Shown: one piece after another, positions 1-64,000 of the stretch | Layout of the letters: each line of letters starts with the position of its first letter | Position numbering within the stretch: the first letter of the stretch is position 1 | Assembly (NCBI GenBank): GCA_964394645.1 | Contig: CAYMYC010000003.1 | Span: forward strand, 18,315 to 82,314 | Direction of reading: 5' to 3' | Origin: an uncultured Gammaproteobacteria bacterium | GTDB taxonomy: Bacteria; Patescibacteriota; Microgenomatia; Levybacterales; GWA1-39-11 | Length of the DNA: 64,000 nt | The notes under the pieces: generated by a model | Databases searched by the model: none | The model's input: the letters and a program-made list of their open reading frames with translations, nothing else | What the model was told of the DNA's origin: nothing | Made by a program: the position numbers and the translations under genes

Positions 1-2315
1 CTTCAGCAGACGCATCAGTTTCAGGTTCACTTCAACCTACAACAGCCTATACAGCGGGTAGTTTGACTTCTGGTGAAACATATTACTTGCGAGTTAAAAC
101 GGCAGACAATGCAGGAAATACCGCAGCTACTAATTGGGCAGCCTTTACATATAAGTATGACAATGTTGTGCCTGATAACCCAACAACTGTTACGGCAAAT
201 CCATCAGGCTATACCGCAACAAATAGTTTTGCCTTTTCATGGAGTGGGGCGACTGATAGTGCTTCAACAGTTTCTGACTACTGTTATAAAACATCTTTAA
301 ACGGTAGTGAAACTTGTGGCGTAACGGATACATCTATTTCTGGAGTAACAGCAGGAGGAACTGGAGCATCCACTTTTTATGTACGAGCCAGAGATGTAGC
401 AGGAAACAAGGCAGCAACATATTCAAGCGTATCATATTATTATAGCGCAACAGCACCAAGCGCACCACAAAGCTTAGAGGTATCGCCTGAAACAAATACG
501 GTAAACCAGTTCTCATTCTCATGGGATCCTCCCTCTACATATTTTGGTTCACAATCTTCTCTAAGGTATTATTACTCTATAAACGCGCTTCCAACTGCAC
601 AGAGTGTTAACTTGCTAGGATTATCCGTTACAACCCTTGCAACTGATGCGTATGCAACTGTTCCAGGGGCAAATGTACTATATGTAGTTGCAAAAGATGA
701 GGCGGGTAATATTGATTACAATAATTATGCATCTGTTACATTTACTGCTGATACATCAGCCCCTGGAATTCCTAAAAAAGTAGATATTGCAGATATTTCA
801 GTGAAAACTTTGTCCGCTTGGAAGCTTGCGGTTTCTTGGGAGGCACCTGATGCTAGCGGTTCAGGTGTTTCAAGCTATAAAGTATATAGCTCAACAACCT
901 CTGGGGCTAGTTGTACTACAGATTTCTCTAGATTTTCATATTTAGCATCAACTACAGGTCGTTCATATGTGGATACAGATATTACTCAAAATAATCATTA
1001 TTATTGCGTAAAAGCCTGTGATTCAACTAATAATTGTTCAGCAGTCTCATCTACGGTTACTAAATATCCAACTGGTAAATATGAAGCCCCGGCAGAATTA
1101 ACAGCAAGTCCTTCAGCTACCGTCAGGACAAAGTCAGCGGTAATTACATGGGGTACCAGTAGATCCAGTAATTCGTTTGTAAAGTACGGAACAAGCTCAG
1201 GAGATTATGGAACTGAGGTTGGATCTTCAACTCAGGTTACAGCACACACAATAAATCTTCTTAATTTAGCTCCTGGAACAACGTATTATTATAAAGTACT
1301 TTGGACAGATGAGGATGGAAATATAGGATCATCTACAGAGCAGAGCATTACTACTGAGCCAGCGCCTTTAGTTGGATCTGTTAAGGTAGCAAATATAAGT
1401 ATTAATTCCGCAAACGTGTCTTTTTCAGTAGCAAACGCGACTAGTGTTACAGTCCAATATGGACTTACTACAAATTATGGTGCATCAGATACCCTTACAA
1501 CATCAAAAACGGAAACAACCCAGATAGTAGCACTTGAGAATCTTGAGGAGGGGACAGAGTATCATGTGCAAATTGTAGCAGAGGATGAGGAGGGAAATAC
1601 ATTTGCGGGAAATGACTATACTTTTGAAACTTTACCTGTTCCCAAGATTACGAGATTTAAGTTGCAACAAGTAGCGGGTGAAGCAACCGCAACGCTACGC
1701 TTACTTTGGACATCTAATTCATTGATATCAACAGTTGTAACATATTATCCGGCAAATAATCCTGTTGCAACAAAGGACTCTATAAATCTGGTTTTATCCC
1801 GCAATCATCAGGTTATCTTAAATAATTTGTTAGATGATACGGATTATACAGTGGTCATAAAAGGAAAAGACAGTGCTGGAAATGAGGCAGAGTATCCTGC
1901 CCAGTCAGTTAAAACAGCAGCAGATCTTCGCCCACCGGGTATAGAAAATATGAATGTTGAGACAACTATCATAGGGGTAGGTGACCAGGCAAAGGCACAG
2001 GTTGTGGCAACTTGGGACACTGATGAGCCTGCTTCTACCCAGGTAGAGTACGCGGAAGGAACTGGTACCAGTTATAATTTAAGTACCCAGGAGGATACAA
2101 ACAAGACCACAAATCATTCAGTTACTATTACTGGACTTTCACCTTCCAGAATTTATCATTTACGCGCTGTGGGTAAAGATAAAGCAGCAAATGTAGGTAA
2201 TTCATTTGATACAGTAATTGTAACCCCAAAGGGGACAAAGGATGCATTAAACTTAGTAATTGATAATCTTGCAAAGACATTCGGATTTTTAAAGAGTGTT
2301 AAGACTGGAAAATAG
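1..2315 (+). CDS. Large secreted surface protein built from repeated FN3/PKD-like beta-sandwich modules. It is 5'-partial: the frame is open back to base 3, and the 'TTG' at 63 is internal.
   Basis: The frame has no stop from base 3 to 2315. Repeated ~90-aa modules end in motifs like GTTYYYKV..DEDGN, GTEYHVQIVAEDEEGN, TDYTVVIKGKDSAGN and SRIYHLRAVGKDKAAN, typical FN3-like repeats. The sequence is Thr/Ser/Asn-rich. Confidence 0.6.
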   Translation, partial: SADASVSGSLQPTTAYTAGSLTSGETYYLRVKTADNAGNTAATNWAAFTYKYDNVVPDNPTTVTANPSGYTATNSFAFSWSGATDSASTVSDYCYKTSLNGSETCGVTDTSISGVTAGGTGASTFYVRARDVAGNKAATYSSVSYYYSATAPSAPQSLEVSPETNTVNQFSFSWDPPSTYFGSQSSLRYYYSINALPTAQSVNLLGLSVTTLATDAYATVPGANVLYVVAKDEAGNIDYNNYASVTFTADTSAPGIPKKVDIADISVKTLSAWKLAVSWEAPDASGSGVSSYKVYSSTTSGASCTTDFSRFSYLASTTGRSYVDTDITQNNHYYCVKACDSTNNCSAVSSTVTKYPTGKYEAPAELTASPSATVRTKSAVITWGTSRSSNSFVKYGTSSGDYGTEVGSSTQVTAHTINLLNLAPGTTYYYKVLWTDEDGNIGSSTEQSITTEPAPLVGSVKVANISINSANVSFSVANATSVTVQYGLTTNYGASDTLTTSKTETTQIVALENLEEGTEYHVQIVAEDEEGNTFAGNDYTFETLPVPKITRFKLQQVAGEATATLRLLWTSNSLISTVVTYYPANNPVATKDSINLVLSRNHQVILNNLLDDTDYTVVIKGKDSAGNEAEYPAQSVKTAADLRPPGIENMNVETTIIGVGDQAKAQVVATWDTDEPASTQVEYAEGTGTSYNLSTQEDTNKTTNHSVTITGLSPSRIYHLRAVGKDKAANVGNSFDTVIVTPKGTKDALNLVIDNLAKTFGFLKSVKTGK

Positions 2316-2316
2316 T

Positions 2317-3261
2317 ATGGAAGATAAAAGTCAAAAACAAACAGGAGGGAGTCTTTTAAAAACAGTTGATTTGAAAAAGTCATTCTATATTGGCTTACCA
2401 AATGAAGTAGAGATCTTAAAAGGGATAAATTTGGAAATAGAGAGAGGGGATTTTGTAATCATTTTTGGTCCGTCTGGATGCGGAAAATCTACATTGCTGC
2501 ATACTCTTTTAGGTCTAGAACCTCCTACGGGAGGCAGTGTAGTTGTTGAAGGGGATGATTTTTATGGTTCCACTGAAGATAAGCGGGCAACATATAGACG
2601 GCATCATGTAGGAATTATTTACCAACAGCCATTATGGATTGCGGCACTAAATATAGCAGAAAATGTACAGTTTACCTTAAAGTTACTAAACTATGATGAT
2701 GAGAAAATTACAAAGCGTTCTGATGAAGTCCTTTCTATGGTAGGTATGACAGAATGGAAGAATTACCGTCCTCAAGAGTTATCATCAGGACAGCAGCAGA
2801 AAGTATCCCTGGCTCGTGCGCTCTCAATAGATCCCGTACTCATAGTAGCAGATGAGCCTACGGGGAATTTGGATACAATTTCAGGTCAACAGCTAATAGA
2901 ACATTTTATGGAATTTAATAGGAAGGGAATTACTATTATTATGGTTACCCATGACTTGGAGTATTTAAAATTTGGCAATAAGATTATACACATGATTGAC
3001 GGAATGGTGGTGGAGCAGTATGTAGGAAAACCTGGTCAGGGATTTAATAAAGAAATAATGGGTAAAAAATCAGAATCAAAGACTGGAGAATCTGGTGTTA
3101 ATGTTCGTGATCCAAAATTTCTTGCATCCCTGAAGGGAACTCATGACGGGAAAATAGTGCAGTATGTAACCCATGTAGATGCACCAAAAGACGCACCAGA
3201 TACACCTCAAAACACAAAAAAAGAAACAGAAGACGCAAAGTCTAGTAAAAAAATAACATGA
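2317..3261 (+). CDS. ABC transporter ATP-binding protein (MacB/LolD/FtsE-like)
   Basis: Walker A GPSGCGKST, Q-loop, ABC signature LSSGQQQKVSLARAL, Walker B LIVADEPTGNLD and H-loop MVTHD are all present. The ATG at 2317 follows the upstream stop, so the GTG at 2296 in the ORF track is likely too long. The stop overlaps the next gene's start in an ATGA arrangement. Confidence 0.9.
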   Translation: MEDKSQKQTGGSLLKTVDLKKSFYIGLPNEVEILKGINLEIERGDFVIIFGPSGCGKSTLLHTLLGLEPPTGGSVVVEGDDFYGSTEDKRATYRRHHVGIIYQQPLWIAALNIAENVQFTLKLLNYDDEKITKRSDEVLSMVGMTEWKNYRPQELSSGQQQKVSLARALSIDPVLIVADEPTGNLDTISGQQLIEHFMEFNRKGITIIMVTHDLEYLKFGNKIIHMIDGMVVEQYVGKPGQGFNKEIMGKKSESKTGESGVNVRDPKFLASLKGTHDGKIVQYVTHVDAPKDAPDTPQNTKKETEDAKSSKKIT

Positions 3262-5447
3262 AACACATAATACCTATTTTTAAGAAAATTTTAGGAGTGA
3301 TAAGTAAGCCTACTTTTTGGGTACACTTACCAAAAAACAGCATCATTTTTATAAGAAAAGCTAGCGTAACAACCGTAATTTTTGCGAGCTTTTTTCTGCT
3401 TCTTAACATATGTTTCATTGAGGTAATATGTAAATATTTGGAATCTATTCCTGTTATAGGAAGAATATTTAAAAAAACAAATGCATTATGGGTAAAATTG
3501 TTTGGAAGGTATATCCCAAAAGTTGTACGGGCGCTTGAGAAAATGAGGACGTACGAGGTACAGCGTTCGTATCTGATATTTCTCGCGTTTGAAAACTTGC
3601 GTGTTAGAAAGAGTAGGTCACTTATAACTGTTGCTGGTATGTCATTTGGGGTAGGTGTAATTGTGCTTCTTTTATCTCTTGGGTACGGAATAGAGCGGCT
3701 AGTTGTGAATAAAGTTGCAAGCCTTCAAGATTTACAGGTGGTTGACGTTTCAACAGGCGGAAATACAGCGGTAAAGTTAACGCAGGATGCTATCCGAAAG
3801 TTTCAGAAATTTGGGAAAGTTACAAATGTCATACCTTTTGTATCAGTTGTTGGTAGAATCACCTTTAATAAGGCAACGACTGATGTTTTAGTATATTCTG
3901 CACCAAATGAATATTTCACATTTGTGAATGCGAAGATAGTCAAGGGAAGGCTATTTTCAAATAATAAAATTTCGTATGTTACCTCTGAGGGTGAAGTTGC
4001 AGGTGTATCTACTAATTATGAGAAGGCCGAATTTGGTAATAAAATAAGTCCGAATACTGTTTTGTTTAACATTAATCCGCAGGAGGCGGCAGTTGTTTGG
4101 GAATCATGCAGTACAGGAGGGAAGATTGTGGGGTATACCGCAAGACTTGAAGGAGGGTACAAGGGGTATCAGTATTGGGGAAGCGAATATTATCCACTTG
4201 AAGGAGACGCGCGAGCAGGTTATAGCAATACTACTCATGAGTATTTAGGTAAATGGATAAAAGGTGTTGTACCCTTATATAACAAAAATCCAGATGGTGC
4301 ACTTAAACCAATCTTAGATGACCACGGAGTTCATAAATGGCAGGATGCTTGTGTTCAAATGAAATATGTTCAAATATTAGATCAGTATGTTTTGCGCCAC
4401 GTTTTAGGAGCGTCAACAAAATCAGGATCGGTACTCGCAGCCTCTGATTCAGCATCTATCACGGCAGAGACAGATCTTACCGGCTCACAAAACGCATCCG
4501 GTTCAGCGGAAATTGATCAAATAGACTCTGCGGGATTTATCAGCTCATTTGATTCAAGTGTTGTGGGAACAAATTCCGCAGGAATAGAATTTGTGGATCT
4601 AGCTTCTCAGCAGAAGGCAAAGAAAAAAGAAACCGAAACATTAAAATTTAAGGGAGGGCATAGTGGTGAGGCGATTGTTTCAACAGGACTTCTCAATTTA
4701 CTAGGTATTCCGATCTCAAAAGCACTTGACAGCACATTTAATTCATCTCTTATTATAGGAAAAAGCCAGATACCGGAATTGTTAGGAAAAGCGCAAAGTG
4801 AGGAAAAAGATTACAAAATAGTTGGGGTAATAGATGATATTGACACTCAGTATTTCTACATCCCACTTTCTGATGTGAAGAATTTAGGTGTTAGCAATTT
4901 CTCACAAGCAAAAATTGTAATGCAGATTAAGCAAGAGATGGGAAAGTTAAGAAAACAGGTGGAGGATTTAGGCTTTCGAACAACAAGTACTGCAGATACT
5001 GTTGAGCAGATAGAGTCATTATTTGGAAATTTGCGGATAGTTTTAGGTCTTTTGGGGATGGTAGCGCTAGGAGTCGCGTCATTAGGAATGTTTAATACGC
5101 TAACCGTTTCTCTTCTTGAGCGCACGCGTGAAATTGGGGGAATGAAAACGATCGGTATGGTAACTGATGAAGTTCAGGAGTTGCTACTTTCTGAAGCTAT
5201 GATTATGGGTCTTTCAGGTGGAGTTGGAGGATTATTATTAGGATTTATTGCCGGAAAAGCGCTATCTGGCGCGGTAAGTATTTTTGCAATAGCGGGTGGA
5301 CAAGGCTTTTTAGATCTCACATATGTTCCACCATTTCTTATATTTTTTATAATTGTTTCTTCGTTTTTTGTAGGTCTTATTACAGGGTTGTATCCTGCTA
5401 TGCGCGCGCGTAAAATTTCAGCACTCAATGCCTTGCGTTATGAATGA
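3258..5447 (+). CDS. ABC transporter permease, MacB/FtsX-type, with a large extracytoplasmic domain
   Basis: An N-terminal TM is followed by a ~450-aa soluble domain and a C-terminal FtsX-like four-helix region (LGVASLGMFNTLTVSLLERTREIGGMKTIGM...). The start is translationally coupled (ATGA) to the ABC ATPase. Confidence 0.75.
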   Translation: MKHIIPIFKKILGVISKPTFWVHLPKNSIIFIRKASVTTVIFASFFLLLNICFIEVICKYLESIPVIGRIFKKTNALWVKLFGRYIPKVVRALEKMRTYEVQRSYLIFLAFENLRVRKSRSLITVAGMSFGVGVIVLLLSLGYGIERLVVNKVASLQDLQVVDVSTGGNTAVKLTQDAIRKFQKFGKVTNVIPFVSVVGRITFNKATTDVLVYSAPNEYFTFVNAKIVKGRLFSNNKISYVTSEGEVAGVSTNYEKAEFGNKISPNTVLFNINPQEAAVVWESCSTGGKIVGYTARLEGGYKGYQYWGSEYYPLEGDARAGYSNTTHEYLGKWIKGVVPLYNKNPDGALKPILDDHGVHKWQDACVQMKYVQILDQYVLRHVLGASTKSGSVLAASDSASITAETDLTGSQNASGSAEIDQIDSAGFISSFDSSVVGTNSAGIEFVDLASQQKAKKKETETLKFKGGHSGEAIVSTGLLNLLGIPISKALDSTFNSSLIIGKSQIPELLGKAQSEEKDYKIVGVIDDIDTQYFYIPLSDVKNLGVSNFSQAKIVMQIKQEMGKLRKQVEDLGFRTTSTADTVEQIESLFGNLRIVLGLLGMVALGVASLGMFNTLTVSLLERTREIGGMKTIGMVTDEVQELLLSEAMIMGLSGGVGGLLLGFIAGKALSGAVSIFAIAGGQGFLDLTYVPPFLIFFIIVSSFFVGLITGLYPAMRARKISALNALRYE

Positions 5448-5486
5448 TATCTTGATGAGGTTGGCAAAATCATATACACTTTTTTT

Positions 5487-6218
5487 ATGTCAAAGAAAAA
5501 TCAGGATCAGGAGTCAGTCCCGGTAACAACATTTACAAAAGAATCGCTTGTAGACCTTAAAAAAGAAGGGAAAAACTATTTTCTTCACTGGTTTGATTAT
5601 CTTGTAATTCATATAAGGCAAAACGTAGTAAAGAGACCAATTGAATATTTAGCGTTATTTGTAGTAAGTTTTTTCTTTACTATATGTGTTTCAGCAATCA
5701 TTTTACTTCTTATTTTTAATAAGATAGAAATGAATGTTTCTCTTCCTGCAATTCCTCTTTATAATTTTGGACAGCTTCAAATAGGCAGAACAAGTAGGGA
5801 AAGCGTGAAGTTTGACCCTATGGTTTTGTTGAGGTTAATTCAGGAAAACAATTCTGAATATGTAGTAATTGATCTACGAACAGCAAAAGAATATGAAAAT
5901 GGACATATTAAAAGCGCTGTGTCTCTGCCTATTTATGGCACAGATATAATTTCAGATATTGGAGAAATAAAAAACACAAGCGGTTTAAAAAACAGATTGA
6001 GTAATATCTCAAAAAATAAAAAAATTGTTATTTTGTATGGACAAACAGCATATTCCTCTTATGTTGAACAAATCGCAAGATCTCTTGATAGCAGCGGGGG
6101 AAAAGTGAAGGTATTAGGTATTGGATGGAATGAGTGGGCGCATTTTAAGAATATTTGGATTCCTGAGGCGGATTGGAATAGCATTAACATACAAGACTTT
6201 ATTCAAGTAAAAGAATAA
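5487..6218 (+). CDS. Membrane-anchored rhodanese-domain protein
   Basis: An N-terminal TM helix precedes a rhodanese-like fold (VVIDLRTAKEYENGHIKSAVSLPIY ... ILYGQTAYSS). Confidence 0.6.
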   Translation: MSKKNQDQESVPVTTFTKESLVDLKKEGKNYFLHWFDYLVIHIRQNVVKRPIEYLALFVVSFFFTICVSAIILLLIFNKIEMNVSLPAIPLYNFGQLQIGRTSRESVKFDPMVLLRLIQENNSEYVVIDLRTAKEYENGHIKSAVSLPIYGTDIISDIGEIKNTSGLKNRLSNISKNKKIVILYGQTAYSSYVEQIARSLDSSGGKVKVLGIGWNEWAHFKNIWIPEADWNSINIQDFIQVKE

Positions 6219-6415
6219 TTTAATTACTCATTTATTTAATCAGATATTTTACTAGTCGTATATCATAAAAATCTCTTCATTTTCTTCTAAACCCATATTT
6301 TAATAGAATTTTGTAATTATTCTTTCTATTTTGCGCAAAATCTAGTAAAATTGAAAGTTGCGCAGGAGTGGAGGAGAAAAATTTTCTTACTCTACCTCCT
6401 GGTTACAATAAACTT

Positions 6416-6500
6416 GCTGGAGTGGCAGAGTAGTCAATTGCTCGTGACTGTAGATCACGCGCCCGTTTGGGCTACGGGGGTGCAAATCCCTCCTCCAGCA
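6416..6500 (+). tRNA. tRNA-Tyr (anticodon GUA), class II long variable arm
   Basis: Hand-folded cloverleaf. The acceptor GCTGGAG/CTCCAGC is perfect. The anticodon stem is CGTGA/TCACG with loop CT-GTA-GA. The variable arm is a 14-nt stem-loop (GCCC-GTTT-GGGC). The T-loop reads TGCAAAT, which by my reading puts a non-canonical G at the usual U55 position. No encoded CCA. Confidence 0.75.
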
Positions 6501-6576
6501 CAAGAAGTAGTAGAAAAAGCCTTATTTCTATAGGGGGTAATTGCCATAGAAGATAACACATCTTTTTAAGAAATTA

Positions 6577-6648
6577 GCCTCGATGGCTCAGTGGTAGAGC
6601 GAGATCTTGGTAAGATCTAGGTCGGGGGTCCGATTCCCCCTCGAGGCT
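6577..6648 (+). tRNA. tRNA-Thr (anticodon GGU)
   Basis: Acceptor GCCTCGA/TCGAGGC. D-arm GCTC-AGTGGTA-GAGC. Anticodon stem AGATC/GATCT with loop TT-GGT-AA. T-arm GGGGG-TCCGATT-CCCCC. 72 nt, no encoded CCA. Confidence 0.8.
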
Positions 6649-6721
6649 CAAAAACAAGTATCATTGTATTTTGAGCGTAATTTTTGTATAATTGTATTTC
6701 TCAAAGGGGAAGAATAAACAT

Positions 6722-6901
6722 ATGGCAAAGAAAAAAACAGGCGCAGTACTCAAATTAGGATTAGTTTGTACGGTATGCAGGACTCGTGGTTATATTACGT
6801 CTAGAAATAAATTAAATACACCTGAAAAACTGAAGCTAAAGAAGTACTGTAGAAAATGTATGAAAGCTCAGGAGCATAAGGAAGTTGATAAGTTAAAATA
6901 G
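6722..6901 (+). CDS. rpmG: 50S ribosomal protein L33
   Basis: A small basic protein with a CxxC...CxxC zinc ribbon (CTVCRTRGY ... CRKCMK), typical of L33. The RBS AAAGGGGA lies upstream of the ATG at 6722. Confidence 0.85.
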   Translation: MAKKKTGAVLKLGLVCTVCRTRGYITSRNKLNTPEKLKLKKYCRKCMKAQEHKEVDKLK

Positions 6902-6907
6902 CTTTTA

Positions 6908-7009
6908 ACTTGCGCTTCACTTCGTAAATCTAAAGTTAAAATAAATTTTAAAAATAAAATAGAAACTTCCTTGCGTGGCTCACTTCGTTCATCTCTAAAG
7001 TAAAAGTAA
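6908..7009. repeat. Two imperfect ~40-nt tandem direct repeats in the rpmG 3' intergenic region
   Basis: The two copies are cttgcgcttcacttcgtaaatctaaagttaaaataaa (6908-6945) and cttgcgtggctcacttcgttcatctctaaagtaaaagtaa (6970-7009). They sit between convergent genes. Confidence 0.45.
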
Positions 7010-7012
7010 TCT

Positions 7013-8674
7013 TTAAATGTGTTCACCATTTCTTTTGTTATTCTTCATTTGTTTATATGCCTCTATGATAATTGATATATCAGATCTTCCAAACATATAG
7101 AATCCTAACTCTTTAAAATTATTTAAAAGCGTTGTGGTATCTTGTTCTATCGGCTGTTTTTCTAATTGTGCATGTATTCTATATGTAAGAGAAGATATAG
7201 CTCTGAGATTAGTGGTAGATGATTCTGGCAGGTCAGATATAAATGAAGATATAATGCGTAGTGTATCTGGTCGACTGAAGAGAACTTCTCCTGCGTTGTT
7301 TACTGCTCGAAAAGCATTAATAAATAGTTTTTTAGTGGTAAAAATATTTTCTATTTGTTCAGTTTTTATTTTAAGGTTTTTTAATTCTTCTTGAGTTTCG
7401 AGAAGAGAATTTGTATTTTCAACAAGTTGTATCTGAGCTTGGATTTCATTTTCTGATCTGTAAAGGTCTTTATCGTTTGTTTCAGTTTGAGAGATAGTTT
7501 TTGTTTGCGGCAAAGAATCAATAAGCCTATATGCATTTATAATAGTATTTAACTCTCTTCCAAGTGCTTCTTTTTCTTCAATAGAAAGATCTGCTATATA
7601 TGGTTTTTTAGCAAAACTTATCAATACTGAAAGTGAGCGGGTGTCTAGGGGAGTTTTTTGTTTGAAACCATTATAAAGATTAGTGAGGTTAGTTAGCACT
7701 TCCCGAGTTTTTTGATAGTTATTTTCTCCAAACAATCTTAGGTATGCCCTAAAGGGTGATTTTATCACGCCTTGCTTTTGTAGATTATTAATTCTGTCTA
7801 ATTTTACAGGATTTCCAAGCTGACTATATATCTTTTGCCATTCTAGCAAAAGATCATTTTGATCAATTTCTCCTCGTTTCTTTTCAGATGCATTAATTTT
7901 CTCTAATCTTTCAGTGTTTTTAGGGTTAGAAGATTTAATATGTCGCGCAATTATTCGTGCGTCCTTTATATTTGTAATGGCTATTGAAGCCAGATCTCCA
8001 TTTGGATAGAAAAGTTGATAGGGGCGTTTGATCCCTGCTTGTATTAATGTATCCTGAATTATGGAGCCTATCGACACGTCTCCTATCAGAAATCTAATGT
8101 CATGCTTGTTTATAATTGCTCTGCCATCAAAAATGCCTGATAAAAAATCCCATATGTACTCAGGTGATTGAGTCCACAGATACTGTTTTGAAAATGTTTC
8201 AACAAAATTTTCTCTTGAAAGGCTACCTAAGCGTCTTATAACTGTACTATTTGAAAAAAGCACAACATTTTTTTGATTCTCATTTTTATTTTGATGTTCT
8301 CCTTGGGGATCTTTATCAAATATATATTTGCCGATAGATTTATATTTTTCTCTAGTTTCGGGATTTTTTTCACCTTTTATAAATCTACTTCCAGAGTCTA
8401 CATATGATGCGCCACCAGTATATCCAATAAACCATGCAAGTTGTGAGGATGGCGCAAAGGGGATAGTCTTAAATTTTTCTTCTGATATAGCTCTTACTCT
8501 ACCTAATTTTGTTTTAGCCAGTAGTACTTCAACGTATGTTGGAGAGTAGCCAGTTTGAGCACTTATTTCCGACAGAGATGCTTTAAATGGTATCTTGCCC
8601 TCAGAATGCAGACGAGCATTTTCAAGTACATATGATTCAAAAGTATTTCTTTTTTCTTGCCAGTTTTCTTTCAT
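7013..8674 (-). CDS. Hypothetical 553-aa protein with an N-terminal HTH, two LAGLIDADG-like motifs and a C-terminal coiled-coil
   Basis: A long ORF. The HTH-like stretch is SLSEISAQTGYSPTYVEVLLAK. Motifs LAWFIGYTGGAS and WDFLSGIFDGRAI resemble the paired LAGLIDADG helices of homing endonucleases or maturases. The C-terminal ~250 aa are heptad/coiled-coil rich. The functional assignment is weak. Confidence 0.5.
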   Translation of the reverse strand: MKENWQEKRNTFESYVLENARLHSEGKIPFKASLSEISAQTGYSPTYVEVLLAKTKLGRVRAISEEKFKTIPFAPSSQLAWFIGYTGGASYVDSGSRFIKGEKNPETREKYKSIGKYIFDKDPQGEHQNKNENQKNVVLFSNSTVIRRLGSLSRENFVETFSKQYLWTQSPEYIWDFLSGIFDGRAIINKHDIRFLIGDVSIGSIIQDTLIQAGIKRPYQLFYPNGDLASIAITNIKDARIIARHIKSSNPKNTERLEKINASEKKRGEIDQNDLLLEWQKIYSQLGNPVKLDRINNLQKQGVIKSPFRAYLRLFGENNYQKTREVLTNLTNLYNGFKQKTPLDTRSLSVLISFAKKPYIADLSIEEKEALGRELNTIINAYRLIDSLPQTKTISQTETNDKDLYRSENEIQAQIQLVENTNSLLETQEELKNLKIKTEQIENIFTTKKLFINAFRAVNNAGEVLFSRPDTLRIISSFISDLPESSTTNLRAISSLTYRIHAQLEKQPIEQDTTTLLNNFKELGFYMFGRSDISIIIEAYKQMKNNKRNGEHI

Positions 8675-8728
8675 GGAAGATATTGTATTAACGTGTTAAA
8701 TTATGTTGATAATTTAAAATATTTTATT

Positions 8729-9322
8729 TCAACTCTCTCTGAGTATTTTCTGAGCGTACATATATTCTTGCTTTATCCGATATTCATCTCTAGGGTCGGT
8801 TAGTCGTGCAAGAAGGTAAACATCTTTTACTCCTTGTATAAATGCGTGTGAGTTGTTTTTTTTACCACCTGTATTTCCATAGATGTGTTCAGCGTTTTGT
8901 AGGTATCCTTTGAGAATCGGTTGTTCACAATCAAATGGGTGGGGATCTAAAAACAATTTGTCTTTCATGAATCTGTTTCTTGAGGAATCAGTTATAAAAA
9001 TTAGCCCAGTTTCAGGTCCTGATACATAAAGTACATCACGCATAAAAAGAAACCCTGCCATATATGAAATTGTCTCATCATCTTTTCCGTTAATTCTGAA
9101 AGTAGAGAGATTTTTTGAGAGTACCTCAATTGCCTTGTCGCCCATTTGCGCACGTGCTTCAGCCTCATTAATTTGATTGCGTAGGTACCTTAAAGGATCT
9201 TGTTCTAGATCTTGCATGGGGTACGCAAAATCAGTTTCATGTAAGGTCGGTATGTAGCTAGGTAGCCGTGGTTTTACGTACGATTCGTAGCTGTTTTCTT
9301 GTTTCATGAAATGAATATACAC
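8729..9322 (-). CDS. Hypothetical protein (197 aa)
   Basis: An ORF in the same minus-strand gene string with no recognisable motif. Confidence 0.45.
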   Translation of the reverse strand: MYIHFMKQENSYESYVKPRLPSYIPTLHETDFAYPMQDLEQDPLRYLRNQINEAEARAQMGDKAIEVLSKNLSTFRINGKDDETISYMAGFLFMRDVLYVSGPETGLIFITDSSRNRFMKDKLFLDPHPFDCEQPILKGYLQNAEHIYGNTGGKKNNSHAFIQGVKDVYLLARLTDPRDEYRIKQEYMYAQKILRES

Positions 9323-9343
9323 CTTATAGTATTTTTTGTCAAA

Positions 9344-10009
9344 TTAGAGGAATATGAGGGAGAGAAAAGCCATTGAGAGACCAAGAATAGTTCCCCCTAC
9401 AACGTCAGTTGTCCAATGTTCACCAAGTGATACACGGGATACGAGCATAAGGATAACTATTCCCCAAAAGAACCCGTACACCGCCATCTTAACAAAGAGA
9501 GGTAATTTCAGCTTATATATTAAAAATGAAAAAACAATCGCCAGAAATACTATTCGTAAGGAATGTCCTGATGGGTATGATGCGTCTGTGAAGACGTGAA
9601 GTCCAGGAAAATCTGTAAAATGGGAACGCAAGAACATTCTGGGTGGACCAGGTTGTTCCAGTATGTTTTTTCCGACAAGTTCTATAACATGTGCAAATGC
9701 GAATAACCCTAATGGAATGGTAGCCCATATTTTTTTGTTCATAATTCCGTAAAATGCCAGAACTATGACTAATATGCTTCCTGTAAATTCAAATCTTCCC
9801 GCAACGGACAGGAATGAGAAAAAGTCATCAAGTCGCAGCGGTACTTTAGCTTGAAGTTTTACCGTAGTATCAAAATCTAAGGACCTGAGTATGTCTGCAC
9901 GGACAAAGAGAGTAAAGGCGAAAAACAAAAATAAAAGAAATAGCCCAGCGCATAGAAATATCAGATTTTCTTTTGTGATAAGTTTTGTAAATAAAGTTTT
10001 TTTTGCCAC
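9344..10009 (-). CDS. PAP2-family membrane phosphatase (lipid/undecaprenyl-PP phosphatase-like)
   Basis: PAP2 signature motifs are present: PSGHS ... SRVSLGEHWTTDVVGG. Multiple TM helices. Confidence 0.75.
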   Translation of the reverse strand: MAKKTLFTKLITKENLIFLCAGLFLLFLFFAFTLFVRADILRSLDFDTTVKLQAKVPLRLDDFFSFLSVAGRFEFTGSILVIVLAFYGIMNKKIWATIPLGLFAFAHVIELVGKNILEQPGPPRMFLRSHFTDFPGLHVFTDASYPSGHSLRIVFLAIVFSFLIYKLKLPLFVKMAVYGFFWGIVILMLVSRVSLGEHWTTDVVGGTILGLSMAFLSLIFL

Positions 10010-10049
10010 AATTAATATTACAAGAAAGTAAGTTTTAGATCAAATAAAA

Positions 10050-11777
10050 TTAATGTATCAGATAGGTGCTACAGAACGCAGGATTAGATAGTTTTTCAAC
10101 TCCAAATTCTGGTATTTTCAAATTTTGAATATAAGTTCCAAATTCTACGTTTTTACAAATTGTGTCATGATAGATAAGGTATAGTCCTCCACTATCCTTG
10201 AGTTGTGGTAAGAGAATGGGAGTTGCATTTTTAAGTTTTATGCCGCAGTTTACGTCAAGTATTATAGTTCCTGTATGATTTTTCCCAGGGATTTTTCCTG
10301 GGCAATTTGAAAATGTTATATTTCCCAATACAAACTTATTAGATTTTAGTGATTTTTGAATGATAGGAAGCGTATTTTTATTCATTGCGTTTCCATAGAA
10401 AAGATATTTTTGATATGAATCATATGGCGCGTTGGTATAAATTGTAACTGCCGTATTTTTTTGCGCGCGATTAGCATAAGAAGAAAGAACTCTTAATTTA
10501 AAGTCAAAATGTCCTTGAATTGGAAATTGAAAAAGGTACAACTGCATAAAATTTAGACAGAGAATTGCGTAGAGCGAGATAATTATGAGTATGGTTACTT
10601 TTTTGAACTTTACATGGTGAATTATAGAGGTTACCCCAAATGCTATACTCATGAATGCGAAAGGAAAGAGGAGTGAGATGTGAGGTGTAAAGTTTCGGGT
10701 TTCAGATCCTTGGAGAAGTTGAGGAAGAAGGGAAAATGCCATGAGGAGACTTAAGATGATAAAAACTTTCTTACGTTTGAAAAACAAAAAAATCATGCCT
10801 AAAAATAGAAATGGAAGATCTAGCACATAAAAAACTCCATGTCGTGGAACAGAGAAAAATAAATCCCCCGTTGAGAAAAGGTAATTAAATGATAGTGTGT
10901 TTAGGAATTTCTCAATAATAATCTTTAAATACAGGACGGGTTTATTTTCAAAGAATGTAAGAAGGGGGTTTGCTATTGAAAGTCGTCTTATGGAATCTAC
11001 CTGTTCTCCTAGTTTCGGGGAAAATGGAGTGAATAAGTCTGTAGATCTGTTTTCTTGATTGGAAATAAAGAGTAAAGAGGCATAAAAAAGAGTAAATAAG
11101 ACAGAAAAAAGAAGAATAAAGATGTAATACTTTTTACTTTTTTTATATTCTTCAGTCGTATATATGTACCATATTGTAGTAAAAATAAACGGTAGGAAAA
11201 AAACTTTTGTCCCAATATACGAATAAAAAGACAGCATCAGGACGGGTATTACGAAAAGTGTTTTTGCCCCTTTAGCATATAATAATAGTAACAGTGATGA
11301 AAGAAAGAAAAAAAGTGCAGGGACTAATTCATAGGATGTTCTTCCAATATATATTTCCCATGGATTTATTGCCATAAAAAATGAAGCAAAAAGTGCAGTT
11401 GAGGTTCCAAGAAGTTTTTTAGTAATAAAGTAGACGAGGGGAATTGTCCCGATACTAAGTAATGCGTATATAATTCTTGCCTGGAATAGCGAGAATGGAA
11501 ATGGGGAAACCGCCAAAGAGATGAAGTAAGGCAGCTCTGCCTGTAGTGCCCCTGGTGGATACTTAAACAGTAGAACCATGATAGGAGTCCATGTATGGGT
11601 AATATCATAGCCTGATAGGAAAACAGACTTTGCGGTAAGAAAGTAGGTTAATTCGTCGCCACCAATAGCGTTTGGCACAAATGGTAAATATAAAAGACGC
11701 AAAAAAGCTCCGATGGAGATGATAAGTGTTACAAGAAAATAAGGTTTCTTTAAATAACTTACAGATTTTCTTGTCAC
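10050..11777 (-). CDS. GT-C superfamily glycosyltransferase (ArnT/PMT-like, GT39/GT83 type), polytopic membrane protein
   Basis: At least 10 predicted TM helices. The first-loop acidic motif GGDELTYF matches the DE/DD motif of ArnT/PMT-type lipid-linked sugar transferases. A large C-terminal soluble domain follows. Confidence 0.7.
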   Translation of the reverse strand: MTRKSVSYLKKPYFLVTLIISIGAFLRLLYLPFVPNAIGGDELTYFLTAKSVFLSGYDITHTWTPIMVLLFKYPPGALQAELPYFISLAVSPFPFSLFQARIIYALLSIGTIPLVYFITKKLLGTSTALFASFFMAINPWEIYIGRTSYELVPALFFFLSSLLLLLYAKGAKTLFVIPVLMLSFYSYIGTKVFFLPFIFTTIWYIYTTEEYKKSKKYYIFILLFSVLFTLFYASLLFISNQENRSTDLFTPFSPKLGEQVDSIRRLSIANPLLTFFENKPVLYLKIIIEKFLNTLSFNYLFSTGDLFFSVPRHGVFYVLDLPFLFLGMIFLFFKRKKVFIILSLLMAFSLLPQLLQGSETRNFTPHISLLFPFAFMSIAFGVTSIIHHVKFKKVTILIIISLYAILCLNFMQLYLFQFPIQGHFDFKLRVLSSYANRAQKNTAVTIYTNAPYDSYQKYLFYGNAMNKNTLPIIQKSLKSNKFVLGNITFSNCPGKIPGKNHTGTIILDVNCGIKLKNATPILLPQLKDSGGLYLIYHDTICKNVEFGTYIQNLKIPEFGVEKLSNPAFCSTYLIH

Positions 11778-11818
11778 ACCTCATCTTACAAGAAAGTATA
11801 AATACGAACAAGCCCTTT

Positions 11819-12082
11819 TTATGCAGTTTTTTTGAAATGCCTTCCGGATTTGCCACGGTTTGGATGTTTTCGTACATACTTAATTACTGCAATATCCTCT
11901 TTGTCTAAACTTTTTCCTTCCATGCCTAATCTCCTAACGATTTTTGAAACCATAGCCCTTGATACTCCTTCTTCTCTTGCCAAATCAGAAACTGCGCCAT
12001 GTACAATTTGGTATTTGGGAAGAGTCCTATCAGATTCTATAACGTCAGTACCGTTTTGAATATTTGAAAATTCTTTACTCAT
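11819..12082 (-). CDS. Small HTH DNA-binding protein
   Basis: An 87-aa ORF. The central stretch DLAREEGVSRAMVSKIVRRLGMEG resembles a winged-helix/HTH. The C-terminus is basic. Confidence 0.45.
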   Translation of the reverse strand: MSKEFSNIQNGTDVIESDRTLPKYQIVHGAVSDLAREEGVSRAMVSKIVRRLGMEGKSLDKEDIAVIKYVRKHPNRGKSGRHFKKTA

Positions 12083-12114
12083 ATTTTACTATGTATATAG
12101 TATTAGTATACATT

Positions 12115-12756
12115 TTAAATATATCCTGAGATAAAATCTTTTCGGTGGTGAGGACAAGGACCATATTCTTTTAGTCTGTCTCTGTGAAGCTTAGTGCCAT
12201 ATCCTTTGTTTTTTTGAAATTCGTAATGAGGAAATTCCTGCGCTAGGTTTTCCATGAATGTATCTCTTTTTACTTTTGCCAAAATGCTTGCAAGAGATAT
12301 TGAAATAGATGTTGCATCTCCATGAATTATATTTTTTTGTTTGTCACTTTTTATTTCTGGAATTAAGAAAGCATCAGTAAGAAAAAAGATATTATGTGTA
12401 TGGTTTTCTGATTTTGCCTTTTTGGAAATATTTGAAAAACCCATTTTATTTGCAAAGCCAACACCATTGTCATTTATTATGGATGGCGAAATAAACTCTA
12501 GGTAAGACGCAAATATATATTCTTGAGTAATTTTTAATATCAATTCTCTTTTTTTCTTTGTAAGTAGTTTTGAGTCATTAACTCCTATCTTTAATATCCA
12601 TTCCTTATCATGCAGGGATAGATTAGGGTTAAGAATTATGCCAGCTACAACAAGTGGACCTGCAAAGCTTCCGCGCCCAACTTCATCTATTCCACAGACT
12701 AGATAGTTATCCTTCCATAGATCCTCCTCAAAACGTAAGTGAGGGTATGATTTCAT
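12115..12756 (-). CDS. rnhB: Ribonuclease HII
   Basis: The N-terminal catalytic motif GIDEVGRGSFAGPLVVAGI is present and the rest is RNase HII-like. I chose the ATG at 12756 (MKSYPHL...); the ORF track's extension to 12804 adds 16 residues that are probably not translated. Confidence 0.85.
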   Translation of the reverse strand: MKSYPHLRFEEDLWKDNYLVCGIDEVGRGSFAGPLVVAGIILNPNLSLHDKEWILKIGVNDSKLLTKKKRELILKITQEYIFASYLEFISPSIINDNGVGFANKMGFSNISKKAKSENHTHNIFFLTDAFLIPEIKSDKQKNIIHGDATSISISLASILAKVKRDTFMENLAQEFPHYEFQKNKGYGTKLHRDRLKEYGPCPHHRKDFISGYI

Positions 12757-12981
12757 AAGATTAGTATACCATGTGAAAAAGTAGAGCCTGTAGGGTAAAT
12801 GCAATTTACAATACGGATATTAAGTGGAGCATGAGTTGTGATCTAAGCAGGATAAAATTTTAAAAATGAACTTATTGCAAAGGTTCTTAGATATAGGAAA
12901 ACCTATCAAAAAGACTGATGTTTTAAATGTTTTATTGCCTCTAACCTTTCCAAATGATATGATTAGGCTAGGAATTTATTT

Positions 12982-13752
12982 ATGTTAACACTTGTATTAC
13001 TTTTGGTGCCTACACTTGCCGTTATTTCAGCGTTGTATCTATATCAACACACCGGAAAAAAGGAAATATTAAAATTTGATTTAGTTCAGTTTGCCTACGC
13101 GTTTGTTATTGCGCCAATCATTTATGTGTGGCTTAAAAGCTTTCTTTTTACTCTTTTAGTTCGGGAGTTAAATCTTCATCTTTCAGTAACTGATATTTTT
13201 ATTGCAGATACGGTATATACAATCTTATTTTTATATTTTTTTGCATTTATTATTATCCATTCACTTACAAAAAGCTTTTCTTTAAAACGTTCGCGTGATC
13301 CGTTTTATGATATTTTTCAGATGTCAGAATTTTTTCATATGATAACATCCCATGTAGTTTTTTATGTTGGGGGTGCAATTCTTTTTACCCTCCTTTCAAC
13401 CATAAATATTTTCTTTCCTGTAACTTCTGCTACAAATAATATGTTATTTTACACCTCTCTTTTCTTAGGTCTCGTATTTGGATTTATAGTATATGTAGGG
13501 TTACTTTTAACTGATGATGATTTTGAAGAAAAATATCCTAGGTTTGAGATGTTTATAGAACTGTTATTTGGTGCGCTATTTATATTAGATGTAGGACTTT
13601 ATTTTTATTTTAGACCGGAATTTGATTTGGGGAGGGTAATGTATTGGGTTTCCCTAATGGCTTTTGCGGGGTTTATAGCAAGTTCACTTTTGATCGAGCG
13701 CTCTCAGAAATTAGTAGCCGTGCTGAAAAGACTTCACTATAAGAAAAAGTAG
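12982..13752 (+). CDS. Polytopic membrane protein, function unknown
   Basis: About 7 hydrophobic helices and no catalytic motif recognised. Confidence 0.5.
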   Translation: MLTLVLLLVPTLAVISALYLYQHTGKKEILKFDLVQFAYAFVIAPIIYVWLKSFLFTLLVRELNLHLSVTDIFIADTVYTILFLYFFAFIIIHSLTKSFSLKRSRDPFYDIFQMSEFFHMITSHVVFYVGGAILFTLLSTINIFFPVTSATNNMLFYTSLFLGLVFGFIVYVGLLLTDDDFEEKYPRFEMFIELLFGALFILDVGLYFYFRPEFDLGRVMYWVSLMAFAGFIASSLLIERSQKLVAVLKRLHYKKK

Positions 13753-13759
13753 GGAGAAC

Positions 13760-14233
13760 CTAATTTACTCGTGTCAGAGTAAATGGAAGACTTTCTGGTA
13801 TTGGATTCCCATTACCATCAAGTTGCCTAATCTGGTTTTGATTGAGAATTTCGTAGAGAGTTTTAGCCCCTCCAACCTTGGGATTTAAAACATACATTTT
13901 TTTAGAAGAATTGTTTTTTAAATTTTTAACTATCCACGTTCCTTTCTCTGTAATACTTGTATCTTTGCCTTCGTATTCCATATGGAGCACATATGTAGGA
14001 GGAGTGTCATGTATGGTAAGTATAGTTTTTATTCCTGTGCAGTCAGCGCATGGTGTAGTACCTGAATATGTTGTAGTTTGAGGGGTAGTAACCTCTGGCA
14101 CTTCCTGCGTTTTCTTAACTACAATAAAAAATAACAGACAGGAGAAAAAGAAAAGGAGAATGAGGAAAGATAGGCGGGTAAATGTGTATTTATTCTTGTA
14201 AACTACTTTATGAGGCTTTTTATTTTTGGGCAT
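13760..14233 (-). CDS. Membrane-anchored NlpE-N-terminal-domain-like protein
   Basis: An N-terminal TM helix is followed by YSGTTPCADCTGIKTIL, which matches the conserved LPCADCxGI CXXC motif of the NlpE/copper-resistance N-terminal domain. Confidence 0.45.
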   Translation of the reverse strand: MPKNKKPHKVVYKNKYTFTRLSFLILLFFFSCLLFFIVVKKTQEVPEVTTPQTTTYSGTTPCADCTGIKTILTIHDTPPTYVLHMEYEGKDTSITEKGTWIVKNLKNNSSKKMYVLNPKVGGAKTLYEILNQNQIRQLDGNGNPIPESLPFTLTRVN

Positions 14234-14333
14234 AAATTAAACATAAAGTATTTTGCAAAAATTGTCAAACGGGATTGTATGACAGTATGGAAATTAAGAG
14301 TACCACTTTAGTGCGGAACCACATGAAATAAGT

Positions 14334-15293
14334 TTATGGAAGAAAAACAGGAGAAAGTTCATCAGCTGTAGATTCATAGATTTTTTCTATATTCCTACCG
14401 TTTGTGTCCATGAGAAAAATATCATAGTTGCCTCCATTATCATTAATAAATATAATTTGTCTTCCGGTAGTGCTGTATGATGGGTCATCACTATTTCCAG
14501 GTAATGAAGTGAGTTTTGTTTTGTTTACTCCATTTTGCTGCATGGTATAAATGCTGTCCTTGCTTTCGGGTCTATCTCTGGAGACATACACAAGGTCATA
14601 TGACCTTGGATTTATAGAAGGATACCAGTCAGGTACAGCGTTCCGGCTTAATCGTGACAAACTTTCTCCGTTCTTGTCAATCATAAAAATTTCATCAGTT
14701 AGGTGATCATTTGTTTTTCTTTGTACAAATATAATATTTCCCTCCATATTTTCTACAGGATCCCATTCTTCAGTTTCCTGCATTTTTTGTGTTAAGTTTT
14801 TTATATCAGATCCGTTCTCATTCATAATAAATATATCTCCCTTTTGGTCATCTTGGGTTGACTTAAAAAGTATATTTTTCCCATCCTTTGTATAGCTTGG
14901 ATCGTAATCATCTGATGTGTTATGGGTGAGTTGTCGTATCTCTCCTGTTGTAAGTGTCATGCGGTATATTTCATTATCTCCATCCCTATCAGAGTAAAAA
15001 ACAATATATTTTCCATTCGGTGACGGTTGGGGATTCATGTCTTGTGCTTTATTATGAGTAAGATTCAGTACATGCTTTGAGAGTAGGTCCATGAGAAAAA
15101 TATCATTATCTCCTGTCATGTTTGACACAAAAAGAATACGTTCTGCCTGCGGCAAAGGACTTACTAATACATTAGTAGTCGTTTTCTTTAGAATTTTTTC
15201 AGGATCCTCTTGCTCAATTAGCGATACTGCTAGGATAAAAAGTAGTACGCCAGTTATAAGGAAAAGTGTGAAAAACACTATCTTTTTTTTCAT
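14334..15293 (-). CDS. TolB-like beta-propeller protein (PD40/WD40-like repeats), N-terminal signal/TM
   Basis: Repeated PD40-like units with ...NxxDDxxPSxSxDGxxI(v/a)FxS... periodicity, for example DDPSYSTTGRQIIFIND, DDYDPSYTKDGKNILFKS and DMNPQPSPNGKYIVFYSDRDG. Confidence 0.65.
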   Translation of the reverse strand: MKKKIVFFTLFLITGVLLFILAVSLIEQEDPEKILKKTTTNVLVSPLPQAERILFVSNMTGDNDIFLMDLLSKHVLNLTHNKAQDMNPQPSPNGKYIVFYSDRDGDNEIYRMTLTTGEIRQLTHNTSDDYDPSYTKDGKNILFKSTQDDQKGDIFIMNENGSDIKNLTQKMQETEEWDPVENMEGNIIFVQRKTNDHLTDEIFMIDKNGESLSRLSRNAVPDWYPSINPRSYDLVYVSRDRPESKDSIYTMQQNGVNKTKLTSLPGNSDDPSYSTTGRQIIFINDNGGNYDIFLMDTNGRNIEKIYESTADELSPVFLP

Positions 15294-15466
15294 AAGCGTA
15301 TATTATAGGGCGATAAGACTCAGAAGTCCAATTATTTACCTCAAAATTTCTTAATTTATGCCTGAAAAGCCTTTAGTTAGTAGTTACTTAAATAGCCTTA
15401 TTGGTTTGCCTTAGAACTACGTTTTATTTAAAGTAGAGGAGGGGCACGAAAAAACCGTACATTTGT

Positions 15467-16213
15467 CTAGAAATCTCCAAGAGATTTTAGAATTTCATGT
15501 GCAACATTGGGAGAGAGAAGATATTCAGGATGCGTATCATACGGTTTATAAGCATCTGGATTTTCTTGTAGTATCCCTTTAGTAAACCGCTTATAATGCT
15601 GAATTTGTGCCTGCATATCTTCACGCTCCTCTTCAAGGCGGGGGGATAAAACAATTGTTAAAAGTTCCTTTGGCCACAATTTTGGATGGGCTAGTATGTG
15701 TGTACCTGTTGGGTCTGTCTTAAAAGATTGCTCTATTTGCCTTTTTTCCTCAGACGTAAGTATTGTATCTGGGTGTTCAGGATGGACAAAGGGAAGTTCT
15801 GCAGAGTTAGTTCCTGTTACGTCATTATTATATCTTGCAGTAAACCTATACAAGGAAAAGCTATTTTCATCTTTTGCCTCATAAAGAGAAAGCGCTATAT
15901 TTCCTAATAGAACCGCTCCTTTATCAGCGTGGTGGTTTTCAATCTTAGTGTTTTTCCTGAAATCGTCTGGGGTAGAGTGTTTTTTCGCTTCCAGCATTTG
16001 TTTTTCATTAATTTCTCCACCTTTCCAACGTGGAACTCCTCTTGTTCCTGCCTCTTTCCATTCATGAGCAAACACTTCTAATTGAGAAAGGGAGTGTGCG
16101 TGACGTTCAAACTCTTCACGTTGCCGTATGGAAAGTGAGGTAGTTAGTGAGGCTTTATCCATATGCATTTTAAGATATCCCCGAATATTACTATCTCTTT
16201 CTAGTTTTTGCAT
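15467..16213 (-). CDS. Hypothetical protein (248 aa)
   Basis: An ORF with no recognised motif. Confidence 0.45.
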   Translation of the reverse strand: MQKLERDSNIRGYLKMHMDKASLTTSLSIRQREEFERHAHSLSQLEVFAHEWKEAGTRGVPRWKGGEINEKQMLEAKKHSTPDDFRKNTKIENHHADKGAVLLGNIALSLYEAKDENSFSLYRFTARYNNDVTGTNSAELPFVHPEHPDTILTSEEKRQIEQSFKTDPTGTHILAHPKLWPKELLTIVLSPRLEEEREDMQAQIQHYKRFTKGILQENPDAYKPYDTHPEYLLSPNVAHEILKSLGDF

Positions 16214-16437
16214 AATAAAAATAAAACCTTAATGCCTTCTACAAGGTACTCCAATTTCCTATTATAGTAATATTTTACGCCTAGAAGTGTTCTACTACAG
16301 TGATCTACCTCACACCTGTGAATATTTAAAAAAGCACTGTTTCGATCCAGACATAAAGTAATTCTGAATCTATAGATTTTGGCAATTAGTAGTTTTTTAT
16401 TAAGTTTAAAGACAAGCTAGTTTTAGAAGTAATAGTA

Positions 16438-17133
16438 TTAATTTATAAAAACGAGTGTTGAAAGCATGTTTTCAATAGTTGGTTGTAAATCATCTGAAAA
16501 ATAAATAAAACTATATCTATATCCGTTTTTGTATGTATAGTAAGAAGGAGCAGTTTTTCCACAATTTCCCGCATCACAAAACGTACTAGATTGAGAGGGT
16601 AAAACGACTTTCCACACATTTCCATTAATTTCCTTTGTTATAGAAGTATGAGTAAATGGTGGCTCATTCTCAGGAGAATCGGCAAGCCTTTCTAAAACAA
16701 AGTTTTTATTATTCATAGTGAATCTCACCGTATTCTGTGTTGCGCTAGCTCCTGGTTTATCCTCATTTGAATCTTCTTGGTAAATGGTTATATTTTGTGG
16801 ATATTGCATAGATATGCCTAATTTTGTAAATGTTTTCAATTCCACTTTTTTTGTAGGTGATCGCACTAGGGAAGTGGGAGCTATTGGTGTAGTTGAGGGA
16901 TTTGAATATGATTTCATCACTTTTTCCTCTACTAATATATACCCACCAATTGTAATAAGAAGTAACATAAATAATATGCAAGCTATTGTAATCATTTTTT
17001 TTCTTCTACTACGCTGAAGCATGGGTTGAATTGGTGAATAAGATTGTGACTCGGGAGGTTTTGTGGGGGATACAGATGATTGTACAGTTTTTTGAATTGA
17101 ATTTTGATTATCCATATAGCTATAGTATTTCAA
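16438..17133 (-). CDS. Hypothetical membrane-anchored protein (231 aa)
   Basis: A single N-proximal TM helix followed by a soluble domain. Confidence 0.45.
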   Translation of the reverse strand: MKYYSYMDNQNSIQKTVQSSVSPTKPPESQSYSPIQPMLQRSRRKKMITIACILFMLLLITIGGYILVEEKVMKSYSNPSTTPIAPTSLVRSPTKKVELKTFTKLGISMQYPQNITIYQEDSNEDKPGASATQNTVRFTMNNKNFVLERLADSPENEPPFTHTSITKEINGNVWKVVLPSQSSTFCDAGNCGKTAPSYYTYKNGYRYSFIYFSDDLQPTIENMLSTLVFIN

Positions 17134-17276
17134 AGAGCTATAGAAGATGTCAATAAAAGCTTGATTTTTGAGACATATTAGCAGGAGTTAGTGTTATGCG
17201 CATTGTGGGACTGTTGGAATAAAAGTGAACGTTATTTACTGATAATATACCAAATTACCCCATGCGAGCATAGAGT

Positions 17277-18035
17277 TTAATCTATGAATTTAAATGAAGT
17301 TAAAATACCCTGATATGCGTCTAAATTTGCAGGATTATGAACCCCTAGGATTGAGATATCATAGCCTTTTCCATTATAAATAGATACTGTTCCATTGTAT
17401 ATATAGCCTCCGGCACCCGGGACCTCTACTGATATTGCTTCAGCGCCCTCAAGTGATGTTTTTTTACTATATTGCTTAGTTAGATCGAAAAGATTTTTGT
17501 CCCCATTAAATAAATAGCGATTTTCTAACCACTGATCTAGATTCATTGCGGGTTGTATATTTGTTGAATAGATAGTTAAAACAGTGTTTTCAGGTTGAGT
17601 TGAGGTGCCACCGTCAGGAATAATCCAATCTGTTTTTTGTAAAGAAACAGAAGCGTTATCAGATTTTGTTACAGTCCAATCTTTGGGATATTGAAAGCTA
17701 AATGATTGTCCCTGAAAGGTTTTAAGTTTGTTATCTGGTGTTGGATCAGGTTCCCTAGTAGAGGAAGGATTTATCGGGGTGGTAATAGCCAGTTTATTTT
17801 CACCTTTTTTCCCAGGTGTTGTATTGTTTTGTTTTCCTAAAAAATAACCTATGCTAGCAGTAACCAATAAAAAAATTAGAATTAAAACACTTACGAAAAG
17901 ATATTTTTTGTGATTACCTACGAGTTTTTGCGGGGGTGATGTGATAGGTGTTTCAAGAGGATGTAGGGGTTGAGTAGGGTTTATAGGTTCCACATATATC
18001 AGTATTTCAAGAATAAGTATTAAAGTCAAGCTCAA
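17277..18035 (-). CDS. Hypothetical membrane-anchored protein (252 aa)
   Basis: A single TM helix followed by a soluble domain. The architecture resembles 16438..17133 and 18810..19421, so these are possibly a paralogous family. Confidence 0.45.
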   Translation of the reverse strand: MSLTLILILEILIYVEPINPTQPLHPLETPITSPPQKLVGNHKKYLFVSVLILIFLLVTASIGYFLGKQNNTTPGKKGENKLAITTPINPSSTREPDPTPDNKLKTFQGQSFSFQYPKDWTVTKSDNASVSLQKTDWIIPDGGTSTQPENTVLTIYSTNIQPAMNLDQWLENRYLFNGDKNLFDLTKQYSKKTSLEGAEAISVEVPGAGGYIYNGTVSIYNGKGYDISILGVHNPANLDAYQGILTSFKFID

Positions 18036-18131
18036 GGGTTGTAGGCATTAAGCAATTTTGTTTAGGTGTATTATTTTATTCAAAAAGTAATGAATATTAA
18101 CAAATATAATATAACATGCTATACATAATGT

Positions 18132-18380
18132 ATGACATATACAGTTTCCATTACTTCTCGGGGTCAAATCAATATACCAGCTAAAATCCGTCGTCAACTC
18201 GGGTTATCTAAAAACAGCAAAGCCATTCTCTCCCTTAATAAGGGAGAGATATCTATAAGACCTGTAAAAGATTTTCTAGAGTTGAGGGGTTCACTAAAAA
18301 CAAATAAAAGACCACTATCTAATGAAAGACTACATGATATGTTTGCTCAGGAAATGTCCAAAGAAGCGGTTGAAGAATGA
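18132..18380 (+). CDS. Antitoxin, AbrB/SpoVT/MazE-fold (VapB-like)
   Basis: The N-terminal swapped-hairpin motif TVSITSRGQINIPAKIRRQLGL is present. The stop overlaps the downstream PIN gene in an ATGA arrangement. Confidence 0.7.
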   Translation: MTYTVSITSRGQINIPAKIRRQLGLSKNSKAILSLNKGEISIRPVKDFLELRGSLKTNKRPLSNERLHDMFAQEMSKEAVEE

Positions 18381-18760
18381 GAAGAATTATAATTGATACA
18401 AATGGTTTTTTGCGAGTACTTCTGGATGATATTCCTGAACAGGCAAATCAAGTAGAATCAGTTTTAAAACGTGCAAGTAAAGGAGAATTAGAAGTTTTTT
18501 TACCTCAAATTATAGTTTTTGAAATAATTTTTGCTTTAGATAAATACTATCGTCTAGATAAAAAAGAATTAATAGATAAGGTAGAGTCCCTAGTTTCGAT
18601 TGGGTATATAGAGGTTGAATCAAAAGAAGTTTTTATTCAATCGCTTGATCTATATAAAAGAAGTAGTATTAGCTTTGTTAATTGCTTTTTGCTAAGTAAA
18701 GCAAGAGATGAAAATGCAGAATTCTTTACATTCGATGAAAAGCTAAAAAAACTTGCTTAA
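18377..18760 (+). CDS. PIN-domain toxin (VapC-like)
   Basis: MRRIIIDTNGFL... carries the first acidic PIN motif. Its ~127-aa size and coupling to the upstream AbrB-fold antitoxin fit a VapBC pair. Confidence 0.7.
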   Translation: MRRIIIDTNGFLRVLLDDIPEQANQVESVLKRASKGELEVFLPQIIVFEIIFALDKYYRLDKKELIDKVESLVSIGYIEVESKEVFIQSLDLYKRSSISFVNCFLLSKARDENAEFFTFDEKLKKLA

Positions 18761-18809
18761 TTTCTTTTTCCACTTGTTTTGCAGCTTTGGTAAAATTTGT
18801 TGGAACGTA

Positions 18810-19421
18810 TTATTTCTTTATGGATACAGTAGACAAAATATCTTTTATCAACTTTTCATCGTAAGGCTGGTTTCTAAATGAGATGTCTAGTCGTAGCGCA
18901 TCTTGTGGAGTTAAATAAATATATATAAAGGCTGGAGTATAATAGAGGTTTTCGTTCAAATATTGTGGATTTTCGGAGCGCATTAATACAACCTTTTTAT
19001 TGTTAATTACTAAATGAGTTATTGTTTGCTTGTTGAGTGCTATCAGTCGTACCAATTTTTCAACTTCAGACTTTGGCTGGACTCCTCCTATTCTAATATC
19101 AACATACTTTTCAGGTAGAGCTTTTGTCTTAGGAATATCCCAATTGGGATTTCTTAGTGTTCTATTGAATTCAGGTAAAACCGTTGGATCGCCACTTCCA
19201 AATTCAGGAGGATACATAAAGGTGTAAAATATTTTGTTGTTGCTAGATTGACTAAATTTTTTACTGTCATATGTTTTCCATCCAGTTGTATTGGGTTTAT
19301 TATTTGAGTTTTTGCTATAGAAAAAGAAAATGCCAGCGGCAATTAGGAGAATCAATAAAATCAATGCTACAGCTTTTGAGAGCGGAGTAATAGTACTGAG
19401 TACGCTTTTCTTCTCTGCCAT
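18810..19421 (-). CDS. Hypothetical membrane-anchored protein (203 aa)
   Basis: An N-terminal TM helix followed by a soluble domain. Confidence 0.45.
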   Translation of the reverse strand: MAEKKSVLSTITPLSKAVALILLILLIAAGIFFFYSKNSNNKPNTTGWKTYDSKKFSQSSNNKIFYTFMYPPEFGSGDPTVLPEFNRTLRNPNWDIPKTKALPEKYVDIRIGGVQPKSEVEKLVRLIALNKQTITHLVINNKKVVLMRSENPQYLNENLYYTPAFIYIYLTPQDALRLDISFRNQPYDEKLIKDILSTVSIKK

Positions 19422-19493
19422 AAAAGAAGTATAGCATAGGTTCTAACCGAAATTCAAAAGTTAGACATGACACTTGAGGCTAGAAAATGTTGC

Positions 19494-19564
19494 AGGGTCG
19501 CAGAGATTCGAACTCTGAAAAGCGGTTTTGGAGACCGCTGTGATACCATTTCACCACAACCCTT
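19494..19564 (-). tRNA. tRNA-Trp (anticodon CCA)
   Basis: The reverse complement folds as AAGGTTG-TG-GTGA-AATGGTA-TCAC-A-GCGGT-CTCCAAA-ACCGC-TTTT-CAGAG-TTCGAAT-CTCTG-CGACCCT-G. The anticodon arm and T-arm are nearly identical to E. coli tRNA-Trp. The acceptor has an A2:C71 mismatch and a U6:G67 wobble by my reading. Confidence 0.75.
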
Positions 19565-19705
19565 CGACTACCTTAGGGTAAAACCCTTCGTAAACTTAGC
19601 GCAAAGCCTTTTCGGAAAAATCAGGGTAAACCCAAAGTAGTCTTATTTTACCCGTTCGGCAACCTCAGGGCAAGCCCGTACCTTCAACCTCAGGGCAATT
19701 ATAAC
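19565..19705. repeat. Four copies of a ~13-nt motif (YYAGGGYAARCCC) in the divergent intergenic region
   Basis: The copies are ccttagggtaaaaccc (19571), atcagggtaaaccc (19621), cctcagggcaagccc (19662) and cctcagggcaatt (19688). The motif ccttcg/accttca is also repeated. Confidence 0.4.
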
Positions 19706-19739
19706 TTAAAGCATTATAGGTAATAGAAAGTAGAGTAGT

Positions 19740-19769
19740 TTGACCCCTATAGTATTTTAAGGTATAATT
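19740..19769 (+). promoter_or_regulatory. Sigma70-like promoter (TTGACC-18-TATAAT) for the 19807 gene
   Basis: ttgacc lies at 19740-19745 and tataat at 19764-19769. The spacing is 18 nt and the element is ~38 nt upstream of the ATG. Confidence 0.35.
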
Positions 19770-19806
19770 ATGTTTCTATTGATGCGATAAGATAGAAATA
19801 TAATTT

Positions 19807-20574
19807 ATGTCGGTCAACCACGAATCACATGAAATTTTTGCTCAATACGGTATCTCAGAAGATACACTTTATCCAAAGATGAAGCTGTTTACATCTCGTT
19901 CTACTGTAGTTGACCCAATTATGCAAGCTATAAATCTTCAAGGGAAAATCTATGGAGAGGATCCTAGTATAAGTAAATACAATCGTTTTAGTACATCAAT
20001 TTCTAGGCGTGAGATTGACGGCGATATTATGGTTGCGACATTTGGGAATAGAGATGCAGGGATGGAATGTGTGGAGAGCAGGTTTCCGTCCGGGTTTACA
20101 GTAGAGGAGTTTACGGGAGGAGATTGGAACATAAAGGTAGCAGCCCAAATTGATAGCGTTTCAGAAAGACATTTATTAAGAAGTTTACAATGTCTTAATC
20201 CAGAAACTCAGGAAGAAGGAATAAATCAATTGGTGGAGGAGTGGCCGATTCTTACCATAAATAATCTCGGAAAGCTTAGCTTGAATTCTGAGGGTGTATT
20301 TAGTATGGGTATCTCTAAATCGGATGTAGCGCCTCTTTCAAGCTCAGAGGTGAAATGGGAAAAACGTGGAATAGTTTTTCCCCTTGATGAGATATATTCA
20401 TTTTTCCCTAGCCAGGATATAGAAGCTGATTTGGGAGTACATATAAGAAATTTTGACATCCAGGAAATGTTAGTTACACTTGGAAAAGGGGTAAGACAAA
20501 GAGATTTAACAATAGATGACTTACATAACTATGTGATACCGTATATAAAATTACAGGAGAAAACAAAGGTATAA
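19807..20574 (+). CDS. Hypothetical protein (255 aa)
   Basis: An ORF preceded by a plausible promoter; no motif recognised. Confidence 0.5.
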   Translation: MSVNHESHEIFAQYGISEDTLYPKMKLFTSRSTVVDPIMQAINLQGKIYGEDPSISKYNRFSTSISRREIDGDIMVATFGNRDAGMECVESRFPSGFTVEEFTGGDWNIKVAAQIDSVSERHLLRSLQCLNPETQEEGINQLVEEWPILTINNLGKLSLNSEGVFSMGISKSDVAPLSSSEVKWEKRGIVFPLDEIYSFFPSQDIEADLGVHIRNFDIQEMLVTLGKGVRQRDLTIDDLHNYVIPYIKLQEKTKV

Positions 20575-20608
20575 TGATTTTAAAGAACACAAAAAAGGAA
20601 TAAATAGT

Positions 20609-21454
20609 ATGAGAGTAGGAACAGTTGCCTTAATTGGAAGACCAAATGTTGGTAAAAGCACACTAGTAAACAACCTGGTGGGGCAAAAGGTGGCAATTAC
20701 AAGCCCCAAGCCTCAGACCACTAAGTTTCCTATATTTGCCGTGTATGAAGATGAGCGCGGACAAATAATATTTGTGGATACTCCCGGAATTTTTGCTAAG
20801 GCAAAGTTAGCTCAAGGAAAAGAGGCTAATAAAGAGTCTGAAAAAATTCTAAAAGAAGAGGTTCAAGCTGTATTATACATCGTAGACAAATCACGCGAAC
20901 GCGGGTTAGAGGAAAATAGAGTATTAGGTATGGTAAGAAAATTAACTGTTCCCAAAATCATGGTTTATAATAAGTCAGATATAACAGAGCCTGATTTTAC
21001 CGCCCAGTATAAATTTATGGAAGGGGAGTTTGATGCGGTAATTCATGTCTCTGCGCTCAAGAACCTTCATTTACCAATCTTGCTTACAAAAATCTTTGAA
21101 TTCATGCCAACAGGCGAAAAGTATATTGACCGTGCGTCTATGCCTATTGCCGCACTCAACATGGATTCCAATCTTTATATGGAAGAAGTAATTCGGGAAA
21201 AAGCCTACCTAAAGCTAAGACGAGAACTTCCCTATATGGTTAGAATCGTAATAGACGAGGTAAGACACAGAACAAATGGATCTATGTATATAAAGTCGCG
21301 TGTTTTAGTTCCTGACACACATTATAAAAAAATGGTTATAGGTGCAGGGGGTCGTATGATTAAGGAAATAGGGCTTATGAGTAGAAAAGAATTTGAGGTT
21401 GCGACCGGAAAGAAAGTATTTTTAGACTTAACGGTGGAGGTAGGAGAAATTTAG
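20609..21454 (+). CDS. era: GTPase Era
   Basis: The G1 motif GRPNVGKSTL, G2 T and G3 DTPG are present. The C-terminal KH domain ends ...VFLDLTVEV. RBS AAGGA upstream. Confidence 0.9.
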   Translation: MRVGTVALIGRPNVGKSTLVNNLVGQKVAITSPKPQTTKFPIFAVYEDERGQIIFVDTPGIFAKAKLAQGKEANKESEKILKEEVQAVLYIVDKSRERGLEENRVLGMVRKLTVPKIMVYNKSDITEPDFTAQYKFMEGEFDAVIHVSALKNLHLPILLTKIFEFMPTGEKYIDRASMPIAALNMDSNLYMEEVIREKAYLKLRRELPYMVRIVIDEVRHRTNGSMYIKSRVLVPDTHYKKMVIGAGGRMIKEIGLMSRKEFEVATGKKVFLDLTVEVGEI

Positions 21455-21457
21455 CAT

Positions 21458-21991
21458 ATGAAAGAAATAGCTTCTCCTGTCGAGCAGATTATAAAAAGGG
21501 ATGCATTTATAAAGCCACATAGTCCATTTAATCCTTTTTATACTTTCGGGGAGGTTCCCCATAGGAGTAATTTTATACCTGCTGTTATTAGTACATTTGG
21601 TTATTCCAGAGGTTTTACTGATGCTCAGGCAGCGTGCTTCCAGTTTTTAGAAGAATACTCAGGTTTTCGCTATAAAGAGTCAATTGAAAATTATTTAGTT
21701 GCAGGGGGTTTTAGTATTTTACGTCCAGAAGAGCAGACCATGGTAATTAAAACCGTAAGGGGGGTAAGAGGTACACGCGGACACAAAACTGGACTAATAC
21801 AAGCCAGGTCAGAAGAAATAGGGGAAGGGTTTGATAGGTATTTAATCCGCGCAATGGAAGAAAAGAATCCATATTTGCAAAAGATTACAAATGGTAAAAG
21901 TTTAAAACCAAACGCTTTTTTAAGTAAGCTGAAAGAGTATGTTACTCAAGAGGAATATGAGCGTTATAGTGATACAATAATACTTGAATAA
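21458..21991 (+). CDS. Hypothetical protein (177 aa)
   Basis: An ORF immediately downstream of era; no motif recognised. Confidence 0.5.
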   Translation: MKEIASPVEQIIKRDAFIKPHSPFNPFYTFGEVPHRSNFIPAVISTFGYSRGFTDAQAACFQFLEEYSGFRYKESIENYLVAGGFSILRPEEQTMVIKTVRGVRGTRGHKTGLIQARSEEIGEGFDRYLIRAMEEKNPYLQKITNGKSLKPNAFLSKLKEYVTQEEYERYSDTIILE

Positions 21992-22000
21992 ATTCCCCAC

Positions 22001-22519
22001 TTGATTTTGCTCCTTATTATCCCGTATATTAAATACCTGATGCAAGACGATACAAATCTCATTAAATCGGTAGATACAGATGCAATTGAAGGTGAAGTAG
22101 TAGAAAACGCCTCAGTATCAGATTCTTCTTCTATATCAGATAACGCTGCGACAGTATCCCTGAGTCTTGAGAGCCTTATAAAGGGTCATTTAAATACACT
22201 GAGTAAGCTTAAAAATCAGGTTGCTGAACAAATGGATATGTTAAATAATGTTTTAGAAAACGATCCAACATATAAGCAACACTCAGAAGATGCAAAAAAA
22301 GCTACAAAAGTAAAAACTGCCACAAAGTCAGAGATTATGAAGCGTCCGGATGTTATGCAGGTTAACAATAAAATTAAGGCAGCTCGTGAGGAACAAAAAG
22401 AGCAACAACAGACCTTGTCAGAGCTTCTTGCTGAATACCAGAGAACCACAGGGCTTGATTCCATTGAAACAGACGAGGGGAAAATTAGAAAAATTATTAC
22501 AACGGCACGTCTTGGATAG
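22001..22519 (+). CDS. Hypothetical protein (172 aa), acidic/coiled-coil
   Basis: An ORF. It is Ser/Asp-rich at the N-terminus and has a coiled-coil C-terminal half. Confidence 0.45.
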   Translation: MILLLIIPYIKYLMQDDTNLIKSVDTDAIEGEVVENASVSDSSSISDNAATVSLSLESLIKGHLNTLSKLKNQVAEQMDMLNNVLENDPTYKQHSEDAKKATKVKTATKSEIMKRPDVMQVNNKIKAAREEQKEQQQTLSELLAEYQRTTGLDSIETDEGKIRKIITTARLG

Positions 22520-22588
22520 AGCATATTATTGCCTCATTCTTATACTCACGCACTTGATACTTACTGAATCCTACCGTATACTGTACCT

Positions 22589-22858
22589 ATGAGCTTACAG
22601 GATGTTTTCTACATAGTAGGACTGGTATATATGAGTTTGGGTATCGTGCTTCTCATAGCACTTGTGATTGTGGCTTTTTATATTAAAGGCAGGATTGACG
22701 CGATTCATAAAACATTTGATCAAAAGTTGCACTTCATTGAGAAGCTTACTTCTCGTCCGGCAGAATCCGCGGCTGATTTTGGAGCGAGCCTTGCTGAGGC
22801 TGCGATTGATCGGGTAAGGTCAGCATTTGAAGGAAACAAAAAGAAGAAATCTTCTTGA
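22589..22858 (+). CDS. Small membrane protein (89 aa)
   Basis: One strong TM helix (VGLVYMSLGIVLLIALVIVAFYI) followed by an amphipathic tail. Confidence 0.4.
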   Translation: MSLQDVFYIVGLVYMSLGIVLLIALVIVAFYIKGRIDAIHKTFDQKLHFIEKLTSRPAESAADFGASLAEAAIDRVRSAFEGNKKKKSS

Positions 22859-22897
22859 AGGATGCGGTATGAATATTTATAAAAAGATCTTCTGTAG

Positions 22898-23191
22898 TTA
22901 ATTACTGTCATTCAAAAAATCAAGGCTTGCATCATGATTTTTAAATTGTTTTTCCTCTCCACATCCGTTGCATTTACCCATTGAAATTTCTCCGTTCGGT
23001 TCATCAATTCTCCATCTGTGAGCGTGTTTCATAGAGTCAAGCTGAGAAGGATTTGTATTTTTTCCCTGGTCTTCTTGTTTGCCCTTTTTTTTATACAAAA
23101 GTGTATCCATCTTTTTCCAAGGACGGTTATTAGGTTCTATTGGAATTGTTCTTTGTTTAGGATTAGATTTTTCTGCAGACATAGAGCGCAT
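22898..23191 (-). CDS. Small basic protein with a C-terminal CxxC (zinc-ribbon-like)
   Basis: A 97-aa ORF containing GKCNGCGEEK. The call is weak. Confidence 0.3.
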   Translation of the reverse strand: MRSMSAEKSNPKQRTIPIEPNNRPWKKMDTLLYKKKGKQEDQGKNTNPSQLDSMKHAHRWRIDEPNGEISMGKCNGCGEEKQFKNHDASLDFLNDSN

Positions 23192-23268
23192 TATAAGATG
23201 TATTTAACTAAATTACAATAACATATGAAAAGAAGGTGAAGGCGCTTTGTATGGGGTAAATTTTTAAT

Positions 23269-23970
23269 TCACTGAAGAGTTATATGAAGTCTTGCCTGGT
23301 CTATAGTAGCAGGGGAATTAAGCTGTGTTTGTATTTGAATTTGGTAAAGCTTATTTCCAGCGGGCAGTGTCAACGGACCAGATATGAGTAGTTGTGGTGA
23401 CCCTCCTTGAGTTGTAACTTGAGAATTAGGGATAACATATCCATCAGTTGCATCATACAATTGAACAGACGCAATACCATTACTGGCAATAGATACTTCT
23501 AAGACTACGCTTGCAACATTCGTATAATTACTGATATTCACATATGCCTGAAGAGCAGAGAGTGTTGAGAAGTTTCCTTGAGACGCTCCAGTTGCTGCCC
23601 CAAAGGGAACGAAATATTCATTTGATCCAGAGGATATTTGTTGCGTAGTTGTATTGGTAACGTTTTGTGTTAGCTTAAGTGATGAGGTTGCAGTTCTTAT
23701 GGCAGCAAGACAGGTATTTGGGCATACGTCTGTTGCTCCTATCTGTTGGGGTGGTATAGTTTGTGTATTATTCTCTATTGAATTAGCTGTACCAGAGATG
23801 GTTTTTCCACCTACTGTGATATTTTGGACAATTGGGCGGGGTTTTCCAAGAAAAGTAAAGTAATTTAGTATTAATACGTTTAAAAAAAGAATACCTACTA
23901 AAACATAGATTAAATTTTCCCAAATCGTATAAAGAAAGCTTCTCACACAATAATCATAACTGGAATGCAT
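23269..23970 (-). CDS. Hypothetical secreted/membrane-anchored Thr/Ser/Asn-rich protein
   Basis: An N-terminal hydrophobic helix followed by a low-complexity T/S/N/Q-rich extracellular region. Confidence 0.45.
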   Translation of the reverse strand: MHSSYDYCVRSFLYTIWENLIYVLVGILFLNVLILNYFTFLGKPRPIVQNITVGGKTISGTANSIENNTQTIPPQQIGATDVCPNTCLAAIRTATSSLKLTQNVTNTTTQQISSGSNEYFVPFGAATGASQGNFSTLSALQAYVNISNYTNVASVVLEVSIASNGIASVQLYDATDGYVIPNSQVTTQGGSPQLLISGPLTLPAGNKLYQIQIQTQLNSPATIDQARLHITLQ

Positions 23971-24041
23971 GACTTCTTCAATATCAGAATGCTATATTCA
24001 TCTAAATATAGGCTTGTGATTTGTTATAATCTTTTTTTATT

Positions 24042-24734
24042 ATGACAAAGCATGAATTTTTAGAAAAATACGAAGCATATCCGCTTCTAGGTTTAGGTTC
24101 TGGCGGTTTGGATAATCTATATGGTATTCCTGAAAAGAACATTATAATTCGTTCTAAAAAAGAGTTTTCAGCTGAAAAATTTCACAAAGCAAAAAAGTTA
24201 TTCTCTGAATTGAGTGAAAATTATGGTATTTCAACGCCTCTTTTAAAGGTTCTTTCTCCAGGGGCAGAGGGAAGAGCAGTTGTAGCTGTTCAAAAAATTC
24301 ATGGAGTACCTCTTGCTGATGCTGTTTCAGGAGAAAATGAGATGCTTAAGTTTTCTGTTGAAGGACTATGTAATGGACTTATGAAATATGTTCTAGATAA
24401 ATTTGAAAGAGGTGGGGAATACTTATCAGATATCAGGTTAAAACAGTTCATGTGGGGTAAGAGAAGAACAGATGAACATGAGAAACCTTATTTTGTAGAT
24501 AGAGATCCCATAATTGGAGTTTATTCGCAAAAGAAAGATATGGATGCAATATTATTTATTCAAACACTCCCTGTAGATGTTGGAGAGATGATATTATTTT
24601 TTGAATCAAAATATGGAAAGGGAAGGATATCTGCAAGAAAAGACTTTCAATCATTTACAGCTAAAATCATGCAGGATAAATACATTAGTAATTTTGCTTC
24701 AAACCACTTACCTATATTTTCAAAATTCGCTTAA
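24042..24734 (+). CDS. Hypothetical protein (230 aa)
   Basis: An ORF with no confident motif. Confidence 0.5.
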   Translation: MTKHEFLEKYEAYPLLGLGSGGLDNLYGIPEKNIIIRSKKEFSAEKFHKAKKLFSELSENYGISTPLLKVLSPGAEGRAVVAVQKIHGVPLADAVSGENEMLKFSVEGLCNGLMKYVLDKFERGGEYLSDIRLKQFMWGKRRTDEHEKPYFVDRDPIIGVYSQKKDMDAILFIQTLPVDVGEMILFFESKYGKGRISARKDFQSFTAKIMQDKYISNFASNHLPIFSKFA

Positions 24735-24812
24735 CAGCTTAAGAAAAGAAATTACTCTCGGATTCTGTTATAATAGGTATAACCCCCGAACGTGTTGGGG
24801 GATTTTTTAATT

Positions 24813-26642
24813 ATGAATATCAGAAACGTTGCAATTATTGCTCACGTTGACCACGGAAAAACCACGTTGGTTGATTGTCTTTTGCGCCAGGCAAAGACTC
24901 ATTTAGGGAAAGAGTTTGATGACACATCGCACCTTATCATGGACTCAAATGAATTAGAAAAAGAGCGTGGAATTACTATTTTTTCAAAAAATGCTTCTGT
25001 TGCTTGGAAAGATAACTCTGGTGAGGAGTATAAAATAAACATTATAGATACCCCAGGACACGCTGATTTTGGTGGAGAAGTAGAGCGAGTACTTACCATG
25101 GCTGATGGATGCCTGCTTCTAATTGACGCAAAAGAAGGTCCTATGCCTCAAACCCGTTTTGTATTAAAACAGGCGTTGAAGATGAAGCATAAGATAATAG
25201 TAGTTATCAATAAAATTGATAAGCCTGACGCTAGAATTAATCATGTAATTAATAAAACATTTGATCTTTTCATAGAACTCGGGGCAGATGATGCAACTGC
25301 AGAATTCCCGATAATCTATGCGTCAGCAAAAAATGGACTTGCGGGACTTGAACCAAAAATAGAGGACATGAAAGACATTACTCCTGTTTTTGATGCAATC
25401 TTAAAAGAAATTCCAGAACACAAGACAGATCCTGAAGCGCCACTTCAAATGTTAGTAACCACACTCGCCGCAGATACACATAAAGGACGAATTGCAATTG
25501 GGCGTATTTTAAATGGAAAAATAACAGCAGGACAAGAGATTATGCACATAAACCGAGATGGGGCACAGAAGAAAATTCGCCTTACTTCTCTTATGACTTT
25601 TGAAGGATTAGGTAAAATTGATGCTACAGAGGCTAAGGCAGGGGATATTGTAGCTATAACTGGAATACTAGATGTTAATATTGGTGAAACCATTGCAGAT
25701 GTAAACAACCCTATCGCACTTCCAGTCACAAAGATTGAAGAACCAACCGTTCGTATGACCTTCTCTGTTAATGGATCACCTTTTGCGGGGAAAGAGGGAG
25801 AATTTAAGACCTCTCGTCAAATAGAAGAACGTATTTATAAAGAACTTGAGACTGATATGGCGCTAAGAATTGAGAACAATCCCACAGGTGGATGGTTAGT
25901 TTCTGGTCGGGGTGAGCTGCATCTGGCAATTTTTATTGAGCGTTTGAGGCGCGAAGGATATGAGTTCCAAGTATCTCGTCCTCAGGTTATTAACAAAAAG
26001 GTAGATGGTAAGACAATGACCCCTTATGAGCAGGTATTTATTGAGGTTCCAGAAGAATATTCAGGATCAGTTATGCAGAAAATGGGGATACGACACGGGC
26101 AAATGGTAGAAATGAATATAGATAATGGAATTGTTATGTATGAATTCATTATGGCTACAAAAGATCTTTTTGGATATAGGTCTGAATTTTTAACTGATAC
26201 TCGAGGTCTTGGAATTATAAACACCATCTTTTTGGATTACCAAGAGGACAAGGGAGATACAATCCCACGAGAACGTGGATCTTTAGTTGCCTTTGAATCA
26301 GGTCCAACTACGCATTACGGATTGGTAAATGCACAAGACCGCGGAGTTTTGTTTATCGGAGCTGCAACCCCAGTTTACAAAGGACAAGTTATTGGTCAAA
26401 ACTCAAGACCTGAGGACATGCGGATAAATGTGTGCAAGATAAAACAGCAATCTAATATGCGCTCAAAAGGTGAAGGAGTTTCAGCACATGCAGATACTCC
26501 TAAGACAATGAGTCTTGAAGACGCATTGGAGTATATTGATGATAGTGAATTAGTCGAGGTTACACCTCAAAACATCAGAATCCGCAAAAAGATCTTAGAC
26601 GAAAACGAAGAGCGCCGTATGCGCGCCCAGGGAAAAATATAA
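24813..26642 (+). CDS. typA: Translational GTPase TypA/BipA
   Basis: The N-terminus [35 protein letters not shown] and NKIDKP match the EF-G-like domain layout and length (~610 aa) typical of BipA. I chose the ATG at 24813; the ORF track's upstream alternative start at 24792 is unlikely. Confidence 0.9.
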
Positions 26643-26784
26643 ATGAGTATATTTACTAGAATGAGAAGTGGTACGTTCATTTAGTTGTTTTTCTAGTTCT
26701 TTTTCTACAATTTACAGCAATTTATTCTGCTTCCTTTTTTGCTTATATAGGAAGTGAATTGTTAGTTTTGTATGTTTTCCCACC

Positions 26785-26816
26785 AAAAAACCCCTCGTTG
26801 TAACTTGGGGTTTTTT
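26785..26816. terminator. Bidirectional rho-independent terminator between the convergent typA and RRM genes
   Basis: The sequence aaaaaacccc-tcgttgtaactt-ggggtttttt is a GC stem flanked by A-run and T-run, so it can terminate in both orientations. Confidence 0.6.
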
Positions 26817-26881
26817 GTAATTATCATTCCCAAACTTAGTTCGGGAAACATTTTCCTGAAGCAAGTTCAGGATGATAATAA

Positions 26882-27229
26882 TTAACGGTCGTGACCGTAT
26901 CCACCACGGTTTCCACCGCGATCTCCGCCTCCTCTGAAGTCACGGCCACCGCCGTTTCCTCCAAAATCGCGTCTAGGTCTATCCTCTTTTGGACGTGCAA
27001 CTGAAACTACAATATTGCGTCCGCTAAAGTCTGCTCCATTAGCTTTTTCGATTGCTGTTTGTGCAGCAGCATCGTCTTCCATTTCAACAAATCCAAAGCC
27101 TTTGGATCTTCCAGAGAATTTATCCATGATGATATCAGCGGATAAAACTTTTCCGTATTGACCAAAGTGATCCTGAAGCATTTGGTTTGTTGTATTATAT
27201 GGAAGGTTTCCAACATATAATTTTGTCAT
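26882..27229 (-). CDS. Glycine-rich RNA-binding protein with a single RRM domain
   Basis: RNP2 LYVGNLPY and RNP1 KGFGFVEM are present. The C-terminal tail is RGG/GGN-rich. Confidence 0.85.
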   Translation of the reverse strand: MTKLYVGNLPYNTTNQMLQDHFGQYGKVLSADIIMDKFSGRSKGFGFVEMEDDAAAQTAIEKANGADFSGRNIVVSVARPKEDRPRRDFGGNGGGRDFRGGGDRGGNRGGYGHDR

Positions 27230-27419
27230 AGTATGTATTCACCACCTTTCTGTATGGAGATTATATCTGTAATAAAAATTCGTGCGTACATGAAAAAAGA
27301 AATTGCTCGTGGAAAGGAAGAATCGCGAAGATAAACTACGGTCGCCTTACACAACTTGCACTTCATATGGAGTATACCATATGGGACAAAAAAGGGCAAA
27401 TGAATAGCTATAAAAAACA

Positions 27420-29780
27420 TTATTCCTCAACGAAGCTGACTTCTATTGCTGTAAAGCCCTGTCTTATGATTTTTTCAAATACGGGAGGTTTGGGTTTTAT
27501 TGAGGGTACAGCATCATATTTCTTGATATAAAAAACAATATTTTTATAGGTATCTGGGTGGGGAGTAAATGATATTGGTAGAATCTGTTTAGATAATTCA
27601 TCTGAGTAAAAAGAAACAAAAAGGTAAGGGCTTTTTATTCTAGCGGTAGAGCTTACGAGGTCCATAGTTTCTTTTTTATTTAATCCAATATTTTGGCTAA
27701 AGCTTTTGAGTGTTTTTTCAAGCTTATTTCCGGGGATGATAACCCCCTGTGTAGGTTTTTGGATGATACGCAGTGCTGGTTGATAATCAAATTCAAATCC
27801 TGATAACACTTTGGTATCCACTAAAAAATCTCCGTTTTCAAGTAATTTTGCATTTAATCCTTTCTCAGGGAGTACAGACGCATTAATTGGGTATATAGGA
27901 GTACCAAACCTGACTGTAACATTTTTCCCTTTTTGTCCATAAAGATAGAGTGGGCTATCATAGCAGGCGTCTCCTGTTCCATTTGCTACCAAATTATTAG
28001 TTGAAGCTCTGGTTGAACTTGTTCCAATTTGTCCGCCACGCTCCAAGCATTCATAGCACACATTTGCGGAATCGTATGCCTCTTGAAGACAGGTGCCATA
28101 AGCTGCGGTCATGGGCTCAGGGGGTTTAGTTGAATCTCCTGTAAAATGATAATTACATCCTGCAATAGCTTCATCCATGCAGTAATTTCCCGTACCGGTT
28201 TGGGGAGGGGCTTGGGTAGGTTGGGGATTTGTAGTGGGTTTCGTAGGTTGTGGATTTGATGGAGTTTGGGTTGGTTGAGGAGCTGGTGGGAATTCTGATT
28301 GTCTATCTTCTCGTATGGGACCGAGCTTAGGTTCAATCACTATTGCTTGGAGAGATAGTGAGTATTTCTTTTCATTCAGATCAGCAATTCTGTTTGTTGA
28401 AAACTGCGATCCTAGTAAATTTTCTTTCGCAAATCCTAAGATTTGAAAGTAGGAGGGGACACTCAGAGGGAATATTTTTATATTGTTCGTTTTTGTATCA
28501 TAAAAATACAGTTTTTCCGCAAGCAAGGTATAATCTGCGCCTAAATTATTTATATAGGTATTTGTTGGTGTTTTTCGACTAATAAATGTTTGAGTAGTAT
28601 TTGTCCCTTCAATTACGTATGCCTTGTCGTCCAATGCAATAGATCCTACCATCTTATTTACGTTTATTTTTTTAGAGGTTTTTGTTGCAATATCATACAA
28701 ATATCTACCGGTGTTTTCTTGTCGCGTGGAGATTCGTTTATAGATTATATTTCCTGAAAGAGAATCCCATTGTGCGTCTGTGATGCTATCAGGTGCTACA
28801 TTTAACAGCCTTATTTTTTCTCTTGTTGCAGTATCAAGCACATCAAGCGTGTTTGTTGAGAGGATAACTTTTCTGTATGGTCCTGCAGCTTCAGTTCCGT
28901 TTCCTTTCGACCCATCATATCCTGCAAAGACAAAATATCTTCCGTCTTTAGACATTTCCGGTTGTGTTCCATACGTTCCATTCTCTAAGGATTGAATTGG
29001 AGCTTTTACCTCTCCGTTTATTGAAGAATAACTCATTCCATAAGCCATACCTACTCCAGAATTTGGCAGAAATGTATCTGTAAATACCTCGCCGTTATTG
29101 GTAACTCCAACAGGATAGTGAACGGGAGATGTGGTGGAGGAGGTCTCACTGTATAAAAGGTATTGTTTATTGTTTGCCGTATCCACTGAATAAACTCTGG
29201 ATTCACCACCTACTAATTGTGACGCGTTCGGTAGAGGTTTTACTGCCCATATTGCAAGATATTTTCCATTGGGTGATATTCTATAATCATCAATTCCAAA
29301 ACCGTCTGAAATAGTAAAAAGAACCGTTTCCTTTTTTTGTGTCGTATCGTTTTTGATGATTTGAGTTCCATAATCCCATGAATTTGTGTTTGCGATATAG
29401 GAAATAACTGATGGAGTTATTATTCTTATGTGTTTTATATTTTTTGGTAACTCAGTTAGTGCCTTTTCTTTTTGTTGGGTTAGATCGATAAGTCCTACTG
29501 AAACTCCGCTTGTGCTTCTGAAGGCATAAACGATTGAATTTGGTGATTTTTCCTTTGTTTGACTATTTGTTATAGTTTTAGATTTATTCAGCGTTGCGTT
29601 TTTCCTAACTTCTGCATTTTTTTCAACTGTTGATGAAATTATATTAATTATTCCTAGAAAAACTACTATTAGTACGGCTGTAAGAAGAATAACAAGTAAT
29701 TTTTTGTGTCTGAGTAATGGGTTTATTTGGTAGCTGGGTAGTGGCGACTCTGGTATTAATTGTTGTTTTGTTTCCTCCAT
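27420..29780 (-). CDS. Large membrane-anchored extracellular protein (786 aa) with a Pro/Thr/Gln linker, function unknown
   Basis: An N-terminal TM helix is followed by a large beta-rich region, the linker PAPQPTQTPSNPQPTKPTTNPQPTQAPPQTGTG, and a Cys-rich C-terminal domain. Confidence 0.55.
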   Translation of the reverse strand: MEETKQQLIPESPLPSYQINPLLRHKKLLVILLTAVLIVVFLGIINIISSTVEKNAEVRKNATLNKSKTITNSQTKEKSPNSIVYAFRSTSGVSVGLIDLTQQKEKALTELPKNIKHIRIITPSVISYIANTNSWDYGTQIIKNDTTQKKETVLFTISDGFGIDDYRISPNGKYLAIWAVKPLPNASQLVGGESRVYSVDTANNKQYLLYSETSSTTSPVHYPVGVTNNGEVFTDTFLPNSGVGMAYGMSYSSINGEVKAPIQSLENGTYGTQPEMSKDGRYFVFAGYDGSKGNGTEAAGPYRKVILSTNTLDVLDTATREKIRLLNVAPDSITDAQWDSLSGNIIYKRISTRQENTGRYLYDIATKTSKKINVNKMVGSIALDDKAYVIEGTNTTQTFISRKTPTNTYINNLGADYTLLAEKLYFYDTKTNNIKIFPLSVPSYFQILGFAKENLLGSQFSTNRIADLNEKKYSLSLQAIVIEPKLGPIREDRQSEFPPAPQPTQTPSNPQPTKPTTNPQPTQAPPQTGTGNYCMDEAIAGCNYHFTGDSTKPPEPMTAAYGTCLQEAYDSANVCYECLERGGQIGTSSTRASTNNLVANGTGDACYDSPLYLYGQKGKNVTVRFGTPIYPINASVLPEKGLNAKLLENGDFLVDTKVLSGFEFDYQPALRIIQKPTQGVIIPGNKLEKTLKSFSQNIGLNKKETMDLVSSTARIKSPYLFVSFYSDELSKQILPISFTPHPDTYKNIVFYIKKYDAVPSIKPKPPVFEKIIRQGFTAIEVSFVEE

Positions 29781-29836
29781 ATAAATTTCTTTAATTCAGA
29801 GTACCAAAGAAGTATAGGATGCGTCAAGTTTATAGG

Positions 29837-30604
29837 TCATTTACTTAGGATAAATGTATTAATAACGTCACATATTCCGTCTTCTGTTACGGGTGGAGCT
29901 ATATAGTCTGCAATTGCCTTTAATTCAGGGATAGCATTTCCCATGGCAACTTTAAGTCCTGATGCTATAAGAAGCGGAAAGTCATTATAGCCATCTCCTA
30001 CACCAACAATTTCTTTACGTGTGATATTTAATTTTTCACAAACAGAAGCAATTCCGTGAAGTTTTGTTGCCTTAGCATGGGTAATATTAAAACCAAAATG
30101 ATTAGGTTTTTTGTGTTTTGACCTATGGAGCGTAAGGTCTGTCATGTGAGAAAAAAGTGAAAAAACCTTTTCAATCTTTTCCTCAGGGTAATCCTCTAAT
30201 GCATAGATCATATATGCCTTCTTGAAAGTTTCAGTTTTTTTAAATGGTCCCTTCTCATACGAGCTTTCATACATATTACTTTTAAGATAAAAGGGTATAT
30301 TTTCCTTATGTAAGATTTCGACTATTTCCTTTGCGCTTATATATGTAATAGGTTCCTCATAGATGACTTTTTTTGTTTTTATCTCAATTACGATTGCGCC
30401 GCCATTTGTTACTGCATATGCTGTGCCAGGCAATGCGTTTAAAATAGGTTCAATTGCGTTGTATGCCCGTCCTGTGACAAGGCATACGGCTAATTTTTTT
30501 TGAGCTTCTCGTAATGACGAAAGAACTTTTTTTGAGGGGAAAGACGCATAGTGATAGGGGATAAGTGTTCCATCTACGTCCACCATGAGTGCCTTATAGT
30601 TCAT
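29837..30604 (-). CDS. HAD-superfamily Cof-type (IIB) phosphatase
   Basis: Motif I MVDVDGTL is present, and the C-terminus carries VGVGDGYNDFPLL (motif IV GDGxND), with a Cof-like cap length. Confidence 0.8.
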   Translation of the reverse strand: MNYKALMVDVDGTLIPYHYASFPSKKVLSSLREAQKKLAVCLVTGRAYNAIEPILNALPGTAYAVTNGGAIVIEIKTKKVIYEEPITYISAKEIVEILHKENIPFYLKSNMYESSYEKGPFKKTETFKKAYMIYALEDYPEEKIEKVFSLFSHMTDLTLHRSKHKKPNHFGFNITHAKATKLHGIASVCEKLNITRKEIVGVGDGYNDFPLLIASGLKVAMGNAIPELKAIADYIAPPVTEDGICDVINTFILSK

Positions 30605-30687
30605 AAAAAATTATATCACAAAATCTTGACATATCGCGTATATTTTTGTAGTCTTATAAGTACTGATTGTATTCAAAAAAATTCCTT

Positions 30688-31407
30688 ATGGAAGATAAAT
30701 CTCAAATAAACACTAAGAAGCCAAATTTCTTCAAGGGTATAAACAGAGTTGCTAAAGCAATGGGAATAGAAAAGGTGGCGGAGGTGCAGGCGCAGACTGG
30801 CAATGGAGTAATTTCGCAAGAAGCACCTAAATTAGCAGACACTTCAATGTTGGGAACAGTTATTGCTCCCGAGCAAAAAGGAGTGATACAAGATGTTAGA
30901 GTCGTTACTGGAACTGGTGAATCTGATGAAACTCAGTCAATGCCTCCCGTAGTTTCTCCTCCTGAGGTACCTTCAGCAACGCCTCTTGTGTCACGTGCTG
31001 AAGTAGCTCCCGTAGTAGTTGGAGATACAAAAGAAGTGGAAAAACCTGAATTTAGAATTTCGCCGGAAATTTCTGGTCCTAGTGTAACTGAGCATCCTGT
31101 TCAGATGATGGAACATGATAGTGCTTCTGTGAATTCCATCGGTCACTCTCTTGAGGCGCTTGTGCTTGAGTCTGACCCTCTTAGCTACATAAAACCAGAC
31201 GGTTCTATAGACGATTTGGCACTGACACAAGCAGTAATTGAATATGCGCAAACCCCGGGGAATATGCACACAATACAAGAAAAATCTCCCGTTTCAGCTA
31301 CTCTTTTACAATCTTTAGAGAATAGAGGTTTATTGCAGAATGGTGAGGTTGTGGCTGCATGCCTTAAAGCTATTACTGACAGAGACAATACAAAAAAAAC
31401 TGCGTAA
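30688..31407 (+). CDS. Hypothetical acidic protein (240 aa)
   Basis: An ORF starting at the ATG at 30688 (MEDKSQINT...). It is Pro/Val/Ser-rich with low complexity in the middle. Confidence 0.45.
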   Translation: MEDKSQINTKKPNFFKGINRVAKAMGIEKVAEVQAQTGNGVISQEAPKLADTSMLGTVIAPEQKGVIQDVRVVTGTGESDETQSMPPVVSPPEVPSATPLVSRAEVAPVVVGDTKEVEKPEFRISPEISGPSVTEHPVQMMEHDSASVNSIGHSLEALVLESDPLSYIKPDGSIDDLALTQAVIEYAQTPGNMHTIQEKSPVSATLLQSLENRGLLQNGEVVAACLKAITDRDNTKKTA

Positions 31408-31459
31408 ATTTCGACTTTATATACTTGATACTTCCTGTTTGATTTAGCATACTAATTAT

Positions 31460-32338
31460 GTGTCAGATTTTAAGTTTATAGAAATTCCAAATGGAGGTCA
31501 GTGGGTGGTTAGTGCGCCTAAGCGCGCACGAAGACCTGAAAGTAAGAAAAAAACAGGATGTGTTTTTTGTCCAAAAGAAGATCCAAATGATATTGAAATT
31601 GAGAAATACAGAATAGGTGGAGAAAAAGGCGATCCCAATTGGAAAATACGAGTTATACAAAATAAATTTCCTTTTGCTCCAATTCATGATGTGGTAATTC
31701 TTACCCCAGAGCATGTAAAGCACATTTCAGATGTAAACGTGGAGCAGGTAAGGTTAGGAATAGAGGCATATGTGAATAGGTATAATACATATAAAAAAGA
31801 TGGAAATGTAACAATATTTGGGAATGCGGGTCGTGAATCTGGCGAGTCTATTGGGCACCCTCATGCCCAAATTGCAGTAACGCCCCTGGAAGTTGAATTA
31901 ACTGTTCCAAAACTTGAGAAAGAAGTATCTTATAGGGGTGAGCATTTTGTAGTGGGAGAGTTTGAGGTGATATGTCCGCCATATTCACAATGGCCAGATG
32001 AGATTTGGATTATCCCACAGGAGCGGGAAAGAACTTTTGGTGAGGTAACATACAAAGAAATTGAAAGCTTGTCATATGTTTGGCACAGGATAATTAAAAT
32101 ATTTGAGATGAGACATGGACACAAGTTCCCTCATAATTTTTACATTTATCCCTTTACGGATTGGTATGTACGGATTATTCCCCGTGTGAAAATTCCCGGT
32201 GGTTTTGAAGTGGCAACCGGGGTTTTTGTGAATACTCAGGATCCACATGAAACAATCAGTTTTATAAAAGAACATTTTGCTGAGGCTGAAGAGGGAAACA
32301 TTAAGAAACACAGAGCAAAATATAGACGGGGAGTATGA
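31460..32338 (+). CDS. HIT-family nucleotidyltransferase, galactose-1-phosphate uridylyltransferase (GalT)-like
   Basis: GTG start. A Zn-binding CVFCPKE...H and the histidine triad-like GHPHAQI active site match the GalT/Ap4A-phosphorylase branch of the HIT superfamily. Length 292 aa. Confidence 0.55.
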   Translation: MSDFKFIEIPNGGQWVVSAPKRARRPESKKKTGCVFCPKEDPNDIEIEKYRIGGEKGDPNWKIRVIQNKFPFAPIHDVVILTPEHVKHISDVNVEQVRLGIEAYVNRYNTYKKDGNVTIFGNAGRESGESIGHPHAQIAVTPLEVELTVPKLEKEVSYRGEHFVVGEFEVICPPYSQWPDEIWIIPQERERTFGEVTYKEIESLSYVWHRIIKIFEMRHGHKFPHNFYIYPFTDWYVRIIPRVKIPGGFEVATGVFVNTQDPHETISFIKEHFAEAEEGNIKKHRAKYRRGV

Positions 32339-32413
32339 TTCTTTGCATTAAGATTTGCATGAGAGGGGTTTATATTATTTTAATGTCCAATCTGGTATAA
32401 TTATTTTTTCCTA

Positions 32414-33196
32414 ATGAATAAACGCTTAGTTATTATATCTGATTACGGAATAGGAGATCCCGCCTTTGTTGAGGTTTCTGTGCGTCTTAACTCATACTCA
32501 CCAGACCTCACAATACTTCCTATAGCGACCCCTGCGTTTTCAACTATTAACACTGGTTTTTGGATTTCACAAATAGCCTTAGCTCAAAATCTGCGTGATA
32601 CATACATCTTCTCAAATACCGCTCCTAGAAAAGAAGACAAGAGGGCACAGAAAAATAATAGGGGTGAAAAATTAATGTACGCAAAGCTTAAGAATGGCTT
32701 TGAAATTATAGCGGTAAATTCAGGATTTTGTTTTGCATTTGTTCGGGATTATATACAAGAATTTAGAGAGGTTAAGGTTTCAAATGAAGGTTCACAGTTC
32801 AGATCCAGGGATAATTATCCGCAAAAAGTATCAGAAATGATTGCGGGCGAATATGAGAAGTTTTTAGGGGACGAATTTCCTGCAGATTTAATTCCTGATA
32901 TACCAAAGAAAAAAATCGCGTCGATTGATGGGTATGGAAATATAAAAACTACCATGCGTCTTTCAGAGATCACCTATAAGCCTGGACAGAAATTATTAAT
33001 GAAATTAAACACAACCTCACACTTGGTAACCTTTTCTGATGGGGTATTTAATATTGCGGAAGGGGAGACAGCATTTGCTCCGGGTTCATCAGGTTACAAC
33101 GACCGTTTTATGGAGATATTTGTTCGTGGAGGAAGCGCATTTGCACAGTTTGGTAAGCCTCATGTAGAACAGGAATTTGAAATTGTTGAAAAATAA
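32414..33196 (+). CDS. SAM hydroxide adenosyltransferase-like protein (DUF62/SalL/fluorinase family)
   Basis: The N-terminus LVIISDYGIGDPAFVEVSVRL resembles the conserved ITLTTDFG..DPYVG start. The C-terminal domain ASIDGYGNIKTTM resembles the DUF62 C-terminal IDxFGNLxTN. Length ~260 aa. Confidence 0.5.
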   Translation: MNKRLVIISDYGIGDPAFVEVSVRLNSYSPDLTILPIATPAFSTINTGFWISQIALAQNLRDTYIFSNTAPRKEDKRAQKNNRGEKLMYAKLKNGFEIIAVNSGFCFAFVRDYIQEFREVKVSNEGSQFRSRDNYPQKVSEMIAGEYEKFLGDEFPADLIPDIPKKKIASIDGYGNIKTTMRLSEITYKPGQKLLMKLNTTSHLVTFSDGVFNIAEGETAFAPGSSGYNDRFMEIFVRGGSAFAQFGKPHVEQEFEIVEK

Positions 33197-33241
33197 AAAC
33201 TTCCTGGGTAGACACTAGAGCATTTTACTAAAAACCCCGCT

Positions 33242-34114
33242 TTAAGGAGCTATTGTAGTAGTTGGAAGAACTATCTGAGGAATAGTTTGGCTGTTCATTT
33301 GCGGTCTAGTCTTTAAAAATCCTGATCCTGAAGCATTCTGACTTTTAGGCGTTGCAACTAAAAGTCCCTGAAGGATTTGGCGTGCATCCAAGAGCGCAGC
33401 TTTTATATCCTGAATTGCAGTTTGAAGATTTGTTTTTGCGTTTTGAAGAATTATTTTATTGTTAGGATAGCCATCAGGAGTGAGTGGTGTAATATTTGTT
33501 ACAATTGTAGTTGCTTGACTGTTAGCATCTGCAATTTTTGAGTTCATATCCGTAAGTAATATTTTAAGTGAAGCAGTGTTTGTGCCATTTGTCTGAGCTG
33601 TGTCTATTCTTTCAGATAATCTGGCTGAAAGGGAAGAGAGCTTTGTTGTAGTCTCAAGTACGCTATTTGCGCCAACAAGAAGACGTATTTGTGGAATATA
33701 TACCGCATAAACTCGATATGAGGACACAATAGACCGTACATCAGTTTTAAGAGTTGCAGTATCCGTATCTGATCGAATCTTAGAAGATAAGGTATTTAGG
33801 CTTTTGATTTCAGATTGAATAGAAGTAGTGAATTTTTCTTTTTGTGTTGGAGTTAAATGTTTTAAGGTATTTATTTTTGTTAAAAGCTCGGTTAATGAGG
33901 TAATTCGTTTTTGGATTTCTGAGAGGGCACGCTGTTGAAGAGTTTCTTGTAGATTCTGCTTAATTGCAGCGCTATTGCTTCCAACTCTATTGGCTGTTGG
34001 GTACTTTATTTGACTTGGGTTAGGGGTTACGCTTTGGGCATGTGTTATTCGCACTCCTGCAAAAAGAAGTATAAAGACAATAATTGGTACAAAAGATATA
34101 TGTTTATATTTCAT
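33242..34114 (-). CDS. Hypothetical secreted coiled-coil protein (290 aa)
   Basis: A signal peptide-like N-terminus is followed by repeated Thr/Leu/Ser heptads. Confidence 0.45.
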   Translation of the reverse strand: MKYKHISFVPIIVFILLFAGVRITHAQSVTPNPSQIKYPTANRVGSNSAAIKQNLQETLQQRALSEIQKRITSLTELLTKINTLKHLTPTQKEKFTTSIQSEIKSLNTLSSKIRSDTDTATLKTDVRSIVSSYRVYAVYIPQIRLLVGANSVLETTTKLSSLSARLSERIDTAQTNGTNTASLKILLTDMNSKIADANSQATTIVTNITPLTPDGYPNNKIILQNAKTNLQTAIQDIKAALLDARQILQGLLVATPKSQNASGSGFLKTRPQMNSQTIPQIVLPTTTIAP

Positions 34115-34554
34115 TATTCAAGATTGGGTGATTGCTCAGTAAGTGAATTATTTATTTGATTTAATTGCGATTCAAGTTGTGTTGCTTCTTGTGTTACTTC
34201 CTGGTTTGCTTGTTCAAGAGCTGCATCGCCTGATGCTGGCGTTGGAGATGGAATTACAGTAGGGGTTGCGGTAGTATTTTCAATTTTTTCGAGCTTTCCT
34301 CCTTGTTGCCGAAGCATCACGAAGTAAGTAATTCCTAGTATAACTACAAGGAATACAAGACCTATCAGAACAAACAGAAGCATTTTTGATGATTTGTGTG
34401 GTGTTTGTGTATTGTCTGTTGTAGGAGTTTGCGGCTGAGGAGTAGGACCATTTGCTGCTGGTGGTGTTTGTTGTGGTTCTGGAGTATTAGAAGCTATGCC
34501 AGGCGTTGCGTTTTCTACAGGAGCAGTAGTAGTATTCTGGGCAGAATTTTCCAT
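34114..34554 (-). CDS. Hypothetical Pro/Thr-rich single-pass membrane protein (146 aa)
   Basis: A PT-rich N-terminus, a central TM helix LLFVLIGLVFLVVILGITYFV and a Q/E-rich C-terminus. Its stop overlaps the neighbouring gene's start by 1 nt. Confidence 0.45.
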   Translation of the reverse strand: MENSAQNTTTAPVENATPGIASNTPEPQQTPPAANGPTPQPQTPTTDNTQTPHKSSKMLLFVLIGLVFLVVILGITYFVMLRQQGGKLEKIENTTATPTVIPSPTPASGDAALEQANQEVTQEATQLESQLNQINNSLTEQSPNLE

Positions 34555-34591
34555 ATAGTTTAGAGTACCTATTTATGGAGAAATTGTCAAG

Positions 34592-35035
34592 TTATTTTGT
34601 GTTTCCTGAGTGAAGTATGCTCTTTCTGTAATAATTGATATTTACAGCTTTATTTGCAAGAATTCCAGTCATGAGTTGTAGCGTTTCCTGTCGTGTGAAT
34701 TTCCATGAGTTTGAGTTTGGTATGTATTCACCTATGCCCAATGCGGATCGGATTTTTCTGATTTTTTCTTGGTTTTGAGACATAACAAGTTGACCCAAGT
34801 TAGTAAGTGTTGTGTTTATATATTCATTTTTCCAGTCTAGTTGTTTCCATATCATCTCACCCATGGAGCTTGATGCGAATGTTGAAAAGTCATTTGTTGC
34901 CATTTTCCAAACACTTTTTAAGTGTTCTCTATTTTTTACGTTATTTTTTGCGATTTGTTGCCCGTCATGAGGAAAAGGGATATTTTTTATATTAATAAAA
35001 GGGGGCAGTTGTGATATACGCTCAACTGAAGGCAT
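34592..35035 (-). CDS. Hypothetical protein (147 aa) immediately downstream of rplA
   Basis: An ORF that is not L10-like. Confidence 0.45.
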   Translation of the reverse strand: MPSVERISQLPPFINIKNIPFPHDGQQIAKNNVKNREHLKSVWKMATNDFSTFASSSMGEMIWKQLDWKNEYINTTLTNLGQLVMSQNQEKIRKIRSALGIGEYIPNSNSWKFTRQETLQLMTGILANKAVNINYYRKSILHSGNTK

Positions 35036-35045
35036 AATATGGATT

Positions 35046-35885
35046 TTACAGTGAAATTTTTATTGCAGGTGACATTGTAGATTTGAGGGTTACAGAATTG
35101 ATCTTACTGTTGCCTATGGTAGATAATACAGTTGTAACATTATCCGCTATCTTCTTGTCATCAAAAGATAATTTACCTACTGAAAGATGTATGATAGGAG
35201 CAGTTGACTCTGTTTTATATCCGATTTGTCCTGCGGAGAGTTTTTCAGCCGCCTTTTCAGGTTCTGTGCTAATGGTTCCGTTCTTAGGATTTGGCATAAG
35301 CCCACGTGGTCCAAGTATTTTTGCAACCTTAGCCAATTTAGGCATTACAGAGGGGTGAGCTACTAGGATATCAAAGCTGATTTTCCCTTTCTCTATTTCT
35401 GCAATTAGTAGGTCATCCGCAATTTTTATATTTAGTTTTTTACCTGTTCCATGAGGAAGTACGACTGTTCCTGAAATTCCCTTTTCCCGTGTATTGATGT
35501 GAAGCTCTACGGTTTCATCAAAGGACGAAGGTTTAAACTTTCTCAACTTTTCAATAGATTTGGTTATGTTTAAAGGGGTAGTATCAGTTATTTTTTTATT
35601 TTCTGTGTGGCGTTTTGAAATAATTCGGGCTTTCTTTTCAGCCTTTTCTTTTTTGTTTTCTTTTTGGGATGTTTGATCGTCAGCTGGTGAGACATCTAAT
35701 TGAGCGGCAATTTCTTCTTCTGAAACACCAACAGTAGTAGTTCTTTCTCCGCCTTTCATCCCTGAAACATGAGTACTTTTCTTTCCTTCGCGTAGATCTT
35801 TTTGCTCACGTTTAGCCTTATTTTTTTCTATCTCTTGCTGCTCTTGTTGTTCGTCTCCTATGACTTTGATTTTTACTTTACCCAT
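35046..35885 (-). CDS. rplA: 50S ribosomal protein L1 with an ~87-aa Lys/Glu/Gln-rich N-terminal extension
   Basis: The core aligns with bacterial L1: VLPHGTGKK, ...FDILVAHPSVMPKLAKVAKILGPRGLMPNPKNGTIS.... Residues 1-87 are highly charged low-complexity. Confidence 0.85.
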   Translation of the reverse strand: MGKVKIKVIGDEQQEQQEIEKNKAKREQKDLREGKKSTHVSGMKGGERTTTVGVSEEEIAAQLDVSPADDQTSQKENKKEKAEKKARIISKRHTENKKITDTTPLNITKSIEKLRKFKPSSFDETVELHINTREKGISGTVVLPHGTGKKLNIKIADDLLIAEIEKGKISFDILVAHPSVMPKLAKVAKILGPRGLMPNPKNGTISTEPEKAAEKLSAGQIGYKTESTAPIIHLSVGKLSFDDKKIADNVTTVLSTIGNSKINSVTLKSTMSPAIKISL

Positions 35886-35886
35886 A

Positions 35887-36321
35887 TTAATTTGTCTCAG
35901 CTTCGGTGTCTATTCCCATGCTGCGTGCAACACCTTTAACAATTCGTGCTGCCATTTTAACGTCTTTCGTATTTAAATCATCCATTTTAATGGTAGCTAT
36001 TTCTTCAGCTTGAGCTTGAGACAGTTTTCCTGCAGATTCTTTAGAGGGCTTTCCAGATCCCTTTTGGATTTTAAGTGTTTTTTTAATAAGTTCTGCAACC
36101 GGTGGTTTTTTAACAATAAATGAGAAGGTACGGTCTTCGTATACGGTGATAACACAAGGAAGAACAGTTCCTTTTTGATCTCCTGTTTTGTCATTAAACG
36201 CTTTCACAAACTCCATAATAGGAAGACCATGTGGACCCAAGGCTGTTCCAATTGGAGGTGCGGGAGTAGCCTCGCCACCTTTAACGTTTATCTTTATAAA
36301 TGTTTTAATTTTTTTAGCCAT
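35887..36321 (-). CDS. rplK: 50S ribosomal protein L11
   Basis: MAKKIKTFIKINVKGGEATPAPPIGTALGPHG... is a classic L11 N-terminus including the PPIGTALG motif. Confidence 0.9.
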   Translation of the reverse strand: MAKKIKTFIKINVKGGEATPAPPIGTALGPHGLPIMEFVKAFNDKTGDQKGTVLPCVITVYEDRTFSFIVKKPPVAELIKKTLKIQKGSGKPSKESAGKLSQAQAEEIATIKMDDLNTKDVKMAARIVKGVARSMGIDTEAETN

Positions 36322-36485
36322 AATTTTGTTATTAAATTTAAAAAATATTCAGAGACTTATGTACTCATAAAAGGTATGCATTATTTGGGTCAAGTTTCTT
36401 TAATTTTTCTTTCAATCTATGTATTCTAGATTGTGTCTCTGAGCTAGCAATCAAATCTTTTGCCTCTTCTTTATTGCGTCCCATA

Positions 36486-37022
36486 TTATAGTTTCTCCAC
36501 CTGTAAGAAATCAAATTCAACGGGTGTTTCGCGTCCAAAAATGTTCATTAAGACCTTCATGCGTCCTCGAGCCTCATCAATACTCTCAACTGTTCCTAAT
36601 TGGTCTGAGAATGGTCCATCTACTACTTTTACGGCTTGTCCGACAGAAAATGCGGATTTAAAGACTGGGTCTTTCATTTCTACAAATTTAACAATTGCCT
36701 CAACTTCATCATCTCGTACTGGAGTAGGTTTATTTTGTGCTCCCACAAATGAAGTAACTCCTGCGGTCGTGCGCACTAAAAGCCATGATTCGTCATCCAG
36801 AACCATTTTTACCATGATGTATCCGGGGAAAATTTTCTCCTTAACGTTTTCTTTCTTTCCTCCGCGTACTTTGATGGTTTCGCGGGTTGGAACGAGTACT
36901 TCAAGGATTCTTCCCTCAAATCCCATGCTCTGCACGCGTTGCATAAGTGTTTTTGCGACCTTATTTTCGTGTCCAGAATAGGTGTGGACTATGTACCAGT
37001 GTGCTTTTTTTCCTTCTTCCAT
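36486..37022 (-). CDS. nusG: Transcription termination/antitermination factor NusG
   Basis: WYIVHTYSGHENKV in the NGN domain and a C-terminal KOW motif (GQAVKVVDGPFSDQLGTV). Its position between secE and rplK also fits. Confidence 0.9.
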   Translation of the reverse strand: MEEGKKAHWYIVHTYSGHENKVAKTLMQRVQSMGFEGRILEVLVPTRETIKVRGGKKENVKEKIFPGYIMVKMVLDDESWLLVRTTAGVTSFVGAQNKPTPVRDDEVEAIVKFVEMKDPVFKSAFSVGQAVKVVDGPFSDQLGTVESIDEARGRMKVLMNIFGRETPVEFDFLQVEKL

Positions 37023-37038
37023 ATTTATATCTAACTTA

Positions 37039-37212
37039 TTATTGAATTATTAATTTTAACAGTTCAGCAAACAAAAAGTCTGCGATTCCTAAATATACGC
37101 CCACAAATATGCTTATTGCAATAACTACTGCAGTCAGCCGCATAATCTCAGTTCTGCTAGGCCATGCAACCTGTATAAGTTCAGCCTGTACTTGTTTTAA
37201 GAACGTGAGCAT
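37039..37212 (-). CDS. secE: Preprotein translocase subunit SecE
   Basis: A 57-aa single-TM protein (MLTFLKQVQAELIQVAWPSRTE...). I chose the ATG at 37212 over the TTG at 37230. It lies immediately upstream of nusG. Confidence 0.75.
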   Translation of the reverse strand: MLTFLKQVQAELIQVAWPSRTEIMRLTAVVIAISIFVGVYLGIADFLFAELLKLIIQ

Positions 37213-37377
37213 ATAAAACTCAAATCTCAAATCGGAAATTTATCTAACTTGGATAGTACAATCTGAGGTTGAGAACTTAATTTTATCATACATTACTTAG
37301 CCTTGTAAAGTGTGTATTGTGATATGCCTTATTTGATGTTTGACAAATTTTCTGTAAAAATCTACAATTGCATAACA

Positions 37378-38271
37378 ATGTCAAAAATAAGAAAAGCAGT
37401 TATCCCCGCGGCTGGCTTCGGAACACGCTTCCTTCCACAGACGAAAGCAATGCCTAAAGAAATGTTACCCATAGTAGATAAGCCTATTATTCAGTATATT
37501 GTTGAAGAGTTGGTGAATGCGGGTATTACGGATATAATCCTGGTAACAGGTTATCACAAGCGCACAATAGAAGATCATTTTGATGCCGCAAATCTGGATC
37601 TTATTGAAAATTTACGGATGGGGGGAGAGAAAAAACGTCCACTTTTAGAGGAGATTGAAAAAATTTCTAGTATGGCAAATTTTATTTATGTTCGGCAAAA
37701 AGGTCCGTATGGAAATGGAACACCACTTATGAACGTGCGCCACATTGTGGGAAATGAACCATTTATCTATGCGTTTTCAGATGATTTTATTCATGCGGCT
37801 CCTAAATCCCGTTTTCAACAATTGGTAGAGTTATATGATGAATTTGAGTGTTCAATTCTTTCCTCAATTAGAGCAGAAAAGGAAGTAGACTATGACAGAT
37901 ATGGTTTTGCGGGTGGAGATGAGATTCGACCTGGGATAATTTCTGCAAAGGTCATTATTGAAAAACCAGGAATGGAAGCAGCTCCTTCAGACCTGGCGAA
38001 TGTTAGCTCTACCGTGCTGTCACCTGAAATTTTTAATTATTTAGATCGTGCATCGGAAAATTTAAAGGATGGAGATGAGTTATATTATAATGATGCACTC
38101 AAGCTTATGATTGAGGATGGTAGAAAAGTAATAGCAGCTGAAATTGCGGGTGGAAAATATTATGATACAGGAAACAAGCTAGAATATATGAAAACAGTTG
38201 TCGAATTTGCGCTTGAACACCCTGAAATAAACGGCAAATTCCGCGAGTTTTTAAAGGGTCTGGATCTCTAA
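37378..38271 (+). CDS. galU: UTP--glucose-1-phosphate uridylyltransferase
   Basis: The N-terminus KAVIPAAGFGTRFLPQTKAMPKEMLPIVDKPIIQY is the canonical GalU nucleotidyltransferase motif. I chose the ATG at 37378 (MSKIRKAV); the ORF track's upstream extension is unlikely. Confidence 0.85.
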   Translation: MSKIRKAVIPAAGFGTRFLPQTKAMPKEMLPIVDKPIIQYIVEELVNAGITDIILVTGYHKRTIEDHFDAANLDLIENLRMGGEKKRPLLEEIEKISSMANFIYVRQKGPYGNGTPLMNVRHIVGNEPFIYAFSDDFIHAAPKSRFQQLVELYDEFECSILSSIRAEKEVDYDRYGFAGGDEIRPGIISAKVIIEKPGMEAAPSDLANVSSTVLSPEIFNYLDRASENLKDGDELYYNDALKLMIEDGRKVIAAEIAGGKYYDTGNKLEYMKTVVEFALEHPEINGKFREFLKGLDL

Positions 38272-38323
38272 AAGCCTTAAGAGTCTTCTTCGTGGGCTCA
38301 TTTGTATTACCTTCTGAATTTCC

Positions 38324-40039
38324 GTGCTGTATAATAAGTTTATGAATGCAAAACAAGATATCCTGCGTGTTCTGTCAGATGTAATCGCTCAATTGCATGG
38401 AAAGACAGATGTGCAACTTGATATATCTGAAAACTATACAAATGGTGACTACTCAGCAAGTATTGCCTTAAAACTTTCAAAAAAACTTGGAAAATCCCCA
38501 CGGGAAGTTGCAGAGAATATTAAGCAAAAAATAGGAGAACTGAAGATTTCCGACCTTGAAAAAGTTGAAGTGGCTGGTCCTGGTTTTCTTAATTTTTACC
38601 TTTCAAAAGAATACTTGATTACAAATTTAAACTTGATGAGGGAACAAAAAGATAAATTTGGAGAATCAGCTAAACTTCAAAAAGCTAAAATAATGGTTGA
38701 GTTTACTGATCCGAATCCGCTTAAAGAATTTCATATAGGGCACTTATATAGTAATGCTGTGGGGGAGAGTATATCCCGTCTTTTAGAGTCTCAGGGCGCG
38801 GTGGTTATGCGAGCTTGTTATCAGGGAGATGTTGGAATGCATGTGGCAAAAGCTCTTTTTGGCATTATGAGTCTAGGGCTTCAGGTAGATGAAATGCAGG
38901 ATAAGCCACTTCTTGTGAGAGCAAAATTTTTAGGGGAAGCGTACGCTCTAGGAGCTAAAGAATATGAGGAAAATGATGAGGCAAAAGAAGATATTAAGGA
39001 ATTAAATAAAAAAATATACAGTCATGATTCGGAAATATATCCATTATATGAGTTGGCAAAGGAGTGGAGTCTTTTGTATTTTGAAAAGATGTATGAGAGG
39101 TTAGGCACAAAGTATGAAAAATATTATTTTGAATCAAAAGTAGGGGAGGAGGGAGTAAGAATAGTCAAAGAAAATCTAGGTACTGTTTTTGAAGAAGATA
39201 ATGGAGCAATAATCTTTCCAAAAGAGAAATCAGGTCTTCATACTCGTGTTTTTATAAATTCACAAGGTCTGCCTACATATGAGGCAAAAGAATTAGGATT
39301 GGCTCCCGTAAAATATAAGGATTTTCCCTATGATAAGTCAATTATCATAACAGGAAATGAAATCAATGAATACTTCAAGGTGCTTCTCAAAGCGCTTTCA
39401 CTGATAAGACCGGATCTTGCTGAAAAAACTGTACACATATCTCATGGTATGGTGAGGCTTCCTAGCGGGAAGATGTCCAGTCGGACTGGTGATGTTATAA
39501 CATGCGAATGGTTGCTTGATGAGACAAAGCAGAAATTAAAAAGTGCGCATCCGGAAATGGAGGAAAATGTTTCAGAAAAGCTTACCATAGGAGCAGTAAA
39601 GTACGCTCTTTTAAAAGTTGGTGTAGGATCTGATATTACTTTTTCTTTTGAAGAATCAATTAATCTTCATGGAAACTCTGGTCCATATATCCAATATACA
39701 TATGCCAGAACACAAAATGTTTTAAATAAATTTGAAAAAAAAGAATATAAGGTTGTCACACCAAATACGCTTATGACTGAAGAAAAAGAAGTACTGGGGA
39801 AGTTAATACATTTTCCAGAAGTTATAGAAAAAGCAGCTGAATCTTTTTCTCCGAGCATGCTCTGTGCATATTTGTATGACTTATCTCAAATATTTAATGC
39901 GTTCTATGAAAAACACAGAGTGTATCAGGAGGAAGATGTCATTATTCAAAATTTCAGGCGTGCGCTTACAGAGGTAACAGGATATACACTAGAAAATGGT
40001 CTACGATTATTAGGTGTTACTGCTCCGCAAAAGATTTAA
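38324..40039 (+). CDS. argS: Arginyl-tRNA synthetase
   Basis: An ArgRS N-terminal additional domain, FTDPNPLKEFHIGHLYSNAVG (class I HIGH), and a degenerate KMSKS (GKMSSRTG) are present. The C-terminal domain is DALR-type anticodon-binding. Length ~570 aa. The start could be 38324 or the ATG at 38342. Confidence 0.85.
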   Translation: MLYNKFMNAKQDILRVLSDVIAQLHGKTDVQLDISENYTNGDYSASIALKLSKKLGKSPREVAENIKQKIGELKISDLEKVEVAGPGFLNFYLSKEYLITNLNLMREQKDKFGESAKLQKAKIMVEFTDPNPLKEFHIGHLYSNAVGESISRLLESQGAVVMRACYQGDVGMHVAKALFGIMSLGLQVDEMQDKPLLVRAKFLGEAYALGAKEYEENDEAKEDIKELNKKIYSHDSEIYPLYELAKEWSLLYFEKMYERLGTKYEKYYFESKVGEEGVRIVKENLGTVFEEDNGAIIFPKEKSGLHTRVFINSQGLPTYEAKELGLAPVKYKDFPYDKSIIITGNEINEYFKVLLKALSLIRPDLAEKTVHISHGMVRLPSGKMSSRTGDVITCEWLLDETKQKLKSAHPEMEENVSEKLTIGAVKYALLKVGVGSDITFSFEESINLHGNSGPYIQYTYARTQNVLNKFEKKEYKVVTPNTLMTEEKEVLGKLIHFPEVIEKAAESFSPSMLCAYLYDLSQIFNAFYEKHRVYQEEDVIIQNFRRALTEVTGYTLENGLRLLGVTAPQKI

Positions 40040-40043
40040 AAGA

Positions 40044-42362
40044 TTAACTTGTTGAAGATTGATCATTTTCCAATTGTATTTTTTCAAACTCTTCTTGTGC
40101 AACCTTCTTAAGATTTTTTAGCTGAGCTTTAGACAGGTTACGATTCTTATGGATATAAAGTCCGATAGCTGCATCTATAGGTGAGAATATAGCAAATTCA
40201 GGTTTTCCTTGTGCCTTAATATTCCCATTTTCAATAAGTTTATTTATTGTACTTGCTGTGAGTGAAGGGTATGCCCTTGTTAATTGACCGTAGCTTGCAA
40301 GACCTGCCGAAAACTCAGGTTTTTTTATTATATCTCGTAAAAGCTCTTGAATTGGGTTTCTCATATCCGCAAATCTACCTTCAATAGGTTTTTCTATTTT
40401 TGATCCGATTATGGTAACTTTATTGTTCTTTTCAAGGATAATTGTAGGAGGATCTGAAAGTTCATCAAATAGATCCTCAGTTTGAAAATTCTGTAAAAAT
40501 TTTTCTGGCATAATTTCATCATCATATTCATCCTCATAGTCTGTTTTAAAGCCTAGAGCAACTGGAATATCTTCTGACGGTTGAGGTGGTTCAAGCCTAT
40601 TAATAAGAGCTTCAAGGGCACCGTTTTTTAAGCCAACAATTTTTTTCCCACGTTCGATTAGTTCTAATCTTTTTGTATTTACGGTATTTTGTACGTTGGC
40701 GTTGAGGAGTAAAAGCTCAAAAATGTATGCTCGTTCAGACTCAAGCCAAAAAAGAATTGTTTGAGCCGATGGCTCATGTTCTTCAATGAAAGCGATCGCC
40801 TCTTTGTCATCTGTGAATGCATTTGCTACTGTTTCTAGTGCGTCAATTCTGATTTCACTCGTTGGTTTATCATTCTCATTTTCATATTGACCGACTTTTT
40901 TATACTCCTCAATGATTTCGTCACAGATTTCTATAATTTCTTCTGGCACAGTGAATGGGAGTAATTTAGTTCCTGCTTGAATATTAATCCCGTGATGTTG
41001 TTTTATAAGCTGAGCAAGAGTTGCGAGTTCTTTAGGAGAAAGGGTTTTAGGTGTTTCTATGATTTCTTTGTCCATTAAAGCTTCGCTTGGTTGTTCAAAA
41101 GCTTCCACAGGGGGGAAAGCATCTATCTTACTTGGTGAATCTACAGATTTTTTTTGTCCCTCTTTTTTCTTAAAATAGGTAAGTAAATACTCATTGAATG
41201 CTTTTCTTGTTTCTTTAGGATCAGTTAAATGAGTAAATTCCTGCATTTTGCTCCACATCTGTAATTCTTCTTCTGTAGCCAAGTTCATGTGACGTCTGAC
41301 GGCGATAAAATTAATACTCATTTCAATGGCTCGTCTTGCTTGAGAGGAGTTGAATGGTTGTCCATTTTTCATAGCACCAAATAAAGATGTGATTTTTTCA
41401 ACCGGAATACCTTCCATGACCATTGAGATAGCAGTTAGCCTTGATTCTGGAACAGGATGCATAAAAGGTGCCTCTTTCTTTTGTGGTTGAGAGGTTTCTG
41501 GTGGCTGAGGTGCTTCTTCAGGCTTTGCAATAAGTCTATAGCGATAAGCTTTTCCATTTCCCTCAGGCTCCTTAGTTAATATGCACATATTTTCGGGGGC
41601 ATCATAGCCATTTATTAGTGAAAGGTAGGAAGAAATATTGCCTTTTGCCTTCTTGTCATCACGTTTTAATACCTCTTGGGCAAGCTCAGCTACTGTTTTT
41701 GCGTTTCCAATAAGTAGTTGTATTACCTGCGCCCTATCTCCCGATGCTCTGTGTATAGTCCCTGAAGGCATTGTTATCTCAATTCGCTTTAGGTCCCTCT
41801 TGCGGGGACCTTTTTTAATCTCATCTACAGTGGAAGGTTGCAGTTCTTCTTTTGGTGGATTTATCAGGTTTTGTAGGTCTGCTACTTCTTTTTGTGCCTT
41901 CTGTATTGCCGCTGTGATTATATCTTTAGGCAATATTCCTTTTGCCTTTAATTCATGTAACTCTGCGATTTTTGAGTCCATTTCTGCAATTCTTGCGGTT
42001 GTTTGAGAAATTCTTTGTTCTTTTTCTTTTGCATCATTAAGTACTACTTGTACATGTTCTTGAATTGAGGATAGGGTAGGAATTGTTCTTTCTCTCAGTG
42101 CATTTCTTGTTTTTCCAACACGAATGGTGTTGTCTATAAAGCTATCAGAAGTGGGATTTGTAATGTCATATCGTGCAGCAATTCGCTTAGGAGTGAGGTC
42201 TAGATTTGTACCTAATTCTTGCGCTAACTTTTCTGCGTGATTTATTGAGTTGTGTAGTTTTTCTGCACGACTGGTAAGCTCGGGTATAGAGCGCTGGGGA
42301 GTGAAAACCGGTCCTATAAGTCTTTCTTTTTCTGCCTGTGGCATAATCGAGCATTGTATCAA
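40044..42362 (-). CDS. Large hypothetical coiled-coil protein (772 aa)
   Basis: A long ORF with extensive heptad regions and no catalytic motif recognised. Confidence 0.5.
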   Translation of the reverse strand: MIQCSIMPQAEKERLIGPVFTPQRSIPELTSRAEKLHNSINHAEKLAQELGTNLDLTPKRIAARYDITNPTSDSFIDNTIRVGKTRNALRERTIPTLSSIQEHVQVVLNDAKEKEQRISQTTARIAEMDSKIAELHELKAKGILPKDIITAAIQKAQKEVADLQNLINPPKEELQPSTVDEIKKGPRKRDLKRIEITMPSGTIHRASGDRAQVIQLLIGNAKTVAELAQEVLKRDDKKAKGNISSYLSLINGYDAPENMCILTKEPEGNGKAYRYRLIAKPEEAPQPPETSQPQKKEAPFMHPVPESRLTAISMVMEGIPVEKITSLFGAMKNGQPFNSSQARRAIEMSINFIAVRRHMNLATEEELQMWSKMQEFTHLTDPKETRKAFNEYLLTYFKKKEGQKKSVDSPSKIDAFPPVEAFEQPSEALMDKEIIETPKTLSPKELATLAQLIKQHHGINIQAGTKLLPFTVPEEIIEICDEIIEEYKKVGQYENENDKPTSEIRIDALETVANAFTDDKEAIAFIEEHEPSAQTILFWLESERAYIFELLLLNANVQNTVNTKRLELIERGKKIVGLKNGALEALINRLEPPQPSEDIPVALGFKTDYEDEYDDEIMPEKFLQNFQTEDLFDELSDPPTIILEKNNKVTIIGSKIEKPIEGRFADMRNPIQELLRDIIKKPEFSAGLASYGQLTRAYPSLTASTINKLIENGNIKAQGKPEFAIFSPIDAAIGLYIHKNRNLSKAQLKNLKKVAQEEFEKIQLENDQSSTS

Positions 42363-42413
42363 AAATATCCTATAATGTCAATAATGAGGCTTGTTTCTTA
42401 AATTAAAAGAAGG

Positions 42414-42520
42414 GCTACTATGAGATAATGTGAGTCTTCCCTAAAAGTTATGAAGTATAAAAACACAACACACTCCCCCTAGTGGTTTTGCAAGTGATTC
42501 TGGTGCAAATTCAAGAATTT
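42414..42520. repeat. Direct repeat copy 1 (~105 bp): a duplicated promoter plus the first codons of the M16 peptidase gene, truncated by a stop
   Basis: gctactatgagataatgtgagtcttccctaaaagttATGaagtataaaaacacaac...ggttttgcaagtgattctggtgcaaattcaagaa is ~85-90% identical to 42989-43092 and encodes MKYKNTTHSP*. Confidence 0.6.
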
Positions 42521-42536
42521 TAATAAGTCCTTAGGT

Positions 42537-42944
42537 TTACTCACGTTTCCGTGGGTATTTAAGATATCTTTCATATTCTTTGTAGGTATGAATTCCTGAT
42601 TCAAGCATTTTAAGAGAGGTAATACATGCATTTCTGTAGAGCCGATTTGTTGATAGGCGATTGTTATATCCTGCATCTGAAAATGAAGAATGTAATTTGT
42701 CTAGGCTTTCTTGATTATTTAGATATTCATACGCATCTTGTGGGTAAATTAATCTCCATGAAGTATGTGGATATTCGGTAGATTTAAATTCTTTTAATGC
42801 TGAATATAATTGTTTTGATAGTGCTACTTGTAGCGCAAGAGGCAGCTGACCTTTAAGTATTTTATTCTGTACAACCTCTACTGAAACTTGAAAAACAGGA
42901 TCCGATTCTATCGCATTCTTTCTTTCAGGATTTATCATGTCCAC
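42537..42944 (-). CDS. Hypothetical protein (135 aa) lying between the two direct repeat copies
   Basis: An ORF on the opposite strand to the flanking repeats. Confidence 0.45.
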   Translation of the reverse strand: MDMINPERKNAIESDPVFQVSVEVVQNKILKGQLPLALQVALSKQLYSALKEFKSTEYPHTSWRLIYPQDAYEYLNNQESLDKLHSSFSDAGYNNRLSTNRLYRNACITSLKMLESGIHTYKEYERYLKYPRKRE

Positions 42945-42988
42945 ACTATAACAGCTTATAATAAATATTGCAACACATTGAAAGATGC

Positions 42989-43092
42989 GAGGCTATATGA
43001 GATAATGTGAGCCTTCCCTAAAAGTTATGAACTATACAAAACATACTCTATCTAATGGTTTGCAAGTGATTTTGGTACCGATTCAAGAAGTT
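42989..43092. repeat. Direct repeat copy 2 (~105 bp): the functional promoter/5' end of the M16 peptidase gene
   Basis: gctatatgagataatgtgagccttccctaaaagttATGaactatacaaaacatac...ggtttgcaagtgattttggtaccgattcaagaa. Confidence 0.6.
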
Positions 43093-44298
43093 GAGTCGGC
43101 AACTACACTGGTGTTAGTGGGTGCGGGTTCTCGGTACGAAAACAAAAAAAATAGTGGAATCTCTCATTTTCTCGAGCACATGGCTTTTAAGGGAACAAAA
43201 AACAGACCAACGGCTCGTGAAATTTCTTCAGTGATAGATGGAATAGGCGCTGAGAGCAATGCATTTACAGGAAAAGAAATAACAGGATATTATATTAAAT
43301 CCTCATCAGAACATGTTGATTTGTCATTGGATATTCTTTCAGACATGCTAGCAAACCTCTTGCTTGATCCATCTGAAATTGAAAAGGAAAAGGGCGTTAT
43401 ACTTGAGGAGATAAATCTATATGAAGATACCCCGTCGCGCAAAATTGGAGACATCTTTGAGGATTTACTCTACGGAGATGTGCCTATGGGATGGGACATA
43501 TCAGGAGATAAGAAGGTAATAAAGACAATAACCCGTGACGACTTTGTAGAATATATGAAAACTCTATATTCTGCAGATAATATGGTGGTAGTTGTTGCAG
43601 GGAAATATGATAAGAAAACTATATTGTCAGAAATTGATAAACGATTTAGTGTGCTGCCACAATTTAAAACGGCAGGATTTGAGAGTGTTACAGAAAAACA
43701 GGATGGATCAAAAGTTTTGCTTAAGTACAAAAAAACAGAGCAGTCACATTTTGCCCTAGGTGTAAGAACTACTGGAATTGAGGATGACAAGGAAAATTAT
43801 ATTTTAGGAGTTTTAGCATCTCTTCTGGGTGGGGGAATGAGTTCCAGGCTATTTCATGAAGTGCGTGAAAAACGTGGACTGGCATATTATGTTCGTGCAT
43901 ATTCTGAGAATTACAAAGACGTAGGGTATCTTGCGGCGTTTGCGGGAGTAGATAAAAACAGAATGGACGAGGCAATAGAAGTAGTTCGGGATGAGTTGCT
44001 AAAGATTTGTGAGGATGGGGAGATAACAGAAGAAGAGCTGACAAAAGCGAAAGAATATATGAAGGGACATTTTATACTTGACCTAGAGGACACACGTTCT
44101 GTAGCCTCTCATTATTCAACAGACCTTATTTTAAAGGGGAAAATGGAGAATCCTGATGAGGTTCTAAGAAATATAGACGCTGTTACTCTAGATCAGGTGA
44201 AAAGGGCTGCATGTAAATATATTAAAAAAGAACGAATGAATCTAGCGATTATTGGTGACTTTGAAGATAAATCCCGCTTTGAAAAACTTCTTGTTTAA
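43027..44298 (+). CDS. M16-family zinc metallopeptidase (insulinase/pitrilysin-like)
   Basis: The inverted zinc motif HFLEHMAFKGT (HxxEH) and a downstream E are present. Length ~420 aa. Confidence 0.85.
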   Translation: MNYTKHTLSNGLQVILVPIQEVESATTLVLVGAGSRYENKKNSGISHFLEHMAFKGTKNRPTAREISSVIDGIGAESNAFTGKEITGYYIKSSSEHVDLSLDILSDMLANLLLDPSEIEKEKGVILEEINLYEDTPSRKIGDIFEDLLYGDVPMGWDISGDKKVIKTITRDDFVEYMKTLYSADNMVVVVAGKYDKKTILSEIDKRFSVLPQFKTAGFESVTEKQDGSKVLLKYKKTEQSHFALGVRTTGIEDDKENYILGVLASLLGGGMSSRLFHEVREKRGLAYYVRAYSENYKDVGYLAAFAGVDKNRMDEAIEVVRDELLKICEDGEITEEELTKAKEYMKGHFILDLEDTRSVASHYSTDLILKGKMENPDEVLRNIDAVTLDQVKRAACKYIKKERMNLAIIGDFEDKSRFEKLLV

Positions 44299-44341
44299 CC
44301 TACATTGATTTCAGGACTTTAGATATGGTACTGTAGATTTC

Positions 44342-45250
44342 ATGGATTCATTAGAGGAAGGTTCTTATGGTAGTTTTAGTACCGAATCGACCGGATACGA
44401 ATTTAGCTTTATGGCTCGTGAAGTTGAGCTTATGCAGCGTGCAAGTAAAGATGTGGCAAAAGGACTAAATTGGACTGAAGGGGGAAGATTTAGTCTAGAG
44501 AGGAATAAGATGCGAGCAATAGTAGAGACAGCTACTCTTGAGTTAGAATATCCACAGCTAACACTCGTTCCTATGTTTCCGTCACTTTATAGGTTTCTGA
44601 GAACGGAAGAGCTAAATAACGCGCTTACAAGAGGAGGAGAAACTATGTTGGTAGGGAGTGGTACAACTCTCTATGAATCTCTTGCGATGACTGTGGAGCA
44701 ACCCTCTCAAGGAAAAGTCGAAGAGGTATTTTCAGAATTTGGTCCAAAGATAAATTCTTTATTTGCAAGAAGAAAAAATATATCAAACGGAGAGCAGCCT
44801 GTAAACAAGGCACCTCTCCTTCCTCATAGAATAGTTGCTTTTGAGCCGGATAAAAGGCAGACTTCAGGATTTGAACGAGCAAATCAATTTTTTAGTACAG
44901 ATACAATAATAGAAAATAAACCTGCTAAGGAGAATATTGGCAAATTTTCGCATGAATCATTCCAAAATATCATGCTTAATAGATTAGATCCGGCAGTATT
45001 TAGTAGCAGTCCAAAATTTTTTGCAGACCTTATGCAGTTGGTAGAGCCAGGTGGGTCGCTTGTTGTAACAATTGGAACAGGAAATAATCCCGAGGAGCTT
45101 ACATTGCGCAAAAATTTTCTAGATCAAATAGTCCAAGATTTCCCAAATGCTAGGATGCGTGAATCGTCTAAGCTTCCGCGTTTTGTAGGCACTGCTAAAA
45201 AAATATATGGACCTGAAATGATAGCACACGTGATAGGGAGGAAAAAATGA
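44342..45250 (+). CDS. Hypothetical protein (302 aa)
   Basis: An ORF translationally coupled (ATGA) to the downstream EEP-family gene. Confidence 0.5.
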   Translation: MDSLEEGSYGSFSTESTGYEFSFMAREVELMQRASKDVAKGLNWTEGGRFSLERNKMRAIVETATLELEYPQLTLVPMFPSLYRFLRTEELNNALTRGGETMLVGSGTTLYESLAMTVEQPSQGKVEEVFSEFGPKINSLFARRKNISNGEQPVNKAPLLPHRIVAFEPDKRQTSGFERANQFFSTDTIIENKPAKENIGKFSHESFQNIMLNRLDPAVFSSSPKFFADLMQLVEPGGSLVVTIGTGNNPEELTLRKNFLDQIVQDFPNARMRESSKLPRFVGTAKKIYGPEMIAHVIGRKK

Positions 45251-45999
45251 AACTAAAAATAGTAACGCTTAACATTTGGAGAGGAGAGGTTTATAAGGAG
45301 GCTATTGATTTTCTGATGCAAGAGAATGCAGATATTATCCTGCTTCAGGAGGTATATAATGGAACTGATAAAAATCTTCCAATTCCCTATAGATTGTATG
45401 GCTTTCTTTCGGAAATGTTTCCGCAGCATTTTTCAATTTTCGGAGCTCAGTTTTGTGATATTACAGAATATGGAAACATAGATGAAGGCAATGCTATTTT
45501 TTCTAAATTTCCAATTGTAAGCTCAAAAAACACTTTTTTTGATATACCATATTCAGTATTTAATAATCACGCGAAAGAACGATTTGACGATAATCCACAG
45601 GCTATTCTTCAGGCAGAGTTGAAATTTGGAGAGGATACGCTGAGTGCTTTTTGCGTGCATGGAGTATGGGGTTTTGACGGGAAAGATAACAAGAGAAGAT
45701 TTATCATGGCGAAAGTCATAAAAAATGAGACTTCTGGGCATAAAAATACAATATTGGCAGGAGATTTTAATTTAGTACACAATACAAAAGCCGTGGGGCA
45801 AATAGAGGAGCACTTAAAAAGTGTGTTCAAAGACAGTCTCATTTCAACATTCAATATGAAGTATAAGGATAACGGTGGGTACGCAACTGCAGCGGTAGAC
45901 ATGGTGTTTGTGTCCCCAAATATCTCAGTACTTGCGAAAAGCTGTCCGCAGGTAGACGTTTCAGACCATCTTCCACTAGTCGTAACTGTTGAAGTTTAA
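45247..45999 (+). CDS. Endonuclease/exonuclease/phosphatase (EEP) family protein
   Basis: The N-terminus LKIVTLNIWRGE ... DIILLQEV has the catalytic N/E of the EEP fold. The C-terminus carries GDFN...H and SDHLP motifs. Confidence 0.75.
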   Translation: MKLKIVTLNIWRGEVYKEAIDFLMQENADIILLQEVYNGTDKNLPIPYRLYGFLSEMFPQHFSIFGAQFCDITEYGNIDEGNAIFSKFPIVSSKNTFFDIPYSVFNNHAKERFDDNPQAILQAELKFGEDTLSAFCVHGVWGFDGKDNKRRFIMAKVIKNETSGHKNTILAGDFNLVHNTKAVGQIEEHLKSVFKDSLISTFNMKYKDNGGYATAAVDMVFVSPNISVLAKSCPQVDVSDHLPLVVTVEV

Positions 46000-46069
46000 T
46001 ATTGAATAGCTTTTTAAATAAATTGAGAAAATTCAAGGAAGATAAATTTGGGTTCGGAGTGAACTGAGG

Positions 46070-46741
46070 TTATTCTTTTCCGACGATGACTAAAGCGTCG
46101 CCTGAGCCGGTGTAGTCGGCAGCAGCAGTTCCAATGGTATATGTTGCTCCTAAATCTTTTTTAAGAAGTGTTAAGAGGCTAGATTTTCCTGCTTTAACAT
46201 GTATTTCACTTTGTGCATAATCTGATGTGTCAGCGTTTCCTACGGTACCAAGGGTGTATCCTAATTCAGTTAATTCATCTCCTGCTTTTTTTGCAGCACC
46301 TGTTACACCGCTTCCGTTTTGAACAGCAACTGTTATTGTAGCGCGGTCTATTCCGGTTGTCGCATCTTTTGTTGTTGTGTTTCCAGCCGTTTTTGTAGGC
46401 GTTGCAACTGTAGTAGGAGTTGCTTTTCCGATTGGGCTTGGAGTTGTTTCCTCTTCTGGTGTAGGAGTAGGTAGATCAGTGGGAGTAGGCTCCATTGTTT
46501 GGATAGGTGTTGGAGTTGGTTCACTATTCATTGTATCTCCACCCAAAAATTTTACTGCCCCAAATGCAATAAGACCCAAAATTAATAAAAGAATTATTAA
46601 AAATAAAAGTTTTTTCCCACGTCGCGATGAGCTAGAAGATGAACTTGATGAAGATGTTGTTTCTGAGCTGAAGGGAGATTGTGAAAAAACAGATTCTTCC
46701 ATGGATAAGGTGGAGTATAGCATAACTTTAAAAAAAAGCAA
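46070..46741 (-). CDS. Membrane-anchored protein with a LytR_C (LytR/CpsA/Psr C-terminal) domain
   Basis: An N-terminal poly-Ser stretch and TM, then a Pro/Thr linker, then ITVAVQNGSGVTGAAKKAGDELTELGYTLGTVGNAD...IHVKAGKSS, typical of LytR_C. Confidence 0.6.
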   Translation of the reverse strand: MLFFKVMLYSTLSMEESVFSQSPFSSETTSSSSSSSSSSRRGKKLLFLIILLLILGLIAFGAVKFLGGDTMNSEPTPTPIQTMEPTPTDLPTPTPEEETTPSPIGKATPTTVATPTKTAGNTTTKDATTGIDRATITVAVQNGSGVTGAAKKAGDELTELGYTLGTVGNADTSDYAQSEIHVKAGKSSLLTLLKKDLGATYTIGTAAADYTGSGDALVIVGKE

Positions 46742-46792
46742 GAACGATAACTCTTTACATAAGACAATGTTTTCAGTACAATATACAGATTC

Positions 46793-47260
46793 ATGGAGAA
46801 AACAGTAGTATTAGTAAAACCAGATGGAGTGCAGAGGGGATTAATCGGTGAGATTATCACAAGATTTGAGAGAAAGGGCTTGCGGTTAGCGGGTCTTAAG
46901 ATGATTTCTTTAGGAGACGCAACGCTAGATGAATGGTATGCGCATCACAAAGACAAGTCTTTTTTCCCTGATCTTAAATCTTATATGATGTCTTATCCGG
47001 TTGTTGCTATGCTCTGGGAAGGATTGGATGCTGCTGTAACCGTGAGAAAATTGATTGGAATTACCAAAGCAAGAGATGCAGAGCCTGGTACAATTCGTGG
47101 AGATTTTGCTATGTCTCAGCAGTACAATCTTATTCACGCTTCTGAATCGGTTGATGCAGCCAGAAAAGAGGAAGCTCTTATCTTCACAGAGGATGAGGTA
47201 TTTCAATGGGTAAAAGAAGACTATAAGCAAGTATACGCCTCAGAGGAGCATAAAAAGTAA
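46793..47260 (+). CDS. ndk: Nucleoside diphosphate kinase
   Basis: TVVLVKPDGVQRGLIGEIITRFERKG, the active-site His in NLIHASES, and a ~150-aa length. Confidence 0.9.
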   Translation: MEKTVVLVKPDGVQRGLIGEIITRFERKGLRLAGLKMISLGDATLDEWYAHHKDKSFFPDLKSYMMSYPVVAMLWEGLDAAVTVRKLIGITKARDAEPGTIRGDFAMSQQYNLIHASESVDAARKEEALIFTEDEVFQWVKEDYKQVYASEEHKK

Positions 47261-47267
47261 CTACCCC

Positions 47268-48029
47268 TTATTTATCAAGATTATTAACATCAAGCGTATC
47301 GGCAAGTTTAAATTTTCCTACTTTTGTGCGTACTAATTTTGTAAGATATGCGCCGGTTTGGAGCATTTCGCCAATATCTCGTGCTAGAGACCGTATATAG
47401 ACTCCCTTTTTGCATTCTACCTTTATTTCAAGAATAGGGTAATTATAGCGTATAATCTGAATATCTTTTATAAAAACCTTTCTTGCCTTAATATTTGGAT
47501 GTAGAGGTTCTATTTGTGTGTTTGCATGTGCAATGTGTCTTGCTGCGCGTGCATATTTATACGCTTCGCGACCGTTTATTTTAACCGCGCTATAGACAGG
47601 AGGGGTTTGCATAATTTCTCCGATAAATTTTTTTATACACTCCCTAATTTCACTTTTTGTTGGAATATTACCAATGATGTTATCGTCAATGATGTTTTTT
47701 TTTGAACCCAATTGAGGTTGAACCTCATTTGTGGGAAGTTTTTTAGGTGATAGATGGCTGTACTCATAAATCGGACCTTCTTTGTCATCTGTTTCAGAAA
47801 TATACCCAAGCATGAGTGTGGCAATATACTCCTTGTCTCCTTTTACATATGTATCTAATAGTTTTGTGTTTTCGCGTCCTACCGCGATTACTAGTACTCC
47901 CTCTGCAAGTGGATCTAGCGTTCCTCCATGACCAACACGCTTAACTCCTGTTGCAGCTCTTATTTTGTTTACCACATCATGTGATGTGATTCCTACCGGT
48001 TTGTAGACTGAAAATATACCTTGAAGCAT
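47268..48029 (-). CDS. truB: tRNA pseudouridine(55) synthase TruB
   Basis: GIFSVYKPVGITSHDVVNKIR...VGHGGTLDPLAEGVLVIAVG contains the catalytic Asp motif HGGTLD. A C-terminal PUA-like region follows. Confidence 0.9.
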   Translation of the reverse strand: MLQGIFSVYKPVGITSHDVVNKIRAATGVKRVGHGGTLDPLAEGVLVIAVGRENTKLLDTYVKGDKEYIATLMLGYISETDDKEGPIYEYSHLSPKKLPTNEVQPQLGSKKNIIDDNIIGNIPTKSEIRECIKKFIGEIMQTPPVYSAVKINGREAYKYARAARHIAHANTQIEPLHPNIKARKVFIKDIQIIRYNYPILEIKVECKKGVYIRSLARDIGEMLQTGAYLTKLVRTKVGKFKLADTLDVNNLDK

Positions 48030-48036
48030 ATGCGTA

Positions 48037-49338
48037 TTGTATAATAATCCGGTGAATAAGCAAAAAGTAGGTATATATGCTTGGGCAGGACCAGGTACGG
48101 TCAGACTACTTAAAACTAAATATCATAATCCTGGAATAGATGAGCGCAGTTTTTTAACTGCGTATGATAGTAAAAAACTTTTGACTGCAAAGGAACATTT
48201 TGGTGTGACTGATGCTTGGGTTACCTACTCATGGGGTTTTTCTGAAAAGACAGAAAAGACTGATTATAAGTTTATAACATCGCGAATTAAAAATTTCAAA
48301 AAAAATAAGATTCGGACACACGCCTACATACAAGGGTTTAATCTTGTAACTGCTGAATTTAAAGATAGAGATCCGTGGTGTAGGGATTTTAAAGGAAGAC
48401 TTCTACCATACAGTAAAGGAAGAAGCCTTACATGTCCTAATAATCCTGTCGCTTCAAAAATTATTCTTGATAGAGTTGAGAGTGCATGCAGAGAAGACTT
48501 TGATGGAATTTTTATAGACAACATATTTTTTGGCTTACCTCCTCTTTTTATATACTCAGACTATATGTCCTATTGTGGATGTGTATGCGTGTATTGTCAG
48601 ACTAAGTTTAAGGATAAATATGGATACAGCCTTTCCTTAATGGAAAAAAGAGGCAGTGGGGTACGAGACTATTTAGAATTTAGAGCGGACAGTACATATA
48701 AGGTGTTAAGAATGGCAAAGACTATAGCGCAAAAAAACAAAAAGTTTTTTGGAGTGAATTTATATGATCCTGTGTCATATACTCCTGAAATATATTTTGG
48801 ATATAGCTTTTCAAAAATCGCTAAATTGCTCTCATACTATCTTATTGAGAATCTATCCTTACCATCACAGTTAAACCATAATAACTCCTACTATAAAGAA
48901 TTTATTCAGAACACAAAAAAAGATGTGTTTATAGTGTCTTATAGGAAGGGAATAGGATTGGATAGCGAGTATTCTCAAGGAGACGTTGATTCTATTTTTG
49001 CAGAAGGAGAAAGCTTGGGATATGCGCCATGTATTAAGACAAGTGAATATAAAACACATGGTGTATGGCATTACTTAGATGCAGGAAAATTTCAGCTGCC
49101 TGACAGGACAACAAAAATATTTAGAAATATTGTCATAAAGTCTAGAAAACTAAAGAAAAGCGGAAAGGCAAATGTTCTGGTAGGACAAGTCTCAAGCTAT
49201 TTATACACCCCTTTTTCTAATTTATTGTGGGATAGTAGAGTTATTTATTCGCTGCTTAACAAGACGCGGGTTTTACCTCTAATGCTTAAAAAATCAAGGA
49301 AATATGAATTAGAAAGGCTAAGTAAAAGTAAAAATTGA
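48037..49338 (+). CDS. Hypothetical protein (433 aa), possible TIM-barrel glycoside-hydrolase-like, Cys-rich insert
   Basis: An ORF whose Cys cluster CGCVCVYCQ is unusual. The functional assignment is weak. Confidence 0.45.
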   Translation: MYNNPVNKQKVGIYAWAGPGTVRLLKTKYHNPGIDERSFLTAYDSKKLLTAKEHFGVTDAWVTYSWGFSEKTEKTDYKFITSRIKNFKKNKIRTHAYIQGFNLVTAEFKDRDPWCRDFKGRLLPYSKGRSLTCPNNPVASKIILDRVESACREDFDGIFIDNIFFGLPPLFIYSDYMSYCGCVCVYCQTKFKDKYGYSLSLMEKRGSGVRDYLEFRADSTYKVLRMAKTIAQKNKKFFGVNLYDPVSYTPEIYFGYSFSKIAKLLSYYLIENLSLPSQLNHNNSYYKEFIQNTKKDVFIVSYRKGIGLDSEYSQGDVDSIFAEGESLGYAPCIKTSEYKTHGVWHYLDAGKFQLPDRTTKIFRNIVIKSRKLKKSGKANVLVGQVSSYLYTPFSNLLWDSRVIYSLLNKTRVLPLMLKKSRKYELERLSKSKN

Positions 49339-49340
49339 GA

Positions 49341-50237
49341 TTACACATAATCTTTTTTGATGTTAGATTTCCTACTTTGCCTTTTAGCCTTAAAGGTTTG
49401 ATAATCAGAAAGTGCAGCATGTGTAATATCCAAAATAGTTTCTCTTGAAAAGGGTGTTTCAATTACGTCTATATTATTTGGGATATCATATGCAGGATAT
49501 TTATAAGGAAGTACTAGGGTGACCTTTGCGTCTGGTGCGAATTTTATGGTATGGATTTTCTCGTCTGGTCCATACTTATCTAGTATTGTTGGATTTTTGA
49601 GAGGAATTTCTTCCCCACGAAATTTATGGGTAAAGGCATGTAAGCTATTAAGTTGGGTAACATTTGCTTCATACTGCTTATTGTAGTTGGTTTTACATTC
49701 AAGCAATGTGTGCACTGTGGGTACTTGTGCTTTGTCTATTACTAAACCGTCTGGAGTGTGACAGCCATCTATTTCTGCAAAAACTCTAAAGCATGATCCT
49801 GCATCAACAATACCTTTTCCATTAGGAAGTAAGCTTGAGATCCATGCATTTGTTAATCTTTCAAAAGTGGTTCCCATTGCATGTAAAAAAGAAATTGCTT
49901 CGGTTTTTATGCTTGGATCTGAGTTTCTATAGTCTAGTTCATGAGCTGATTTCCAAATTTGACTTATCCCGTTTTTTGCAATAATTGTTTCGAGTGTATC
50001 TGATATGGCAGATGAGCTTTTTGCAAGCATATTTAGCTGTGGGAAATTATCCAGGCTTATATAATTATTTTCTTTTATTGATTTTTCTGGTGTTGGTTTA
50101 GGTTTTGCGTTTATATTCCTTTCCCGCATCTCAGGCAGTTTTTGTTTTGAAAATTGGTTGAGCACGAACTCATTGGTTCGGTAATATTCAAGGTCAATTA
50201 TGTTCACGCCCATATTATATTCCTGAATTTGTGGCAT
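49341..50237 (-). CDS. Hypothetical protein (298 aa)
   Basis: An ORF and the last host-composition gene before the GC-richer island. Confidence 0.5.
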   Translation of the reverse strand: MPQIQEYNMGVNIIDLEYYRTNEFVLNQFSKQKLPEMRERNINAKPKPTPEKSIKENNYISLDNFPQLNMLAKSSSAISDTLETIIAKNGISQIWKSAHELDYRNSDPSIKTEAISFLHAMGTTFERLTNAWISSLLPNGKGIVDAGSCFRVFAEIDGCHTPDGLVIDKAQVPTVHTLLECKTNYNKQYEANVTQLNSLHAFTHKFRGEEIPLKNPTILDKYGPDEKIHTIKFAPDAKVTLVLPYKYPAYDIPNNIDVIETPFSRETILDITHAALSDYQTFKAKRQSRKSNIKKDYV

Positions 50238-50475
50238 AGCAAATTATCATTGTATTCTGAGATAGAGTATTTTGTGTCGAGTTTCTAAGAAAAACCTTGA
50301 ACTATTTATACCACTTCGAGAATCTATCAACAAATACTGGGATAGAAGCAAATACGATTACGCCGCATTTACCCAAATAGTTCTGGAAGCTAATAACCAA
50401 TTTCAGTATAATGGAATATACCGATATTAAGGGCTATATCGAAAATGCGACACATGGCGCAGTTTTATAAAAACT

Positions 50476-50739
50476 ATGAGTACCATTAACTATTTTACAG
50501 GTAAAACAAAGTCAGATACACCGAGCGCACCCGCTAAAAGCAATCCTATTAAACAAATTGTCGACGTAATGAAGAAGGTAGACGTTAAGTCGCCAGACGC
50601 CGCAAAGAATGAAAAAAGTATAGTCGATAGCAAGGGTAAGCGCATAAACCTAAATGACGAAGAAGTGAGATTCGATTATTTCAAAGGTCAATTTGTGAAG
50701 AAAAACGCTGAAAATAATAAAAACCAGAATAAAAAATAA
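50476..50739 (+). CDS. Small Lys-rich hypothetical protein (87 aa), first gene of the element
   Basis: An ORF with GC-richer codon usage than the host genes. Confidence 0.4.
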   Translation: MSTINYFTGKTKSDTPSAPAKSNPIKQIVDVMKKVDVKSPDAAKNEKSIVDSKGKRINLNDEEVRFDYFKGQFVKKNAENNKNQNKK

Positions 50740-50765
50740 CTGGCATATTATTAAGTCAGTCTATC

Positions 50766-51386
50766 TTGAACTATATGTATGCTGTTACCGATAACGAATT
50801 TACAGAAAAACATGCAACCGACGCTATTTACACAAAAGTAATCCGTGAGCTTCGAACTAACCCCAACGGCGCACAAAAACAGGATAGCGGTAGAAAAAGG
50901 GAACTAACCCGCGAAATACTACGCACCTATTTGTTCTATCTTTCCATGACTGGTGAGTATGAATTTTCGGCTGAAAATGCAGGTTTACCAGAAAAACGAA
51001 GACAAAAATACATGAAGGAATCCGAAACATTTCGCGGGGTGTCTAGCCTGGCAAAAAATAATGTTTCTTTACGCGCTAGAATGTCCGTAGCGCAGTCGAT
51101 AATGGGTAGGAAGCCTAGTTACTACAAAATGACTAACCCAGCCACTAATCAACCTGTATATATCGAATTAAAAGAAATCCTACCGAACGTAAACGCCGCT
51201 ATGTGGTGGCTGGAAAAAGTCGACAAAATCGGTACGGGTGAAGAAGACGAAGACCCATACAAAAACCCAGGATTAGGCGCACCCAGAAACGCAGAAGAAG
51301 CGGCTTTACTAGAAGGCCTACTAAATAAACATTACGATTATGTTAAGGAAAAAGAATTAAAAGCTAAACAGGCACAGCAAATCTAA
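50766..51386 (+). CDS. Hypothetical protein (206 aa) of the element
   Basis: An ORF with no motif recognised. Confidence 0.5.
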   Translation: MNYMYAVTDNEFTEKHATDAIYTKVIRELRTNPNGAQKQDSGRKRELTREILRTYLFYLSMTGEYEFSAENAGLPEKRRQKYMKESETFRGVSSLAKNNVSLRARMSVAQSIMGRKPSYYKMTNPATNQPVYIELKEILPNVNAAMWWLEKVDKIGTGEEDEDPYKNPGLGAPRNAEEAALLEGLLNKHYDYVKEKELKAKQAQQI

Positions 51387-51387
51387 T

Positions 51388-51828
51388 TTGCACCGTACCA
51401 TGAATATCGACAATTCCGACACTATAAAAAGGCATAAAGGCGATACCAAACGCCCGCTACTTAAAAAACGGTTCTTAGAGCTATTACTAGAAGAAAAGGT
51501 GTTAGGTAATGTTTCAGTAGCCGCCAAAATTCTAGGAATAAATCGCGATACCGTTTACAACTGGCGAAAAAAAGACGTAAAGTTTTCGAAAGCGTGGGAA
51601 GCGCAGATAGAACTAGCGAATGGTGTTTTAGCCGACGAAGCGGAAAACGCCTTACTTAATGGAATTAGGGCTGGTAATCCTTCACTTATTATCTTTACAC
51701 TTAAAAACAGGCGACCTGAAAAATGGAACGACCGCTATGCGAATAGACTTAAAGAAAGTCGAACCGTAGAGCATGAAGTATCGCCAGAATTTAGACAGTT
51801 TTTACAAGGTTTGCGGACTACAAAATAA
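51388..51828 (+). CDS. Phage terminase small-subunit-like HTH protein
   Basis: GNVSVAAKILGINRDTVYNWRKKDVKFSKAWEAQIELANGVLADEAE...GNPSLIIFTLKNRRPEKWNDR matches the HTH plus C-terminal ...F.LKn..PekW.dr pattern common in phage TerS/HTH_23-type small terminase proteins. Confidence 0.5.
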   Translation: MHRTMNIDNSDTIKRHKGDTKRPLLKKRFLELLLEEKVLGNVSVAAKILGINRDTVYNWRKKDVKFSKAWEAQIELANGVLADEAENALLNGIRAGNPSLIIFTLKNRRPEKWNDRYANRLKESRTVEHEVSPEFRQFLQGLRTTK

Positions 51829-51890
51829 TATTCATTTAAGGTGCGACACCTAGCGCACTTTCTGATAAAATACAGAGTAATCATATAACT

Positions 51891-52166
51891 ATGACAAACG
51901 ATTCTGACATAATAAAAAGGCTCGAAAAAATCGAACAACGTAACAAAAAGGTCGAGTTAGATAAAGCGTGGGAAGGAAGTTACGTAAGGCGCGTTTTAAT
52001 TGTAATTTTTACTTACCTTTCTATCGGAATCTACATGTGGGCCATCGGCGTAGAGAATCCATTGCTTAATGCTGTTATTCCTTCACTTGGATTTACTTTA
52101 TCTACTCTAACGCTACCTTACTTTAAAAATTTATGGATTAAATGGAGGCAAAATTATGAAAGATAA
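51891..52166 (+). CDS. Small two-TM membrane protein (91 aa)
   Basis: An ORF with hydrophobic segments [20 protein letters not shown] and [14 protein letters not shown]. Confidence 0.35.
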
Positions 52167-52539
52167 AAAACTAACAGTTCAAATAAATAAACCTGCTAGC
52201 GAAGTTTTTGCATTCGTTATTAACCCCGAAAATACACCCAAATGGATAGATTCAATTACAGTCGAGCAAACTAACGAATGGCCCGTTAAAGTAGGAACAA
52301 TTTATAAAAACAAAGGTGCAAGTGATGTTTGGACGGAATATACCTTAACAGAGTTCAGGCCGAACGAAATGTTCGTTATGCGTAAGAACGACAAAAACTA
52401 CCATGTTAAATATACATTAACACCGACAGGCAAGGATTCTTCTGAACTGGAATATCACGAATGGGTGGAACACGGCGAACTAGAAGACCCTTTTACCCCA
52501 GAGATATTACAAAAATTAAAAAAAGTTTTAGAAAAATAG
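52156..52539 (+). CDS. SRPBCC (START/Bet v1/polyketide-cyclase-like) small protein
   Basis: A ~127-aa protein whose pattern fits the SRPBCC/AHSA1-like fold ([23 protein letters not shown]...). Confidence 0.45.
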
Positions 52540-52540
52540 C

Positions 52541-52876
52541 ATGGAAGGAAAAGTAGTAAAAATCGTAGTATTCGTTCCAAAATCCCACACTGACATTGTT
52601 CGTCAAGCTATGGGCGACGCTGGCGCGGGTAAAATCGGCAATTATAGTCATTGTTCGTATTCGGTCGACGGCATAGGAAGATACAAGCCGTTAGAAGGCG
52701 CTAATCCAACCATAGGTGAAGTCGGAAAATTTGAAGAAGTCGAAGAAGAACGGGTCGAATGTGTTTGCGAAAGAAAAGTAGCAAAAGAAGTTATAAAAGC
52801 TATAAGAAAAGTTCACCCCTATGAAGAAGTAGCTTTTGACATTTACCCATTAATTTCAGAAAAAGATTTAGACTAA
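52541..52876 (+). CDS. Small GlnB/PII-like-fold protein (CutA / Nif3-insert-like)
   Basis: A 111-aa protein. The C-terminal motif VHPYEEVAFDIYPLI resembles the HPYE(V/E)P motif of CutA and the Nif3-family PII-like insert. Confidence 0.4.
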   Translation: MEGKVVKIVVFVPKSHTDIVRQAMGDAGAGKIGNYSHCSYSVDGIGRYKPLEGANPTIGEVGKFEEVEEERVECVCERKVAKEVIKAIRKVHPYEEVAFDIYPLISEKDLD

Positions 52877-53623
52877 TTCTCTATCACTTTTCCCTAAATT
52901 ACACTCGAAACAAAGCGTTTGTAAGTTTGATAATTCACTTTTTCCACCCTTAGAGAAAGGAACTATGTGGTCTATGTGTAGTTTAGTTCCTAAATCAGTA
53001 GCGGGACTTTTTCCGCAGAAAACACATCGAAAATTATCCCTACTTAGCACTTTAAGTCGCAAACTAAGATTTATTGTTCTTGTTTTAGATAGTTCGGGTT
53101 CGATAATTTCTTTTGTGGAAAGTGATTTAATGCGAGGAAATTGAATACTTTCTTTGCTTTTATCAGATACTTCGTCGTCAACAGTTATTGTACCGCCTGA
53201 TTTATATTCGATAAATTTTAAGCATGCGTTCGTCCAGCCTTCAAAATGGCGATACAGTGTATCGTAACTAATTTTAGGTTTCATGCGTACCCATTCATTT
53301 CGTGAAGGTCTATGACCTAATGCTACCCAAATTCGTTCCATTTCGTCGAACATTTCTTTTACCGAATAGGAACTTCTTCTAGTCGTTAGCTTAAATTCTA
53401 TATTTTGCTTTTTAAAATGTTCTTCTAAATACTTCAAAGCATTTTCCCATGAACCGAATTCTCTATTTACGGTAAAGTAACTAATACTCGCAAACTTATT
53501 AAAATCGCTTTGACTAAAATCCGAGTAATTAAAATGTTTAGCAACTTTTTCAAGTTCTTCAATAATCCGCTCACGCGGAATCTTACTTATTTGCCGCCTA
53601 TTAAAATCAAATTTAAAATCCAT
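52868..53623 (-). CDS. HNH endonuclease with two N-terminal HEARO (homing-endonuclease-associated) repeats
   Basis: The C-terminal HNH motif is CVFCGKSPATDLGTKLHIDHIVPFSKGGKSELSNLQTLCFECN. The N-terminal repeats end ...FGSWENAL and ...FEGWTNAC, typical of HEARO. Confidence 0.8.
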   Translation of the reverse strand: MDFKFDFNRRQISKIPRERIIEELEKVAKHFNYSDFSQSDFNKFASISYFTVNREFGSWENALKYLEEHFKKQNIEFKLTTRRSSYSVKEMFDEMERIWVALGHRPSRNEWVRMKPKISYDTLYRHFEGWTNACLKFIEYKSGGTITVDDEVSDKSKESIQFPRIKSLSTKEIIEPELSKTRTINLSLRLKVLSRDNFRCVFCGKSPATDLGTKLHIDHIVPFSKGGKSELSNLQTLCFECNLGKSDRELV

Positions 53624-53629
53624 ACTTGC

Positions 53630-53812
53630 TTATATTTCTTTTGAATCTATAAATTTCTGTAATTCTTCCAGCTTATACCTTCTATCCTTCCGTTTTCCGA
53701 TACGTACGGCTTGCAAGCGTCCCTGATTATCCCAACGGCGTAGAGTTTCGGGGTTAATTCCCAACATTTCGGCGGCTTCACGAATCTTTAATAGCTTATG
53801 TTTAGTATTCAT
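53630..53812 (-). CDS. Excisionase/MerR-like HTH_17 DNA-binding protein
   Basis: The 60-aa sequence LLKIREAAEMLGINPETLRRWDNQGRLQAVRIGKRKDRRY is a canonical excisionase-family HTH. It sits adjacent to the recombinase on the divergent strand. Confidence 0.65.
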   Translation of the reverse strand: MNTKHKLLKIREAAEMLGINPETLRRWDNQGRLQAVRIGKRKDRRYKLEELQKFIDSKEI

Positions 53813-53845
53813 AACTTCTACTTAATTATACTATAATACGATAGT

Positions 53846-55450
53846 ATGTACGATAATGATAATCTGGTCGATATTAAGAAGCTACGCTTCGTTTTATATG
53901 CCCGTAAGTCCACAGACGACGCTAAGCGGCAAATTCGCTCTATTCCAGACCAGATAGACGAATGCCGCGACCTTGCGGCAAGGCTAGGTATAAAAATCGT
54001 CGATACCTTCCGAGAAGAAAAATCCGCCAAACGGCCAGGTATCAGACCAGTTTTCAGCCAGTTAATTGAAGACATAAAAAGTGGTAAATATGACGCTATA
54101 CTTGCCTGGAATCCTGATAGATTAGCCCGAAACATGCTGGAAGCGGGCATGTTAATAGATTTGGCCGATAACGGCATTATTAAAGATTTTAAGTTTGTAA
54201 CCCATATCTATTCGCCAGACGCTAATGGAAAAATGCTTCTAGGTATGGCTTTCGTGCTATCAAAACAATATAGCGATAAGCTCTCACAGGACGTTACGCG
54301 CGGTGTTAGGAAGAACTTAGAACAAGGCAAAACGCCAACTTATAAACACGGTTATATTCGTGATAAGCGGGGCATATATCAGCCAGACGAAGAAAACGAC
54401 AGATTTGCCTTAATACAAAGTGCCTGGTACATGCGAGCCGACGGGAAGTCGCTAAAAGAAATCAACGCCTATTTGAACCTTAAAGGGTATTTCCGACTTA
54501 TCAAAGAAACGAATCGGAAACAGTACATGACCCAACAAAAACTTAGCAATATCTTTAAGGATTCGTTTTACTACGGTGCGCTGGTACAAGCGGGACAAAC
54601 GGTTTATTTACCAGACGTGTACGACTTCGAAGCCATGATAGACCGAGATATGTACGACAAAGTACAAAGTCTAAGTGTTGATAGGTTCGTTCCCTATAAA
54701 AGCAAATTACAAACATTTTACCCACTTAAACAAATGGTGAAATGCGCCTACTGCCAGGGAAATATGGTCGTAGCCCCTTCTAAAAGTGAAAGCGAAGGGC
54801 GTTTCTTATATTTTAGGTGTGATAACAAAGTATGTATTCGAAATTCGGCTGAAAATCGAGCAAAAAAGTGGAAAAAAGACCCGACATATATTAAGGCTTC
54901 GGTTCGGTCGATAGTTATATTCGATTTTGTCTATGAGCTATTAAAAGACGGACTTAACTTCACTGAAAAAGAATATTTGGAATATAAAGATAGTTTGAAA
55001 AGTTTGGGCGACGACGAACGGGAAAAGGTTCGTAGTGAAATAGAACACTTAGAAGCCTTAAAGCGTGGTTATACAAAGGAAGTGAAACGCATAGGACTAG
55101 CATTAGGAAAACTCACGGACAATAAGACAGCTTATGACATAAACGTAGAGGAACTGGGAAAGCAAAAAGCTAATCAAAGCCAAACAGAGGCCGCTATTAT
55201 AAAACTTAGAGAAAATCTTACTGACGAAGAAGAAGACGAATTGTCATTAGAAGAATTCTTGAACTTGTCAAAAAATGCCGCTATGACGGTCAAAGCGGGC
55301 GACGCGATAGCCAAAGATATGATTTGTCGGTTATTATTCTTGAACTTCCATGTAGAGAATGAAAAAGTGGCGTCATATCGGCTAAAAGAACCATTTGACA
55401 CCCTGCTTAAAAGCCGTTCTATCCAAAATAGTCGGGGATGGCAGATTTGA
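53846..55450 (+). CDS. Large serine recombinase (phage-integrase-type resolvase/recombinase)
   Basis: The resolvase N-terminal catalytic domain is VLYARKSTDD...IRSIPDQ with a nucleophile Ser, and AILAWNPDRLARN. A recombinase domain and a zinc ribbon (CAYCQGNMV...FRCDNKVC) follow, then a coiled-coil C-terminus. Length 534 aa. The last 19 nt overlap tRNA-Pro. Confidence 0.9.
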   Translation: MYDNDNLVDIKKLRFVLYARKSTDDAKRQIRSIPDQIDECRDLAARLGIKIVDTFREEKSAKRPGIRPVFSQLIEDIKSGKYDAILAWNPDRLARNMLEAGMLIDLADNGIIKDFKFVTHIYSPDANGKMLLGMAFVLSKQYSDKLSQDVTRGVRKNLEQGKTPTYKHGYIRDKRGIYQPDEENDRFALIQSAWYMRADGKSLKEINAYLNLKGYFRLIKETNRKQYMTQQKLSNIFKDSFYYGALVQAGQTVYLPDVYDFEAMIDRDMYDKVQSLSVDRFVPYKSKLQTFYPLKQMVKCAYCQGNMVVAPSKSESEGRFLYFRCDNKVCIRNSAENRAKKWKKDPTYIKASVRSIVIFDFVYELLKDGLNFTEKEYLEYKDSLKSLGDDEREKVRSEIEHLEALKRGYTKEVKRIGLALGKLTDNKTAYDINVEELGKQKANQSQTEAAIIKLRENLTDEEEDELSLEEFLNLSKNAAMTVKAGDAIAKDMICRLLFLNFHVENEKVASYRLKEPFDTLLKSRSIQNSRGWQI

Positions 55451-55503
55451 ACTGCCGACCTCACGGTCCCGAACCGTGCGCGCTACCACTGCGCCAATCC
55501 CCG
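55432..55503 (-). tRNA. tRNA-Pro (anticodon CGG)
   Basis: The reverse complement folds as CGGGGAT-TG-GCGC-AGTGGTA-GCGC-G-CACGG-TTCGGGA-CCGTG-AGGTC-GGCAG-TTCAAAT-CTGCC-ATCCCCG-A. It is nearly identical in architecture to E. coli proK. Confidence 0.85.
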
Positions 55504-55603
55504 ATAAAGTAGTTTTAGTTGGTTTCTGCTTCTTAATTTCCAAATTATACTCTAATAATGGTAGAATACGAAGAGATTAAGATCATTTTCATGGTTATAT
55601 TTG

Positions 55604-55624
55604 ACTCCGTAGCTCAATGGATGA
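55604..55624 (+). pseudogene. 5' tRNA-Arg-like fragment (acceptor 5' strand plus D-arm 5' half; copy A)
   Basis: gactccgtagctcaatggat resembles the first 20 nt of the intact tRNA at 55657 (gacctcgtagctcaatggat), with 2 differences in the acceptor strand. Confidence 0.45.
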
Positions 55625-55656
55625 AGGTTTACAAGGCAAACCTTGAGACTTGTGCG

Positions 55657-55729
55657 ACCTCGTAGCTCAATGGATTGAGCAGTCCCGTCCTAAGGGAAAG
55701 ATTGCGAGTTCGACTCTCGCCGAGGTCGC
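55657..55729 (+). tRNA. tRNA-Arg-like (anticodon CCU), embedded in an extended 17-bp inverted repeat
   Basis: GACCTCG-TA-GCTC-AATGGATT-GAGC-A-GTCCC-GTCCTAA-GGGAA-AGATT-GCGAG-TTCGACT-CTCGC-CGAGGTC-G. The acceptor, D and T stems are perfect. The D-loop AATGGAT is as in E. coli tRNA-Arg(CCU). The anticodon stem has one G:A mismatch (27:43) and an unusual G32. The flanks AGACTTGTGC / GCACAAGTCT extend the acceptor helix to 17 bp. Confidence 0.6.
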
Positions 55730-55755
55730 ACAAGTCTAGGATCAGCCCGTCCTGC

Positions 55756-55776
55756 TTTTTTGCTTTGCAAAAAAGT
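55756..55776. other. AT-rich perfect hairpin (9-bp stem, 3-nt loop) between the intact tRNA-Arg and the 3' tRNA fragment
   Basis: cttttttgc-ttt-gcaaaaaag. Confidence 0.4.
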
Positions 55777-55781
55777 GATTG

Positions 55782-55816
55782 GGAAAGATTGCGAGTTCGA
55801 CTCTCGCCGGGGTCGC
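55782..55816 (+). pseudogene. 3' tRNA-Arg-like fragment (anticodon-stem 3' strand through discriminator; copy C)
   Basis: gggaaagattgcgagttcgactctcgccggggtcg matches the 3' 35 nt of the intact tRNA except for one base in the acceptor (cgAggtc versus cgGggtc). Its acceptor strand is complementary, with one G:U, to fragment A (GACTCCG) and not to the intact copy. Confidence 0.5.
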
Positions 55817-55876
55817 AAGGAGTACCTCCATAAAAGATCATTGACTTAATGCTTGGATTTAAATATTATTATTTCC

Positions 55877-56599
55877 ATGGAGGGTAGATTGACAAAGAAA
55901 GAAAGGAAAGAGCAAAAAAGACTTGATTCTGCATATAAAATGGAAGAAAAACCAAAAAAAGCAAAATTTATCATTATTTTCTTGGTATGTGCTTTATTTC
56001 TGGCTTTTGGTGCTTTTGCAATATACACAAGCAAGATGTCTCAAAACAAAAGGGCTAGCGCATCTGTTTCATTTTTACCATCTGGTTGGGTAACGGGAAA
56101 TGCAAAATCGTCTGTTACGGTAACAGAATTTGGGGACTTTCAGTGTCCAGCATGTTTCACCTTTGAGACGACTATGCGTAAAATAAGAAGTGAATATGGT
56201 AATAAGATAAAGATTGTTTACAAACATTTTCCCCTCAAACAAGCACATCCAAATGCAATCCCCTCAGCAATTGCTGCTGAAGCTGCCGGAAAGCAAGGAA
56301 AATTTTGGGAATTCCACGATTTATTATATGACAACCAAAACGTATGGGCAGGTCTTCCCGATCCAACCACAGAGTTTATAAAATACGCAGAAAAATTAAA
56401 GTTAGACACTGATCTTTTTAAGAAAGAACTTGGAAATAGTAAACATGAGGAGGTTATCACAGCTCAGGAGGATGAGGGTATAAAAATTGGAGTGAATGCA
56501 ACGCCTACGGTGTATGTAAACGGTATGTACATGGGGGTTCCAAGCTATGAAGATTTAAAGAAAAAAATAGATGACGCGTTAGGTGCTTCTAAAAAATAG
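55877..56599 (+). CDS. Membrane-anchored thioredoxin-fold thiol:disulfide oxidoreductase (DsbA/BdbD-like)
   Basis: An N-terminal TM helix is followed by the active site FGDFQCPACFTFE (CPAC) in a DsbA-like fold. I chose the ATG at 55877; the TTG at 55853 is an alternative. Confidence 0.7.
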   Translation: MEGRLTKKERKEQKRLDSAYKMEEKPKKAKFIIIFLVCALFLAFGAFAIYTSKMSQNKRASASVSFLPSGWVTGNAKSSVTVTEFGDFQCPACFTFETTMRKIRSEYGNKIKIVYKHFPLKQAHPNAIPSAIAAEAAGKQGKFWEFHDLLYDNQNVWAGLPDPTTEFIKYAEKLKLDTDLFKKELGNSKHEEVITAQEDEGIKIGVNATPTVYVNGMYMGVPSYEDLKKKIDDALGASKK

Positions 56600-56600
56600 A

Positions 56601-57158
56601 ATGGATACATCATTTGCTCCTCTTATTTTGTTTTTAGGATTAGGAACTCTTTTTTTGGATATTGGGGTTATCGTGCTTCTTATTATTTTTTTTATGACGT
56701 ACTTATCTCACAAGAAATCTATATTTTCTCGTGTTTACAGATTTATGTATAATAATTCGTTGTTGCTAGCTTTTTTGATCGCGACATCAGCAACACTTTT
56801 AAGCCTTTTTCTATCAGAGATAGTACTTTTTCCTCCGTGCAAGCTATGTTGGTATCAGCGTATTTTTATGTACCCTCAAGTAATTGTTTTAGGTATCGGT
56901 TTTTTTATAAATGACAAAATGGCAAAGCTTTACGGACTTGTTTTAAGCATTATAGGTTTCACTATTGCGGTATATCATATTCTATTGCAGTTTTTCCCTG
57001 GAATTTTTCCTTGTTCGGATGAGATAGCAAACTGTGCGCTCAAGCAATTTGAATATTTTGGATACATAACTATTCCGGTCATGTCAGCCTCTGCATTTGC
57101 GGCAATAATTGTTGTATTAATGTTCGGGCTTATTACAAACCGCAAGATTTCATCTTGA
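56601..57158 (+). CDS. Disulfide bond formation protein B (DsbB/BdbC-like)
   Basis: The first periplasmic Cys pair is FPPCKLCWYQRIFMYP, matching BdbC PCELCWYQRI. The second pair is CSDEIANC. 4-5 TM helices. The start is uncertain: ATG 56601 or ATG 56745. Confidence 0.65.
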   Translation: MDTSFAPLILFLGLGTLFLDIGVIVLLIIFFMTYLSHKKSIFSRVYRFMYNNSLLLAFLIATSATLLSLFLSEIVLFPPCKLCWYQRIFMYPQVIVLGIGFFINDKMAKLYGLVLSIIGFTIAVYHILLQFFPGIFPCSDEIANCALKQFEYFGYITIPVMSASAFAAIIVVLMFGLITNRKISS

Positions 57159-57197
57159 CTACAAAACCACTATAATAATAGCTAGCAGTAAAAAGCT

Positions 57198-57917
57198 ATG
57201 ACCAAAAAGCAAATTATTAAATACCTTGTGTTGCGTACGTTGGGAAACTTTCTTATTTTATTTATGATTTTCGGTTTTATAGCAACTTTTGGTCCCGCTC
57301 TTTTTTATGAAGCAAGATTTAGGATTGAAGAGGCGAGGGGAGTTAGGTATGAACTACCGGATAATGAACCCTCGGAGCTTGCAAAAATAATTCAGAGAAG
57401 AAAAACATCACGAGAGCCAGGTCAAAACTTATTTGGCTCAGTGCTTTCAGGGAAAAAAGTACAAATTTTAACACCTGTTGATACTAGTTTTTCAGTAGTG
57501 ATCCCAAAAATTGGTGCAAATGAAAAGGTTACTCCCAATGTAAATCCTGCAAGCGGGGAAGAATATTTAGAAGTTTTAAAGCATACAGTTGCTCATGCTC
57601 GTGGCACATCTCTTCCTGGGCTAAACGGTACGACTTATCTCTTTGCGCACTCAGCGGATAATTTCTGGGATGTAGGGCGTTATAATGCAGTTTTCTATCT
57701 ATTAAAGGATTTGCATATTGGAGACGATATTTCAGTTTTTTTTAATGATAAGAGGTATAACTACACGGTATATGATAAAAAGATTGTAGATCCTAGTGAG
57801 GTAGGGTATTTGGCTGCAAATATTGGTCAAGGAGAGCGTTTAATATTGCAAACTTGTTGGCCGCCAGGTACAACTTGGAAAAGGTTACTTATATTTGCCA
57901 AACCTAAAAATACTTAA
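57198..57917 (+). CDS. Sortase-family transpeptidase (putative)
   Basis: An N-terminal TM helix, a His region YLFAHS, the active-site Cys in LILQTCWPPG (TLxTC-like), and an Arg 10 residues downstream. Confidence 0.5.
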   Translation: MTKKQIIKYLVLRTLGNFLILFMIFGFIATFGPALFYEARFRIEEARGVRYELPDNEPSELAKIIQRRKTSREPGQNLFGSVLSGKKVQILTPVDTSFSVVIPKIGANEKVTPNVNPASGEEYLEVLKHTVAHARGTSLPGLNGTTYLFAHSADNFWDVGRYNAVFYLLKDLHIGDDISVFFNDKRYNYTVYDKKIVDPSEVGYLAANIGQGERLILQTCWPPGTTWKRLLIFAKPKNT

Positions 57918-57987
57918 CATCAAAAAAGTAATTTCAATAACTGCCTCTCCTTATGACAAATGGTGCGATAACTAGTATAATTATTTT

Positions 57988-60210
57988 ATGAACGTTTCAG
58001 AACCTCATTTACCGGAGAAATTGGTTCATCTTATGGTTCGGAATCCAAAAGATGATGAAACTCCGATTCAGGCAGCAACACAGATTTTTTCAGGGATTCT
58101 ACCTCATTCATTTATTCCCCTTTGGAAACGTATATATATTCATCCATCAGTTTTTGCATTTGAATTGTTTCTTATAAATCAGTTGGCATCTTTTTATGTT
58201 ACCGCACCCAAGGAGAAGGAAACAGTTGTTTCAAGTCTTATTTCATCCTCTTTTCCCAAATCAAACATCACTAAAACTACTGACCCCATGGTGGAGGTGT
58301 TAAAGGCAAAGCACATTGTATATGGACAAATGATTTTAGATTCATATTCTTATCTTCCAATCAAAACATATGCTGATTTTGAAGACGTAGATCCATTGTC
58401 TGCGCTTTTAGGGTTTCTGGGTAAGCAAGATGAGAACACGCAGATGGCTGTTCAAATATTAGTAACTCCTGCACTTTTTGATTGGCAGCATAAGGCAGTT
58501 GATATGGCAGGACATATGGTTTTAGATGCTCCAGGAGCACCAAATGATCCGAGCGAGAAGGCTCGTTATTCACAGAATCCCCAGAAACTACTCATGATGC
58601 AGAAGGCATCATTTGTGGGTGGTAAAACAGTGGTACGTTTAGTTGTGGGTAGTGATAGTGCTGAGAAGGCAAAGCATGAGCTGCATAATTTAGCGGGTAT
58701 TTTTGGTACCTTTTCTCAGGGAGAGGGGAATCAATTTGTTCTAAAACGACCAAAAATTAGAAAAAAGGTATTACTTGTCAGAATAAAAGATAGGAAAACT
58801 GGAATTTTTGAACGTCGGAATCAAGTGTTAAATGCTCAGGAATTAGCTACTTTATGGCATCCACCGGGAATTCTCCTTTCAGGTATACGGAACGTGTCAT
58901 GGGGGAAGACTCTTCTTGGTGAGCCTCCAGAGAATCTACCGGTAATAACCGGTATGGCTGATGACGAAAAGCAAAAAGTAAATTTTTTTGCAAAAACAGA
59001 ATATAAAAACAAAGAAACAATATTTGGCATAAAAGATGCAGATAGACGAAAACACATTTATGCAATTGGTAAAACTGGGGCAGGGAAATCTACTCTGATT
59101 GCAAACATGGCAATTGATGATATTCGGAAGGGAAGAGGAATTGGAATTATAGATCCTCATGGAGACTTATCGGAAACAATTTTAGACTATATACCAAAAA
59201 GAAGACTAAATGATGTTGTTTATCTTGAGCCTTTTGATAAAGAGCGACCCTTCTCACTGAATGTGTTAGAAGTACATAACAAGCAGCACAAAGATTTGGT
59301 TGCATCAGGAATAGTTTCTATTTTTCATAAGATTTACGGGGATAGTTGGGGTCCTAGGCTAGAGTATATATTGCGGAATGTTATTTTAACGCTTTTGGAT
59401 ATAGAGGAGGGGACTCTTATAGACGCGTTGAGGTTATTATCCGACGATTCATTTAGGGCAAGTGTCGTACCTCGTTTAAATGATCCTGTATTAAGAAATT
59501 TTTGGACAGGTGAATTTGATAGGATGTCTGATAAATTGAGGGCAGAAGCCGTTTCTCCCATCCAAAATAAAATTGGTCAATTTGTCTCAAGCAGCATGAT
59601 AAGAAATATAATAGGTAATAAAACATCTAGCATTAATCTACAAGAAATAATGGATGAGGGGAAAATATTAATTCTTAATCTATCACAGGGGAAATTAGGA
59701 GAAGACAACGCGGCGTTATTGGGTGCTATGATAATTACACAAATTCAACTTGCTGCTATGAATAGGTCTTATGTTAAAGAAGAAGACAGACGGGACTTTT
59801 TCCTTTATGTAGACGAGTTTCAGAATTTTGCAACAGAATCTTTTGCAAAGATTTTATCTGAGGCAAGAAAATATAGACTATCATTAACGCTTGCAAATCA
59901 ATATGGTGATCAACTGGAAGAGGAAATACAGAGGGCAATTTTTGGTAACGCAGGGAGCATTATATCATTTGTTGTAGGAGCAAGAGATGCGTATATGTTA
60001 ACGCGTGAATTTGCCGAAGTCTATTCTGAAAATGACTTGGTTTCACTTGGTAAGTTTGAAACGGTAGTAAAACTCTCAATTGACGGAATGACCTCAGGTC
60101 CATTTCCTGCCATTACATTACCGTTACCAAATCTTAAAAACGATAACAGGGAGGATATCATAAGAAACAGCCGCGAGCGTTATGGTCGGAAGCCTGTAAA
60201 AAACTTCTAG
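57988..60210 (+). CDS. TraD/TraG/VirD4-like coupling-protein-family ATPase (DUF87/TraG-D_C type)
   Basis: Walker A IGKTGAGKSTLIANMAIDD, the IIDPHGDL motif, Walker B FLYVDEFQNF, and a C-terminal ...LTLANQYGDQLEEEIQRAIFGNAGSIISF typical of the TraG/TraD C-terminal domain. There is a ~330-aa N-terminal domain of unknown function. Confidence 0.7.
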   Translation: MNVSEPHLPEKLVHLMVRNPKDDETPIQAATQIFSGILPHSFIPLWKRIYIHPSVFAFELFLINQLASFYVTAPKEKETVVSSLISSSFPKSNITKTTDPMVEVLKAKHIVYGQMILDSYSYLPIKTYADFEDVDPLSALLGFLGKQDENTQMAVQILVTPALFDWQHKAVDMAGHMVLDAPGAPNDPSEKARYSQNPQKLLMMQKASFVGGKTVVRLVVGSDSAEKAKHELHNLAGIFGTFSQGEGNQFVLKRPKIRKKVLLVRIKDRKTGIFERRNQVLNAQELATLWHPPGILLSGIRNVSWGKTLLGEPPENLPVITGMADDEKQKVNFFAKTEYKNKETIFGIKDADRRKHIYAIGKTGAGKSTLIANMAIDDIRKGRGIGIIDPHGDLSETILDYIPKRRLNDVVYLEPFDKERPFSLNVLEVHNKQHKDLVASGIVSIFHKIYGDSWGPRLEYILRNVILTLLDIEEGTLIDALRLLSDDSFRASVVPRLNDPVLRNFWTGEFDRMSDKLRAEAVSPIQNKIGQFVSSSMIRNIIGNKTSSINLQEIMDEGKILILNLSQGKLGEDNAALLGAMIITQIQLAAMNRSYVKEEDRRDFFLYVDEFQNFATESFAKILSEARKYRLSLTLANQYGDQLEEEIQRAIFGNAGSIISFVVGARDAYMLTREFAEVYSENDLVSLGKFETVVKLSIDGMTSGPFPAITLPLPNLKNDNREDIIRNSRERYGRKPVKNF

Positions 60211-60250
60211 TTTCTTCACGTTCCGGTCTTGGTCATAGCTTCTCTTTATA

Positions 60251-61027
60251 GTGTATAATGCCAATATGGTTAGAAGGCTTACTTTTTTATTGTCAGTAAT
60301 GTTACTCTGTTTTATCCTTTTTTTCTTTTCTTCAACCTTTTCAAAGCCCGTAGATTTTATAGTAAACATTTTATCTTTTCCTCGTGTGACTTTACATAGT
60401 TCAATATATGCTCAGGGAAGACTAACAAGGGAAGATACCCTCCTTATTGAGAACAAAAAGTTAAGCGAGCAGCTGACAAAAATGGACTTATTAAAGAGGG
60501 ATAATGACGCGCTTCGTTCGCAATTTCAAGAAACCTCTCAGCTATCATCAGATTTGCTTCCCGCGAAAGTGATAGGCTTTACAGGGGTTTTAAATAACCC
60601 CACAACCCTCATTTTAAATCAGGGGGAGAAAAGTAATGTAAGAACAGGGATGGCAGTGATAGTAGGAGAAAATTTAGTGGGTAAGATTGGCAAAACTACA
60701 AATTGGAGTTCTGAGTTGATTTTACCGGTAAGCAAAAAATTTTCCACATTAGGGGTTGCAGCGTCACACAATAGTCCCGGAATTATAAGAGGTGAAGAAG
60801 ACTTTATATTGTTTGAGAATATAGTTATTACAGATTCTATATCAAAAAACGAAATGGTGGTAACTAAGGGAGAGAAGAGCTTGAATGGTGTGGGGATTCC
60901 ACCAGATCTAATAATAGGAAAAATTGTGCTTGTGAATAAATCGGAAACACAACCTTTTCAGAGCGCACAAATAAAAAGCTTAGTAGATTTTAAGAAATTA
61001 ACAATAGTTTTTATAATCACAAAATAG
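60251..61027 (+). CDS. mreC: Rod shape-determining protein MreC
   Basis: An N-terminal TM, a coiled-coil (ENKKLSEQLTKMDLLKRDNDALRSQ), then a beta-barrel region (VIGF...NQGEKSNVRTGMAVIV...LVGKI). It lies upstream of mreD and PBP2. Confidence 0.75.
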   Translation: MYNANMVRRLTFLLSVMLLCFILFFFSSTFSKPVDFIVNILSFPRVTLHSSIYAQGRLTREDTLLIENKKLSEQLTKMDLLKRDNDALRSQFQETSQLSSDLLPAKVIGFTGVLNNPTTLILNQGEKSNVRTGMAVIVGENLVGKIGKTTNWSSELILPVSKKFSTLGVAASHNSPGIIRGEEDFILFENIVITDSISKNEMVVTKGEKSLNGVGIPPDLIIGKIVLVNKSETQPFQSAQIKSLVDFKKLTIVFIITK

Positions 61028-61031
61028 AGTT

Positions 61032-61469
61032 ATGATTTCTCACGTCTTATTTATTTTACTTCTCACGATTGCATTATTGGTGGAAATTTCAATAATTCCT
61101 TTTCCTTTTGTTTTTCTTTTTTCTTTATTATATTTTTTCTATTCAAAGAGGGTGTTTACCATTTTTATTATTCTGTTTTTTTCGTTATTATTAGATAGAG
61201 CACAGTTGCACACATTAGGGCTAAGTTCATTATTTTTCTTTTTTTTCTTTTCTGTAGTTACGTTATTGGAGAAATCGCTTTCTGTAAAGGCGACTTCTTT
61301 ATTTGCAGCATTAACAATATTGGTAGGTACTGAAGTATATAGGCAATATATAGGCTATCCCTTTTTGCCGGTTTTTGAAGTAATCATGATAGTATTTCTT
61401 ACATCACTTATTGTGCTTGAGCGTTTTATTGGTAAGAAGGAAAGACCGATATATGAAAAAAAAATATAA
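61032..61469 (+). CDS. mreD: Rod shape-determining protein MreD (putative)
   Basis: A 145-aa polytopic membrane protein positioned between mreC and the PBP2 gene. Confidence 0.5.
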   Translation: MISHVLFILLLTIALLVEISIIPFPFVFLFSLLYFFYSKRVFTIFIILFFSLLLDRAQLHTLGLSSLFFFFFFSVVTLLEKSLSVKATSLFAALTILVGTEVYRQYIGYPFLPVFEVIMIVFLTSLIVLERFIGKKERPIYEKKI

Positions 61470-63240
61470 AACAGGTATAGCATTTTCTGATTTCGTAACG
61501 CGGGAGAGATCCATGTTTTCCTCAGGAAAGAATAGCTCATCTGTTTTTCAGCCTTCAGAGCTGTTGCTTATGATCCCTGCATTTCTGCTAATTTGTGTTT
61601 TTTTGATTCTTTTTCTAAGGCTCTTCTATGTACAGGTGGTGCAAGGAGCTTATTATTCTGGTTTAGCTGATCAAAACAGAACAAGAACTATAACCATTCC
61701 CGCACCAAGAGGTATAATCTTTGACAGATTTAATCGCCCACTTGTACGTAACGTCCCCATATTTGAAATATTTGAGAATAAGAAAGCAAAATTAATTGGA
61801 AAAGATCAGGCATTGCAACTTTTAAATCAGGGAAAGGATGTCAAGGATACAACCACGCGAGAATATTTATATGGTAGTAATTTCGCGAACGTTTTAGGCT
61901 ACACTGGACAAATATCTGAAGAGGAACTAAATAGCCCAGAGTATAAGGATTATGTCATAACAGACTTTGTAGGTAAAATCGGTCTTGAGAGTGAGTATGA
62001 AAAAGTCCTCCATGGAGAAAACGGAAAAGAACTATATGAAGTAAATGCGGCAGGTGAAAAGAGTAGATTTTTGGGGAGGGAAGAACCTATCTCTGGGGAA
62101 AATATTATAACCACGCTAGATATAGATATTCAACAGGCAGTAGCAAACGCTATGAAAGATATTAAAAAAGGAGCGGTAGTTGTATCAAATCCCAAAGATG
62201 GTGGGATAATGGCGTTGTATACGAAACCTACATTTGATAGTAATATCTTTACTCATTCAAAAGAATATGTAGCAGAAGGAGATTATAAGGATGTAAGCTC
62301 TATCCTTTTAGATACTGAAAACCAACCCTTATTAGATAGGGCAATTGGGGGAGTATATCCTCCCGGTTCAACGTTTAAGCTTGTTACTGCGGTTGCAGCC
62401 CTTTCATCAGGCGCTATAAAGCCAGACACAAAAATTGAGGATACGGGAGTATTGAGGGTGGGAAGTTTTTCGTTTGGAAATTGGTACTTTTTACAGCATG
62501 GAAGAAAGGATGGGTTTGTAGATGTAGTTGCAGCTATAAAACGTTCAAATGATATATTTTTCTACAAAGCTGCTGATGAAACAGGAGTTGATACGTTAAG
62601 TCGTTGGGCAATGCAATTTGGATTGGGAAACACATTGGGAATAGATGTTCCTGGTGAGGTAGCAGGGACTGTTCCTACGCGTGAATGGAAGGAAAGAGTG
62701 ATTTCAGAGCAATGGTATTTAGGAGACACCTTTAATTATGGCATAGGACAAGGATATTTACTAACAACTCCGCTACAGGTTAACTTTATGACAACTGTTG
62801 TGGCAAATGGTGGAGATCTATTTAAGCCACATATTATAAAGGGGACTGGGGAAAAAATAAAGGAAAATTTAGTAAAGAACGAGTATTTGAATCTAGTCTT
62901 ACAGGGAATGAAGGAGAGCTGTGAGGTGGGTGGAGTAGCTTGGCCATTTTTTGATTTTAAAGTTAAAAATGATATGTTAAAAATAGACAACACAAATTAT
63001 GTAGAAGACGCATCCGGTAGTAGTAGTATGGTCAGGGTTAAAGTCGGATGTAAGACAGGGACTGCAGAAACGGGAGGAAAAGAAACAAAACCACACGCAT
63101 GGATTACCGTGATTGCTCCCTTTTACAATCCAGAGGTGGTTGTGACTGTGTTAGTTGAGAATGGAGGAGAAGGATCTAGTATTGCTGGACCTGTAGCACG
63201 CGATATTTTGAAGGTATACTTTGAACGGAAAAAGAATTAA
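61453..63240 (+). CDS. mrdA: Penicillin-binding protein 2 (elongasome transpeptidase)
   Basis: An N-terminal TM, the PBP dimerisation domain (PAPRGIIFDRFNRPLVRN), and the transpeptidase motifs STFK, SND (KRSNDIFFY) and KTGTA. I chose the ATG at 61453. Confidence 0.85.
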   Translation: MKKKYKTGIAFSDFVTRERSMFSSGKNSSSVFQPSELLLMIPAFLLICVFLILFLRLFYVQVVQGAYYSGLADQNRTRTITIPAPRGIIFDRFNRPLVRNVPIFEIFENKKAKLIGKDQALQLLNQGKDVKDTTTREYLYGSNFANVLGYTGQISEEELNSPEYKDYVITDFVGKIGLESEYEKVLHGENGKELYEVNAAGEKSRFLGREEPISGENIITTLDIDIQQAVANAMKDIKKGAVVVSNPKDGGIMALYTKPTFDSNIFTHSKEYVAEGDYKDVSSILLDTENQPLLDRAIGGVYPPGSTFKLVTAVAALSSGAIKPDTKIEDTGVLRVGSFSFGNWYFLQHGRKDGFVDVVAAIKRSNDIFFYKAADETGVDTLSRWAMQFGLGNTLGIDVPGEVAGTVPTREWKERVISEQWYLGDTFNYGIGQGYLLTTPLQVNFMTTVVANGGDLFKPHIIKGTGEKIKENLVKNEYLNLVLQGMKESCEVGGVAWPFFDFKVKNDMLKIDNTNYVEDASGSSSMVRVKVGCKTGTAETGGKETKPHAWITVIAPFYNPEVVVTVLVENGGEGSSIAGPVARDILKVYFERKKN

Positions 63241-63263
63241 TATGTGTTGATAGCTGTTACCGG

Positions 63264-63932
63264 TTAATCAATCCACTTTATTGTTGAGAGGATTTTTTCA
63301 AACATTGTAAGATTTGCGTAATTCATAAGACTTATTTGTATGTTTGGCATTATATGTACGATTTGATTTGTGCCGTCTCCCATGAGTCCACCGCTTCTTA
63401 TTTCTTTCCATTGTGCTGATGTCTTGTTGTCTATTTTCCCTAACGCTACATTTGAGATTGTTGTAGTTGGTGTATATGGTTCAGACCCGTCACTGCCATC
63501 ATTTTTTACAACTTCAGACTTTGGAATAGAAGATTCCAGTGAAGCAAAGGGAGTCGTTAGTTTCCCAATGTGCATTTCTCCGGCGTTGCCTCCAAAGGGG
63601 CAGCTTTTTGCAAATTCTGCAGGTTGAGGGTTTTTCTTAAAAATTACATAATAGTCTTTTCCGCAATCCCACATATCCCAATCTTGCGGAACTTTAAGTT
63701 CAGCAAATGAAGTTTTTATAAGTTTCCACCTCGCAATTTCTGGGTCAGGGGTTGGAGTTGCGGTGGGAGAGGGTGTGACGCGCGGTGTGCTTAAGGGAGA
63801 ATGCATTTTTTCAGGAGTAATTTTAGTAGTCATCTTATTATCAGTATTAGTTTTATTTGCTTGCATGATATAAATTCCCATACCCATAACTGTAATAAGT
63901 AAAAGTAAAATAATGCCGACTAATATTCCCAT
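63264..63932 (-). CDS. Hypothetical membrane-anchored Pro/Thr-rich protein (222 aa)
   Basis: An N-terminal TM, a PT-rich linker (TPSPTATPTPDPE) and a soluble domain. Confidence 0.45.
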   Translation of the reverse strand: MGILVGIILLLLITVMGMGIYIMQANKTNTDNKMTTKITPEKMHSPLSTPRVTPSPTATPTPDPEIARWKLIKTSFAELKVPQDWDMWDCGKDYYVIFKKNPQPAEFAKSCPFGGNAGEMHIGKLTTPFASLESSIPKSEVVKNDGSDGSEPYTPTTTISNVALGKIDNKTSAQWKEIRSGGLMGDGTNQIVHIMPNIQISLMNYANLTMFEKILSTIKWID

Positions 63933-64000
63933 AAAGAACTTTGGGGGTTTTTGTGCATGAGTTGTCGTAGGTGTGTCTATTTGGTTAGTGTGTTTTTCTA

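Follow-up and report, generated by a model that had tools for sequence, protein, structure and literature searches.

Positions 50280-55434 of the window, the whole 64,000-nucleotide stretch of DNA that was analysed, very probably (about 0.85) constitute a site-specific integrative mini-element, driven by a large serine recombinase (LSR), that has its attP within its own LSR gene and integrates into the 3′ end of a tRNA-Pro gene. The sequence-only reading of this DNA had proposed an integrative element with an LSR at tRNA-Pro, and an empty site, exact junctions and independent insertions of relatives now bear this out. The span it had given, 50300-55503, is corrected by these boundaries, the tRNA-Pro being the target and lying outside the element. 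The nine open reading frames that it described are all confirmed, coordinates included.

The boundaries of the 5,155-bp element are base-exact and come from a contig of the same species (L025/L015) in which the site is empty: the flanking proteins are identical, and the gap between them is 482 bp versus 5,639 bp in the window. Such an empty-site comparison had been proposed by the sequence-only reading, and it defines attL and attR to the base. Compared base by base with L025, the host sequence agrees with the empty site up to 50279; the junctions on both sides resolve to a common 4-bp core, GTCG; and across 64 nt the attB rebuilt from the attL and attR of the window is identical to the empty site as observed. 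Within a single species, this exact site is found both with and without the element. The features at its ends are these:

50276-50279, plus strand: attL crossover core GTCG, the left junction, placed by comparison with empty-site contig L025; GTCG is also the left end of three relatives (L011, L013 and L014) and of distant members.
55431-55434, plus strand: attR crossover core GTCG, complementary to about positions 71-74 of the tRNA-Pro.
55431-55503, minus strand: tRNA-Pro(CGG), the integration target (B′ arm of attB), outside the element (ARAGORN; Rfam, 66.6 bits, at 55432-55503).

The attR core covers the acceptor-stem end, the discriminator base and one further nucleotide of the tRNA, which remains intact after the insertion, with GTCG at its 3′ terminus, and differs at one base from the tRNA of the empty site. 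Of the tRNA-site signature recognised at the outset, the overlap between recombinase and tRNA stands, the recombinase reading frame (ending at 55450) running into the tRNA gene by its last 19-20 nt. The usual long tRNA-derived direct repeat is absent: attL and attR overlap in GTCG only, as expected for a serine integrase.

The attP sits inside the 3′ end of the LSR gene, and the gene is found in two pieces at opposite ends of the element:

53846-55450, plus strand: LSR in its integrated (truncated) form, 534 aa, identified by Pfam, PHROG and invariant catalytic-region residues.
50278-50430, plus strand: detached C-terminal tail of the LSR gene, 50 codons plus stop, in frame with the LSR across the rebuilt attP.

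The integrated protein comprises 529 native residues and 5 contributed by host tRNA-Pro DNA (five codons plus stop). The final ~25 nt of the LSR's element sequence form the P arm, and the first ~25 nt of the tail, which lacks a conserved start codon of its own, double as the P′ arm. When the circle is rebuilt, an open reading frame of 579 aa runs across attP, versus 534 aa in the integrated form. The tail has a constant length of 51 codons in all four close elements; differences among them fall at the three codon positions as 31/26/110, and both other frames contain stops. Judged by this pattern, the tail evolves as coding sequence and appears to be under purifying selection. A profile search with the tail returned 16 matches, spread over 15 loci; each shares the strand of the LSR and either lies upstream of it or is fused with it. 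In four loci (L036, L039, L040 and L042) the tail was confirmed in phase. Tail-bearing full-length homologs (P0009 and P0025) were also found; they sit in chromosomal tandem arrays and not in free circles, which counts against the preferred reading.

The assignment to the large serine recombinases draws on a resolvase domain, C-terminal domains and the short att core. The profile searches suggested by the sequence-only reading recovered the LSR, excisionase-family, HNH and TerS-like domains. In the LSR, Resolvase (PF00239, E=8e-24) matches over profile positions 2-144 of 145, Recombinase (PF07508, 2e-7, 31.5 bits) lies above its cut-off of 21.1, and Zn_ribbon_recom (PF13408, 1e-4, 22.9 bits) falls just under its cut-off of 25.3; the protein also matches phrog_95 'integrase' (1e-54). 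R20, K21, S22 and other residues of the Resolvase domain are invariant in 31 homologs, as are four cysteines (C300, C303, C325 and C330). Similarity to solved integrases is limited to the catalytic domain. By eye, the stretch of residues ~370-470 appears to be helical and charged. An IS607-type serine transposase was considered and rejected, the NCBIfam IS607 model scoring 20.8-29.3 bits versus a cut-off of 110; here the helix-turn-helix (HTH) is a separate gene, the C-terminal domains are large and integration is specific to the end of a tRNA gene.

In the proposed mechanism, the two substrates of the LSR would be attP, within the 3′ end of the LSR gene, and an attB made up of the tRNA-Pro 3′ terminus and trailer, with crossover within GTCG. 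Integration splits the LSR gene and carries its 50-aa tail to the opposite end of the element. Excision, by recombination of attL with attR by the LSR, would release a 5.2-kb circle and restore the full 579-aa gene, the directionality factor probably being either a 60-aa excisionase-family HTH protein or an 87-aa protein encoded in the element. The full-length LSR could then integrate the circle into the tRNA-Pro of a new cell. The genes between the conserved ends, encoding SRPBCC, P-II-like, small membrane, HNH nuclease and TerS-like proteins, would be exchangeable cargo.

The relatives are consistent with this scheme. The LSRs of L011, L013 and L014 are 84, 78 and 74% identical to that of the window and lie in different neighbourhoods, and all three elements adjoin a tRNA-Pro (CGG, TGG and GGG, respectively) with GTCG at both ends; this comparison shows separate insertion events of related elements at the tRNA-Pro genes of other genomes. 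Six distant tRNA-Pro members have the same core. The LSR family has at least 597 matches in species-representative genomes, nearly all labelled as Patescibacteria/CPR lineages. Of 46 CPR family loci, 38 have a tRNA gene (for Pro, Leu, Ser, Asp and others) on the opposite strand at the end of the LSR gene; in 36 of 39 the LSR frame stops within this tRNA, the overlap having a median of 22 nt. Family elements measure 3-7 kb and have the two conserved ends in common, the smallest reaching down to 2,952 bp and carrying little besides the LSR. The composite L034 alone has a Prim-Pol gene, and no phage structural gene was present in any family member examined.

Between its ends the element holds the following:

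50446-50461, no strand: imperfect palindrome TGCGACACATGGCGCA, a candidate operator that follows the stop codon of the tail and precedes the 87-aa gene; it is kept behind the tail in L011, L013 and L014 as well.
50476-50739, plus strand: 87-aa lysine-rich protein, the element's first gene, with homologs in L011, L013, L014, L034 and L060.
50766-51386, plus strand: strongly conserved 206-aa protein, with 77 homolog clusters.
51388-51828, plus strand: 146-aa HTH protein, TerS-like, an accessory gene (phrog_309, phrog_4044, HTH_29).
51842-51857, no strand: second palindrome copy TGCGACACCTAGCGCA, upstream of the 91-aa gene and overlapping a -35-like hexamer.
51891-52166, plus strand: 91-aa protein with hydrophobic stretches, putative cargo; an open reading frame with no family match in Pfam or PHROGs.
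52156-52539, plus strand: 127-aa SRPBCC (Polyketide_cyc2) protein, putative cargo (PF10604, E=8e-12).
52541-52876, plus strand: 111-aa protein with weak P-II/CutA-like similarity, putative cargo (PF00543, E=0.0017, below cut-off).
52868-53623, minus strand: 251-aa HNH endonuclease with N-terminal HNH_repeat domains (PF01844, 9e-13; PF18780, 2e-14).
53630-53812, minus strand: 60-aa excisionase-family HTH protein (HTH_17/MerR-like; PF12728, 6e-13; TIGR01764).

The palindrome pattern occurs twice in the window, with 0 expected. Among the accessory genes the 87-aa gene has the widest conservation, and its product has no family match in Pfam, PHROGs, PADLOC or NCBIfam. The 91-aa product is probably a small membrane protein, judged by eye; neither its gene nor the SRPBCC gene was found in the relatives. 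Of the two cargo proteins named at the outset, the SRPBCC protein is secure and the PII-like assignment is weak. The excisionase-family HTH protein was correctly recognised: it scores 33.2 bits with TIGR01764 'excise' (curated cut-off 28.8) in addition to its HTH_17 match, and it is kept at 64-88% identity in L011, L013 and L014. Its gene is divergent from the LSR gene across a 33-bp gap, and by similarity it is a candidate directionality factor or regulator; the directionality factor of phiRv1 is an excisionase-like HTH protein. For the nuclease, described earlier as HNH with HEARO repeats, the HNH domain holds and the HEARO label does not. HEARO designates an RNA motif, the domain in this protein is Pfam HNH_repeat, and an Rfam search found neither a HEARO RNA nor any family besides two tRNAs. 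PADLOC and NCBIfam gave generic HNH matches only. The HNH gene lies just downstream of the HTH_17 gene and is co-directional with it, in a slot that carries unrelated genes in the same three relatives; being window-specific and in this variable slot, it looks like cargo and not like a packaging partner.

The composition of the element is foreign, codon usage and tetranucleotides being clear outliers. The use of different codons noted earlier is confirmed by GC3 (0.338 versus 0.280, p=0.02), by codon-usage distance (0.41 versus 0.19±0.035, maximum 0.30, for host gene blocks) and by tetranucleotide distance (0.342 versus 0.134±0.017, maximum 0.192). The description 'visibly GC-richer' was overstated: bulk GC is only about 2 points up (38.5% versus 36.6% in the remainder of the window), a 5.2-kb stretch elsewhere in the window attains 39.1%, and gene-wise GC shows no significant difference (p=0.14).

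Another interpretation draws on the 146-aa protein, which by profile similarity is a credible remote small-terminase (TerS) homolog, as the sequence-only reading had it: it matches phrog_309 (2.3e-13), phrog_4044 (1.9e-10), four weaker TerS PHROGs and PDB 2ao9 (E=2.7e-4), an entry cited as a putative nonameric TerS. Its N-terminal HTH followed by long helices and its place in PHROG TerS families resemble TerS (the 2AO9 prophage protein, SF6/SPP1-type); unlike TerS, it has no adjacent large terminase and no predicted beta-barrel, and it is not conserved across the element family. Its AF2 model is all-helical, and in a Foldseek search the top 8 hits were 2ao9 chains at non-significant values (E~0.3, TM 0.35-0.44). 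Such a protein might belong to a phage satellite, the interpretation offered by the sequence-only reading. The satellite would excise upon helper infection and use TerS to turn the large terminase of the helper to packaging satellite DNA, probably in concatemeric form, the HNH nuclease possibly helping in cleavage. The element, below phage size, encodes an integrase and an Xis-like protein; PICMIs of similar size are known (PMC10803314), and some variants of the tycheposons, which also sit at tRNA sites, are PICI-like, with terS or a capsid gene (10.1101/2020.12.28.424599). Against this, only two of the four close elements have the TerS-like gene (among the relatives, L011 alone) and none of the distant ones do, and the gene has 17 homolog clusters versus 77 for the 206-aa protein and >1,000 for the LSR. 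Neither L011 nor the window's element was found to encode TerL, relatives of the TerS-like and 206-aa proteins are absent from IMG/VR viral contigs, and phage matches reach only E~3e-3. The HNH packaging endonucleases of cos phages are small HNH proteins that adjoin the terminase genes and are conserved with them. The pairing of HNH with terminase proposed earlier fails on these points, the window's 251-aa protein having homing-endonuclease-type repeats, lying on the opposite strand ~1 kb from the TerS-like gene and being absent from all relatives. No replication domain was detected in the nine proteins (Pfam, PHROGs, NCBIfam, PADLOC), whereas PICMIs need a replication gene (PMC10803314), and the smallest family members encode little apart from the LSR. 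The combination of integrase, Xis, TerS and HNH appears not to hold as a family design; nothing apart from the remote TerS similarity speaks for a satellite, a weakly supported reading that we consider unlikely.

Phages commonly encode serine integrases, Xis-like HTH proteins, TerS-like proteins and HNH nucleases, and the block might also be what decay has left of a formerly complete temperate CPR phage, namely the end next to its integrase. The intact and exact ends, the attB rebuilt to match the empty site, relatives elsewhere of 3-7 kb with both conserved ends, a tail translatable only from the circle and apparently under purifying selection, and the lack of structural genes in the members examined make a remnant of this kind highly improbable. 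Somewhat less improbable, though still doubtful, is a fixed genomic island whose recombinase has been domesticated and no longer moves, with the recombinase-tRNA overlap as a relic. Nearly all contigs of the species, from many samples, are occupied, and of the ~10 distinct places listed one is empty, a distribution that counts against the preferred reading. The circular junction was likewise not found, either as the exact 579-aa protein in a 15-billion-protein collection or as the attP junction pattern in JGI metagenomes and IMG/VR (0 matches, where the denominator is only 3 attL-type matches). Fixation is difficult to reconcile with a same-species empty site between identical flanking proteins, with open reading frames that are all intact and a tail intact and in frame, and with close relatives at other tRNA-Pro loci of other genomes.

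As a mobile element moved by its LSR, it resembles the systems of phage and ICE LSRs (phiC31, Bxb1, A118/LI, TP901-1, SPbeta SprA and phiRv1) in its Resolvase, Recombinase and four-cysteine Zn ribbon regions, in an integrase gene beside attP, in a very short core and in a small accessory protein encoded alongside. It differs from them in targeting a tRNA gene 3′ terminus, in having attP inside its own integrase coding sequence, and in belonging to a family of 3-7 kb elements without phage or conjugation genes. tRNA gene targets have 'not been known' for serine integrases (4.9% versus 44.5% for tyrosine integrases; PMC7192596). A recombination site within the integrase gene and tRNA gene targets recall the archaeal 'suicidal' SSV-type integrases (SSV1, pTN3, pT26-2), whose gene is partitioned on integration and intact in the circle only (PMC8371274). 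The SSV-type enzymes are tyrosine recombinases (PF16795) reported from archaea only, and they are split into two inactive halves (PMC8371274), whereas here a bacterial serine recombinase has only its last ~50 aa detached. Given a serine recombinase and Patescibacteria hosts, the system is an analogue of the SSV-type integrases and not a member.

Compared by description and not by sequence, the element is also like the Prochlorococcus tycheposons, which are small, modular tRNA-site elements of streamlined genomes with exchangeable cargo, a minority having a large serine recombinase (tyrosine recombinases occur in 910 of 937) and many encoding replication proteins (10.1101/2020.12.28.424599). 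The hosts differ (CPR versus cyanobacteria), and the description consulted for tycheposons does not mention a split integrase gene. With PICMIs the element shares minimal gene content, an integrase with an HTH regulator (AlpA-type in PICMIs) and a defence or cargo gene; PICMIs integrate beside fis, lack terS and have an experimentally shown dependence on helper phage (PMC10803314), whereas the window's element, known here from its sequence, lies at tRNA-Pro and has a TerS-like gene and no detected replication gene. The most fitting description is a small integrative element that carries cargo and belongs to a large family, widespread in Patescibacteria (CPR) and apparently undescribed. Because attP lies within the integrase coding sequence, integration alters the C-terminus of the protein, and the integrated LSR, which keeps the catalytic and recognised DNA-binding domains on one 534-aa polypeptide, may stay active. 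Purifying selection on a tail translatable only from the circle would mean that the circular state is regularly visited.

The integrative element that the sequence-only reading placed at tRNA-Pro is genuine; it is a mini-element with exact boundaries, and its large serine recombinase (LSR) drives it. A search for contigs encoding the exact flanking proteins led to L025 (L015 in reverse orientation), a contig of 40 kb that comes from a different sample. There the 298-aa gene, tRNA-Pro, tRNA-Arg and the DsbA gene follow one another directly, and the gap measures 482 bp as against 5,639 bp in the window. This is the empty site that the earlier reading had asked for, and it defines attL and attR, the left and right element-host junctions, exactly. 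Compared base by base, the identity between the window and the empty-site contig extends on the left to 50279 and restarts on the right at 55431, the sole sequence common to both junctions is GTCG, and the attB target reconstructed from attL and attR of the window equals the observed empty site across 64 nt. The element therefore occupies 50280-55434 (5,155 bp); the attP junction formed by its joined ends reads ...CCGTTCTATCCAAAATAGTCGAGTTTCTAAGAAAAACC..., and the attB junction reads ...GAGTATTTTGTGTCGGGGATGGCAG.... Because the core falls at tRNA positions about 71-74, the mature tRNA-Pro is untouched. Tyrosine integrases typically duplicate a tRNA fragment, whereas a serine integrase is expected to leave just a few shared bases. 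The left boundary was searched for an extended, directly repeated copy of the tRNA-Pro 3′ end, and only the 4-bp core turned up there, the outcome expected of a serine integrase.

Features of the window element (window positions)
50278-50430: LSR tail, the C-terminal piece at the opposite element end; 51 codons with the stop counted, a length common to the four close elements
50446-50461: imperfect palindrome TGCGNCACNTNGCGCA, inside the element, ahead of the 87-aa gene block
51842-51857: second copy of the palindrome, inside the element, ahead of the 91-aa gene block
53846-55450, plus strand: LSR ORF (534 aa), its end 19-20 nt within tRNA-Pro(CGG)
55431-55503, minus strand: tRNA-Pro(CGG); Rfam span 55432-55503

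Several features of the surrounding sequence can be recorded beside these boundaries. Samples containing this organism include SRR27787831, SRR8893623, SRR12404957 and ERZ15185638. In different samples (contigs L001, L002, L004 and L008-L010) many assemblies end 10-300 bp past the LSR stop, in the tRNA-Pro/tRNA-Arg region, which fits graph branching from mixed occupied and empty sites or from tRNA-Arg repeats. The tRNA-Arg(CCT) gene at 55656-55729 is flanked by partial copies of itself (region 55603-55622, 55646-55737, 55781-55817): its 3′ half recurs at 55781-55817 (37 nt, 97%), its first 20 nt recur at 55603-55622, and its acceptor stem is lengthened by 17 bp of perfect inverted repeat. Compensatory changes would allow the outermost 5′ and 3′ fragments to pair with each other. 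An intron was considered as an explanation for the partial copies, and the intron mode of ARAGORN gave none. Since the empty-site contig has the same arrangement, the copies are unrelated to the element; they may be what earlier integrations left behind, or a second tRNA that has been disrupted. Immediately to the right of the tRNAs (57988-60210), next to sortase and DsbA/DsbB genes, is a gene for a 740-aa ATPase of DUF8128/TrwB-like, coupling-protein type; a similar 784-aa gene lies near the related element of L014. The compared contigs also vary at the strain level in the LytR_C gene upstream of ndk, which is called at 210 aa in L015, L022 and L023, the empty-site strain included, and at 169 aa in L016-L021.

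All nine ORFs and both tRNAs are present, as is the LSR/tRNA-Pro overlap that the sequence-only reading had described, and profile searches upheld its calls of a serine recombinase, an excisionase-type HTH protein, an HNH protein and an SRPBCC protein; the match of the P-II-like protein, also encoded in the element, is weak. The 534-aa protein is an LSR (Resolvase E=8e-24, Recombinase 2e-7, phrog_95 'integrase' 1e-54) whose zinc-ribbon match falls slightly below the cut-off, the 60-aa protein is an HTH_17 protein above the curated NCBIfam 'excisionase family' cut-off, and the 251-aa protein carries HNH and HNH_repeat domains. Rfam detected neither a HEARO RNA nor any other known RNA in the element, and PADLOC recognised no defence system among its cargo, returning generic HNH matches only. 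The element had been described as GC-richer with different codon usage. The former was overstated, the bulk GC being 38.5% versus 36.6% and inside the window's own range, while the latter holds, codon usage and tetranucleotide composition being the most extreme among comparable window blocks. The HTH and LSR genes diverge from a 33-bp gap containing overlapping promoter-like hexamers; promoter assignments are only suggestive, because the scan overall showed no enrichment over shuffled sequence. The palindrome, present in 2 copies in the 64-kb window against 0 expected and conserved in relatives, is a candidate operator.

Three close relatives (L011, L013 and L014), with LSRs 84, 78 and 74% identical to that of the window, occupy unrelated chromosomal neighbourhoods. 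Each LSR terminates within an opposite-strand tRNA-Pro (anticodons CGG, TGG and GGG), and each element, of about 3.7, 5.8 and 6.4 kb, has GTCG at both ends. Together with the window element these form a set of four that have in common an 87-aa gene, the 60-aa HTH gene and the LSR gene; a 206-aa gene is found in three of the four and the TerS-like gene in two, and the remaining genes vary, including those for the HNH, SRPBCC and P-II-like proteins. The 528-aa and 447-aa ORFs of the relatives, examined as candidates for a large terminase or a replication protein, matched no family. Several related elements carry, immediately upstream of the LSR gene, a methyltransferase of the rRNA adenine dimethylase family (RrnaAD, KsgA/Erm-like, E=3e-42), and a mobile copy of this kind could alter ribosome methylation or antibiotic susceptibility.

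RrnaAD methyltransferase genes in related elements (contig positions)
L013, 9103-9990
L014, 9104-9991
L033, 1-756

The sequence-only reading further proposed that the element is a phage satellite, its TerS-like and HNH proteins serving packaging by a helper phage. The 146-aa protein is plausibly a distant relative of TerS, since it matches small-terminase PHROGs (2e-13 and 2e-10) and, by profile, PDB 2ao9 (E=2.7e-4), which is regarded as a nonameric small terminase (PMC7672466); chains of 2ao9 also make up its top eight Foldseek hits, which are not significant alone. Several results speak against a satellite role. The gene is accessory, with 17 homolog clusters versus 77 for the 206-aa protein and >1,000 for the LSR, no large terminase adjoins it, and its product has no relatives in IMG/VR and phage-genome matches no better than E~3e-3. 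The HNH protein, cast as a packaging partner, is cargo found only in the window's element, at a slot whose content varies. Searches of the element's proteins with Pfam, PHROGs, NCBIfam and PADLOC detected no replication function, and in PICMIs, minimalist satellites without terS, a replication protein is required (PMC10803314). We therefore regard a phage satellite as improbable.

When the element ends are joined, the LSR frame runs on for 50 codons through the junction to give a protein of 579 aa. Pairwise differences in this tail fall at third codon positions in 110 of 167 cases, its other two frames are stop-rich, its amino-acid identity (76-86%) is close to that of the LSR body (74-84%), and it lacks a conserved start codon; these properties point to real coding sequence. 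Homologous tails are borne by P0009 (577 aa) and P0025 (569 aa), two long homologs, and other LSR homologs terminate in peptides resembling translated tRNA sequence. A tail profile gave 16 matches at 15 loci, all on the LSR strand and either upstream of the LSR or fused to it. The GT|CG junction is common to six distant tRNA-Pro members, an in-phase tail was confirmed in L036, L039 and L040, and a tRNA-Leu member (L042) has the core GTGC with its tail likewise in phase; the distant members measure 2,952 to 6,870 bp. From these comparisons attP lies within the LSR gene, and integration detaches its C-terminal tail. Because the conserved tail is translatable only from the circular form, we infer that the circle is a regular stage of the life cycle, and because the loss is limited to the last ~50 aa the integrated copy may stay active.

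Direct searches for the circular form did not find it. The exact 579-aa protein is absent from a collection of 15 billion proteins, and the attP junction pattern had 0 matches in JGI metagenomes and IMG/VR, where the P′ arm alone recovered 3 left ends, all attL-type. Queried with the tail, phmmer retrieved only a spurious repeat protein (P0216) from 1.84 billion representative proteins, tail-bearing forms probably being masked there by clustering at 50% identity. Sequence comparison of the full-length LSR with solved structures aligned the catalytic domain only, and the tail lies outside that alignment.

At three loci two related elements share one tRNA: behind the inner LSR lies a second element, and it is the truncated LSR of this second element that abuts the tRNA.

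Tandem arrays, two related elements per tRNA (contig positions)
L033: inner LSR full-length, with tail
L034, 7752-20359: inner LSR full-length, with tail
L060, 6592-12723: inner LSR frameshifted

The inner junctions look like hybrid attP-like sites, which would imply insertion into attR, an unusual event for serine integrases; the arrays could have arisen either by a second insertion beside the tRNA or by co-integration. L034 additionally carries a Prim-Pol/AAA_25 replicase.

Scanning a single genome for each species found at least 597 relatives, almost all of them from Patescibacteria/CPR lineages, including Daviesbacteria, Roizmanbacteria, Gottesmanbacteria, Saccharibacteria, Peregrinibacteria and Paceibacterota. 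An opposite-strand tRNA begins within about 30 nt of the LSR end in 38 of 46 full-length loci (4 of the 8 exceptions are contig ends), and at 36 of 39 loci the end of the LSR ORF falls within the tRNA (median overlap 22 nt). The closest relatives target tRNA-Pro; beyond these the targets are the tRNAs for Leu, Ser, Asp, Gln, Met, Val, Ile, Gly and His. Such systematic targeting runs counter to the usual expectation, a large survey of integrative elements having described serine integrases as 'not known for targeting tRNA genes' (4.9% versus 44.5% for tyrosine integrases; PMC7192596). Distant members carry reverse transcriptases with SMODS or DUF5677 proteins, a DUF559 nuclease or a Prim-Pol replicase.

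Reverse transcriptase pairs in distant members (contig positions)
L036, 3963-6115: reverse transcriptase (RVT_1) adjoining an SMODS nucleotidyltransferase
L035, 4518-5735: reverse transcriptase (RVT_1) adjoining a DUF5677 protein

These pairs look like defence-related cargo, and the variety of cargo makes the family look like a cargo shuttle, to which tycheposons are the nearest functional analogy (10.1101/2020.12.28.424599). We found no open-access paper connecting CPR bacteria with serine recombinases, and this large CPR family, with its tRNA 3′-end targets and an LSR gene that is split on integration, is apparently undescribed.

The closest precedent for gene splitting is provided by the archaeal 'suicidal' SSV-type integrases, which are tyrosine recombinases described in a review as exclusively archaeal (PMC8371274); unlike these, the CPR LSR loses only its last ~50 aa on integration. 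We tentatively propose, at a probability of roughly 30%, that the CPR family consists of 3-7 kb cargo shuttles with tRNA-end-specific, self-splitting LSRs, the first bacterial serine counterpart of the archaeal enzymes, in which the swap between 579-aa and 534-aa C-termini is a built-in switch of directionality or activity. The circle would encode the 579-aa LSR and the chromosome the 534-aa LSR, so that the physical state of the element would select the reaction, with a separate directionality factor or none. If true, an integration-dependent C-terminus would be a testable and possibly new route of directionality control. Serine integrases are valued for genome engineering, for which short att sites suffice, and with attB at the tRNA 3′ end and attP inside the LSR gene, both readable from genomes, the family could supply many new enzyme/site pairs. 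Little is known of the mobile elements of CPR/Patescibacteria; the presence of this family in hundreds of species-representative genomes, with defence-like cargo, suggests that much of the gene exchange among reduced CPR genomes may take this route.

Follow-up and report, generated by a model that had tools for sequence, protein, structure and literature searches.

Why does an intact tRNA gene lie inside the remains of another gene for the same tRNA, and which of the two was there first? In the window, by which I mean the whole 64,000-nucleotide (64-kb) stretch of DNA that was analysed, a single intact tRNA-Arg(CCU) gene is surrounded by the remains of a second tRNA-Arg(CCU) gene, three pieces that are collinear and do not overlap. 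The host belongs to Candidatus Levyibacteriota, within the Patescibacteria/CPR, as judged from homologues of the adjacent DsbA-family gene and from a pattern scan across genomes that represent species, and the 86-nt class II tRNA-Tyr that ARAGORN detects in the window marks the DNA as bacterial. The elements of the locus are given below in their order along the window (loci from other assemblies and lineages carry L numbers):

55562-55567, + strand: probable -10 box (TAGAAT) of the promoter of the resident tRNA-Arg; the motif (G)GTAKAAT is found upstream of tRNA-Arg in L001, L011, L032, L058, L059 and L061.
55603-55622, + strand: relic A, the 5' end (positions 1-20) of the tRNA-Arg(CCU) gene that was resident here, i.e. 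the outer one; the plain gene of L001 has the identical sequence at these positions.
55623-55645, + strand: left part of the insert, with a 7-bp hairpin AAGGTTT/AAACCTT (55624-55630 / 55638-55644), from the sequence and its predicted fold.
55646-55655, + strand: leader arm AGACTTGTGC of the helix that extends the inner acceptor stem by 10 bp (inverted repeat I1; covariation).
55656-55728, + strand: inner intact tRNA-Arg(CCU) with acceptor GACCTCG/CGAGGTC, the working gene (ARAGORN; Rfam RF00005).
55728-55737, + strand: trailer arm GCACAAGTCT of the extension helix, its first base being the discriminator G73 (inverted repeat I1; covariation).
55740-55753, + strand: relic M, degenerate positions 22-36 (GATCAGCCCGTCCT), with the anticodon CCT retained and one stem base lost (alignment; shuffles).
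55754-55780, + strand: AT-rich hairpin insert directly after anticodon position 36 (CTTTTTTGC / GCAAAAAAG; inverted repeat I9).
55781-55817, + strand: relic C, resident positions 39-75 with a GCA trailer (repeat family D1); 37/37 identical to the plain gene of L001.

ARAGORN places the inner tRNA-Arg, with anticodon CCT, at 55656-55728/9, and the Rfam tRNA family RF00005 matches it with 56.1 bits (E 2e-9) against a gathering score of 29; the inner gene has both a cloverleaf score above threshold and a readable anticodon. Relic A is identical to the inner gene at 18 of 20 positions (repeat family D4; two matches in 0 of 100 shuffles), and relic C at 36 of 37. These two copies, the perfect 17-nt inverted repeat (55646-55662 / 55721-55737) and the AT hairpin with its 9-bp arms (55755-55763 / 55767-55775) all exceed chance expectation. 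The preliminary description of this DNA had recognised an intact tRNA-Arg(CCU) enclosed by a perfect 17-bp helix, a 5' fragment, a 3' fragment and the 9-bp AT hairpin, each of which is indeed present, as ARAGORN, Rfam and the repeat finder show, although its start positions were one base too high. It had also counted two fragments in the outer gene, A and C, and so overlooked the middle piece: a local alignment of the inner gene with its flanks relates relic M to tRNA positions 22-36 (13/15, with one gap), a score that was equalled by 29 of 2000 shuffles. Covariance models for tRNA, introns and tmRNA over 55350-55950 let only one tRNA pass and find no intron or tmRNA; A and C taken alone receive no score, as expected for fragments.

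Together, A, M and C tile one gene, covering positions 1-20, 22-36 and 39-75 without overlap, and the outer gene thereby contains two inserts, one of 117 nt in the D-loop, which holds the intact gene, and one of 27 nt directly after the anticodon. The copies of the 20-nt repeat are 33 nt apart, those of the 37-nt repeat 51 nt. Each of the two genes pairs within itself at the acceptor: the inner one as GACCUCG/CGAGGUC, the outer one as GACUCCG/CGGGGUC with one G:U, so that A pairs with C, as the preliminary description had noticed (GACTCCG with CGGGGTC). At the 5:68 pair the two genes differ in a compensated way, with C-G in the outer one and U-A in the inner one. Joining A, M and C does not restore a cloverleaf, as a base of the anticodon stem is missing, the D-stem is mismatched and A37/A38 are absent. 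The left insert shows a weak likeness to tRNA positions 37-55 (14/19). When it is compared with positions 21-35 instead, a manual alignment of L011 gives 13/16, and the window and L052 give no support for such a relic. A promoter consensus scan found no second promoter-like site between the box at 55562-55567 and the inner tRNA, and the whole composite transcript is probably driven by the promoter of the resident tRNA-Arg, to judge from these motifs.

An assembly artefact can be discarded, since three assemblies of the window's own species (L014, L015 and L018, located through contigs that encode an identical DsbA protein, from independent samples) carry the nested locus in identical form and independently of one another, and homologues occur in NCBI, ENA, JGI and Logan records. 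The preliminary description held that plain single-gene relatives would make the locus an artefact; such relatives exist, yet the locus recurs in independent assemblies. A 5.15-kb island with a large serine recombinase lies at the 3' end of the neighbouring tRNA-Pro (about 50280-55430), and the proximity of the two had been taken for a local hotspot. However, L014 carries the nested locus and lacks the island, the sequences that flank the island in the window being 100% and 99.5% identical in L014; the nested locus is not a by-product of the island, and the neighbourhood is coincidental for this locus. Many short-read contigs end at inner position 20/21, breaks that are likely due to a 41-nt tRNA core which is common to co-occurring species. 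L020, considered as an interspecies recombinant, is more likely a de Bruijn chimera formed through this shared 41-nt core.

Which of the two genes is the older one follows from relatives with a plain locus. In L001 (MAG DAIQMY010000003.1), tRNA-Pro on the minus strand is followed by a homologous spacer, the same -10 box, a plain tRNA-Arg, and the conserved dsbA promoter and gene. The sequence of this plain tRNA-Arg equals A of the window, positions 21-38, and C of the window, with 57 of 57 positions of A and C identical. In L024 and L026 the outer gene is likewise intact, with the same promoter and the same tRNA-Pro and dsbA flanks as in L001, and in the window relic C is followed by native flank that is homologous to L001 and L024. 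As the outer gene is uninterrupted in L001, L024 and L026, it represents the original resident of the chromosome, into which the inner gene and its flanks were inserted. The suggestion of a second tRNA-Arg gene, with A at one end and C at the other and its middle taken up by the intact copy and flanking sequence, is thus borne out by syntenic relatives, and the alignment of related genomes makes the A/C gene the ancestral one.

The two states also occur side by side within a single species. L025, which is nested, is 99.19% identical over 3818 nt to L024, which is plain, and it shares its DsbA protein with L024, L026 and L001, all of them contigs with a plain gene; the part of the nested locus that L025 covers comprises the 3' half of the inner gene with A68, and the same trailer and the same M as in the window, together with a slightly different hairpin and a relic C with two private changes. 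The presence of a nested contig among near-identical plain ones indicates that the insert was gained or lost recently.

Homologous composite loci are found in four more lineages, scattered among lineages with a plain gene, of which thirteen others were sampled through DsbA or the tRNA core; in a DsbA tree the composite loci fall into at least 4 separate clades, interleaved with plain ones. In L011 (metagenome VFSW01039914.1), A' is followed by a hairpin and a leader of 10 nt; then come the inner tRNA and a trailer of 10 nt, and finally M', the AT hairpin and C'. The relics of L011 have decayed further than those of the window, the hairpin at the place of the left insert has a different sequence (CTGCC/GGCAG), and the whole unit, including the promoter, is inverted relative to dsbA and tRNA-Pro. 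The window-type layout recurs with an 8-bp clamp (the leader-trailer helix around the inner tRNA) in the four assemblies L052-L055. Homologues of relic M with common defects are present in L025, L052 and L011, and these three have also kept the AT hairpin insert. L058 has an intact tRNA followed by trailer, M, a hairpin remnant and C, and no 5' relic. A second topology is found in L059 and L060: A*, a hairpin at 20/21, positions 21-36, the inner tRNA and positions 38-75. Here the inner tRNA is enclosed by the two arms of the homologue of the AT hairpin, which in the window is empty.

This second topology bears on the possibility of a decayed tandem array, in which three head-to-tail copies of tRNA-Arg would have arisen by duplication, the first (A) and the third (M plus C) having decayed and the middle one having stayed intact. 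All pieces are on the same strand and in order, the left insert is weakly similar to positions 37-55 (14/19, see above), and partial 5' duplications do occur nearby, an example being a tRNA-Pro relic in L059. However, the pieces end at 20 and start again at 22 in the window, and in L059 they comprise 1-36 before and 38-75 after the inner gene; in both topologies one gene is tiled exactly, as expected for nesting and not for the independent decay of tandem copies. Moreover, A and C have the acceptor of the resident gene and the inner gene has one of a different, internally compensated type, the inner genes of L052, L011 and L058 are of foreign type, and the plain relative retains no trace of an array. 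The array, one of the four explanations put forward in the preliminary description, is therefore improbable.

The sequence types of the inner genes indicate that they were acquired horizontally. In both L011 and L058 the inner tRNA is identical at 75 of 75 positions to the plain gene of the window's clade (L001), and the plain genes of the L011/L058 clade itself have a different acceptor (GUCCCCG/CGGGGAC) and different T-stems; the neighbouring tRNA-Pro of L011 and L058 is of the type of the host clade. The inner gene of L052 has the T-stem of the window type (GCGAG/CUCGC), and relic C of L052 has a T-arm of the local resident type, which is common to the sister lineage L059 and resembles that of L032. 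The non-coding right part of the cassette, i.e. trailer, M and hairpin, is identical at 50 of 50 positions between the window and L025 and at 49 of 51 between the window and L052, and the adjoining flank matches that of the window at 47 of 56 positions in L025 and is essentially unalignable in L052. These comparisons fit a cassette, or a whole composite module, that would move between genomes and enter the same target gene each time. Conservation inside the cassette is uneven, with M plus hairpin about 96% identical between the window and L052 and the clamp arms only 50-60%, which a simple recent transfer does not explain.

The patchy distribution could also result from vertical inheritance of an old composite that collapsed repeatedly to the plain gene. 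Such collapse, by deletion between the direct repeats of 20 nt and 37 nt, is plausible and probably adds to the patchiness; vertical inheritance with collapse cannot, however, account for the foreign sequence type of the inner gene.

A copy of the cassette that is free, extrachromosomal or placed elsewhere was not found in four scans of viral contigs, in the phage and plasmid collections, or in a single scan each of the genome and the metagenome collections. One scan of viral contigs gave 19 matches, which are due to chance and contain no tRNA, and the other three were empty; the phage collection yielded ordinary tRNA similarity only and the plasmid collection nothing, so that an origin from a phage or plasmid has no evidence in these collections. 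None of the six lineages has an integrase or another element gene between the repeats. Within the window and 40 related loci there is no second copy of any part of the cassette, and the locus in the window shows nothing convincing as a target-site duplication beyond a 4-nt GGAT repeat; the multiple copies and target-site duplications of MITE- or REP-like elements are thus absent there. Fragments of tRNA-Pro, Tyr, Thr and Trp do not occur in the window. Excision of the IS200/IS605 kind was rejected, as removal of one insert or of both leaves the plain gene unrestored. As no free copy was found and no recombinase is associated with the locus, mobility of the cassette is deduced from distribution and sequence type only.

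The inner tRNA is distinguished by its clamp. In the window, the inner acceptor stem and the 10-bp leader-trailer extension form a perfectly paired helix of 17 bp; complementarity of this kind between leader and trailer is absent from the plain genes. When the only three sequences with a coaxial clamp (window, L011 and L052), from which the covariation counts are accordingly small, are aligned, 5 of the 10 extension pairs have changed on both sides, and 98% of the cells of the 17-bp helix are paired, against 30-44% with slid partners; the observed covariation score was reached in 0 of 500 shuffles. In the minimum-free-energy folds of both modules, that of the window and that of L011, the inner cloverleaf is closed by the clamp (z-scores -6.1 and -4.6, respectively), and the predicted fold of the window also retains the outer acceptor stem and T-arm. 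These data suggest that the clamp is selected at the level of RNA. It may hold the 5' and 3' ends of the inner tRNA together and away from the near-identical relic halves, with which they could otherwise pair; the inner 5' strand, for instance, could pair with the strand of relic C with one G:U only. The duplex could also offer a double-stranded processing site, perhaps for RNase III, prior to RNase P and 3' trimming. The clamp could have originated by fold-back priming through the acceptor stem, which would yield a leader that is the reverse complement of the trailer. Alternatively, the complementarity could be kept by correction of palindromes at the level of DNA and not by selection on RNA, and DNA-level fold-back priming or quasi-palindrome correction would account for the origin of the clamp as well.

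Taken together, I consider it probable that the locus is the product of a small, gene-less tRNA replacement cassette that spreads horizontally, the inner gene being at work and the outer pieces being relics. Among the four explanations of the preliminary description, this corresponds to a tRNA disrupted by a small tRNA-carrying unit, which is the best fit. A cassette of roughly 158 nt (55623-55780) would have brought a working tRNA-Arg(CCU) into the resident tRNA-Arg(CCU) gene, consisting, in this order, of a small hairpin, a 10-nt leader, the tRNA, a complementary 10-nt trailer, degenerate positions 22-36 and the AT hairpin, and of the resident gene only two stubs would survive, 20 nt at the 5' end (A) and 37 nt at the 3' end (C). 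It may have entered by recombination through the highly conserved tRNA sequence after uptake of DNA, or by a site-specific recombinase acting in trans. At the right-hand junction of L052 the available identity is only about 12 nt, which is short for recombination of the RecA type. Deletion between the 20-nt and the 37-nt direct repeats could turn the nested form back into a plain gene.

A bolder proposal, which is possible but speculative, is that of a minimal selfish 'tRNA-in-tRNA' unit of a so far unrecognised class, gene-less and of ~160 nt, that spreads among Patescibacteria and swaps the resident tRNA-Arg for a clamp-flanked copy by way of universally conserved tRNA sequence as target or homology arms. 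Successive rounds would pile up relic halves and empty clamp hairpins; on this view, and as the layout of L059 suggests, the hairpin after position 36 would have been left by an earlier occupant as its clamp. Bolder still, new copies might arise from a self-primed (fold-back) single-stranded tRNA intermediate, either DNA or cDNA; such an origin would account for the perfect leader-trailer repeat as well as for the insertion at loop positions.

Among the rival explanations, the one that survives best is that of attachment-site scars, although I regard it as unlikely: one or more integrase-driven elements would have inserted into tRNA-Arg, each with a replacement for part of the tRNA, and lost their bodies by deletion, leaving a miniature att-flanked remnant that is perhaps still mobile in trans. 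The 37-nt repeat (inner positions 39-75 and relic C) encloses only 51 nt, a classic attL/attR layout, in which C resembles an attR as had been proposed, and L058 has this part only, i.e. an intact tRNA, a short spacer and a 3' relic with no 5' relic. The relic boundary lies within the anticodon loop, reportedly the commonest crossover site of integrases in tRNA genes; the ~12 nt of identity at the L052 junction favours site-specific over homologous recombination; and the neighbourhood does acquire integrase islands. Direct repeats derived from the tRNA are present (37 nt at 97% and 20 nt at 90% identity), but integrase genes between the repeats, or a matching attP in the viral-contig, phage and plasmid collections, were not found, there being no element gene between the repeats in any of the six lineages, and the adjoining serine-recombinase island is independent of the locus. 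In addition, the inner gene does not combine a resident 5' half with an element-borne 3' half, as its two acceptor strands co-vary, and so do the acceptor strands in A and C; a 5' relic that ends in the D-loop departs from the known pattern, tRNA-targeting elements carrying, to my knowledge, the 3' part of the tRNA; and the relic pieces on either side of the inner gene tile a single gene exactly in two topologies. The rival overlaps with the preferred reading and differs from it mainly in how the cassette moves.

Finally, the outer gene could still be functional with its inserts removed like introns, which would give two tRNAs, one inside an intron of the other. Both inserts are at loop-coding positions, in the D-loop and just after position 36, position 36/37 of tRNA-Arg(CCU) being a classic site of group I introns (PMC13011429), A and C of the window are undecayed (57/57 against the plain gene), and the outer acceptor stem and T-arm persist in the predicted fold. 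Nevertheless this can hardly be right, as a search of 55350-55950 with E up to 10 yields no match to group I or group II introns, inserts of 27 and 117 nt are far too small for self-splicing, the join of A, M and C lacks an anticodon-stem base and A37/A38 and mismatches in the D-stem, the relic is broken differently in each lineage (L011, L058 and L059), and in this bacterial genome the junctions form no bulge-helix-bulge. The intervening sequence envisaged in the preliminary description thus lacks support, the outer gene being broken in every lineage. In the predicted fold, the place of a bulge-helix-bulge motif, with its two 3-nt bulges on either side of a 4-bp helix, is taken by a 10-bp terminal hairpin between single strands of 5 nt and 4 nt. 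Apart from the tRNA itself and a 17-nt match to a T-arm, Rfam yields no family, be it tmRNA, group I or II introns or another. The AT hairpin was also considered as an intrinsic terminator, and a terminator scan finds none.

Integrative elements that target tRNA genes restore them, with attL and attR duplicating the 3' part of the tRNA, and miniature att-flanked remnants, such as cis-mobilizable elements, have reportedly been derived from them. The locus is similar to such elements in that foreign DNA in a tRNA gene supplies the means for a working tRNA, in its direct repeat of the 3' part (37 nt here) with a boundary in the anticodon loop, and in its patchy distribution with presence/absence polymorphism within a species. 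Unlike them, the insert in the window is about 158 nt long and without an integrase or other gene, it brings a complete tRNA instead of a 3' part, it retains a 5' stub that ends in the D-loop, and its inner gene is enclosed by a conserved 10-bp leader-trailer helix. Ribosomal RNA offers another parallel, with the processing stems of rRNA operons and the intervening sequences in 23S rRNA that RNase III excises. Like the former, the locus places a structured RNA gene inside a long leader-trailer helix, and like the latter it has stem-loop inserts in terminal loops that are sporadic and vary between strains; unlike in the processing stems, the enclosed RNA is a tRNA, the helix has 17 bp (about 22 bp if stacked on the T-stem), and the role of RNase III is putative.

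Disrupted tRNA genes of the multiple-intron, split and permuted kinds, processed at bulge-helix-bulge motifs, are described for Archaea and red algae (PMC4090602, PMC3978253). They share with the window short hairpin inserts at the D-loop and anticodon loop and collinear pieces that tile a gene, but in Archaea and red algae the interrupted gene is functional, a splicing endonuclease and a ligase repairing its RNA, whereas in the window it is a decaying bacterial relic without a bulge-helix-bulge, and the insert holds the working tRNA. Group I introns interrupt bacterial tRNA genes, including tRNA-Arg(CCU) at 36/37, and introns are frequent in Patescibacteria (PMC13011429). The AT hairpin insert is likewise found exactly after position 36 of tRNA-Arg(CCU) in a Patescibacterium; unlike those introns it measures 27 nt, matches no intron model and lies in a non-functional host sequence, so that it could at most be the remnant of a group I intron. 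Full-text searches of the literature turned up neither a tRNA gene lying within the relic of the one it replaced nor a tRNA cassette flanked by a clamp. I know of no other such case.

The genes for tRNAs are classic landing sites of mobile DNA, and by the rule known so far an arriving element rebuilds the gene's 3' part. That mobile DNA targets a tRNA gene and supplies a replacement is thus a known principle; the form seen here, a complete tRNA without any other gene, nested at loop positions and enclosed by a conserved clamp, is new. In the window, the incoming DNA consists of little beyond a complete substitute tRNA and a structural clamp, placed inside the old gene. Annotation shows one ordinary tRNA at this locus, and short-read assemblies break or form chimeras there. 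If the proposed cassette is real, tRNA fragments beside tRNA genes would not automatically be scars of prophages, and the clamp helix offers a testable case of how a bacterial tRNA is extracted from a transcript that contains near-identical decoy halves. Essential tRNA genes of the reduced CPR genomes would then be swapped between species, as the tRNA-Arg alleles of L011 and L058, which depart from the phylogeny of their hosts, would illustrate, by a simple route of tRNA allele replacement that may do without enzymes encoded by the element itself.

The promoter and tRNA-Arg region next to dsbA, a DsbA-family gene, is an inversion hotspot. Its variable part is bounded on the right by a promoter-like site of dsbA, which is kept in many related lineages; the core of this site, ATCATTGACTT, is found in the window clade and in L011, a lineage with a composite locus, and is weaker elsewhere.

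Features of the window around tRNA-Pro and dsbA
50280-55430, 5.15-kb island at the 3' end of tRNA-Pro(CGG)
52868-53623, minus strand, HNH-domain protein, in the island
53630-53812, minus strand, MerR/HTH_17-type protein, in the island
53846-55450, plus strand, large serine recombinase of 534 aa, in the island
55431-55503, minus strand, tRNA-Pro(CGG)
55841-55869, dsbA promoter-like site, TTGACT-17-TATTAT

When the composite loci L011, L058 and L059 and the related loci L029-L032 and L061 are compared with the window, its plain-tRNA relative L001 and the composite locus L052, the promoter and tRNA-Arg unit is seen to have flipped repeatedly in evolution with respect to tRNA-Pro and dsbA. Some lineages have the two tRNA genes divergent, others have them in tandem, and both are flipped in L031 and L061.

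The island also holds small open reading frames, and the 3' end of its recombinase gene overlaps tRNA-Pro. L014, from the window's own species, is precisely without the island, with a junction overlap of 3-4 nt, TCG(G).

In L020 (Logan SRR31968553, 900-1060) a tRNA combines a 5' acceptor strand from a different species, GTCCCCG, with a window-type 3' half, CGAGGTC, which leaves the acceptor stem mismatched. This tRNA is probably a de Bruijn-graph chimera formed via a 41-nt tRNA core common to co-occurring Levyibacteriota, and the same shared core probably explains why several Logan contigs break at position 20/21 of the inner tRNA-Arg.

Features of tRNA-Pro in relatives
L052, 1064-1136, minus strand, mosaic-looking tRNA-Pro
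L059, about 1180-1162, minus strand, 19-nt 5' relic of tRNA-Pro, CGGGGTATGGTGCATCGAT

The L052 gene is of the window-clade type in the acceptor and T-arm, but in the anticodon stem it agrees with the type of the sister lineage L059; recombination between lineages inside tRNA genes could have produced this mosaic look. In L059 the relic lies 37 nt upstream of the intact tRNA-Pro, so tRNA-Arg is not the only gene with a partial duplication of its 5' part that stops in the D-loop.
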